Shown: positions 1-64,000 of the stretch, one piece after another
Numbering within the stretch: the first letter of the stretch is position 1
Layout of the letters: the number at the start of each line of letters is the position of its first letter
DNA from: Eledone cirrhosa
Lineage: Eukaryota
Direction of reading: 5' to 3'
Length of the DNA stretch: 64,000 nucleotides
Assembly (NCBI GenBank): GCA_964016885.1
Contig: OZ024745.1
Coordinates: forward strand, 35,464,001 to 35,528,000
Position numbers and translations under genes: made by a program
Notes under the pieces: generated by a model
What the model was told of the DNA's origin: nothing
The model's input: the letters and a program-made list of their open reading frames with translations, nothing else
Databases searched by the model: none

Positions 1-660
<660 letters not shown>

Positions 661-724
661 TGCTTTTAAATTAATCAATAAACATTTGGATAAACTACGG
701 TGTGTTTTCTCTTCGAATGCTGTC

Positions 725-850
725 CAGCAGCAGCAGCAACAACAACAGCAACAACAACAACAGCAACAACAACAACAGCTACAACAACAACAACAGCTAC
801 AACAACAACATCAACAACAGCAACAACAACAACAACAACGACAACAACAG
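725..850 (+). repeat. (CAA/CAG)n tract, in frame with ORF1 as poly-Gln
   Basis: cagcagcagcaacaacaa... reads about 40 Q in the ORF1 frame. Confidence 0.9.
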
Positions 851-877
851 TGTGAACCACTCCTTGATTCATCAACA

Positions 878-1642
878 ATGGCCGATCTACTAAATGAAAC
901 TATTGACCCCCCAGTAGCCTCTGTCTCACAGCATGAAACGCCACATCCTTTCTCTGGCCCAGCAGTCCAATCATCACCACTGCCAACATCTCTGCCTACT
1001 ACTACTACTACTACTACAACATTTTTGTCTACTGCTATGTCAAGGAATTTACCTTCTAATACCAGAACAAGAACTCTCCCTCCCACAGTCCACAAAGGTC
1101 GTCAAATCCTACCCAAACAATCATCCACACCTCTCACAACACCCACACCCACATACCCACCCACTCGAAACCGCATCATTTGCCGCTACTCTCTACGCTA
1201 TAGAATATGTACGGATAGTGGCTGCAAATTCACCCATTTACCTAGGACAAAACGATCTATCCCCACAAACAGCCACCACCATAATACATACTCTAATTTA
1301 ACACCAACACAACCACCAATAACTCAAACAAGGAATCCACAAATCTGCCGTTTTTCCCTGCGAGACAGATTGTGTTTAGACCGGGATTGTCCCTTTACCC
1401 ATCTCCCGGGGACCCGTCGGATAAATGAAAATAAAATTAAAAATAAAAGCAAAAACAAAAACCATAACCTACATAAAAATAACCACTACCACAGTCACCA
1501 ACAGTCTTCTAAACAGGAAACTTCTTCCTCTTTTTTAGCCATAATGAATCTGGCAAAAGAACTGGAAAAAAACATTCGAGCTATCACCCAGCACCACCCT
1601 CCACTATCACCCCACTGCACAAACTCCCATTGCTGCCATTAA
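878..1642 (+). CDS. LINE ORF1 (Pro/Thr/Ser-rich, two C-x8-C-x4-C-x3-H zinc fingers); frame also open upstream through the poly-Q
   Basis: [19 protein letters not shown] (1181-1237) and [19 protein letters not shown] (1346-1402). ATG at 878; the true start is uncertain. Confidence 0.8.
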
Positions 1643-4600
1643 CAAACAAACAAATTAACAACACACCAAAACAATTAAAACCATCCACTCTCGCCTCTAC
1701 ATTTTTGCTTAACGCCCAAGGCATCAGCCCTTCCACCAATACTCAAAAATGGAAGATCAAATTCCTGGAGGACTGGATTGATGTCCATCCAAACCACATC
1801 CCTTTCTTCGTCCTCACTGAAACCCATCTCAGTAACCTCCACTTGGAAGCCGAGGTGAAAGTGAAAAATTTCAAAGCCATCCGTGCTGATCGCGCTGGCA
1901 GAAGAAAGGGCGGAACTGCCATTTATGTCCATAATTCTTTCTCAACAGAGGCTATGAACATATTCACTAATGGATACTGTGAGGCAGTCACTGTATTCAG
2001 TCAAACCAACAACCTATTAGTAGTTGGGCTCTATAGGCCACCCCAAACGCCTGTACCATGCTTCAAGGAATGCCTCAACAGCATAAAGTGTTTCATCCAA
2101 GAGTGTCACCCTGACAACATCTTAATGATGGGGGACTTCAACCTCCCCGGAGTTGACTGGTTCACAAACACCCTGCCACCAGGTTCTTCTGCCTCAACCT
2201 CTGACAGGGAAGCTGTGGAATCACTTCTTGACTTCATGGATGATTTCTTCCTATCCCAACTAGTGCTCGAACCAACGAGGTGCCACAAAAACGTCCTAGA
2301 CTTAATTTTCAGCAATCACACTGACAATATCCACAATATTGCAGTGGAGAAAACTCTACTCTCTGATCATGACATGGTTCTCTGTGATCTGAGATTCCAC
2401 CGTCCAATATACAAACCCAATGTCATCTCTCCTGTCCATCCGTTTGACGCTATGGATTTCCACAATGCAAACTGGGAAGCGATCAGTCATGATCTTGCAC
2501 ATGTCGACTGGTCCTTCACGCACACTCATACACCCACTAACATCAAAAAGTCCTGGCAGACATTTGTGGACACTGTTACAAACATATGTGCTAAACACAC
2601 CCCATTAAGAACTATAAACAAATCTAAGAGCAGAATCCCTAGAAATAGAAAAACGCTCATCAGAAAAATTAAGAGAACGAACAAAAAATCAACAAGCTGA
2701 AATACTGTCAGCAGCAACACATCAACTTGACTGCCATTTCATCACTAGAGATTAAAAAACATAACCTCCAAAACAACATAATGTCCCTCATCAACAATCA
2801 GAGAAGAGCTGAAGAGGCCTGGGCCATTGAGAAGATCAAACTCAATCCCAAAGTGTTCTTTTCATTTGCAAAAAAACACAAAATCACTGGCTCTACTGTT
2901 GGCCCTCTAATTGATGAAAATGGCACTCTTCAAGACAATGCTAAAACCATGGGTGAGATACTGCAGAAACAATACTGCTCTGTTTTCAGCAATCCTGATA
3001 TGGCCGATCTGGGCTGTATCGGCGATGTTACTCCCCATTACACCTTATCGGACATAACGTTTGGCGCCCCTGATGTCTTGGCGGCAATAAAGGAAATCAA
3101 GCATAATTCAGCAGTAGGTCCCGATAGGTTCCCTGCTTGTGTCCTGAAGGCGTGTCAACACCAACTTGCTTCTCCTCTTGCCAATCTGTGGCGGAACTCA
3201 CTGGATGCTGGATATGTGCCAGAAAACCTTCTATCCCAGTCTGTTGTCCCAGTTTTCAAAAAGGGAAACAAATCCCATGCCGTGAATTACCGTCCAATCT
3301 CACTCACCTCTCATATCATTAAGGTATTTGAGCGAGTGGTGAGATCGCGAATGACCCACTTCCTTGAGAGTAACAATATGCTGAACTCCAACCAGCATGG
3401 ATTCCGTAATGGAAGGGATTGCCTGACGCAACTACTGCATCACTTTGATGATATTTTGAGAGCCTTGGGAGAGGGTTCCAACACTGATGTTATCTACCTT
3501 GATTTCAGCAAGGCCTTTGACAGGGTTGATCATAACATTCTACTGAGAAAGCTGTCCAATATTGGTGTCACTGGAAAGCTGCTGCAGTGGATCAAGAGCT
3601 TCCTGTCAAACAGAACCCAACATGTTGTAGTTGAGGGAGTCAAATCAAGCCCAGCCAAAGTCAGTAGTGGAGTCCCACAAGGCACTGTGTTGGGCCCACT
3701 TCTCTTCATCATCTATATTAATGACATCACTGACATCATCAAACACAGCAACATTAAAATTTTCGCTGATGATTCCAAGCTCCAAAAGGTCATCAATGGC
3801 GTGGATGACCGGATAAGCCTTCAGTCAGACCTACTGGCTGTTACCCAATGGGCAGAAAAGAACAACATGTTACTGAACGAGGACAAATTCGAACTGATCC
3901 ACTTTGGAAAAGAGGATGCTCTGAAACTCCCGTACTCCCTTCCCTCCGGGGAAACTCTCGTGGCATCTAACAACATCAGAGACTTGGGAGTAACCGTGGA
4001 CAGCAACATAAGCTGGACCACGCATATAAGCAGCAAAGTTGACATGGCCCGCAGAATGTGTTCCTGGATCCTCAGAACCTTCCAGTCGAGAGATTCCCGC
4101 ACCATTATCCTTCTCTTCTCTACTTTCGCCCGACCACACCTTGAATACTGTTGTCCACTGTGGTCTCCCCACACGAAACAAAGTATCATGAAACTTGAAG
4201 CTCCTCAAAGGGCAATCACGAAAAAGATAGATGGCATGTCAGACCTTGACTACTGGGGTCGATTGGAAAACCTGAAACTTTACTCACTCCAACGTCGCCG
4301 TGAGCGTTATATTATCTGCATGATGTGGAAAATGTTCCATCATCACTGCCCAAATGATGTTGGCATCGCCTTCAAGATACACCCAAGGCTTGGGCCCCGT
4401 GCTATCCGTCCCATTCAAAAATCTAAATCGCAACTCATAACAACAATACGGCACAATTATTTCACCTCAATCGGCCCTGCTCTCTTCAACATCACACCAG
4501 GACACGTCAAAACAGAACTGACCACACAAAATTCAAGAAGTCTTTGGACAAATTCCTCCAAGTAATCCCGGACAAACCACCCACACCCGGATATGTCTCC

Positions 4601-4648
4601 GCAAACAGTAATTCTCTTCTCGAATGGGCCATGGTGCCCAAATCCTGA
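1513..4648 (+). pseudogene. LINE ORF2: APE endonuclease + reverse transcriptase, interrupted by two single-A deletions (~2686, ~4517)
   Basis: EN motifs LTETHL, GGTAIYV, YRPP, GDFNLP, LDLIF, SDH. RT motifs NYRPISLTS, QHGFR, YLDFSKAFD, GVPQGTVLGP, FADD, YSLQRRRERY. Restoring one A at each site gives a continuous ORF ending FKKSLDKFLQVIPDKP...NSLLEWAMVPKS*. Confidence 0.92.
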
Positions 4649-4732
4649 ATTGAAAGACTTCGCCAGGTGGTGCTATTAAGTTAGACATGGCCTGGGCCAA
4701 TACTGGCCAAAACATTTCAAAGTTATTCAAAG

Positions 4733-6699
<1,967 letters not shown>

Positions 6700-6702
<3 letters not shown>

Positions 6703-7169
6703 ATTAAGTTAAAAATGTACATCCACATATGTATACTGAAATACTAGTATGCATATGAATACACACACGTATACATATGTAGATGTACCAAGTTTTTCAC
6801 TGGTCACTTTACCGTGAGTGTCCAGCTATTCTGTATGTAAACACACAGACAAACCGGTTTTTAGAGTCATACTGGTTTTTGAGTAAACACCTTTCCTCTA
6901 TTCTCCAGAAAGCCAGACAAGGAATATTGAACTAGTTTCGTTGTTGTTACAACTCATCAGCAATATTTACCTATCTACCGGCCTTTCTGGAGAATCGTAA
7001 AAGCACATATCGTTATATGCTTTTTCTATGAAAATTAGTAGTGGGCAGACCAATTTGCATAGAGCGTGAGTACGTACCGGTTCAACGGAGACGATAAAAA
7101 CAAATAACGAAACGAAATTAAATTTCGTTTCGTTTGTAACTCTCTTTTGTATGACTGACGCTAAAAATT
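6700..7169 (-). mobile_element. ~470-bp non-coding hammerhead-bearing element (retrozyme/Penelope-associated), copy 1, runs into the gap
   Basis: Closely similar to 26945-27629; contains a type-I hammerhead and several hairpins; no real ORF. Confidence 0.85.
6923..6967 (-). ncRNA. Minimal type-I hammerhead ribozyme
   Basis: Minus strand AATATTG-CTGATGA-GTTGT AACA ACAAC-GAA-ACTAGT-T-CAATATT: 7-bp stem I, 5-bp stem II, palindromic stem III, GUU site. Confidence 0.9.
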
Positions 7170-7369
7170 NNNNNNNNNNNNNNNNNNNNNNNNNNNNNNN
7201 NNNNNNNNNNNNNNNNNNNNNNNNNNNNNNNNNNNNNNNNNNNNNNNNNNNNNNNNNNNNNNNNNNNNNNNNNNNNNNNNNNNNNNNNNNNNNNNNNNNN
7301 NNNNNNNNNNNNNNNNNNNNNNNNNNNNNNNNNNNNNNNNNNNNNNNNNNNNNNNNNNNNNNNNNNNNN
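7170..7369. other. Assembly gap (200 N)
   Basis: Run of N. Confidence 1.
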
Positions 7370-7697
7370 CAAAGGTCCCGTCTTCCACATCTAGAATAAG
7401 GAGCAGGTATTGCAATAGCCTGGGATTCAAGGGCCGTCAACTCTTCAACAGGCTGCCGAGGCATCTGAGAGACTTGCATGACGTGGAGGTGGATGTCTTT
7501 AAGAAACATCTCGACACCTTGTTATCCAGGATCCCGGATGAGCCCACAGCAAGACACGAGGGAAACCTAAGGGCAGCAGCAACAAACTCCCTCCTACACC
7601 AGTGGCCAACCTATACAGGCTGGAGATAAAATGTGTAGCAACAAGGGCGGTGCCCCAGCATGGCCTCAGCCGGATGGCTGAAACAGGTAAAAGAGAA
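7370..7697 (+). mobile_element. 3' end of a second LINE of the same clade (ORF2 C-terminus 7372-7629 plus 3' UTR)
   Basis: Frame 7372-7629 reads ...RYCNSLGFKGRQLFNRLP...[16 protein letters not shown]...NSLLHQ..., homologous to the C-terminus of the 661-4733 ORF2. It ends in a 3' stem-loop, then TA. Confidence 0.85.
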
Positions 7698-8081
7698 TAT
7701 ATTTATATATACATATATTTATATATACATATATTTATATATACATATATTTATATATATATATATATATACATATATTTATATATATATATATATATAC
7801 ATATATTTATATATATATATATATATATACATATATTTATATATATATATATATATACATATATTTATATATATATATATATATACATATATTTATATAT
7901 ATATATATATATACATATATTTATATATATATACATATATTTATATATATATATATATACATATATTTATATATATATATACATATATTTATATATATAT
8001 ATACATATATTTATGTATATATATATATACATATATTTAAATATATATATACATATATTTATATATATATATATATACGTA

Positions 8082-8131
<50 letters not shown>

Positions 8132-8277
8132 TATATATATATATATATACATATATTTATATATATATATATATATACATATATTTATATATATATATAT
8201 ATATATACATATATTTATATATATATATATATATTTATACATATATTTATATATATATATATATATATACATATATT

Positions 8278-8337
<60 letters not shown>

Positions 8338-8353
8338 TATATATATATATATT

Positions 8354-8384
<31 letters not shown>

Positions 8385-8415
8385 ATTTATATATATATAT
8401 ATATACATATATATT

Positions 8416-8491
<76 letters not shown>

Positions 8492-8528
8492 CATATATTT
8501 ATATATATATATTTATATATATATATAT

Positions 8529-8579
<51 letters not shown>

Positions 8580-8599
8580 CATATATTTATATATATATA

Positions 8600-8673
<74 letters not shown>

Positions 8674-8753
8674 CATATATTTATATATATATATATTTAT
8701 ATATATATATACATATATATGTATATATACATATATTTATATATACATATATT

Positions 8754-8784
<31 letters not shown>

Positions 8785-8855
8785 ATACGTATACATATAT
8801 TTATATATACATATATTTATATATATATATATATACATATATTTATATATACATA

Positions 8856-8890
<35 letters not shown>

Positions 8891-8915
8891 GTATACATAT
8901 ATTTATATATACATA

Positions 8916-8975
<60 letters not shown>

Positions 8976-9183
8976 CATATACTTATATATATACATATAT
9001 ATATATATACATATATTTATATATATATACATATACATATATTTATATATATATATATACATATATTTATATATATATATATATATTTATACATATATTT
9101 ATATATATATATATATATACATATATTTATATATATATATATATATACATATATTTATATATATATATATATATACATATATT

Positions 9184-9215
<32 letters not shown>

Positions 9216-9235
9216 TATATATATATACATATATT

Positions 9236-9330
<95 letters not shown>

Positions 9331-9361
9331 ATTTATATATATATATTTATATATATATATT

Positions 9362-9392
<31 letters not shown>

Positions 9393-9421
9393 ATTTATAT
9401 ATATATATATATACATATATA

Positions 9422-9470
<49 letters not shown>

Positions 9471-9499
9471 ATTTATATATATATATATATACATATATA

Positions 9500-9541
<42 letters not shown>

Positions 9542-9558
9542 TACATATATATATATAT

Positions 9559-9609
<51 letters not shown>

Positions 9610-9637
9610 CATATATTTATATATATATATTTATATA

Positions 9638-9699
<62 letters not shown>

Positions 9700-9829
9700 C
9701 ATATATTTATATATATATATATTTATATATATATATACATATATATGTATATATACATATATTTATATATACATATATTTATATATATATATATTTATAT
9801 ATATATATACATATATTTATATATACATA

Positions 9830-9868
<39 letters not shown>

Positions 9869-9935
9869 GTATACATATATTTATATATACATATATTTAT
9901 ATATATATATATATACATATATTTATATATACATA

Positions 9936-9972
<37 letters not shown>

Positions 9973-9997
9973 GTATACATATATTTATATATACATA

Positions 9998-10049
<52 letters not shown>

Positions 10050-10554
10050 CATATACTTATATATATACATATATATATATATACATATATTTATATATAT
10101 ATACATATACATATATTTATATATATATATATACATATATTTATATATATATATATATATATATACATATATACACATATATATATATATATACATATAT
10201 ACACATATATATATATATATACTTATATACACATATATATATATATATACATATATACACATATATATATATATATACACATATATATATATATATACAT
10301 ATATACACATATATATATATATATACATATATACACACATATACATATATATATACACACACATATACATATATATATACACATATACATATATATATAC
10401 ATATATATATATATATACATACACATATACATATATATATACATATATATATATATATACATATATTTATATATATATATATACATATATATATACATAT
10501 ATTTATATATATATATATACATATACATATATTTATATATATATATACATATAC

Positions 10555-10597
<43 letters not shown>

Positions 10598-10749
10598 TAT
10601 ATACACATATATACATACATTTATTTATATATATGTATATACATATATTTATATATATATATATACATACATATATTAATATATATATACATATATATTT
10701 ATATATATATATACACATATATATACATATATATATATACATATATATT

Positions 10750-10780
<31 letters not shown>

Positions 10781-10919
10781 ATATAAACATATATATTTAT
10801 ATTTATATATATATTTATATATATACATATATACATATATACATATATATATACATATATATTTATATATATACATATATACATATATATTTATATATAT
10901 AAATATATACATATATATT

Positions 10920-10953
<34 letters not shown>

Positions 10954-11009
10954 TATTTATATATATAAATATATACATATATATTTATATATATAAATAT
11001 ATACATATA

Positions 11010-11055
<46 letters not shown>

Positions 11056-11059
11056 TATT

Positions 11060-11135
<76 letters not shown>

Positions 11136-11136
11136 C

Positions 11137-11189
<53 letters not shown>

Positions 11190-11407
11190 TATTTATATAT
11201 ATATATATATATATATACATATATATTTATATATATATATATATATATACATATATATTTATATATATATATATACATATATATTTATATATATATATAT
11301 ACATATATATTTATATATATATATACATATATATTTATATATATATATACATATATATTTATATATATATATACATATATATTTATATATATATATACAT
11401 ATATATT

Positions 11408-11446
<39 letters not shown>

Positions 11447-11490
11447 ATATATACATATATATTTATATATATATATATATATTTATATAA
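7698..11490. repeat. Variant (TA)n array, ~3.8 kb (CATATATTT variants)
   Basis: Direct reading. Confidence 0.97.
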
Positions 11491-11714
11491 AATAAAGTTA
11501 AATAAAAGTTAAATGATTAAAATTTAGCTTCGTTTGTTACTGCTATATATATTTCAGTGATAGCCATCTTTGGCTGTGACCTCTTCAGGCAGTTTGAATT
11601 AGTATGGTATAGACAAGTACATATGTTGTTTAGGTGTATAATATTGTCAATACTCTGATATGCCCAGTTCCTTGTTTGGTTGTCAATTAACTGAGGAACT
11701 GGAGTCATATCTTC

Positions 11715-12846
11715 ATTATTAAAAGATTGTCAACATATTTTAGTTTGATGTAAGGAATGTAGAGAATAATAAAAATAATAATATTAATAATAATAATGTC
11801 CGTTTACAATTGCTTCGCTACTTCATATAATATTTCTGGATCAGATGACTATATATCATAAGTGTTCTGGTTCAGTTGAAAATAATTAACATATTTAAAA
11901 GACAGAGCCGTTCATCGGAACTTCAAAGGAATATAAATTATGTGATCCCTGTATAACAGAAGCATATTACATAACTCTATCACGACCTCTACCGATTAAC
12001 GATAGAACAGAGGTAACTATTAGCTGTCAACATCGAAGGGCTAATTCCTTCGCCAATAGAATATTTGACCCAACTTAGTCATCTAGCCCCGTTTTTACTT
12101 GTAGCTAATAAGTTAAATAGCTATGAACAACTTAGATAATTATAAGTTACCTTCCCTACATTGTCTCGCAATTAAAAAATCTAAAAATTAGCACTTAACT
12201 ATAAATACCCACAATTTCTAATCCCTCGAGGAGTTACTTCCCCTGAAACCACCCTCTAATTAGTAAGGTAAATATGTCCTTTGGCAGCCATCTTGTTACC
12301 CATAGGCAGATTTCACACAATGCAGCCTCGACAGAGGAATACTGCTTGATTACGGCTGTCAACTGATGCAACCAAGACACCATAGCGAAAAACCAATATA
12401 TGGAACATTATATTGGCAGTATCGGTAGAGGGTCAGACACCATGCTTTCCAGCATAGTTACGTCCCTTTACGATCTGAGTTCAAATCCCGCCGAGGTTGA
12501 CTTTGCCTTTCATCCTTACGGGGTCGATAAAACAAAGTACCAGTAATGCACTGGGTAATTGCTGGCCTTGTGCCTAAAATAGAAACAATTATATTATGTA
12601 ACATTCTCTCATTATTTTAATTTATATTCCTTTGAAGTTCCGATGAGGCGCTCTGTCTTTTAAATATGTTAATTATTTTCAATTGAACCAGATCAATTAT
12701 GATATATAGTCATCTGATCCAGAAATATTATATGGAGTAGCGAAACAATTTTAAACGGACATTATTATTATTAATATTATTATTATTATTATTATTCTCT
12801 ACATTCCTTACATCAAACTAAAATATGTTGACAATCTTTTAATAAT
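11715..12846. repeat. Inverted repeat pair (11715-11940 / 12618-12846), each arm with a degenerate hammerhead-like motif
   Basis: Arms are reverse complements with scattered mismatches; consensus GTT-CCGATGA...GC-GAA-ACAATTGT-A-AAC. Confidence 0.8.
12414..12592 (+). mobile_element. tRNA-derived SINE (octopus-type family)
   Basis: A-box-like tggcagtatcgg, B-box gagttcaaatccc, core catccttacggggtcgataaaa, tail ggccttgtgcctaaaatagaaac; at least 5 close copies in the window. Confidence 0.85.
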
Positions 12847-13069
12847 GTCTTCCTAGTGAAATTTGTGGTCTTGTTTTGCTTAACTAATGAATATTTCCAG
12901 CTCTGTGCACCTAACTTCTGCATGAACCAAGCCACCTAGCTGCTTTCTACTGCATATTGCACATTGAGCACATGCCTTTACGCTTTGGCTTCTAACTAAT
13001 TCACCAATCTCTCCTCTCATATCTCCTCTCCTATCTCCATCTCTCTCTTTAAGATTGGTTACTCTTGAA

Positions 13070-13127
<58 letters not shown>

Positions 13128-13507
13128 AGGAAGTTACAGTTCACTTGAAGCATTGTGTAATGAGGTATAAACGTTTGTATTTGTAAAGCCAAAACAATGC
13201 AGGTATGGACATAGAATATAAATGCAAATGCAAAAGATATTGTTGACAATTAGTCTTTTACCTTAAATTTATTTAAATGTCCTTAATTTTCGAGATAATA
13301 TCTCTTCTTCGGAGGGAAGTAAAGCGGTTAACCAGTGTTCTAAATAGCTTGTCAAGTCATGCTGTCAGGAAATGGTATTGAGTATCTGTTCTATCTCTAA
13401 TGTCAACTCTTTGACATTTGCATTTATATTCTATGTCCATACCTGCATTGTTTTGGCTTTACAAATACAAACGTTTATATATATATATGTATGTATGTAT
13501 ATACGCA

Positions 13508-13604
<97 letters not shown>

Positions 13605-13699
13605 GTATGCGTGTATGTATGTATGTATATATATTTGCGTGTGTAAATGTATACCTAAATGCAATGCATATATGTGTGTGCGTGTAGGTTGATGTGTGT

Positions 13700-14280
13700 A
13701 TGTATATGTAATTCGGACATCTTTGCTTAAGCTGCTTGATATGCTCCGATATTTGCTTCGGACTGTTGTAGCGCCAATTAGCAGATTGCTTCGTCAAGCG
13801 AACCGTGCCATTCGCCTCATAGACGATTCCCCCGTTCACCATCCCTTTCAGTCTTCTGGGTATTCGTCTAACAATTTAAACTTATTCGGTGTCTGTCTTC
13901 ATCACGGGTCTAATCAATCTGATTAAGCGTTGATTTTTTGGCTCCACGGACTGAACTGGCCTCCACAATTCCACTAAATTCCCTCCTCCACATTGGCACA
14001 TATTGCGTGTACACAAATATCTTCACATTATAACTTCTATCTTTTAACTTTTTACTCTATTTCTTTTGTCAGACAGCTATGTCTTAGTAATGACGTCTAA
14101 ACAAACTCGTACAGAACCGCAAAGCATCCAATACAATTGGCTTTGCATAAACAATTTTGTTATTTCTTCAATTTTGTCAACTATTTCTCTTCATCTATCT
14201 AGATCTAATGAACGACTTAGTCTGAAATGTTTTGGAATGACTTTCTCTGACTTTTACTTCTGACCATTTACTAGTTGGCT
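13700..14280 (-). pseudogene. Highly degraded Ty3/Gypsy pol remnant (RT N-terminus and integrase C-terminus-like pieces)
   Basis: Minus-strand fragments resembling PIV...GSVRVCLD and G.IVYE...NWRY; many stops. Confidence 0.35.
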
Positions 14281-14809
14281 GAAACTTTCGTATGCTGACT
14301 ATGAAGAAGTGATGCTAGAGCTGTGAAATCTGGCATACATTAATTTCAACTTTTCTTATTATTAATTGTATTGTGTCTTTCCAAGGACTATGTGGATAAA
14401 TTAGTCACATTTGGTCATGCCATGAGAGGATCTTGGTCAGCCTATGAAATTTTCAGCCAACCCCCGTAACTAGCATCATGTATTTTTACCGTATACTGTT
14501 TGTTTCCATTTTTCTGTGTCCCTGAACACCTATCTATCTATCTATCTCCCTATAGCCACATATATATGTATGTGTATATGTCTACATGTAGTATCTTTTG
14601 TTGAATCGACAGTCTGGTGAGCAGATCGATCCTGGAGTCAGATAACTTACATGGGTGACTTTGAAACGTGCGTTACAGGTCGATACACAACAAAGACATA
14701 AATATATAAACTAAACGTCATCATTTATTCCTTATTATATACACTCTGCCTGTGCATCGAGTGCTTATATTGGTACCACGACCAGTAATTCATTGAATCT
14801 CCTACACTA

Positions 14810-14854
<45 letters not shown>

Positions 14855-14856
<2 letters not shown>

Positions 14857-14943
14857 CGAAGGGGTAAGGAACCAGATGGACCATAACGCAGAAATAGCCG
14901 TTAGAAACGGCTTGAGCTCTGCCGTCGGGGTCATACCTTTCCC
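14855..14943. repeat. Short internally rearranged copy of the 34.7-kb fold-back family
   Basis: Shares ggtaaggaaccagatggaccataacgca and agccgt..aaacggcttgagctc.gccgtcggg with 34676-34936. Confidence 0.75.
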
Positions 14944-15005
14944 TATATATATATATAATATTCATTCCAAATATTAACAAAACAGATATTCTTGTGATCA
15001 ATTAC

Positions 15006-15069
15006 ATTTTTTATACATATTTCAGAGGTACTGAATTAAGTTCAACAGTACGTCCTCATCAGATAAAAT
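15006..15069 (-). ncRNA. Type-I hammerhead ribozyme (intact core, damaged stem I)
   Basis: ATTTTAT-CTGATGA-GGACGTACTG...CAGTACCTCT-GAA-ATATGTAT-A-AAAAAT. Confidence 0.7.
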
Positions 15070-15944
15070 AAAATGATACATGACGTACCCTGACATGGTA
15101 GATGGTTAAGATTTAATCAAGGTAGTGATTAACTTATGAGAAAACTCAATATTTATACCCTAATATTGAGAACACGAGAGAACGTAATACGATCAATAGA
15201 GAGAGTGTGAGTAATATATTTTAAGAAAAATATGGCATCAATGTAACAGTTATAGAAAAAACTAATAGAAAAATATGCAGGAGAGGAAGACGTAGTTGAA
15301 GTTATAACTTATTTAGTATTTCGCTTGAGAAGACAAATGAAAGATAAATTAAGAGAGAGAGAGAGACAAAGGGGAGTAATTTATGCTCAAATTTCTACAG
15401 ACACATATTCATATAGGGTTGGCGGTTAATTTTCAAAATATTTAATTTATGTTATTTCAGGGTAAATAATCAAATTATTGGTTTTTAAAAGTTGATGCGT
15501 ATTTATATTAATATTACAATTTAATTATGTTAAATTTCTAAAATTCAAATTTTATGAAGACAAATTTAAAGGATTTACAAAACCCGCGAAAGAAAGGACA
15601 TATACATGTAATGTTCGATATCCCCACAAAGGTAATATTTACCAAAAATTACATATAATATTGACAACAGTTTCTATAATATAATTTATGAGATATTTAC
15701 AGTTATAACTATTAAAGAATTTATTGTTAAATAGTTAGTGTCTAAAGTATTAACACGTCTTATAATTAAACTTAAAGAGGTCAGAGTTTTCAGCCATACA
15801 TATATGTGTGTATTGATCATAATATAGCAAGACTATAATTTATTATTTGTTCACATATTGTATTAAGTAAATGATTATATAAGTTCGACCTTCCAGGGAA
15901 GACCAAACATTTATAATAATGTCATTTGAGTGTTTAAATTATTT

Positions 15945-16357
15945 ATATAAATGTAACTACGATTATGTTATTACCCTAGACAAAGATATTTGTAGAAACT
16001 ATATATAGATATACTAGGTATTAATGAAACGGTATACATTTAATAAAGAATAATAATTATAATTATAATCATTGTTATTAGTTTTATACAAATGTAACTA
16101 CGATTATCTTATACTACATAAAGATAATTGTATAAACTATATATAGATATACTAGGTATTAATGAAACGGTATACATTTAATAAGGAATAACAATTATAA
16201 TATTTGTTAGTAGTTTTTTATAAATGTAACTACGATTATGTTATTACACTAGATAAAGATATTTGTACAAACTATATATATATATATATACTAGGTATTA
16301 ATGAGACGGTATACATTTAATAAAAAATGGTGATTATAATCATAGTTAGTAGTTTTA
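15945..16357. repeat. Tandem repeat, 3 x ~132-141 bp
   Basis: aaatgtaactacgattat...tactaggtattaatgaaacggtatacatttaataa recurs at 15949, 16090 and 16222. Confidence 0.9.
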
Positions 16358-16865
16358 CTTCCAGTTCATTGGAGAAATAAACCAATATTTGTCAGTTATT
16401 ATGGTTTGTTAAATCTACATAAAAAAGCAAAGCGCAAATCTAACCTTCTGGGTCTCCAAAAACCCTCTCAAAATGAGTAAAAAAAATATATATATATATA
16501 AAATATGTAAACGTATGAATGATAGTTCAAATTAAAATCAGTAAATTTACAGGTTAGATATCTAAACTATATATTTAAAACAGAGACAGAAAAATAAAGA
16601 TCTGAATCAAAGTAAAAAATATCCAAAAAACCATAGGGCATGCATATCTATCAAATAAAACAAGTTTTCTGGTAGTTTTTTCTATAACTGTTACATTGAT
16701 GCCATATTTTTCTTAAAATATATTACTCACACTCTCTATTGATCGTATTACGTTCTCTCGTGTTCTCAATATTAGGGTATAAATACTGAGTTTTCTCATA
16801 AGTTAATCACTACCTTGATTAAATCTTAACCATCTACCATATCAGGGTACGTCATGTATCATTTT

Positions 16866-16930
16866 ATTTTATCTAATGAGGACGTACTGTTGAACTTAAT
16901 TCAGTACCTCTGAAATACGTATAATAAAAT
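16866..16930 (+). ncRNA. Type-I hammerhead ribozyme copy (core G5>A, likely inactive)
   Basis: ATTTTAT-CTAATGA-stem II-GAA-ATACGTAT-A-ATAAAAT: perfect 7-bp stem I and palindromic stem III. Confidence 0.7.
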
Positions 16931-17071
16931 TTAATTGATCACAAGAATATCTGTTTTGTTAATATTTGGAATTAATATTAATAACTCTGGAAAATATTTA
17001 CTGTAGAGTTCTTCCAATCTATTGTAAAACTCATTCTTTGATGTACTCATTGAATATTGTTTAACTCTTAA

Positions 17072-17121
<50 letters not shown>

Positions 17122-17183
17122 AAACAGTAGAAAATGCTAATATAATTTTATATGCATTTGTCAGTGTGTGTCTGCTTGTGTGT

Positions 17184-17260
<77 letters not shown>

Positions 17261-17850
17261 TTTATATGTCGATGTATAAACATGTAGTTGTTAGTGTGAT
17301 AAATATATATGCATATTGTTCCTATGTTTAAGCATGAGTCAGTGAATTTATGTTCAAATACTAACACCGTTCTTTATGGGTTTGTGTGTTTGAGTTATTA
17401 ATCGTGAATAAAGATTTTGGTTCGATACAAAATTAGTTAATGCGATTGGTCATCGAATCTAAAGTTGAAGTTATAAAAGCTGGAAAGACTAGCATGGTGC
17501 TAAACACTTGCTTCAATAATGCGGTAAATCATGTGAGCTGTGTTTGCATTTCATGCAGAAACACGCATGGTGTAAAGACGGACATTATCCCAATGCAAGA
17601 TCGCATGATAGTACTTTCCGGAAGGCGTTAGCAACAGCAGCTGCAGTAGCTGTAGCTGTATTGTCTGCTGCCTGAGTGTACAAAGAGGAAAGAGAGAGAG
17701 AGATAAAGAAAGAGCGAAATGGAAAGAAAGGGAGAAAGAAAGATACTCTAGTAAAGAGAAGGTTAAATATGGGTAGAGACTGAATTATAAAAGGATTCAG
17801 AAAATGAGAGACTGTTACAAAAGGAAGCATATTAGTAGAGAGGGAAGGAC

Positions 17851-17895
<45 letters not shown>

Positions 17896-18274
17896 TGGAG
17901 AAGGAGAGAGAGCATGATAGAAAGAGAGCGTGAGAGCACGCGCACGAGAGAGACAGAGCGAGGGGAAATGGAAGGAGCCTGGAAGGCTGCCACATAGGGA
18001 TACATGAAATACACGTGGAAAAGAGAACTGTGTGGTGAGTGGGTAATGCAATATCAGAAAGAGGCTGTGGGGTTTTAAAGGAGTTAAGGCATGAAGAAAA
18101 TAGAAGCGAAGTAATAATTGAATTAAAATATCTCTACACCTGACGATTTAAATTACAAATATATCGTATCAGAGATCCAAGAAGGGATAGCCACTAGTTG
18201 AATACACATACATAATTAAAAGAGCCAAAGTTTCAAACACGCACACAATACTAATAAATATATATATAAATATA

Positions 18275-18397
18275 TGAAAATTAGAAATTAGAAATTATAA
18301 ACTTTCACCGTATTTTAGACTAAAGAAATTTCTAGGCTAGAAATTTCTTTAGTCTAAAATACGGTGAAAGCTTATAATTTCTAATTTCTAATTTTCA
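18275..18397. repeat. Near-perfect DNA palindrome (61-bp arms, 1-nt spacer)
   Basis: tgaaaattagaa...tttctag g ctagaaa...ttttca; one mismatch. Confidence 0.95.
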
Positions 18398-18465
18398 AAC
18401 TCGCGCACCGTTTCAAAAACATACTTACATGTTTACATTTATAATTTGCTTGTATATATATATAT

Positions 18466-18819
18466 ATATATTGGTAAAAGGAAAAGAAGATGCTGACAAA
18501 TTGTTCCCAGTGAAAAATAGTTTAATTAGGAATAAGTAAAAATTAGTAATAAGTATTGGTTAGTATTCAGTTTTCGTTTTAAGTTTTTACCGGTTGCGCA
18601 TTTCTAATGTTTTTCAAAAATAATTTTGAAAAGCAAACATCACGGGCGCTCTATCTCAAACTTATTTTTGAAAAGCATTATAAATGCGCAACCGGTAAAA
18701 ACTTAAAACTAAAACTGAATACTAACCAATACTTATTACTAATTTTTACTTTTTCCTAATTAAACTATTTTTCACTGGGAACAATTTGTCAGCATTTTCT
18801 TTTCCTTTTACCAATATAT
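18466..18819. repeat. Fold-back element (164-bp arms, 26-bp spacer) between TA tracts
   Basis: 18466-18629 is the reverse complement of 18656-18819 with few mismatches. Confidence 0.93.
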
Positions 18820-19417
18820 CACAACTCGTGTGTTACTCCTCTATTCTTTTAAATATATATATATATATATATATTTAACTGTGACCCGTCTATTTCGTTC
18901 TTACTGCTTCCTCTTTCTCTGTATCTTTACCCTCTCTAACAGTCACTCTCTCTGTTAGCCTCTTCCTCACCCTTCACTCACTCACTCTCTGCTACTACCT
19001 CTCCTACTTCCTCCCGTTTGACCTGTGCGTAATTCTTTTCTCGCGCACGCTTGACCAAGCTGGTTGTTCCTTTTTTCTCTCTTGTCTACGATTTCACAGA
19101 ACTTATGTTCACCGAATTCAGGGACTAGACCCCTTCTTCCTCCCGTTTGACCCGTGCGTAATTCCTTCCTTGCTCACATTTCGACTAGGTTTGATGGTCT
19201 TTATTCTCTCTTGTTCACGATTTAACCGAACTTGTATTCATGGAAATCTGGGATTTGACTCTTTCTTCCTCACTTTTCGTTGCTTTACCATCTTTGTTTG
19301 TTTACAGTCTCGCTCGTTCCCCTTATTTACGTGTCCCAACGACTTTCTTTAGCCGTTGCTCGCACCAACCGGAGGTATATGGTCTTTAAGATCACTGATG
19401 AAGGACTAACTTCATTC

Positions 19418-19501
<84 letters not shown>

Positions 19502-20183
19502 GGTAAAGACTCTGTTCGGTTATGAATGACAATAGGCTTTACAACTATAAAGTTTCTCCTCGAGGCACAAGTTCGGGCAAGGCGTTTTGTGGAAGACCGC
19601 AATCGCCTATGCATACAAGTTTCCCTACACCACTGTTGTCCAAGGCAAAGGGAAAGTTCGATTAAGCTTTGTGCCAATGACACAGCAACTCATTTCTAAA
19701 GCTGAGTGAACTGAAGCAAAGTATAATAAAATATCTTGTTCAACGAAACAGGAATAAGTAGGTGAAGAAAAAGAAGAAATATGTATGTGCGTTTATGTGT
19801 ATAGTGTCTGTGTGCATGTGGGTCTTTATGTGTATGTATATATGTTCTGTTACAATATTACTTGGACTTCATTTATTCGAATAAGTATGTGAGAGAAATC
19901 TATACGAATATAGTTTATCGTCAGTGAATAATATGTGGTATTTAACAAAACTGCTATGGTTATATGGCCTTACTGTGTTTATTCACTTTTAACTAAGCAA
20001 AAACAGACTCTCATTGAAACTGAAACAGATAGACAGACTAAAGAAGATGAAATAATTGATAGTCACAGAATAGATTGAATGGAAAATTAAGTGAGTGAAA
20101 CAATGAGAAAAGTGAGAAGAAAAGAATTATATATCGCGATATGTAAAATTAGAGAATGTTTAAACAGAAAACAGTCATTTTGG

Positions 20184-20351
20184 TAATAATTGTTTCTCAC
20201 TTTTGGCACAAGGCCAGCAATTACCCAGTGCATTACTGGGTCTTTATTTTATCGACCCCGTAAGGATGAAAGGCAAAGTTAACCTCGGCGGGATTTGAAC
20301 TCAGAATGGCAAGGGCCGTAACTCTATACGTCAAAGCATGGCGTCCGACTC
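20184..20351 (-). mobile_element. tRNA-derived SINE copy
   Basis: Reverse complement of the 12414-12592 family. Confidence 0.85.
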
Positions 20352-20603
20352 TTGGTAATAATAAAGAGAAAAAGGAGATAAAAATAATTTTAGAGTGAGG
20401 TGGGGGGAAAGGTTGACATATAAGTATAACAGATAGTTTAGAATGAAAACAGTAAAACATAGGTGGAAATTTGGAGATATATAGATAGAAATGAGGAGAG
20501 CTACAGAAGAAAATATTTCTTAAGGTAGTTAGTAAAAAATGAGATAGTGAAAGAAAGGGAAATAGTGAGCCCCAGAGATGAGAGGAAAAGAAAGAAATAT
20601 AAC

Positions 20604-20735
20604 GAGCATAAACGTAGGTTTGCATGTATGTATGTATGTATGTATGTATGTATGTATGTATGTATGTATGTATGTATGTATGTATGTATGTATGCATGTA
20701 TGTATGTATGTATGTATGTATGTATTTATGTATGT
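20604..20735. repeat. (ATGT)n tetranucleotide microsatellite
   Basis: Direct reading. Confidence 0.95.
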
Positions 20736-20949
20736 TCTTCTGGTTTTATAATTTCACAAATTTTTACCAATAGATAGAGAGAGAGTCGGTTTCTAACATA
20801 GACACAAGACTCTCTCATTGGAATTTACACAACATCATCTAGGTAGATATGTATGCATGCATGGTATGGATGTTATTGTATGTGTGGATGTGTATGTTTT
20901 GAGTTGTATGTGTGCATGTGTATATGCTTTGTATCTGTACATGTGCAGT

Positions 20950-22186
20950 TATTAGATGCAAAATATTTGGAATGTTTTACATATTTTTACTGTTCCATTA
21001 ATGGATTGTACTTGTAATTTCCTAACTAGTTGTGTTCTTTCTGTTCCTGTGAAACCCAGCTTCTCAAGATTTGTATTGAGGCAGTTACTAACATACTCCA
21101 GTGCCCCCAAAATCACAGGCATAAATCTGAAGCTATAATCAGGGTGGAGTATCTGCAGATTTCTCATCAGTTCTGCATAAATATTCTCCTTTTCGCTAAT
21201 CTTTGATATTATATTGGCATCTTCTGGGCAGCTAACTTCCACTACTGTGCATGCCTTCTTTTCCCTGTCCCATATCACAATATCTGGTCTGTTATGCCTG
21301 CATTTTATTGGGGATTTTACTGGAACATTCCACCAGTACTCTTTCATATTATCTATATGTATGTCTTCCACATTGCTGTAGTTTTTAATGTGTTTATTAT
21401 CGGGGCTATCTTTTCTACGGATTGCATCGTAGAGTGTTTTGGTCACTACATCATGCCTTATAGGTAGATAGTACCGCGATGACATCTTTGGACAGCTGCT
21501 GACGATATGGGTGACACCATCGATGTTAATTCTGCAGATTCTACACTTGTTATCACATCTAGGTGTTTTGCCTGCATCCCTATCTCTTTTGTGAATCAGG
21601 TATTTCATGTTGATTTCCTGTTCTTGGATTACAAAACCGTATTCTTCAAAGTGGGAGCCAATATAGCGGTTGTTGGTCCAAGATAGACTACTTTCCTTAT
21701 CTATATTAGTCTGACTCTGGAGCTTCCTGGCAACATATCCATGCATGATTTGTTGCTGATAAGCATGCAGTTTTTCGTCCATGGATTCACTGCGATACTG
21801 CTGAGCGACTTCCTGGGTGTGAGTTTTTGATTATCATACAGGGATTATCTCTCGAGGTGTTCCTTCCCAACTCTCACGATCTTATCTATTTCATGCAGAT
21901 AGACTTGCTCGAGAGACGGGCTCCTACGCTTCGAGGTTCGTAGATGTTGTCGGAGGGATATGATGCGACATTCAAATGCTGTCTGGACTGATGTTAGGCC
22001 TCTGCCTCCTTGCTTACATTTCAAGTAAAGGCGGTCTATATCACTGTTGATGTGGTAGTTTCCGGTGTTGTTTAGTATTTTTCGAGTTCTAACATCAATT
22101 GCTCGGATTTCGTCTATCGTCCAATTGAGTATTTCAAACCTTGGTGTTAGGAAAGGCACAGCAAACACATTGTGAGCCACTATTTT
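20950..22186 (-). mobile_element. 5'-truncated R4/Dong-like non-LTR retrotransposon (RT thumb, CCHC finger, restriction-like endonuclease), pseudogenised
   Basis: RLYL..KQGGRGL, QEQEI..KY, CRIC...THIVSSC, RHD, NRPDIVIWD...VEVSCP, K..IY motifs; stop and frameshift at ~21810-21847. Confidence 0.88.
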
Positions 22187-22249
22187 ATGTATGTATGTAT
22201 TTATGTATGTATGTATATGAATGTATACATGTATGAATATATGAATGTA

Positions 22250-22327
22250 CAGGTTGAAAAGTTCATAGGCTGACCAAGATACTCTAATTGAATGACCAAA
22301 TGGGGTATATTTTCAACATAGTCCCCG
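22250..22327. mobile_element. Probable mariner-type terminal fragment
   Basis: ggttgaaaagttcataggctgacc...ttttcaacatagtcccc resembles mariner/MITE ends (recalled similarity only). Confidence 0.4.
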
Positions 22328-22695
22328 GAAAAGCAATGCAGTGATGAGTAATATATTGTTAGTTAAAGATAAGAGTTATTGATACACTCCACCCACACAC
22401 ACGCACAACACACACAACACACACAACACACACAACACACACACGCACAGCACACACAACGCACAACACACACAACGCACAACACACACAACACACACAC
22501 ACACACACACAAAATATATATATGTGGTCGAGAATCAGCATGCAGGAGTTTAACGAAAAAACAATTTAACCTAATAACAAATGTTTTGAAAATCCTAAAA
22601 GGAGAAATCAGGCTTTGCTAACATCAATTTTTGTACGTTATATCTCTATATCAGTTTTCATACCCTCTTTTTATCATTTTCTTTATATAATGTGA

Positions 22696-22727
<32 letters not shown>

Positions 22728-23194
22728 GTTGTTTTTCGCTAATTTCCAATAGCCGAAATACGATTTTCTCGCTAATTTATATTTGTATTAATCTCCAGAG
22801 TCTAGTTATTGACCAGTTAATTTATTGATTTTTTTTAGTTAATTCTATTGACTGCTGAATAGCTTTTGTTAATTTTAAAACCATTCTGTTGAGAACTTAA
22901 TTCGTTTTGTGATATTTTGCAATTTTGCAATAATAACACACATACTGAATTCATCCGCCAAAACTAAGAGTTGCCCCCCTTGTCGAGCCCCACGTGGGTT
23001 TTGATAACGGTCAGTCCTTCGCTTGGCACTTGAACTCTAATTGAATGACCTGTTGAGAAAGTGACTTCCTTGTTCGATCATCTTACCAAAAGCTTAACAT
23101 TCTTTGTCTAAGCAGACAGTACTTGATTTAGGAGTTGCAGAAGCCCAAATGCTGGATTTTACCAACCTTCCAGGGGTCCGCGTATAATTTTCAA

Positions 23195-23395
23195 TCATAT
23201 TTTATTTGTTTGACCCGAATTACTTGGTCGTTTCTATGGCTGTGCGGATAATGGTTTAACCATCGTCTCAGTGTGTTTGACCTTTTAACATATGTTGTAG
23301 CTCTAGTTCACTAGCTTCTATGGAGCGCTTGCCACACATCTCGGAAGTTGTTTTTCGCTAATTTCCAATAGCCGAAATACGATTCTCGCTAATTT
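23195..23395. repeat. TA-anchored interspersed repeat (also 22727-22780, 53640-53838, inverted 53903-54106)
   Basis: tttgacccgaattacttggtcgtttctatggctgtgcgg...gccgaaatacgattctcgctaattt is followed by an AT-rich/TA tract in each copy. Confidence 0.88.
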
Positions 23396-23396
23396 A

Positions 23397-23454
<58 letters not shown>

Positions 23455-23469
23455 TGCACATACACACAC

Positions 23470-23547
<78 letters not shown>

Positions 23548-24503
23548 CAGTGTGTGTATGTGCACGTGTGGGTGTTTGCGTTCGTGCACGCATCTATCTA
23601 TGTCAATACTTATTTTAATTATCATATCATAGGGAAATTTTACCAGCGAGACGAATACCAGATTACTGTTGGTTCTCGCGTCATTGGAATAGTTTGGTAG
23701 CTATAATAACTCATATTACACTCTACCAATGTACTGAATTGTGAGACTCCAGCTCACTAAAATGTCCTGCTTTCTTTTTAAACATCTTAAGCACTCCTTT
23801 ATTTGCGAAGAAAATTTCTTAGCCGCGCAGACCGTGTCTGAGAAAACATTTCATGTGCTTCTGTATTTATTCTTTCAAGTTTAACACCTGGTATCGATGT
23901 CGGTGTTAGTGATAAATACAACATCGACAAAGATGATGATAGTGATGATTAACATGATGATGATGATTCCGTGATGATGGCTGAGGTGCTTGTGTTGATC
24001 ACATAATAAGGATAATGATGATATTTGCAGCTGATAATCAATAAAGCCGATTAGGATGATTGTCACAATAAAACACAGAAGAAAAGGAAGAGCAGAGAAC
24101 GAATATGTTTGATGTAAATAACATCGATGTGGAAACGCGGAGTATTACACTTCTAACAGCAGAGGACTGTTTAAATAAACACGGCATTGGAGTAGCAAGT
24201 TATTATCGAATGTTCAGACAAAGGAAACATGAAGTTGTTTCAGAATTATCGACATTGCCATTGAATCTACGATGCAACTTCCATATAGTGACTCAACAGG
24301 CTAGAAATAGCAGTCATATTTTATTGACATCAGTATCTATTCAAATAGAATAGGTACTGCTTTTATTGAAAGTAGAACACACTTGGTGAAGTTGCCATGC
24401 AGCGAGACCGTATCCAGAACGTTGCAAAACGAAATTATTAAATGCACAGTCCTATCTACGCCTATATGCATCTCTCCCTCTCTCTCCATCTCTCTCTCTC
24501 TGT

Positions 24504-26944
<2,441 letters not shown>

Positions 26945-27629
26945 ACAATTAAGTTAAAAATGTACATCCACATATGTATACTGAAATACTAGTATGCATA
27001 TGAATACACACACGTGTACATATGTAGATGTACCGAGTTTTCACTGGTCACTTTACTGTGAGTGTCCAGCTATTCTGTATGTAAACACACAGACAAACCG
27101 GTTTTTAGAGTCATACTGGTTTTTGAGGAAACACCTTTCCTCTATTCTCCAGAAAGCCAGACAAGGAATATTGGACTAGTTTCGATGTTGTTACATCTCA
27201 TCAGCAATATTTACCTATCTTCCGGCCTCTCTAGAGAATCGTGAAAGCACATATCGCTATATGCTTTTTCCATGAAAATTAGTAGTGGGCAGACCAATTT
27301 GCATAGAGCGTGAGTACGTACCGGTTCAACGGAGACGATAAAAACAAATAATTCTGGAGAATAGAGGAAAGGTGTTTCCTCAAAAACCAGTATGACTCTA
27401 AAAACCGGTTTGTCTGTGTGTTTACATACAGAATAGCTGGACACTCACAGTAAAGTGACCAGTGAAAACTCGGTACATCTACATATGTACACGTGTGTGT
27501 ATTCATATGCATACTAGTATTTCAGTATACATATGTGGATGTACATTTTTAACTTAATTGTTTAAGCGTCAGTCATACAAAAGTGAGTTACAAACGAAAC
27601 GAAATTTAATTTCGTTTCGTTATTTGTTT
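26945..27629 (-). mobile_element. Hammerhead-bearing non-coding element, copy 2, with inverted 5' part (210-bp inverted arms 26945-27154 / 27352-27561)
   Basis: A-B-A'-C' arrangement relative to copy 1 (A-B-C); the arms appear identical; TA arrays on both sides. Confidence 0.9.
27167..27211 (-). ncRNA. Minimal type-I hammerhead ribozyme (GUC site)
   Basis: AATATTG-CTGATGA-GATGT AACA ACATC-GAA-ACTAGT-C-CAATATT; predicted cleavage between 27174 and 27173. Confidence 0.92.
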
Positions 27630-27632
27630 ATA

Positions 27633-27681
<49 letters not shown>

Positions 27682-27746
27682 ATATTTATATATATTTATA
27701 TTTATATATATATATTTATATATATATATATATTTATATATATTTA

Positions 27747-27795
<49 letters not shown>

Positions 27796-27858
27796 ATATT
27801 TATATATATTTATATATATATTTATATATATATATATTTGTATATATTTATATATATT

Positions 27859-27889
<31 letters not shown>

Positions 27890-27902
27890 ATATGTATATA
27901 TT

Positions 27903-27940
<38 letters not shown>

Positions 27941-27974
27941 TATATATATATATATATTTATATATATATAGATT

Positions 27975-28023
<49 letters not shown>

Positions 28024-28026
28024 ATT

Positions 28027-28057
<31 letters not shown>

Positions 28058-28060
28058 ATT

Positions 28061-28094
<34 letters not shown>

Positions 28095-28102
28095 TATATA
28101 TG

Positions 28103-28149
<47 letters not shown>

Positions 28150-28188
28150 GTATATATATATTTATATATATATATGTATATATATATT

Positions 28189-28245
<57 letters not shown>

Positions 28246-28528
28246 GTATATATATATTTATATATATATATATGTATATATATTTATATATATATATGTA
28301 TATATATATTTATATATATATATGTATATATATATTTATATATATATATATGTATATATATTTATATATATATATATGTATATATATTTATATATATATA
28401 TGTATATATATATTTATATATATGTATATATATATATATGTATATATATATGTATATATATATTTATATATATATATGTATATATATATATATGTATATA
28501 TATATTTATATATATGTATATATATATT

Positions 28529-28583
<55 letters not shown>

Positions 28584-28726
28584 TTATATATATATATGTA
28601 TATATATATTTATATATATGTATATATATATTTATATATATGTATATATATATTTATATATATATATATGTATATATATATTTATATATATGTATATATA
28701 TATTTATATATATGTATATATATATT

Positions 28727-28758
<32 letters not shown>

Positions 28759-29530
28759 TATACATATATTTATATATGTATATATATATTTATATATGTA
28801 TATATATATATTTATATATATATATATGTATATATATATTTATATATATATATATATGTATATATATATTTATATATATATTTATATATGTATATAAATA
28901 TTTATATATATATATGTATATATATATTTATATATATATATGTATATATATATTTATATATATATATGTATATATATATTTATATATATATATGTATATA
29001 TATATTTATATATATATGTATATATATATTTATATATATATGTATATACATATTTATATATATATGTATATATATATTTATATATATATGTATATATATA
29101 TATATATATATACATATATTTATATATGTATATATATATTTATATATGTATATATATATTTATATATATATATATGTATATATATATTTATATATGTTTA
29201 TATATATTTATATATGTATATATATATTTATATATATATATGTATATATACATTTATATATGTATATATATATTCATATATATATATTTATACATATATT
29301 TATATATGTATATATATATTTATATATATATATGTTTATATATATTCATATATGTATATATATATTTATATACATATGTATATATATATTTATATATATA
29401 TGTATATATATATTTACTTATATATGTATATATATATTTATATATATATGTATATATATATTTATATATATATGCATATATACATTTATATATATATATG
29501 TATATATATATTCATATATATATATGTATG

Positions 29531-29563
<33 letters not shown>

Positions 29564-29575
29564 ATATATATATTC

Positions 29576-29606
<31 letters not shown>

Positions 29607-29667
29607 TATATTCATATATATATATATGTATATATATATATATTCATATATATATATATGTATTTAA

Positions 29668-29707
<40 letters not shown>

Positions 29708-29711
29708 ATTT

Positions 29712-29743
<32 letters not shown>

Positions 29744-29916
29744 ATATATATATATATTTACATGTATATATATATATATTTACATGTATATATATATATA
29801 TTTACATGTATATATATATATATTTACATGTATATATATATATATTTACATGTATATATATATATATATATTTACATGTATATATATATATATTTACATG
29901 TATATATATATATATT

Positions 29917-29990
<74 letters not shown>

Positions 29991-30004
29991 CATGTATATA
30001 TATA
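27630..30004. repeat. Variant (TA)n array, ~2.4 kb (TTT, GT, TTTACATGT zones)
   Basis: Direct reading. Confidence 0.97.
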
Positions 30005-30103
30005 TCCCGGGTTCATTCGAATAAAATAGTTCCAGTCGTGTTGTAGCTATTTCTATATTAAGTAAAAATAAATTAATAAATAAATAAATAAATATATAAA
30101 TAA

Positions 30104-30575
<472 letters not shown>

Positions 30576-30588
30576 TTTTTCTTCTTTG

Positions 30589-30621
<33 letters not shown>

Positions 30622-31052
30622 TACATATATATATACATATATACAAACATATATATGTGTCTGTGCACGTGCGTGTGCATTCACAACTGTATACACAAAT
30701 ATATATATTCCTCTGTTTTCATGTGCATTTAATTTAAACGACGTTATAAACCACCGATTTATACATTCATAAATACAATAATAATTGTAGTTTCACTTTA
30801 ACTTATTTCATTAATATCATAGCATTACATTATGTTTGATAGTGAATGTACGCATTTTAATAAAATTTCAATTCGCTTTAAAAATTAATGATCTCCCATT
30901 CTCTCTTGTGACTTTCTAGGTTTCTCGTAAATTGGAAACGTTATTAGGTGAAGAAATACTGGTCTTGTTTTCCTTCTATGATTGAATGATATGATGTATG
31001 TATGTGTGTGCAACGTTGGAAATAATATGGCATATCACAGAGTGATAAAAGT

Positions 31053-31277
31053 GGTTTCTGATTTAGACACAAGCCAGGGATTTTGAAGCGAAGGAAATAC
31101 GAGCGAAGGAAATACGATTAAATCAACCCCAGTTCTTGATTAGTACTCTAATTTCTCGATCATGGAAGGATGAAAGGCAAAGATGACCACGTAAATATTT
31201 TACCCCCAGACGTAAAGGGCTGGAAGAAAGCAATCCAAGACACTTTTCCCAAAGATCTACCGATGTTAATGCATCGC
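31053..31277 (-). mobile_element. Diverged SINE copy (further diverged copies near 37595-37705, 40225-40380, 48700-48880)
   Basis: aaggatgaaaggcaaag core plus flanking similarity. Confidence 0.6.
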
Positions 31278-31868
31278 CTTTCAAAGGAGACATTAAATAT
31301 AGTGTACTCCAAAATGGGCTGTCACGTGAGCTGTCATCAAAAATAGGTTTTGTTTCTACCCTACCATGTTAACTTATTGAATGCTGGCACAGATCGGTAG
31401 TCGAATCTGGGAGAAGATATATATTAACCAATCCCAAGAAAATACGTGGTGATAAAAATCGTGGTAGAAGCAACCCAAGCCTTGTCATCTACCCAGTTGA
31501 CAGAACCATACAACTATCAATGATAACAATACCAATAACCACACAAAAAAACCCAAAACAAAAGTATCGATCGATTCTTGCTCTCCTCAGGCATGACACT
31601 AAAAGTTATTCTCCGAGGCGCAAGCCTGGTCAAGAGGGTTTATGGAAGACCATCTGTCCCTCATGTATGCCTGTATCACTCTCTATGCAACCGATGTTGT
31701 CCAAGAGACGGACAAAACCCGATACAATTCGGCATAAGTAGCAATAGCAACAAAAACAACACAAAAAATAAACATGTATATATATATATATATGGTGGCT
31801 GCCAACTCGTTTTCGAGTACGGCCACTACTTTATATCCATGTAGGAGAACCCCTATCGATGCGCTGAA

Positions 31869-31963
<95 letters not shown>

Positions 31964-31996
31964 CATATATACATATATACTTATTTATATAATTAT

Positions 31997-32192
31997 ATAT
32001 TAAAATAAAGTGAGAAAAACTCTTCTTATGGGAGTACAAACAAGCTAGAGAAAACTATATTGTATCTAACCTGGCTTATATATAGTTCTTCTCCATATGA
32101 AACCATGGTAGGGTGATCTATATATAAGCGAGATTAGATAGAATAACTTTTATACTCCCATATTTAGAGTTATTTCTCACTTAATTTTAATA
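31997..32192. repeat. Imperfect fold-back element containing the 3' half of a hammerhead (GAA-ACCATGGT-A, 32099-32110)
   Basis: aagtgagaaa..actct..tatgggagta / tactcccata..agagt..tttctcactt and gcttatatatag / ctatatataagc pair. Confidence 0.65.
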
Positions 32193-33091
32193 TTGCTTCT
32201 CTGACAGATTTGTCTCATTGAGATAGTTTAAGTATTTGAGACTAATTAACCTTTAATTAATATATATATATATATATATAATAATTATAATAATAATTTA
32301 TAATTTATATATATATATATATATATATTTGTGGAAGAGAAAAAAAAGAACTATATTGCATGTGTGCCACATAAACACATACCTAGGCACACATATACTC
32401 GGGGATGCGTCAACATGAACGTTCCTATCACTCTAATTACAACTACGCAACAACTTCCCTATACACACACAAGCACGTGCACACAGAGGAAAACGATAAA
32501 GAGAACTACCTAAATCCATAAATACAAGAAAGAAAAAGAAAGAAAATAAAATATAAATCAATCCATTCATCAATTAATTATGCAATCGATTAGATGATCA
32601 ATTTATTAATCAATTAATTGTTTAATCAAAGAGATGAATATTTAACTAATTACAAATTTCAGAAATGAAATATAGCACATGTGTGTATGTATATTGATAG
32701 AATGGCCTTCGTAAAGCGAAAGAGTATTTATTACAACACAAGATTTCATATTAAAAATATTGTGAAACGAATAATAAAAAAGAAATGTGCTAAGGTTAAA
32801 CAGGAGAAAAGAACGTTTTGTATTTAGTCAATCAATTTGGAAATAAACAGCTTAGTGTAGGTTGCTAAAGAATACTCCCCTCATTTATATATACATACAT
32901 ACAAGAGAGATGAACACTAATATAAACATACATGTGTTCGAATTGTAAAGGACCAGGTTTGCTAGGGTGAAAAAATACTAACTACAGCATTATATTAGTG
33001 TTCATCTCTCTTGTATATTCAATTATATTACACGGCTCGGAAAAGCTTTTTTCTTAGAACTATTTAATTATAAGAGACTATTTTGAGTTTC

Positions 33092-33114
33092 TAACTCAGT
33101 ATATATATACATAC

Positions 33115-33172
<58 letters not shown>

Positions 33173-33193
33173 GTATATGCCACCTGAGTATCA

Positions 33194-33291
<98 letters not shown>

Positions 33292-33292
33292 A

Positions 33293-33335
<43 letters not shown>

Positions 33336-33360
33336 TTGTATATATATATATATATATATT

Positions 33361-33403
<43 letters not shown>

Positions 33404-33496
33404 CAGGAAAGAAGGTTTACATGGTTTGCTATACAAAAAAGTTTTTAATCACATAGCTTACATTTGTTTCACTTAACTCAGTATATATATACATAC

Positions 33497-33580
<84 letters not shown>

Positions 33581-33602
33581 GTATATGCCACCTGAGTATC
33601 AG

Positions 33603-33633
<31 letters not shown>

Positions 33634-33662
33634 GCATATATATATATATATATACTTGTATA

Positions 33663-33700
<38 letters not shown>

Positions 33701-33834
33701 CATATATATATATATATATACTTGTATATATATATATATACTTGTATATATATATATATATACTTGTATATATATATATATATATATACTTGGATATATA
33801 TATATATATACTCATACTCAGGTGGCCTATACAG
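33092..33834. repeat. Direct duplication of a TA-containing cassette (33092-33196, 33474-33604) plus an inverted copy of its end (33809-33834)
   Basis: taactcagtatatatatacatacgtac-(TA)n-ctgtatatgccacctgagtatcagta occurs twice; tactcaggtggcctatacag is inverted. Confidence 0.85.
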
Positions 33835-34675
33835 AGTTATGATGCTTTACTCATTTCCAAAACCCAAACGGCTGTTCACAGGACGGATGAAGGAAATATA
33901 TAATCAATAATTCGTCACCCTAAAGATAACTACTGATAACATTTGAGCATAGTAACATTTCTCGATGTTCGATTACATTTATAAACTATTACATATAAAC
34001 CGATTAGAAAGTCCGGTGACAGCCTCAAATAACCGTAAGACCCTTTGGATGGCATAGGCAGGGCCCTCGTCCTCTATCAGAGTTTCTAAATGGTAAGAAG
34101 GCAATACGTTATACCCGAAACAGAGACAGGACCTGAATGGTTGCAACGGTTTGGTTTTAGAGAAAAACACCAAAGGACCGGATGGTGGAAGTAATAAGGA
34201 TTATGAGTGATTTTAGTACTCGATATTACCAAAATCCCGACGGTTTTAGCCCAAACAACAGTTCACCTTCACAAAATATCGCTCATTCTGAATCAAGTCC
34301 ATTTACAAGGACAGATTTATAGTGTCTGAACACAAAACCAAATAGTTTCAAACTACGATCACTGACTTATTCGCTCTCTCACCCAATCTCATTTCATTCA
34401 TTCATTATCTTCATCGCTGAGTTTTTCCGCTGCATTTTCTGTTTGTCTGTCATTAATGCATATTCATATACATGGATAATGAGATAGAAAAACGACGAAA
34501 TTCGCTTATAAAACGCTTACACCTTCAGTTTCAACGAAGAGACTGATGATAAAACGAGTGAAAGATAGAGAAAGATCGTGAGAAATATATATATATATAC
34601 ATATATATATGTATACATATATATATATATATATATACATATATACATACATGCACACACACACGCATATATATA

Positions 34676-34932
34676 TAACGAAGGAAATGTGGTAAGGAAC
34701 CAGATGGACCATAACGCACCAAAGTTTTCAATACTTAGTGTAGTAGAGTGGGTAATAGGAACGAGTAGGACCCCGACGGGTGTGCTCATTCTGGACTAGT
34801 CCAGAATTAGCCGTCAAAACGGCTTGAGCTCAGCCGTCGGGTCCTACTCGTTCCTATTACCCACTCTACTACCCTAAGTATTGAGTACTTTGGTGCGTTA
34901 TGGTCCATCTGGTTCCTTACCACATTTCCTTC

Positions 34933-34936
<4 letters not shown>
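34676..34936. repeat. Fold-back element (~112-bp arms) with a 20-bp perfect palindrome at the junction
   Basis: 34676-34788 vs 34825-34936; attctggactagtccagaat at 34788-34807. Confidence 0.9.
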
Positions 34937-34969
<33 letters not shown>

Positions 34970-34999
34970 GTGTGTGTGTGTGCATGTATGTATATATGC

Positions 35000-35046
<47 letters not shown>

Positions 35047-35098
35047 CTCTTTTACCTGTTCCAGCCATCCGGCTGAGGCCATGTGGGGCACCGCCCTT
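35047..35098 (-). mobile_element. Extremely 5'-truncated copy (3' terminus only) of the LINE at 7370-7697
   Basis: Reverse complement aagggcggtgcccca-catggcctcagccggatggctggaacaggtaaaagag matches 7642-7695. Confidence 0.88.
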
Positions 35099-35809
35099 AT
35101 AAATATATATATATAAAGAGAAAGAGAGAGAGAGAGAGAGAGTGAGGGAGAGAGAGAGAGAGAGGGAGGGCGAGAGAGAGAGAAAGAGAGAGGTGGAAAG
35201 AGGGACTGACAGAGACGAGAGCCTAAGGGAAGCTTACCGTTCAGATGAGAGATAGACTTCGTACGAGAGATCTAATCCTTATCTGATAAGAATGTCACAA
35301 CAAAACAATTCATTTCACACTTACACACATATACTATATTCACATAGAAATACACAGTCACACAGAAACTCCCTCACACACAAACACGATTGCATGCACA
35401 CAAGCATATCTGTATACATACACACACATTTGCAAACGCACAGCCACGTACATGCACACATACAGAAATACGTAAACATATTCATGCGCACATATTTACT
35501 GAGCACGTACACATTCATACGATTATTTACGAACATATACATATAAGTACATGAATATACACCGATACACGATAACACAAACATATACATAAATATATGT
35601 ATACACACATTGAGGTAACTTAAGCTTTATTCATGATTGTGTTGTATGTTGCGTGTGTTTACTCCAGGCAGTGCAATGAATAACTTCTATTTTGCATATC
35701 TAAGCATTCAAGTACATTTGGATCCATATCTATAAACTAGGTAAACATATATCCACACTCTTACCTACGTACACGCAAATATACTCATACATATAAACAT
35801 ACACACGCA

Positions 35810-35855
<46 letters not shown>

Positions 35856-36155
35856 CACAAACACACATACACACACATTAAGAATATGCATAAACATGTT
35901 CACGTAGTCTAAATAAATGTATGTAGTTCTGCAAAGCATTGCCACCAGTATCTTTTTATTCACATATATTTGCTTCTCTCAGCATTCAAATACATTGGGA
36001 TTAAAGTATTCTAAAGAAACTATACTTTATGTTGACACACATGATAAACAGACAGTGCAAAAGATAATACATGATATAATAGAATATAACGTAACAAATT
36101 ATCTATAATATAGATTTTGCATGAATATGTTACATATGTATATATATATATATAG

Positions 36156-36336
36156 TAATAATTGTTTCTACTTTTGGGAACAAGGCCAGCAATTACCCAT
36201 TACATTACTGGTACTTTATTTTATCGACCCCGTAGGATAAAAGGCAAAGCTAACCTCGGCGGGATTTGAACTCAGAATGGAAACCCCGTAACTCTATGCG
36301 TCAAAGCATGGCGTCCGACCCTCTAGCGATACTGCC
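36156..36336 (-). mobile_element. tRNA-derived SINE copy
   Basis: Reverse complement of the 12414-12592 family. Confidence 0.85.
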
Positions 36337-36441
36337 TTTATATATATAGTAATAATAATAAATTTGAAGACTGAAATCCAAAGAGGGCTCGATAAGGATA
36401 AATATATATCAAATATATAAGAACCGTAGAGCAAATATTTA

Positions 36442-36485
<44 letters not shown>

Positions 36486-36548
36486 ATAAAATAAAATAAA
36501 ATAAAATAACAGGAGGCTGGACAGGTGTAAATCCTTGAAAGGTTTATT

Positions 36549-36606
36549 ATACTATGACCATTTCAATGACCAGGTTCCATATGAATCCGGTGATATCATC
36601 AGGTAT
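36549..36606 (-). ncRNA. Type-I hammerhead ribozyme candidate
   Basis: ATAC-CTGATGA-T-ATCACCGGATTC ATATG GAACCTGGTCAT-T-GAA-ATGGTCAT-A-GTAT. Confidence 0.65.
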
Positions 36607-37483
36607 TGGAATATAACAAAGGAATATGTAAAAAGCCATGGGTCCGAAAAAATCAGAGACAAAGACAAAGAGGACGACTGAGCAACTAGCTGCCTTCATC
36701 TCGGCCAGTCACCCTCAAAGTTATTTACCTTTATTAATTTTTTTATTATTTCATTAATGTATATATATATTTTTTTAAATTATTTTATTAATGTATTTTT
36801 ATCAATGTATTCTATCTTTTATATTTGTATTTTATCTTTGTATCCTGCTTTTATTATTTTTTTGTAACTTTCCTTACTCAGGTCATTATGCACCCCATAC
36901 CCACCTAAAAACCATACTACTTATAACCCGGACTAACTGGGACTTTAAAATAATTTTGGTCTATTTGCACTTTTCATTGGGTTGCTACCTTCGACTTGTG
37001 TGGTGGCTTCTCCCGGCTGCGCGCTGGGCACTCGGAAAGTTCAGCCTTCCTTGAGTGCTCGGAAAAATAAATTTCTCCTCTTTCGGTAAACGAAATTACT
37101 CGGAGCGGATGCTTTGCCCCGGTCCCACCGCGCCGCCTGTTTTGGCCGCCATATTATACTTATACCTATAGACTCCAGGTTTAGGCATAACTATTAGCTG
37201 TATCATGCCTCTACTGGCACGTAAATAAACCCCACATGCGTGATTTAATAATATTCGTTAGGTATAGATGGTGCCTGTCGAAATTGTGGAGTTCCCGCTA
37301 GCGCTCCCGGGGCCTAAGGTAGCTACGTTCCTAGAGTACTCTAAAAAATTAATTTCCATTTCTTTCGATGGACGATCACGCGTGCCTGCTTGCAAATGTT
37401 TTGAAACTCACAACACATTAACACACACCCATACAGACCATGCACCCCGCCATATTAACACACACCCATACAGACATACCCCT

Positions 37484-37524
<41 letters not shown>

Positions 37525-40037
37525 TGTATACTCAGCTATTCACAGTCATATTCAAAATACCAAACATATTTGTAGGAAATGTATAGTTCAAACAATTTAG
37601 GCAGAAAACTATCAGTTTTTCAGGAAGGGATAAGTCAATTCTTTATTCTATCGACCTCAGAATGATGAAAGACAAAGTTGACTTTGGCTGGATTTGATTT
37701 CGGAAGGCAATCCCTGGAATAAATTAGTAAACGTGTATGTCTATATACTTTCATATTCATCATAGAGATATTGAACTTACAATATATATGTTACTTGTGT
37801 GTATTTCTGTCTATTTACCAAGAATCCAAAATAATTCCATAATGATAATCATATAAGCTCTTTAAAATTACTGCAATATTTGGTTTTGTGAAGACGGCTG
37901 GCTTAGTGAATATGTTGTTTGGTTCATGTTTGTTAGGTCAGTAGTTCTATTTTCAGCATTCTGTATTTGAGAGAGACACTTTACTTCTCCAGTTCACTCA
38001 GCTGGCAAAATCTGTTGTACCTGTAACTCAAAGTGCCGGCCTCGTCGCACAACGTTATGCTATTTGCCTCTAAAGATTACGTTCAAGGTGCACATGTCTT
38101 TGGAATGACGAGACACTTGCACACTAATTTCATGGCAAGAGTATTCCATTGTTCAAACAATGGAAAGCTCGTCGTCAGACTCGACAGATGTTTAATATAC
38201 ACACATACATATGTTTACGTTTGAATTTCTTAAGCAACGGCCATTGTCACACATAAAAACATTAGTGAGAAACGTACGAGACAGCGATTTTTTGTTAAAT
38301 CTTTGCACGATTCGGTTCTGAATATAACTGTTTTTTTGTACAGCATAGTGATGGAATGTGTAAAGAAATGAAAAATTCAAAACTAAATAACAAAATATCA
38401 TGTTGTAAAGAGAAACTCAACACGCCTCATCTTATGCCTTTATTTTAAACATATGTTTTACTGTATTCTATTGTATGATAATATATAAAATTTAATTTCG
38501 CAGCATATGCAAATTGTAAATTTATATTCAGGAAACAAACATGTAATTTTTATCTGCTGCAAATCTGGAAGCAAGTAACTCAAACATACTGTTTATAACA
38601 TGCTCAGTCTGTGATTGTCATCGTCAATTGAAAAGAAATCACTTCACCTGTACTATACAAGTATATGTGGAAGGGATTGCTACTATTAAAACAAAAAACA
38701 GACAGATGCGTAGGATGCAGACTTCAATTAGATACATTACTTAATCTTTAGAGAACACAGTTTGATAAAATTACTATTAATATATAATTATCTATTATCA
38801 ATAAATAAATCACTTAATATCATTACTAAGTAACAGATTAGTGGAAATGTCTATATCAACAGTGCTGGTGTTGGTGGTGGAGTTTTCTATAGTGGTATGA
38901 TCCCTAGCCTGATTTGGCGTGGAGTGTGTGGACAATGTAGCAAAATAACAGGCTTACTAATTTTCTTAGTGTGGTCAGAGCAAGAAGTATCAAAATCTAG
39001 CTAGCAAAACTGAACACTGAAATTATGTTATTTAAGAAAATGAAGACCTAAACTGAGAGAAGGTTTGCATATTGTATGGTTGGCTTAAAGCGTTAAATAT
39101 CCAACTTACAATCCTGCATATATAAGAACTTACATCTGTCTACGGCAAGAAATAATGTTGCTTTCAACGAATAATTGTACACACATCCTCCGACTTAAGA
39201 AGTGAGAAGACTATTCTGAAATGAATCAAGTATTGTCTTTGTATGTGTGAGTCCGTGTCTGTATAGTTTGGAACGCCGTCGTATCCGACGGCGAATGTTC
39301 CAGTAATTCAAAGGAAGCAAAAAAAATATACTCATGAATTTATCAAGCAGGTGCTTCAGCATGTCGCCGCTCCCATGACGCAGTTCACAGGTGAGTTATA
39401 ACTCAATTTTGTCTACGGGATAGACTGGAGCAATGTGAAATATAATTAAAGCCTGCCAAAAACACACAACGCCTTCTTTATGATTATGGGTCGAACACTC
39501 TAACCATTCAGTCATGTGCTTTCACAAATCAATTATTAATGGAACGTAAAATCACAAGTAATATATCGCAATCTCATCCACCTTCATCTAAATTCATACA
39601 TACATCTGTCTGCGCAAGAAATAATGTTGTTTTCAAAATAGAAGTATAAACAGAAAAAAGTTAATTGTGGAGAGAGAAGTTTGCACCGAATGTTTTCTTT
39701 ATTTATAGTAGCAATTTGACATCCCATTCAATAACTTCAATGGTTTAAGATCAGTTATAGATACAATATTGACATGTATAATTGCCAAGATATTTCCGTT
39801 GGAAATATCAATAAAATATATCATAACTATAAAGTAACAATATATGTTGACACATGCATAGAAACACACACACACACACAGAGACGCACACACATATATA
39901 TATATATGGGTGTATGCTTGTATGTATGTATAAAGTATTATATATATATATATATTTATATATGCGTGTTTGCTTGTATGTATGTATAAAGTATTATATA
40001 TATATATTTATATATGCCTGTGTGCTTGTATATATGT

Positions 40038-40112
<75 letters not shown>

Positions 40113-40506
40113 CATGATGTCGTAGTAGCACATGCTAGTATATTATCTCGGGAGATATCTTTACACATATTAGAGAGAGATAATATATTTTATTTCATTT
40201 TATTTTCTATCAGTATACAGAAGTGAGAAGCGGCGAATCGTTGTTAGAACATCCGATAGAATGCTCTGCAGTATTCGTTTCGGTTCTCTAATCGAGTTCT
40301 AATCTCCGAGGTTCCCTTTTCCTTTCATCCATTCGAGGTAGATAAAAAAAAATACCAGTTAAGTACAGGGGTCGATTTCTCCTCATATACCTTTTGAACT
40401 TCCTTTCCTCTCACTTTCTATCCTTCTCTGGAAGAAATCTACTGGGCTCCACCCGGATTAAAAATGCCCTACAAATGCCGTTTGTTAATACGACACCATC
40501 AACAGT

Positions 40507-40570
<64 letters not shown>

Positions 40571-42517
40571 GAGTAGCTATTCAATGTTCACCATGTCAGT
40601 GTGTGAATATGTATGTGTTCATTCACACATATTGTAGTGTATCGTAAAACATCTAGTTCGACTCCATTCGCGTCACTCTTAAGTTAGTAGCCTGTTGAGG
40701 CCTGGAATACTGACAAGAAAATATTTCAACCTGTGTAGTTCATCTTTGAATTTGTAAAGGTTTAGTGCAAGATTGTGACAACTGATAAAAATCAACAATG
40801 CGGGTTTTAACATTTTCTAATTTTCTAATTGTTAAGTCCTGATAGATTTCATGATTTATTTTACATGTTCTGTGTCTGTATATTGAATTCAGCATGATGA
40901 AAAAGTTGGGTTAAGAAGTTCGCTTAACAAACATTAGAGCATGCGATTGATCTCACTGCGTGGCAATGTGGAGGAATATCATTTACCATAGTTTCAGGTC
41001 AACCTATGCTGTGTGAATGAAACTAAGCAGAGGTAAACTGCTTGGAAGCTCGTCAGATGGACTGTACCTGTAATTCAAAAAGCCAACAGTTTGTCAAATA
41101 TGTGTCACACTGAATCTCACTGCGAATTACTTTAAGCTTTCAAATGGATTTAGATTACTCAACCCCTTACACGTTATAATATCGCTCTTCTGTTAATCAA
41201 ATAACCAGAACATTTATCGTCGAAACCGACAGAAGTGTCTCTGTATAGAATGTTGGTCTGTATTTTAATATTTGAAAAGCTTTCTTAGTTAATCTAATTT
41301 TTTGTTTAGTAGAATTCTATACAGAATGATAGCGCTGTCAACCAATGTTTGTCTAATTTAATTTTTTGTAATTTAAAAACTAATCTTTATGCAAACAGCA
41401 ATCGGTTTTCAAAAGATTTTTGGAATGAAAATATTCCATAACGCAAGTAAGTTATGAGATATGTGATCTAATTAAAAATATAGTACAAAGGCAGCGAAGG
41501 CGAGTTTCTTAAAAACTGCAAAGTTGTGAGATTTTAAAAACATATTAGTTCATATTGGAGGACGATTTCTAATACTATAAAGTATATGTTTAAAGATATC
41601 CAACTATCATTGAGTTTTATTCGATCGTAGTAAATGAGACCCAGCCGCTTCCTCTTCACACTGGTCACCGCAGAGACCTCAGTCGTTACCTGACTCCGTA
41701 CTGCCGTGTGCCTCTGTAAAATCGGGACGCCAGCAACCCGTCTGATGAAGATAGGGTGGCTGTTGTATCGGGTGCCACTGGCCATTGTACGCGGAAATGC
41801 TTTTGTTCTCTTCCGCGGGGCGCAACCGAAACATGACCCGCTATAGACATAGAACCTACCATCCAGTCCCCCCTCCCCCCTCTTTCTTCCTTGGCCTAAT
41901 AGTTCTTGTTTTTTTTCTCTTTATGGCATTTATTGTCATTTCCTCTACTTTCCTTTTCAGCCAGATCTCCCCTTCTTTACTCAATTTTGTTTTTATCGTT
42001 TCTTTTTTCATATTCCCATCGTTATATGTTTAAATATCCACATATTAAATTATTGTCACGTAAAACGAAATAAAAAACCACACTTAGCTATACGAAGAAC
42101 TAGAATATTCAACGGCTGTTTATATAATAATTTCAAATCTTTGCTTTCCGTTAAGATTACATCAGTTGTGATATAATTACTGTAAAATAATTTATAATTG
42201 GATAACTTATAATCCTAACCTATTAATAAAGAGACAAGAGGATGGTTAGGGTGTGTGTATGGGTGAGAGACAGATAGGTAGAGAGTGAGAGAGTGTGTAT
42301 GGGAGGGAGAGGAATGATAGATATATAGGTAGGTGTACATAAGTCTCGAATGAGAGACAGGAAGAGGAGGGGAGAGAGAGAGAGAGAGAAAGAAGGAGAA
42401 AGAACGAGAGAACAAGGGAGGTATATATTATCCGGAAGACATCATCATTAACTCTATCACTTATAAGGTTTTTTGAAAATCCTTCTTTTAAAAAACAAGT
42501 ACAAACGTTCATAAATA

Positions 42518-47840
<5,323 letters not shown>

Positions 47841-48967
47841 ACAAACACTCACACAGACGCACATATATAAATGAATACATTCATCATATGCACGCACACA
47901 CACACACATTATATATATATATATTTACACACACTTGCATGCATACATATGTGTGTATGTGTGCGTGCGTGTGCGTGTGTGTGTATGCTTTTCTCTGCGT
48001 GTACTTCTCTCTGTATATAGAGCTATAGTGAACTATATTGGTAGATATATACTTACAATCTATAACTTTATTTTACTATTTTATTTCTTATCGTAGTTCG
48101 AAAAATAAAATGGGCGGGAGGTGGTAAAAATCAGTAGAGAGCCGAACAAAATAGCATGTTATTCGACATATGTTAGCAAATATTTTGTATTAACACAGAG
48201 ACATCAATAAAACTATATAGTCATAGATACATGTTCAGGCGTGTTGAGTGGAATCAAGGTAGTGAAAGGATAACATGAGTAGGCATGTCATTGAACAATC
48301 CTTTGAGCGTTGCTTTGTTTACAGTTTCAGTAGTGGAAACATTGCAAATGTTGAAATAATAGAGCGTAGAACAATATAAAACACCAACGATTGAAGTATT
48401 GCTATTGTGTTTCTGTGCTTTATACACATCTTTCTTCATCTTCCCTCTTTATTTTATTGTTATTTACCTATTCTGGCTGTTAGCTTTAGACATCAACATA
48501 ATGATTATCGTGTACCGTTCACTTTTATGATCACACCTGATCGAGAGTTCTGTATAATAATTACTTTCATTTATCTAGAGATCAAATGGAGCTCTAGATA
48601 GGTTTCCAGCTCGCGTACGAGTTTCGATTCCTGTTGAACATAATTCACTTTATTTTCTATTAAAGTCTTGTAAACGACAAAAATCACATAAAATCCGGCA
48701 TATCATTTGCTAGAAGTTTGGAATAGTAGATGGATAATTTGATTTAATTACCACAATTACATGACTGGTATCTTGATTTATTGACTCAGAAAGATGAAAT
48801 TCGAGGTATGTCCCAATGTAAAAGCCAGAAAAAATTCTGTAAATAAATACGGTCGATACTCTAAAGATTCTGCGTCGCTCAAAATTGAAAACAAAGGCAG
48901 TAAAAGAAATGGTAAATGGATTTGAAATATAAATAGTTGTTGTTTGCGTAATTATGTCTACCAGCAG

Positions 48968-49085
48968 AGGCGTGACGTAGTGGTTAGATAGTTAGATTTG
49001 CTATTGTCATGTTGTGAGTTCGATCTCCAGACCGGGCTATGCGTTATGACCTTGAGCAAGATACTTTACTTTACTTTGCTCTTTC
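48968..49085 (+). mobile_element. Second tRNA-derived SINE type (diverged)
   Basis: A-box-like tgacgtagtgg, B-box gagttcgatctcc, then ccttgagcaagatacttt core. Confidence 0.6.
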
Positions 49086-49651
49086 CCCCAGTGGTTGCGA
49101 TGGGTTGATAATATTAACAATTGGAAAGACTTTACGAGTCTGATTTTACGAGTTCCACCTCACTGGGTGAATGATATCTACAATCTTGGTTATTCTTTAA
49201 AAACATATCTACAGAATAGATTCGCGTTCAAATGCCATTAAGAAACGGTTTTCAATATCATTCTAATTTGGGATGTGACTCTATAAATTAAATACCAGTA
49301 ATACATTCGCTCTATTTAATAGACTACATCCGCTAGAGTTATGATAATAATAAGCAAAAAGAAAACAATACTCCATTTGTGTCTTAGAGCAGAAATTGTT
49401 ACCGAGGTAGACTTTATCCGATCACAGTTAAAAATACTCACAGCGAAGAGACGTAATATATATATATACGATTTGTTAATATATCGTATTTTTGTTAATA
49501 TATCGTATTTTTACTCCAATAATTTGTTGAGTGCTTTAATTCAGTTATAAAAATATTTGCTTGTTGTATCCTAACAATTTAAATAGAACTTCTACATATA
49601 TATATATATATATATTGGACGGATAGGTGTCCTCATCTTGTTTTGTTGTTA

Positions 49652-49697
49652 ACACAACGTTTCGGCTGATGTACTCTCCAGCCTTCATCAGGTGTCC
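49652..49697 (-). ncRNA. Minimal type-I hammerhead typical of Penelope pseudo-LTRs
   Basis: GACAC-CTGATGA-A-GGCTG GAGAGTACAT CAGCC-GAA-ACGT-T-GTGTT; the element ends at a TA tract. Confidence 0.8.
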
Positions 49698-52603
49698 TAT
49701 TGATGTTATTATTAACGTTTGTTCAGGTCACTGTCTAGAATTGTACTCGGAATCTTGAGCTTAGTAGCCCGCTTTTTAACCCCTTTTTTTCTTTTTTCAC
49801 GTGAATTTTGTTTAATTTTTTTTTTTTTTATAATTTTTTTTTTTTTAGGGCTTTAAACTGATATTTCTCTATCCTTCCTCAATACCGGTTCCCACATAGT
49901 ACGCATATCTGCACTAGGTCTGCTTATGAGGTTATTATGTCCTAATTAGGGTGCGTCCTCGGAGACGAAGCGTCTTCGGCGCCGGGTAATACGGTATGTA
50001 ACATCGATTTCACTAGATACTAAGATTACTAACGTTTTCTGAGCTAATTATTTCCTGCCCCCAAAGACAATGTTAGCTTATATATATTTGTATTTTATGC
50101 AAATACACACATAACTTCATTAGTCCTCCTAATATGCTCAGCAGTGCAACAACTAGCAATGAGATTTAAATAATAGAAGTATTTCAAAACATTTGGTATT
50201 AGTAGAAATGTAAATGTATTAGAAAAGTTCATTTAGTCTGCACTGGATAATATCGAGGAAAGTATCTTTTGGAAGCATATAAAGTTATGAATGATATATA
50301 ATTTCCCTTAGTCCTATGTAAATAAGTATGAGAAAATTCCAGAAGGATATACTTGATTTCTAATTCAATCTGGACGGATTTAGTATTGTATTATTTACTA
50401 TTCGATTCCCTCCGTTCCACTTAATCCTCAAGTACGTGTAAACATGTGTGCAATTATATATGATTTGGAACAAAAGTTCTATGTGTGAAGTAGGCCAACT
50501 ATAGCAGTTCGTTATAAGTACTTCTCAAATGTTGCTTAAGGGAGACTGTCAGTGATTTCTGAGATTTTGTATAAATATAAACGACTTGTTGATTGATTTT
50601 ATATCCAAAATTCTATCAACTACTAGCCAATAATCAAGCATACGGAATTGATATTTCAGCTGGGAAAAATGCCATTTCAATTGGATGAGAAATCTAATCG
50701 TTTAAAACATTGTTAATCGAGTACCTGTACTTTCATCTGAACAAAGAGTTAGATAATAAATCAACGTTAGCCGAGATCTGATAATATTAAGTATGTCCCG
50801 AAGAGAGCAGGTTATCAGAAAGATTTCTGCATAAAGCGTATATATAATGATATTTGTCTATTATAAATGTCCCTCGGCCTTGTTGCCCCCATGTCTATTC
50901 ACTTAAATAAATCTCTATATTTACTTATATAAGTTTTGTTTTTCCATTGAGTGTTAATTCAGCTAATGTTTGACCAAACTGTATACACGTGTATAGAAAA
51001 CACCCCTTCAATATTCTTGTTTTTATACATATCAGAATCTGATTTTAGCATCAACATACCCTGACCCAAATTGTAAGTTTCAGTCTCACATCTTCACTGT
51101 ATGTTGCCACATACCCTAACACTTTATGACTCCTTTATATGTGAATTAATCTTAATTATAGATTAATTCCCTTGAACGATGTGCTCAACACACACAAATT
51201 AATGCTTTCTCTGTCTTTACAATCACTTCGTTACAAAACTGAGATACCATATATACCTTTGTATGCGAAACACTCAAACACTTGAGAATTTCAATCTTTT
51301 ACGGTTTATCGCAACAATACGATGCGTAATTTCTCTCCCGCATAAATATAGATTAATCTACTTAATATCAAATTAATATAATTCAGATATACTATCTAAA
51401 TGACATAACTATCATTTATCACCATAAAGTATTATTAAGTCATGAAATGTTAAAATTTTGAATAGCTTTAGTAATATCTCCTGGAGTTTACACATTCACA
51501 AGAAATCTTAAGCTATACTGCCAAGAACTTACCTTTTTAGTTAATATATTCATTACAATCTGCCTTAAAATGCTACAACCAGCGGAATTCAATATTTTAT
51601 AGAAATTCATAGATTGGAATATTTTTCTCAGCACACATCGCCTAATATGATACACATAAGCATTTCGTTACTATCATGTAGCTATATATTATTTGTGTAC
51701 CAAGAACTCAGGAAGCAGTCCAAAACACCCTCCCAACACTTTTACTGGTTTCAGTCATTGGATGACGGTGATGTTAAGTAACAAGTCTCAGAGGTTTACA
51801 CAATTATATCGGACTCATTCCATAAATGTTTCATATTTAGTACTTATTTCGTCGATTTCCCTTTGTTGGACGGTTAAAACAACAGCACCAGCTGTTAAGC
51901 GGAATAGATGTGAATTTTGACACATTCATATAAACACACATACGCAAGGTGGTTCGCGGCACATTCTCCATATATCAAATAACCCTCAGAAGACATTGAT
52001 CAACTCGAAGTTATAATAAAAGGCACTTGCTCTCAGTCCCACACAGCATGACCAAACACGAAACCACATGATTGCATAGCGTATATTTTAACAATACAGA
52101 GATATATAGCTATTATATTTGTATGAAAACCTTATATAGAGAAATGAATTAGCAGTAAATAACAATGATATTCATGTTCTGGTTGGTTAATAAATAAATT
52201 GAAATCAAAAGGAATGAACATCATGAGATATTTAACAAGTAAAACCAGATATATGACAATACGATACACCGAAGAATGAATCGATTTCGTATCCACATCT
52301 AAGAATAGAACCGGAAAATCATCTTCTATATAAAAAATGAAAAACCGAGAAATATTTTAATTTTCTTTCGCGTTGACTATAACTGTTAATGAGAAGGCAT
52401 TCACTAATTGGCTTTGTATTGTTTATGTAAGGTATATATTGATAAAAAATGCCTTCTAAAATATATAAAGGATTTCAATTCTATTATCAATAAATTTCTA
52501 GTGCAATTATTTTCTGGATTCCTTTCAAGTGAGGTTATCGAAATCAATGGTGTTGATTTCAGTTCTATTAGAATTTACGTTAACCTGATATCGGAGTGTA
52601 TAT

Positions 52604-52723
52604 TAATAATTGTTTCTACTTTTGGCACAAGGCCAGCAATTATTCCAGCGTATTACTGGTACTTTATTTTATCGACCCCGTAAGGATAAAAGGCAAAGTT
52701 AACCTCGGCGGGATTTGAACTCA
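52604..52723 (-). mobile_element. 5'-truncated SINE copy
   Basis: Same family as 12414-12592. Confidence 0.85.
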
Positions 52724-53639
52724 ATCCACCATTTAATAATGACGATTAGAATATGCACCTTCATTCAACGCATAAATATACATACAAACGCACGCGCCGA
52801 CACAGACAGACACACACACACACTCATATATACATATAAGCACAGAGACAATGACCTGGCACAGTCTTTAGGACATTCGAATGGAATGTTTACAGTATTC
52901 ATCGCTTTGAGTTCAAATCCCACTGTATGTCGTGGTGGATACAAAATCACCAGTCCAGCTCTAGTGTTCATTCTTCCTCTCTTATCTCTTTTTTTATTTC
53001 CTTTTATCAATCATTTTTTCCTCTCTGGAGGAAAGCGGCACATTTCACCCATGGATGGGGATGTTCTTCACTTGGTTTAAAATGCTAAAATAACGCCTTA
53101 TATCACGATTCCACCAGGAGCTACTGTTATATATACATAAATAGCTTCCATATATGACATGTCGCTGGAAATTCAACCAGGTTAATGGGGTGACCGATAT
53201 GAAATATGCCACAAAAATAAAATATGGGATAATAAGAATTACAACTTACTTCGTAGAACAACTTGATATTTGAGTTATCTGTCACCTCGACTACGACTGT
53301 TGAATTACAGGTAATTACTCGCGTAGCCAAGCAATATATGGCAACTGTTGACATTATGAGTGGTATGTATTTAATCCATAAAACTGCCCGAACACTCGCC
53401 AGGACATAAAAATACATAAAAATATTGTTTGCTAGAACACGGATCAATAGAATATAAAATATTTGTTTTTCAACATGTATTTTGTAATCAATTCACACAA
53501 AGCTTCTTCACCCCCACCCCCCACACTACAGATACATGTATGTATGCATTTCTTTTTGTAAATATGCATGGATGCATGTTTGTATGCATGTATTTATGCA
53601 AGTATTTATGCATGTATGTATACATATATATATATATAT

Positions 53640-53834
53640 CACATTTTTTTTATTGTTTGACCCGAATTACTTGGTCGTTTCTATGGCTGTGCGGATGTCG
53701 GTTTAACCATCGTCTCAATGTGTTTGGCCTTTAACGTATGTTGTAGCTCTGGTTCGTCAGAATTATTGAGCGCTTGCCACACATCTCGGAAGTTGTTTTT
53801 CGCTAATTCCAAAGCCGAAATACGATTCTCGCTA

Positions 53835-53906
<72 letters not shown>

Positions 53907-54106
53907 TTAGCGAGAATCGCATTTCGGCGGGTAGAAATTAGCGAAACGCAAATTGTGTTGATAACCGCTCCATGGATATGAAGATACCAGAGCTATAAAC
54001 AAGTTAAAAAGGTCATACAAAACTGAGACGATGGTTAAGAAGCCATTAACCACCTAAGCCAAAAAAGCGAACAAGCTAAACGGCTCAAACAAAATAAGAT
54101 ATGAAA
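53640..54106. repeat. Two diverged copies of the TA-anchored repeat in inverted orientation around one (TA)n tract
   Basis: ...attctcgctaattt(TA)n aaatttagcgagaat...; similarity extends about 200 bp each side. Confidence 0.85.
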
Positions 54107-54130
54107 TATATATATATATATATATGCAAA

Positions 54131-54313
54131 ATAATTGTTTCTACATTTGGCTCAAGGCCAGCAATTATCCCAGTGCATTATTCGTGCTTTATTTCATCAA
54201 CCCCCGTAAGGATGAAAGGTAAAGTTAATCTCGGCGGGATTTGAACTCAGACCGTAAAGGGATATAACTCTATGCTGCAAAACATGGTGTCCGTCTCTCT
54301 ACCGATATTTCCA
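54131..54313 (-). mobile_element. tRNA-derived SINE copy
   Basis: Same family as 12414-12592. Confidence 0.85.
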
Positions 54314-55285
54314 AACCACCACTCTTATATGCAAAATATAACAATAGGTACTGTATGCAAAAAATATGAAGCAACACTCAATAATTTACCGGCGAGTAGG
54401 ATAGATTTTATTCATGTTGAAATATTTTGCTACGCCGTTTTTCAAGTTCTTGTTCGTCCGGCCATTGATTAGAATTTGTTGGAAGTTTCTATATTTTAAC
54501 AGTACGAGCTGAAAAACTAATTGACACGTGAACAATACTTATTAAAAAATATACAAATATGTATTATATGTGTAACTCTGTCCATGCTTTGCTGGAGCGG
54601 ATGTGAACTAAGAGGTGTATATATGGGGCACTATGTGACGATCGTTTTCGATCATGTTTTTATAGTGACTATAATTTGTGGACATATTTAGATATGTTAT
54701 CTAGAAGTAGGGGTTCTAGGAATAGTAGATGTTTAATGATTGTTTAGTAGAGGGTGGTGTTAAGTGAATAGTGGTCTGATATTGCATTGCTAAATATTTG
54801 AAGCACTGATTCGTAGATCACTGATGAATTAAAGAATATATATATATATATATGATGGCTGCCCCTTCGTTATCGAGTATGGCCATTGCACTATATACCA
54901 TTATTAATAATTATTAATTAATTCTATCGTGCAATGCCTGTGCGTGAAGATATTTTTTAAAGTGGGGAAGACTGTGCACTGAGCCAATCCCACTCTCTGA
55001 GCGACAGTAGCTATAACCCGAAAAGAAGAAAAGATCGACATCATCGGTAACTACTGAGCCGCAGGTTTTATATCGGTATTATCCCAGTTTCCTGAGTTGT
55101 CTTCTTCTAGAAGAATGCCCTGACAAAGGCTAGGGGTCCTTCACTCCCAGTGGTTTAACCGCGCGATCGGGTGTCAGGCCCGACTATTTCTATGTCCCCG
55201 CGTATATACATACACATGTACCCATGTATATACACATATACATACATATGTACATGTGCATATACATATCTACGCACTTTTGTGT

Positions 55286-55466
55286 GACCGTTGACTCTTA
55301 TGAGTTCTTCCGCCCTTTGTCAGGTTTTGTTTTTGTCCTCCAGGGTGTCCAAAATCTCCCTCCTCACCAAGTAAACTTGGTCGGGTTGCCGGTTTAGTCG
55401 CCGACAACCCAACCATGCGACAGGTTGTACTGGGTTACATGTTACCAGTAGCACTCATATATATAT

Positions 55467-55553
<87 letters not shown>

Positions 55554-55760
55554 TGCATGTATTTATGTATGTATGTTATGTCTGGTCGGTCTTTAGCGTT
55601 ACTGGTAACATGTAACCCAGTACAACCTGTGCATGGTCGGGTGGTCGGTGACTAAGCCAGCACCGCCACCAAGCTTGGTTGGTGAAGAGGGTGATTTTAG
55701 ACACCCTGCGGTATGAAAAACCTGTCAAAGGGCAGAGGAACTCATGAGAGTCAACGGCCA
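55286..55760. repeat. Inverted pair of a GC-richer repeat (55286-55455 / 55594-55760) around a TA/TG tract
   Basis: acaggttgtactgggttacatgttaccagta / tactggtaacatgtaacccagtacaacctgt pair perfectly; the remainder is diverged. Confidence 0.85.
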
Positions 55761-56160
55761 TCAATAAATTATTTTTCTTTTTTGTGGAGCTAGAGACTCA
55801 TAGTTTTCATTAAGACATCTCTTTAGTAGAAGTTCACTCTGATATGAAACCTGCGACTTCGTTTGCATCCAATGAAGTAGACCAGTCGGTTTTTTGGGGG
55901 GGTAAATGCATTCGATGTTCAGAGAGTGGAATTGGCAAAGCCTTTCCTCACTTATAAAAGCTTTAAGCAGAGCCATCACTTGATATGTGACATTTTTTGC
56001 AATGCATATTATTGGTGGCCACAGGCAAGTCCCTAGCAGAAGTAAAAAGCCACGTCCGTGATGCTCATGCTTAAGTATCAAGCAATAGCATTACTCGAAA
56101 TCGAGTCGCAAGCATCATGTATATATATATATATATATGTTTGTATAACATATATATATG

Positions 56161-56202
<42 letters not shown>

Positions 56203-56712
56203 AATATAATTTAGAAAGACATTTACCCATATAACCCCGTAAATTAATACGTATTGGCATATATTTTCCTATAAATATTTTATATTCTGTTGTTTTCATT
56301 TTCAAATTTAATTTTAGTTTTAATCGATAACATATTTCGATGTATTCCTTTAGACTTTTCTAACGTATCAATCGTTATCCCCCGCGCTGCTTCCGTCATC
56401 AGGATTGGTAATTATTAACTGACAGAGCTCACATTAAATTTTTGTCAAAAAATATTCATAAAAATTATTGAAGGCTGTGATATGAAGTTAACTATCACAT
56501 TAATAAAATTGAAATTAAATCAAATTCAAATTGATTTTGATATCCTTACTTGAAAGGGATCCAGATAATGAATGCATTAAAATAATTTGGCAATATAAAC
56601 ACCCGCAATTCAACGAATCTGTATATAATAATACTAACCTGAGAATGAATGTATCTAATATGACCTAATGTAATGTAGTGTGTATGTATGTCTCATGTCT
56701 CTATGTATATAT

Positions 56713-56745
<33 letters not shown>

Positions 56746-57925
56746 AAAATATATATATGTATATATATATATATATATATATGCATGTGTGAATATATAT
56801 ATATATATATACATACACACACACCCGCACATTCACACTCACTCACATACACACTAACATACACACACACACATACACACACACACACACATATATATAT
56901 ATCCATATGGGTGGGTGCGTTGCGTGCCATTTACCATGATCTGTTCCAACAATGACTGTTAGATCAACGTAAAAACTGGAGGTATCAACGCCACACATTG
57001 ATATCTCTCCAGGAAAGTGCACCGAGTCTACGTGAAATATATTTTCCTGCTCAAGCGTACAACGTCCCACTGAGATTAAACGACCTTAGAATCTCGAGCA
57101 GAACACTATAACCGCTAAGCGAAGTACGTTTGCACCCCTCAAGAGAGAAAGTGAGTTAGAAGGTTGCATTACCTTGATAACGACCATATAAGTCAGACAG
57201 AGTTATTGGTAATTCTCCTTACTTCTGTTGGAACTCGCTTGATGGCGCCCTGCAACAACCTTTTAAAATTCATAGCTAAATGGTTTTAAATGTCTTTTCG
57301 TAAATATATTGTATATGACTCGATATACAAAACTTAAATACTTTTATTATACAGCTATGTTAGAGCGAACAATTTAATTATATATAAACTTAAATAACAC
57401 ACTATGAAAACACTAAGAAGGTTTGCAAATGATAGATCTAAAGATTTCTGATGACCATTACATATAGACTGCTTTGATACTTTCTAGTCATATTTGGAAA
57501 GGAGAAAATAGTGGGAAATTATCAGCAGACGATATTGCATTCGCAAATAGTTGCTTTTGATATATAGGGAAAAGATGCAGTATCCATTTTACTGCTGTCA
57601 CAAATCTACTTTCGTGTTCGATGACACTGTGTAATACTTTGAGTCAAATTTTCTAACATAACCTCCTATTGACAAGTAATGTAAATGACATTTATTATAC
57701 AGGAATTGTGACGGAAGTACGGAGGAGGGTGAGATGTATTTCTTAGTTTGTGTATTTATAACGTGATACGGTTTAACACTTTGGCACGTTCAGCAGAGTG
57801 GTAGATTGCTACATAATAATATTACACAATAAAAAGAAAACTAGATATATGATACCACATGTGTTTTAAAGACAACTATCTTGTAACCAGGTGATCTAAG
57901 ATCAATCCAGTTGTGAAACAAGTAC

Positions 57926-58019
<94 letters not shown>

Positions 58020-59352
58020 GGAAAGGAATATGTGTGGCTGATTTGTTATACTTTGAGTGCATTTTACATTAAAGTTTGCCATACGAATAAATTGGTGAAA
58101 TACATGTTTACATGTGTGTATGTGGTGTATTACGTATCAAACAAAGGCACTCCACCGCATACATATATATATATATGAATATATACATAACGAAATGAAA
58201 ATAATATAAAACAGTTAATAAAAATTTTAGATTTCGTGCTGCCAGGATTGACGTATGTACAGGGTATGACTCTCTAGTTTAACTATTATTCCCAGTCTTT
58301 ATGGTATATATCTTTTTACTATATATTAATAAAAGGTATATTGAACTTAAGTTAGTTTTATGTATATTTCTGCTCTGTTTTGGGATATTTTGGCTCAATA
58401 ATGTAAACCAGAAAATGCAGATGAAGTTCACGTATATTCGGCAACCTTCTGCTGTGCTTCACTTGCTTAACAAATATGCTTCTGGCAAGTCCAGCTGATT
58501 ATAATATGATTATTTAACTAATATTAAATATCTTTGGCTCACTAATGCGAAAGAAGCCGATCTAACTCCGTCTCGATGTCGAATAAACCGATTAAGTTCT
58601 ACAACGTTGACCTTTGTATATCTAGTTATGCTAGTATGCTAAATACGTTTAGTAGTAGCATTCGCTAAGACAAACTGTCTTTGTAGTAAAACAACGTCAC
58701 CATTAAAGCTTTTAAATAGACCTTATGACATCGTATGATAGGTCCAGAGAGAATACACCAATCTCAAACATGACAAATACAAAGCTACAGAAGCAACAAT
58801 AATATTCTCAATGAAGAATCATTAACATCTAAAATAACATTAAAAAAAATACTGATAGATGTGCTATCAAAGGGGAAAACTACTATTACTTTGCTATACC
58901 AATGTCCGACAAACCATATCTAGCTAGGCAATTTATACAACAAATATGTTTAGTCTGGATATCAAGATGAATCGTAAGCAGCGACCACTTAAAAGAATCA
59001 CAACAACAAATTAAAGGGGCGAACTTCAACGGAATTATAGAAGACCGAGAACAAAGAGTAATACAATTGGGGGAAACATAATCGAGATCAAACCTTAATG
59101 GCTAACATGGATTAAGCAAAATGAAGATACGAATACATCAATCAGTACAGAACGAGCAACAGAAATGATGTTAATATAAATAGCTAAACTGATATAAACA
59201 ACAATAACAACAACAATAAACATTCATGAAACAATATTCTTCTAACAGGGAAACTACAAATTCCAAACTTAAAAATTTCTTCTAAAAGCAAAAACAGCAA
59301 CAAAACGATAAGAAATCTGCTAAACCAAACAAACGACTACAATTATTAGACC

Positions 59353-59492
59353 AGTAGAATAAAATTCAGTTATGTATCCCGTTTATTAGTAGAACAAAAT
59401 TCAGTTATGTATCCCGTTTATTAGTAGAACAAAATTCAGTTATGTATCCCGTTTATGAGTAGAACAAAATTCAGTTATGTATCCCGTTTATT
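59353..59492. repeat. Minisatellite, 4 x 35 bp
   Basis: agtagaacaaaattcagttatgtatcccgtttatt x4. Confidence 0.95.
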
Positions 59493-60866
59493 ATCACTTT
59501 TTTCATTTTAAATATGTTAATATATAAATGTTGATCAATATACTATTCAATATAGCAATCCTTTTCTATTTTCATCGCGTTGCAGTGGCACATGTTGAGA
59601 TGGCAATACTGAAGATGGCATGATGAAATGTACTGGAAATTTCTAAACTAAAACAAATGTATGTTTTCGTTTTATATTTTCAGTTAAATTTGAATGAATC
59701 AAAAATAAAACAATACAAACGAAAACGAAAAATATATAAAAGAACATTGAAAATATATATAAAGACATTAAAAATATAACAATGTTGCAATGTTTCTACA
59801 ATAAACTCGGTCGATTGTTTATACATTGTTTTGAGAAAGTCAATTGCACACATACATTTGTTTCCTTTTACTTGTTTCCCCGTCCAACTCCCCACTCGGT
59901 CTTTACGTCGTTCCTCTCTTTTATTTTACTACACCCTCACCACTTTGCGGGGATTTTCATTTTGATTGAGAAACAACATTATCAAAATAATAATGATAAA
60001 TAAAATAAATCAGAAAAAAATAAGCAAAACAAAACAAGGACTGCAATAGCAAAACAATACAGCATTAATAAAACAAACAAAAAAAACAGAGACTGAATTA
60101 ATATCTAATCATTTAAAGAAGTAAATGCAGATACTTTCAAAAATGTAAAGAAATTTCTGGAATGGCAAGAAAGAAAAAAAAACAGCTATCGATCATTTAT
60201 TGATTACTAGAACTTTTGGCAGTTATTTTGTAATCATGTCCAGGGTAGTAGTAAGATTCACCCTTGGAAGGAAGGCGAATTCACATATATAAGATTTCCT
60301 ACTCTAGCTCCACCTTCCTTCACCTACCTCGAAGCAGGTAGATAGATATTTTATCCAGACTATATTCACCTCATACCATGTTCTTTTGTCGATGAAATAT
60401 CGATGTTAAACAATCTTTAGTCATCAGTTCTATACTGCAGCTGCGATCAGTGTTTTATTTTTTCTGCTCTGTTGAGCAGAAACTTCCCTCAGTTTGACAT
60501 AATCGCTACCCTAAATGCACCATATTGTCTCCGAATAAATAATAATGTATTGCTGTGTAGAATGGACAGTAGGGGGCGATGGTGACGACTGTAGTTTAGA
60601 AATCAGTATGGATATACTTTTGTTTCTATTTGTTTCATATTTGTTTCATATGTAGTTAAACCAGTGTGCAAATATTTTTGAAAAAAAAAAGGAATAAGAA
60701 AAACAAGAAAAAACCCACCAGCAAAATGAATGTGGTTGTTTTTCGGATAGGAAAATAAAATTATTGGAGATGGAAGTGATGGTAGTAGTAGTAGTAGTAG
60801 TGGTAGCACAGTTTATGAAATTTGTATAATGAATACGAACCCTCCCCCTCAATGCCAGTATGCTGT

Positions 60867-60933
<67 letters not shown>

Positions 60934-61111
60934 TATGTGTATATATATATATGTATATGTATATATATGTTTATGTGTATATATATATATATGTATATGT
61001 ATAAATATCTTTATGTGTATATATATGTATATATATATGTATATATATGTTTATGTGTATATATATATGTATATATATGTTTATGTGTATATATATATGT
61101 ATATATATGTT

Positions 61112-61142
<31 letters not shown>

Positions 61143-61186
61143 TTATGTTTATGTGTATATATATATATGTATATATATATATACAC

Positions 61187-63201
61187 AGAGAGAAAATCCT
61201 CAACGCTCACATGATGATGTGGACTGACATCCTAAAGCCAAGCAGACGCACTGCCAACAACTTCCAGGCGTCTAACAATGGAATACCACCCTTGTATGGG
61301 CTCCGCAAAGACCACAAGACAGTCGACGACCCGACAACAGGACTACCAACAAGACCCGTATGCGGAGCTAATATAGCTAGTAACTACAGGATCTCCTACT
61401 TCCTCTCAATGGTTATACGCCCCATAATGAAGATGTCCCCAGATGTATGTGACAGTACAGAGGACCTCCTCAGCAGAATCAGTGAGTGCAACAAAAACAG
61501 GAACCTATCCAACTGCATAATAGGCAGCATGGATGTGGTGTCACTGTACCCATCCATTAACATTGATTTTGCTGTGAAAAGATGTGTGGAGATGATCATT
61601 GAGAGTGAGGTGGAGTTCTGCGACGTCGACACAGACGAACTGGGCCTCCTACTTAGACTTACTTACGACACTGACTACCTAGACAGCCATGACCTTAGAC
61701 GTTTCTGCCCTAGTAGACCTATAAGAGGTAGACCCCACCACTATAACCCCAATGGCAAAAAAGACTCCCATGGGAAGGTGGATTGGGTGGACCAAAGCCA
61801 TACGGACCCCCCAAAACAATGATCAGGTAAGAAAAATGGTCGCACATGCAATAGGGGCTAGTATCAAAACTACCCTAAAGGGCCACATATTTAAGTTCAA
61901 CGAGAAGATCTACACCCAAAATGAGGGAGCAGCCATTGGCGTCAGCATAGCTGGTGATGTTGCCAACCTTTTCATGGTATGGTGGGAAAGGAGACTTAAA
62001 GATCTCCTTAATGAGAGCTCCATAGACCTCATCATGTACTCTCGTTATGTAGATGATATCAATATAGTTATAAGAACATCCCCGCTAGAGAGCACTAACA
62101 AGTTTGATTTAGAACGTAGCTCGATGGAAAGCATCCAGCAGATAGCTAATTCCATACACCAGAGTATAACTGTAACTATCGACTTCCCTTCCAAACACCC
62201 TAACAATAGACTACCTGTATTAGACACAGAACTCTGGATTAACACTATAGACGAGAGAGCCCAAATTCTCCACTCACACTATGCTAAACCCATGGCCTCC
62301 AAATACCTGATACTAAAAAACTCAGCAATGTCCAATAGTGCTAAGTTTAATATTCTGATCGCAGATTTGGTACGAGTGATGAAGAATGTGTCCCGCATGT
62401 GCGACCCAACAGAAATGGAAAGACACATCCAACACTTCATCAACCGCATGCAGTTCTCTGGCTACAACCACAGAGACAGAGTGTCAGAGTATACGAAGGA
62501 GCCATGGAGAAGTATAAGACCCTCATAGAACTGGACATTAAAGGAATTTGCCCATTATAGAGGAGCAAATCATGGAATAGCTTAGATAGGGCTAGACATA
62601 AGATAGGGAAAGCCACCTCATGGTACGACAACCAGAGATACCAGAGTGTCATTTTGTGGACGCTACCCTTGGAAGGAAATTAGCTAACCAGTGTAGAAAG
62701 GCCCTAAGAAAGACCCACTTAAAAATTAAGGTGGTAGAAAAGCCAGGAACCACCATAAAATCCCCGATCAGCAAAACCTACCCTTTTAAGAAAACCCACT
62801 GTACCAATAGGAAATGTATCATATGTAAGGTAAACCCCTGGATAAACTGTAAAACTAGAAACGTAGTCTATAGCATAAGATGTACAGAGGGTACTTGCAG
62901 AAACATGACAACAACATACATAGGTGAGACAGCTCGTAGCATAGGTGAAAGGATAGACCAACACTGGGAACTAAAAGGACGAAAAAACGGGTCAGTACTA
63001 TACGAACATGCTAGACAACAACATGACGGTAACATAGACAACATAGAAATTATAATAATATCTAAACATAGAAATGACCTAGCAGATAGGCAAATCAGAG
63101 AGGCCAGTGAAATAGAAATTAGAAGACCAAGACTAAATAGAAAGAATGAATGGAATAACAACAACACCCAAACAAACAACACTGACCTAAGAGAAGTATA
63201 A
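61187..63201 (+). pseudogene. Penelope-like RT + GIY-YIG ORF with 3 frameshifts (~61735, ~62482, ~62655) and a nonsense codon (62558)
   Basis: [43 protein letters not shown], Cys-rich linker, VVYSIRC...YIGETARSIGERIDQH, E...I...P.LN. Confidence 0.9.
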
Positions 63202-63440
63202 ATAAGTAAATAAAATAAAATAAATAAATAAATAAATACATACACAAGCACAATAACAACAATCACATAAACACACACTAGTCACCCATCACACAGCAAA
63301 CAAAACACTATACACACACCCAAACGCATGCGCAAAGAAGACAAAATAAAATAAACAAACAAACAAATAAATAAATAAATATATAGGCAGACTGAATAAA
63401 AATGACGTAGACGTACAATACAACAGGAGGAAGATATAAC

Positions 63441-63482
63441 ACCACTGACGATGTTGCAGATGTGCAACGAAAGATTTATGAT
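63441..63482 (+). ncRNA. Hammerhead ribozyme in the Penelope 3' pseudo-LTR (partly decayed stems I/III)
   Basis: ACCA-CTGACGA-T-GTTGCA GATG TGCAAC-GAA-AGATTT-A-TGAT. Confidence 0.7.
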
Positions 63483-63770
63483 AAACTATATATATGTGTT
63501 TGTGTCTATATTGTATCTGTATTATTTTTGACCGTCGGTCAGTCAATGGCAACATTGAGGACCGAGTATGTTAGATTACCGATATAAAAGACACAGAAGC
63601 GAGAAGCGAAAACCAACCAAACAGTGAGTGTGTTCTGTTATTAATTCTGGTAATATTACACAAATATGACCCTCCCCAAGTATAGCAATATATATATATA
63701 TATTAATATATATATATATGTATATTTATGTTTATGTGTGTATATTTATGTTTATGTGTGTATATATATG

Positions 63771-63819
<49 letters not shown>

Positions 63820-63828
63820 GTTTATATG

Positions 63829-63951
<123 letters not shown>

Positions 63952-64000
63952 GTTTATGTGTATATATATATATATATATATTTGTTTCGCGAGGTTTTTG

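Follow-up and report, generated by a model that had tools for sequence, protein, structure and literature searches.

The route by which the second open reading frame (ORF2) of LINEs is translated has been described as open in review (PMC3894237). In the accessible parts of two papers, L1 and SART1 are assigned termination-reinitiation, which gives a separate ORF2 protein (ORF2p); the route has been demonstrated, with an AUG, in SART1 and put forward for L1 (PMC5972666; PMC2881922). The first-pass annotation of the DNA treated here had given reinitiation or translational coupling for both elements, in agreement with these sources. Frameshifting has been ascribed to other non-LTR elements: according to a review legend, a -1 frameshift is required for ORF2 of Dictyostelium TRE5-A and TRE3-A (PMC5911963), and Drosophila HeT-A is said, in the available text of another paper, to need a frameshift for its expression, within gag (PMC5009743). 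The same text gives U_UUU_UUA as the shift site of HIV (PMC5009743). For octopus LINEs, one paper deals with RTE elements that have a single ORF, and the word "frameshift" does not occur in its accessible portion (PMC9115989).

The locus described here, the ORF1/ORF2 junction of a LINE family from Eledone cirrhosa (family A), resembles HIV-1 gag-pol in having an identical heptamer, in the same phase and within the first ORF, from which the -1 frame leads to enzymes (PMC5009743, in the part available). In both, the first ORF runs on past the site. Family A differs in being a non-LTR element with an endonuclease (EN) and reverse transcriptase (RT) and no protease, and its shift is predicted from sequence alone. 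The HIV frameshift site is followed by a stem-loop after a short spacer, whereas no conserved downstream structure was found in family A and its relatives. With TRE5-A and TRE3-A, as the review presents them, family A shares the two-ORF, APE-type non-LTR organization; those elements are amoebozoan and target tRNA genes, whereas the family A site is invariant over a broad clade with a CCCH-finger ORF1. HeT-A, by the description available, is gag-only and has no RT, and its shift lies inside gag. The likeness to L1 and SART1 consists in a bicistronic LINE RNA and a low ORF2 output dependent on ORF1 translation (PMC3894237, in part); as far as the accessible text goes, those elements have a UAAUG overlap, or a 63-nt spacer and an AUG, whereas family A has no AUG, a 130-nt -1 overlap and a predicted fusion. 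The mechanism would be of a known kind, retroviral gag-pol-like -1 frameshifting. No published slippery site in such LINEs was found in the titles and abstract openings covered, most subscription journals and Repbase Reports lying outside that coverage.

The window, that is, the whole 64,000-nt stretch of DNA analysed, has at 659..4735 on the + strand a young APE-type LINE of family A that lacks its 5' end and sits within (TA)n. Family A is an APE-type non-LTR retrotransposon, with an ORF2 that encodes an APE endonuclease and then an RT (matches to PF03372/PF14529 and PF00078 exceed the cut-off); numerous copies are 5'-truncated, LTRs are lacking and the 3' tail is a simple repeat. L031 is a full natural copy, of about 4.7 kb. 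Truncation at 659 leaves the window copy without the ORF1 ATG. Its remaining ORF1 part (662..1642, +) comprises a poly-Gln tract, a Thr/Pro-rich linker, two CCCH zinc-finger-like motifs read from the sequence (1181..1237 and 1346..1402, +; zf-C3H1 matches the second only at E 0.82) and a C-terminal tail. Full copies have an ORF1 of 391 aa, counted from its own ATG, the N-terminus of which gives a weak Myb/SANT-like match (PF13837, E 0.0023, below the curated cut-off). The CAA/CAG poly-Gln tract (window 722-845) differs in length between near-identical copies, by a multiple of 3 in nearly all cases, and the 5' UTR of the family holds two splice-donor-like motifs, GTAAGC and GTGAGT (L031:2497-2506 and 2676-2685), as well as a direct repeat of about 55 nt. 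The APE-type endonuclease domain occupies 1699..2379 (+): it begins with motif I (TFLLNAQG, from 1699) and ends with the Pfam match, which spans ORF2 aa 82-289. The RT domain lies at 3267..3995 (+; Pfam RVT_1, E 7e-32). Intact family A copies have an ORF2 frame of 1,045 codons with the first Met at position 148. The window copy itself is defective, being both 5'-truncated and broken: on comparison with other copies, an A-run at 2683..2688 (+) is one base short, breaking ORF2 in this copy only (all 30 copies compared have an extra A, 29 of them one more and 1 two more), and a second frame break lies near 4516.

The element ends at 4695..4735 (+) in a small GGCCA/TGGCC stem-loop and a (TTCAAAGTTA)x2 tail, read from the sequence. 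The 3' ends of family A and of two sister families in the same genome, B and C (window 4686-4708; L137; L138), all finish in TGGCCT with a stem-loop and a short tandem tail, and the stems differ among the three (GGCCA/TGGCC, TCAGCC/GGCTGA and TGAG/CTCA); the shared stem-loop and tail are likely the recognition signal of the RT. A (TA)n or similar microsatellite adjoins the truncation point or the tail in nearly all printed copies of the three families (window 659 and 4716-4735; L001-L030; L031-L040), which suggests microsatellite targeting. Two 3' fragments of family B also lie in the window, at 7370-7835 (+, 94% identical) and 34935-35098 (-, 84% identical). Contigs of run X1 (kind unknown) reach a summed depth of about 10,000 over window 1324-1593, against 200-400 on either side, and this peak may be an effect of many short contigs.

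At the junction, a TAA at 1510..1512 (+) closes the -1 frame six codons before the slippery site, so that the ORF2 frame opens at 1513, -1 relative to ORF1, and overlaps it by 130 nt up to the ORF1 stop at 1640-1642, exactly as the first-pass annotation had placed it. Its further claim that ORF2 has no initiator ATG was confirmed: the first ATG in the ORF2 frame is at 1954 (aa 148), 312 nt beyond the ORF1 stop, past both EN motif I and the TETH motif and within the Pfam match to EN, and no AUG of the SART1/L1 type lies at or shortly after that stop upstream of EN. Both heptamers that had been noted are in the phase of ORF1. Heptamer 1, T-TTT-TTA, at 1531..1537 (+), reads Phe-Leu in ORF1, is followed by G at 1538 and is the predicted frameshift site; heptamer 2, A-AAA-AAC, at 1567..1573 (+), is a candidate backup site. 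From heptamer 1 to the endonuclease, the -1 frame runs as a linker of 54 codons without stop or ATG (1537..1698, +), and the ORF1 frame runs on for 34 codons and a stop (1538..1642, +), a tail that a shifted ribosome would not make. By a single-sequence fold of the family A ORF1 protein (ORF1p), of low confidence (mean pLDDT 46.7), this tail is predicted to open with a helix, at residues 353-376 (H353-376).

This two-frame junction is the normal state of family A and not decay of the window copy. The 40 best of 1,481 candidate copies are identical over 1340-2040, a set biased by the ranking, and a junction pattern with the A-run left free gave 638 matches; among the 100 of these listed, the run is A7 in 94, A8 in 3, A6 in 1 and carries a substitution in 2. 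Of the first 30 matches in genome order, 29 cover T6A, and 26 of them have it intact. Decay or an assembly error at the junction was rejected, given these copies with the same layout. A fused master lineage was likewise rejected, the three A8 copies examined being truncated or broken further on and these copies and L203, a copy with an in-frame deletion, being truncated, broken or private. Either an in-frame ATG ahead of EN or a single fused ORF in the family had been named beforehand as fatal to a frameshift, and family A has neither. In an older, decayed subfamily, about 80% identical, most copies keep the T-run, the A-run and the ORF1 stop, with shared indels of 12 and 3 nt after that stop.

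Families B and C have 37-42% ORF2 identity to family A and to each other, and both hold T-TTT-TTA-G in the ORF1 phase (as AAT TTT TTA G in B and AGT TTT TTA G in C), with ORF2 in the -1 frame and no ATG before EN. Their ORF1 N-termini, as read from translations (L031:2930-4105 for A, L201:2574-3536 for B, L193:3024-4382 for C), are Myb-like with poly-Gln and two CCCH fingers in A, Myb-like with one CCCH finger in B, and PHD-like with three in C, which suggests, at the level of sequence, a swapping of modules upstream of a fixed and putative frameshift site. Relatives were collected from the best 80 of 413 loci in a metagenome scan and the best 80 of 378 in a genome-contig scan, and quick RT trees put families A-C in one clade with SH-aLRT 99 (19 of 51 rows in one tree, 20 of 37 in the other), at 37-45% identity within the clade. 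This clade may resemble Proto2, with CR1, Crack and L2 also considered, the trees showing only an unnamed clade. Three papers bear on its naming, in the parts available (PMC7846101; PMC10294476; PMC5753468). A metagenome scan with P0001 alone gave no match, and a viral scan gave five distant RT matches at 27-28% identity. Many prokaryote genome bins hold whole eukaryote-type LINEs (L370-L449), likely as host contamination.

Nine clade members have a readable junction, the rest being proteins without DNA or contigs that start inside ORF2. ORF2 is in the -1 frame in all nine, and eight of them (A, B, C, L266, L267, L268, L270 and L271) have T-TTT-TTA in the ORF1 phase; the ninth, L373, has A-AAA-AAC instead. 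The base after the heptamer is G in six of the eight TTTTTTA junctions, and there is no ATG before EN in seven of the nine, family A included, L270 and L373 having an in-frame ATG in the linker. The proposed conservation check on the two heptamers thus came out divided: heptamer 1 is a deeply conserved site, and heptamer 2 is local, retained by family A and by the majority of copies in the older subfamily and absent from the overlaps of the other families. Across seven elements, in-phase TTTTTTA is found at 1 in 8,959 codon positions outside the overlaps versus once in each of the seven overlaps. Were only the amino acids conserved, this codon choice would have P 0.009-0.05 per element and 3e-13 jointly (seven elements, independence assumed). 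The -1 frame is open from heptamer to EN over 54-135 codons in all nine elements, with a joint P of 1e-8.6 by codon shuffle and of 1e-10.8 when the ORF1 tail is resampled synonymously, independence again being assumed; upstream of the heptamer it meets a stop within 1-7 codons in eight of the nine, and at 26 codons in family B. ORF1 continues for 34-132 codons past the heptamer.

The same site can be followed in ORF1 proteins. With E no higher than 0.001, the CCCH region of family C matched 1,894 protein clusters, not all of which are necessarily LINE ORF1; a look-up of ORF1p in the Atlas returned unnamed CCCH clusters only. The best 150 homologues were taken and 7 removed, 3 because no finger was matched and 4 because the tail was shorter than 40 aa, leaving 143 scored, and FL follows the last finger in 132 of them, the first FL of each tail being used, so that a few may be wrong. 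The residue before FL is never M, W, K, E or Q, which have no T-ending codon (0/132, background 27.7%), and in 113 of 132 the next residue is one that a codon beginning with G can encode (background 20%). The residues seen before FL are S, H, D, N, P and T. These are also common helix N-caps, and since they fit on that account too and the lineages are not independent, the pre-FL test is overstated. It supports the DNA result as a back-up and does not stand alone. After FL, the ORF1 tails are amphipathic-helix-like and then Gln/Pro-rich.

In a wider set, 71 loci with a long ORF2 were sorted into 29 with a -1 overlap, 10 with a +1 arrangement, 11 with a same-frame stop and 21 without a readable ORF1. 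A strict in-phase heptamer is present in 21 of the 29 -1 overlaps (three in-clade TTTTTTA loci and L373 included) and in none of the eight +1 overlaps of at least 10 nt; 24 heptamers are in phase versus 6 in the two other phases together. CR1-type junctions (L276, L294, L383 and L390) also show a -1 overlap with an in-phase slippery heptamer but sit on a separate branch of the RT tree, L390 being outside the trees; the ORF1 of L276 and of L294 stops immediately at the heptamer, whereas in the clade of families A-C it continues.

The usual stimulator of -1 frameshifting is a stem-loop 5-9 nt downstream of the slippery site. A search of local folds over eight elements found no conserved downstream stimulator (z -2.5 to +1.3), with a clean hairpin at the usual spacing only in L268 (one of the eight, z about -2), and in family A there is no significant fold, the downstream sequence folding no better than its shuffles. 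The 4-bp GCCA/TGGC hairpin at 1538..1554 (+), which the first-pass annotation had offered as a weak stimulator, is present, but it is unlikely to act as one because it follows heptamer 1 without a spacer and has no counterpart in relatives. Pairing of the 3' tail behind the slippery site was not supported (duplex z -1.27 to +0.96 in six elements). Three short nested helices of such pairing can be drawn in family A; they are unsupported, since in the older subfamily a T-T mismatch appears in the 8-bp helix and the other two show no variation. As the usual stem-loop was sought and not found, the junction is not classed here as a canonical heptamer-plus-stimulator signal.

The features looked for in a -1 frameshift site are otherwise present: an X_XXY_YYZ heptamer in the phase of the upstream ORF, an open -1 frame, and conservation of both site and phase in diverged relatives. 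Because U_UUU_UUA is kept in the ORF1 phase and no AUG lies ahead of the endonuclease, ORF2 is probably reached by programmed -1 ribosomal frameshifting and made as an ORF1-ORF2 fusion, a prediction to which we give a probability of roughly 85%; the retrovirus-like fusion suggested at the outset is the best-supported reading, on the strength of sequence conservation. Most ribosomes would read Phe-Leu in frame and complete an ORF1p with a helical, Gln/Pro-rich tail, and a small share would slip back by one base, tRNA-Phe and tRNA-Leu re-pairing on UUU UUU, and continue through the linker of 54 codons to EN and RT. The product of an intact copy would be a rare fusion of about 1,394 aa (357 + 1,037), with the ORF1 zinc fingers and without the ORF1 tail. 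As no conserved downstream structure was found, the shift rate would presumably be low and set mainly by the heptamer, with its usual 3' G, and many ORF1p would therefore be made per RT; in family A, A-AAA-AAC at 1567 may be a backup site. We infer that a low, heptamer-driven rate fits the small need of LINEs for ORF2p, as discussed in the available part of one review (PMC3894237).

Termination-reinitiation without an AUG would have the ribosome restart at a near-cognate codon near the ORF1 stop (CTG 1615, TTG 1630 or CTG 1633), and we consider this improbable. These CTG/TTG codons at 1615-1633 do lie just before the ORF1 stop and upstream of EN, the stop falls within 14 nt of the start of EN in eight of the nine elements, and the route is the one described for L1 and SART1 in reviews, in the sections available (PMC5972666; PMC2881922). 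Reinitiation nevertheless leaves unexplained the heptamer, its phase, its swap for another heptamer and a -1 frame open for 54-135 codons. The position of the stop, moreover, largely follows from a linker poor in Leu, Ile, Val and Met (P 0.10-0.78 in eight of the nine elements, 0.019 in family B); five of the nine have their stop within the first EN strand, and family A has it 56 nt ahead of EN.

Less probable still is that TTTTTTAG serves as a 3' splice acceptor, a leaky intron inside ORF1 being removed so that ORF1 is joined in frame to ORF2. An acceptor would also predict the G that follows six of the eight TTTTTTA junctions and is implied in 113 of 132 proteins; a pyrimidine run adjoins the site in family A, a phase-2 GTATGA lies 146 nt upstream in family C, and in family C a gene model from the database, P0032, runs from ORF1 into the ORF2 frame near the same place. 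Against these points, the AG is missing from L271 (TTTTTTA-ATG) and differently phased in L267 (TTTTTTA-CAG), and L373 is without the motif, while families B and C are purine-rich upstream, with 3-4 AG, and no strong phase-2 donor is held in common (the best give 5-7 of 9 matches). Nor was a processed copy found in families A and C: family C gave 0 matches, and searches with a non-T at -3 and at -5 gave 2 matches, both unspliced point changes, and 1, a 5'-truncated copy, respectively. Neither the invariant, one-phase AG acceptor nor the processed genomic copies that a spliced ORF1-ORF2 fusion calls for were thus seen in the material searched. Reasoning from the lack of processed copies presupposes cis preference, and LINEs recognising a 3' stem-loop may show it less strongly. 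Contigs of four runs (kind unknown) show no joint ending at 1539, which carries no weight either way.

That family A shifts mainly at heptamer 2 (A-AAA-AAC, 1567-1573) is very unlikely. This heptamer is in phase, is kept in 94 of the 100 copies listed and in most copies of the older subfamily, stands by itself in the in-clade relative L373, and belongs, by the accessible text of one source, to the most shifty heptamers (PMC5009743); yet it is absent from the other seven TTTTTTA junctions, some strict heptamer should turn up in roughly one of every 10 overlaps 41 codons long (at 0.0026 per codon), and heptamer 1 is intact in the window copy. Transcriptional slippage, in which RNA polymerase would add one U in the T6 run to give a fused mRNA, is the least probable of all: the conserved feature is indeed a homopolymer run, and T7 occurs in 2 of 120 anchored family A loci (loci partly redundant), but fused RNAs should be copied back and spread, whereas T7 and A8 copies are sporadic and the three A8 copies examined are damaged further on, and polymerase slippage would fix neither the codon phase nor the terminal A.

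If programmed -1 frameshifting at heptamer 1 is right, its reach may be considerable. Tentatively, and at somewhat less than even odds, a large animal LINE clade with a CCCH-finger ORF1 (up to about 1,900 clusters at 50% identity) would make its EN-RT solely as a Gag-Pol-like fusion, by a -1 shift on a bare, HIV-identical U_UUU_UUA(G) without an RNA stimulator, trading the C-terminal multimerising helix of ORF1p for enzymes; taken together with the distant relatives (21/29), frameshifting rather than reinitiation would then be the commonest route to ORF2 in two-ORF LINEs outside L1. The worked LINE cases, L1 and SART1, are reinitiation. Because the site is invariant, the prediction can be tested by a silent change of one codon, in a highly active family whose near-identical copies number in the hundreds. 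Should the prediction hold, gene models and repeat libraries that start ORF2 at an internal Met would need correction, as would models that splice across the site, as P0032 appears to do, and the clade would offer a large natural set for the study of frameshifting in which an RNA stimulator plays little or no part. These LINEs would, moreover, have an RT that carries the zinc fingers of its own ORF1, as retroviral Gag-Pol does.

What the first reader, a model, noticed from the sequence alone, without database searches (positions are those of the whole stretch)
6923..6967. Compensatory base change between two hammerhead copies in the same window
Seen: stem II is GUUGU/ACAAC here and GAUGU/ACAUC at 27167-27211, so a U-A pair is swapped to A-U. 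The core (CUGAUGA, GAAA), the 7-bp stem I and the ACUAGU stem III are invariant, and the cleavage triplet varies only within NUH (GUU vs GUC). Inference: selection maintains ribozyme activity across at least two source subfamilies.
Basis: partly seen in the sequence, partly recalled or inferred. Interest (0 to 1): 0.75.

Follow-up and report, generated by a model that had tools for sequence, protein, structure and literature searches.

The report
Compensated hammerhead stem in young retrozyme
A 466-base repeat carrying a predicted self-cutting RNA is copied about 8,000 times in this animal genome, and its two main versions differ by one swapped base pair that arose once and was likely kept because the RNA must still fold and cut to spread, which is ordinary for this known kind of jumping element.

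Summary
Both sites are type I hammerheads (Rfam HH9, E 2e-8, below cut-off) inside a 466-nt non-coding tandem repeat, a non-LTR retrozyme inserted in (TA)n. Genome-wide, 7,815 of 7,831 exact matches are U-A (5,212) or A-U (2,603); 16 are anything else. On a 62-row tree the swap is a single event, on a branch carrying only those two changes. So it is real and non-random, but one event and not a covariation signal by itself. Better support: a sister family (11,213 matches) re-pairs stems I and II around the same core; lineage-level hammerhead changes keep the fold (3 of 3) while private ones mostly break it (35 of 48). Selection is likely. One-step hairpin template switching is a live rival; a wobble test was null. 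58 of 59 fully classifiable two-armed insertions end once at the unit end and once 72 nt beyond, a Penelope footprint. Cleavage and expression are untested. This scan has reported such two-armed retrozymes elsewhere in this genome. Verdict: new member of a known kind, moderate interest.

The parts
6700..7165 (-). Retrozyme unit, copy 1 (466 nt; unit positions q1-466). Its outer end (q466) abuts (TA)n at 6699; its other side runs into a 200-N gap at 7170-7369, so any second arm is hidden.
6923..6967 (-). Type I hammerhead, U-A/GUU version (q199-243). Swapped pair at 6952/6941; predicted cut between 6930 and 6929.
6907..6978 (-). Extended stem I with a UA bulge beyond the 7-bp stem, as in canonical type I hammerheads; predicted to contact the AACA loop II, which the sister family shares
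   Evidence: Rfam alignment; contact inferred
7094..7165 (-). q1-72: the 72-nt 'tail' segment between the two fixed insertion ends, containing a near-perfect hairpin (7106-7134)
26945..27351 (-). Copy 2, left arm (q59-466, 5'-truncated), outer end q466 in (TA)n
27167..27211 (-). Type I hammerhead, A-U/GUC version. Swapped pair at 27196/27185, N17 at 27174.
27352..27633 (+). Copy 2, inverted right arm (q256-466 at 27352-27561, then the q1-72 tail at 27562-27633) ending in (TA)n
4735..11489 (.). (TA)n microsatellite array hosting copy 1
24526..30285 (.). (TA)n microsatellite array hosting copy 2

Best explanation
The two sites are copies of a young, about 8,000-copy, 466-nt non-LTR retrozyme whose stem II swap arose once and was likely kept by selection on a predicted self-cleaving fold, and whose insertions were likely made by a Penelope-type reverse transcriptase/endonuclease. 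Model: (1, shown) tandem 466-nt units, each with a type I hammerhead, sit in (TA)n, mostly as two opposed, 5'-truncated arms of one haplotype. (2, inferred from known retrozymes) multimeric transcripts cut themselves at q236/237, with two hammerheads pairing through ACUAGU, and monomers are circularised. (3, inferred) a Penelope-like protein nicks both strands of (TA)n and starts reverse transcription at two fixed internal sites 72 nt apart, one per target end, running round the template to give multimers. (4, inferred) only variants that still fold found new lineages, so one-sided stem mutants stay private while the compensated swap expanded; U-A now makes up two thirds of copies, and A-U is probably the older state.
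For: Counts: 5,212 U-A, 2,603 A-U, 16 other of 7,831. That is 8 odd copies per site, against 12.5 per site at the other six stem II positions (7,906 total). Tree of 62 rows: 1 change, branch 0.0046 x 452 columns, about 2 substitutions; nearest U-A and A-U loci differ at the pair plus one site. Distance control: q225/q236, also 11 nt apart, shows all four haplotypes (63/9/31/3). Of 114 site pairs within 20 nt, 6 show two haplotypes only, and 4 of those are base-pair partners: 214/225, 272/281, 346/361, 347/360 (the last two paired by inspection). Hammerhead variants shared by 3 or more loci keep the fold in 3 of 3 events (swap, GUU/GUC, U-A to U-G); non-lineage changes break it in 35 of 48 (Fisher p 0.027). 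Compensated pairs: 3 of 38 lineage stem variants versus 0 of 216 private ones (p 0.003). A sister family (11,213 matches) and another relative re-pair the stems: 9 of 15 pairs change on both sides, 94.5% of cells paired, slid controls 29-51% (11 distinct rows). Circular monomer folds at -149 kcal/mol, z -9 (60 shuffles). Ends: 58 of 59 two-armed insertions with both ends at a standard site have one of each. Arms differ 0.7% versus 3.8% between loci. RT + GIY-YIG ORFs of 600-1,100 aa are present in the genome. Literature: PMC7229834, PMC11167929, PMC8557442, PMC4209133.
Against: The swap is n=1. The wobble test is null once limited to transitions: lineage 8 of 16 keep pairing, private 46 of 99; 10 of 20 lineage variants in predicted stems (3 or more loci) break a pair. 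A terminal stem I break (q199 A>U) is shared by 2 loci. One unit has a symmetric 1-nt insertion on both arms of stem II while both one-sided insertions have 0 matches, which points to coupled mutation without selection. The monomer MFE is an inactive fold, and my active-dimer model (-15.2) is 1.8 kcal/mol above the dimer MFE (-17.0). Published tests are mixed: 1 of 9 predicted Xenopus retrozyme dimers cleaved in vitro (bioRxiv 10.64898/2026.07.22.740005), and hammerhead cleavage was not needed for PLE insertion in vitro (PMC11167929). No autonomous PLE sharing sequence with the unit was found among 48 GIY-YIG loci examined. The 11 rows come from only three families, so they are not independent.
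Confidence: 0.7

Rival explanations
1. One-step mutation, little or no selection on this pair: during copying of the hairpin an error on one arm is templated onto the other by a short intramolecular template switch, so no mismatched intermediate lineage ever existed; the lineage then expanded by drift.
For: The branch holds only the two changes. A-U to U-A has no G-U stepping stone (established pairing rules). All four compensated pairs lie in short local hairpins, 9-15 nt apart. One array unit has a symmetric two-arm insertion, with 0 matches for either one-sided form among about 5,200 U-A copies. The mechanism is described for RNA genes (PMC8794818, abstract and opening read). Wobble test null.
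Against: 0 of 216 private stem substitutions are compensated. The two-arm insertion is one case in an indel-rich, probably noisy array. The only two-sided change at pair q216/223 in the genome is not complementary. It does not explain an invariant core across families whose stems have diverged. It is not exclusive with selection.
Confidence: 0.2
2. Selection acts on RNA structure for something other than cleavage, such as binding by the PLE protein, circle stability or escape from RNA surveillance; the ribozyme is weak or inactive.
For: Three of four compensated pairs lie outside the hammerhead. The whole unit is highly structured. The monomer misfolds. 8 of 9 Xenopus elements did not cleave (bioRxiv 2026.07.22.740005). 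PAc insertion is independent of hammerhead activity (PMC11167929).
Against: The unpaired catalytic core and NUH are kept across families, and N17 toggles only between U and C (1,710 GUC matches; A in the sister family). Three haplotype switches within arrays all bracket the cut site.
Confidence: 0.07
3. Satellite DNA amplified by DNA recombination only; the swap is a neutral double hit frozen in a founder copy.
For: Some long arrays show block duplications (L071, L074). Up to 31 tandem hammerhead matches in a row.
Against: Dispersed loci on many contigs, 5' truncation, fixed 3' ends with strict asymmetry (58 of 59) and (TA)n targeting. My rough chance that a two-substitution branch hits the two partners of one pair complementarily is about 4e-4, with about 7 such branches in the tree (arithmetic).
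Confidence: 0.03

Closest known systems
Metazoan non-LTR retrozymes (Cervera and de la Pena 2020, PMC7229834, parts 2-4 of 6 read; Li, Clavereau and Pollet, bioRxiv 10.64898/2026.07.22.740005, parts 1-3 of 5 read)
   Same: Non-coding tandem units with one type I hammerhead each, thousands of copies, low GC, highly self-paired predicted circle, short palindromic helix III suited to dimer cleavage, co-occurrence with PLEs, two sister families in one genome (as in axolotl, including a U.U pair at the base of stem II in the second family).
   Different: The unit (466 nt) is slightly above the 150-450 bp range given in 2020 but within the 51-972 bp of the 2026 preprint. Strict two-armed insertions with two fixed ends and (TA)n targeting were not described for retrozymes in the parts I read. 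Expression, cleavage and circles are not shown here.
EN+ Penelope-like elements: pLTR, tail and inverted copies (Craig et al. 2021, PMC8557442, passages; Frangieh et al. 2024, PMC11167929, parts 1-2 of 4; Cervera and de la Pena 2014, PMC4209133, passages)
   Same: [quoted passage not shown]
   Different: No ORF. The tail is 72 nt (63 in the sister family) rather than 30-40. Multimers reach tens of units. The hammerhead is canonical with an extended stem I, not minimal. No sequence-sharing autonomous partner was found.
Rfam Hammerhead_HH9 (RF02275, clan CL00010)
   Same: Full-length match of core, stems I-III and the stem I bulge (E 2.3e-8).
   Different: 38.6 bits, below the 52-bit gathering score; helix III is much shorter.

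Membership tests
Type I hammerhead ribozyme | Core CUGANGA, GAAA, NUH with three helices, open at stem I | tested here: met
Type I hammerhead ribozyme | Rfam family score at gathering threshold | tested here: not met
   0 hits; HH9 38.6 of 52 bits. This lowers membership of HH9, not of the hammerhead class.
Type I hammerhead ribozyme | Covariation of stems | tested here: met
   9 of 15 pairs change on both sides across three families; within the family, one event in stem II
Type I hammerhead ribozyme | Self-cleavage at NUH | not testable with these tools
   needs an in vitro assay
Non-LTR retrozyme | Tandem non-coding units of a few hundred bp, each with a type I hammerhead, at least two consecutive | tested here: met
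Non-LTR retrozyme | No LTR structure and no ORF | tested here: met
   Unit layout; no ORF of 300 aa or more in two arrays. PBS/PPT were not searched.
Non-LTR retrozyme | Stable self-paired circular fold | tested here: met
   -149 kcal/mol, z -9; prediction only
Non-LTR retrozyme | Expressed as linear and circular monomer RNA | tested here: inconclusive
   No RNA holder listed; contig joints cannot tell a circle from tandem DNA
Non-autonomous PLE derivative | Partial tandem/inverted structure with a tail at one end; microsatellite target | tested here: met
   58 of 59; also in the sister family
Non-autonomous PLE derivative | EN+ PLEs present in the genome | tested here: met
   RT + C-terminal GIY-YIG ORFs
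Non-autonomous PLE derivative | Sequence similarity to the pLTR of an autonomous PLE | tested here: inconclusive
   None in 48 loci drawn from the 150 scored of 10,597 GIY-YIG candidates

The most novel reading that the evidence does not exclude
This family is a genomic record of a ribozyme RNA evolving while a Penelope RT dimer copies it: one RNA template is primed from both ends of a (TA)n break at two fixed sites, one each; the RT changes template at the hammerhead cut site; and short hairpin template switches create compensated base pairs in a single step. If so, textbook 'compensatory' changes in such RNAs can come from the copying enzyme, and the cut site is used in vivo.
Probability: 0.2. 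Interest if true: 0.65.

Novelty: new member of a known kind. Interest (0 to 1): 0.35.

Why it matters
The swap by itself is ordinary: hammerhead families in animal genomes are known to be full of compensatory changes. Its value is as a test case. With about 8,000 near-identical copies one can separate lineage-founding from private mutations and ask what a retrozyme must keep in order to spread. The strict one-tail-per-insertion rule ties retrozymes to the two-start-site Penelope mechanism, which the retrozyme papers I read propose but do not show. The two natural variants, plus their mismatch intermediates, make a ready set for testing whether self-cleavage matters for mobility, which is an open question.

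Tried and rejected
Rfam at gathering score: 0 hits. The repeat finder was swamped by (TA)n. Hairpin inversion as the source of the swap: rejected, because it would reverse the AACA loop and leave the pair unchanged; such flips do appear at the q32-60 palindrome in 3 units. Wobble enrichment over the whole RNA: it looked significant at first (9 of 12 versus 49 of 176) but vanished when limited to transitions, so it was dropped. Template switching at the cut site: 3 mosaic arrays (L010 switch within q190-271, L018 q226-375, L083 q237-344) all include q236/237, but about 40 further loci gave no new clear case, so this is a post hoc hint only. Search for an autonomous partner: none found. Sequencing runs: no RNA holder listed, which says nothing about expression. 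Contigs of seven coded organisms match at mostly 95-99%; both variants appear in X1 and X6 and only U-A is shown in X4, X5, X7, X8, X10. Several are at low depth, and I cannot tell genomic copies, RNA or carry-over apart. Raw Hi-C run X23 laid 0 reads, which is no test. One search's pattern was one base too long on each side; it found the two-arm insertion by accident. Look-up of earlier findings by sequence: nothing. R-scape was not available. Supplements of the cited papers were not read, and the bioRxiv ones are closed; they may hold related families or end structures.

Full report
1. Observation. Both coordinates hold a type I hammerhead on the minus strand: 7-bp stem I, CUGAUGA, 5-bp stem II with AACA loop, GAAA, ACUAGU, NUH. 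The pair at window 6952/6941 is U-A; the pair at 27196/27185 is A-U. The triplets are GUU and GUC. Nothing else differs in the 45 nt; the two copies are 96.6% identical over about 410 nt. Rfam has no hit at gathering score, but HH9 matches full length at 38.6 bits, E 2.3e-8, and shows a stem I extension with a UA bulge. As a monomer, helix III is 2 bp plus UA, and the predicted fold pairs the core with it. ACUAGU is a palindrome, the layout that Cervera and de la Pena 2014 link to cleavage as dimers (passages).

2. What it sits in. Each hammerhead is part of a 466-nt unit inside a (TA)n array. In the own genome (G000, 3.0 Gb) the 40 best of 536 candidate regions gave 151 matches, nearly all 94-100% identical, as head-to-tail multimers with 5' truncation and inversions. 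The circular monomer folds at -149 kcal/mol, z -9 against 60 shuffles. I examined 107 loci. They are not a random sample: 20 A-U and 20 U-A arrays in order along C1, top hits to copy 1, GUC-selected loci, a few others and the two window copies; overlapping duplicates were dropped. Of these, 58 are two-armed with one outer end at q458-466 and the other at q66-75; 1 has q466 at both ends; 8 are two-armed with a non-standard end; 31 look one-armed; 9 are cut by the fetched edge. The two arms differ by 0.7% (43 loci) against 3.8% between loci, so both arms come from one template lineage. This matches PLE anatomy: an inverted 5'-truncated copy, a tail often at one end only, (TA)n bias (passages), and two internal RT start sites that define the tail, with both strands cut and extended. 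The genome has RT + GIY-YIG ORFs, but none of 48 loci shared sequence with the unit. The element meets the sequence criteria for a non-LTR retrozyme. Four paper searches bore on this; I found no description of strict two-ended retrozyme insertions in what I read, and supplements were not seen. Earlier notes of this scan report the same architecture for other families in this genome; I reached it before that look-up, and they are not independent support.

3. The swap across the genome. Exact patterns give 7,831 matches with both positions free, 5,212 U-A and 2,603 A-U, so 16 others. Freeing all eight inner stem II positions gives 7,906. Mismatches at the focal pair (8 per site) are therefore no more common than background (12.5 per site), and no other large compensated lineage exists in stem II. 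At locus level it is 66 U-A, 40 A-U and 0 mixed of 106; at unit level 202, 178 and 1 gapped. These counts are inherited, not independent. A tree of 62 rows from the first 64 loci needs one change, on a branch of about two substitutions (its support comes from those same sites, the bootstrap had not settled, and the family shows homoplasy or recombination: 165 of 378 site pairs have four gametes). A-U lineages lie at the midpoint root and the sister family has A-U at this pair, so A-U to U-A is the likelier direction, weakly.

4. Is it selection? For: q225/q236 at the same 11-nt distance shows all four haplotypes, and GUC occurs on both backgrounds (1,710 matches). Four of the six two-haplotype pairs among 114 close pairs are base-pair partners; the other two share a long branch with 272/281. 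Hammerhead variants in 3 or more loci keep the fold in 3 of 3 events, while 35 of 48 non-lineage changes break it (p 0.027). Compensated pairs make up 3 of 38 lineage stem variants and 0 of 216 private ones (p 0.003). Across this family, the sister family and one more relative, 9 of 15 pairs change on both sides around an unchanged core (11 distinct rows, three families). Against: the wobble signal disappears when only transitions are compared (8 of 16 versus 46 of 99); half of lineage stem variants break a predicted pair; a terminal stem I break is shared by 2 loci. One unit carries a symmetric insertion on both arms while neither one-sided insertion exists. That suggests coupled mutation by template switching, a described source of compensatory changes (abstract and opening), but it is one case in a noisy array, and the single two-sided change at q216/223 is not complementary. 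Published activity is mixed: coral, mussel and axolotl retrozymes cleave, the axolotl ones best as dimers, but only 1 of 9 Xenopus dimers did, and PAc insertion did not need cleavage.

5. Mechanism. Shown: anatomy, copy numbers, single origin of the swap, end rule, shared haplotype of arms. Inferred: transcription, dimer-assisted cleavage at q236/237, circularisation, PLE-driven priming at two sites with rolling copying, and purifying selection on founders. A hint only: three mosaic arrays switch haplotype in intervals that include the cut site, 3 of 107 loci, with no new case in the last 40 or so. No RNA run was listed, so expression is untested.

6. Verdict. It is a new member of a known kind (non-LTR retrozyme, likely PLE-mobilised).

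Noticed in passing
L136:7874-9901; G000-wide; tail fragment at window 45520-45582: Sister retrozyme family of about 470-510 nt per unit, 11,213 exact core matches, homologous along the unit, with U.U at the base of stem II, a GUA triplet, an internal (TA)n and two-armed insertions with a 63-nt tail.
   Followed up: partly
window 11539-11593 (-), in a repeat starting near 11481: A second hammerhead-like motif with a long stem II and an AUAUAUAU palindromic stem III, in a different repeat next to the (TA)n array; copies in L087, L129, L142.
   Followed up: partly
L144:1974-2020 (G000:C15:14536780): A single array unit with a 1-nt insertion on both arms of stem II; neither one-sided insertion occurs in the genome. 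The array is indel-rich.
   Followed up: yes
L010, L018, L083: Arrays that switch haplotype within an arm or between arms, each in an interval that includes the predicted cut site.
   Followed up: yes
L071, L074: Long arrays with repeated blocks of private mutations (period of about six units in L071), from later unequal exchange or a multimeric template.
   Followed up: no
L129:4301-4343, L130, L125, L135, L139: PLE with a CxxxxCxxC linker and C-terminal GIY-YIG (Neptune-like by the description in PMC8557442), carrying a minimal hammerhead with an AGUACU palindrome after the ORF. Other hammerhead types occur in L155 and L171.
   Followed up: partly
window 61226-63198 (+): Broken PLE-like ORF pieces: weak RVT_1 (E 6e-4) and 25-29% identity to genomic PLE RTs.
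   Followed up: partly
window 1513-4562 (+) and 7370-7690 (+): LINE with AP endonuclease and RT in two frames; a LINE-like 3' end follows the N gap (identification from recall of such C-termini).
   Followed up: partly
L077: One insertion lies in a (GAT)n/(CAT)n repeat rather than (TA)n.
   Followed up: no
runs X4-X20: Sixteen other coded organisms hold parts of the unit, six of them laid here at mostly 95-99% identity and often low depth; close kin, transfer or carry-over cannot be told apart.
   Followed up: partly
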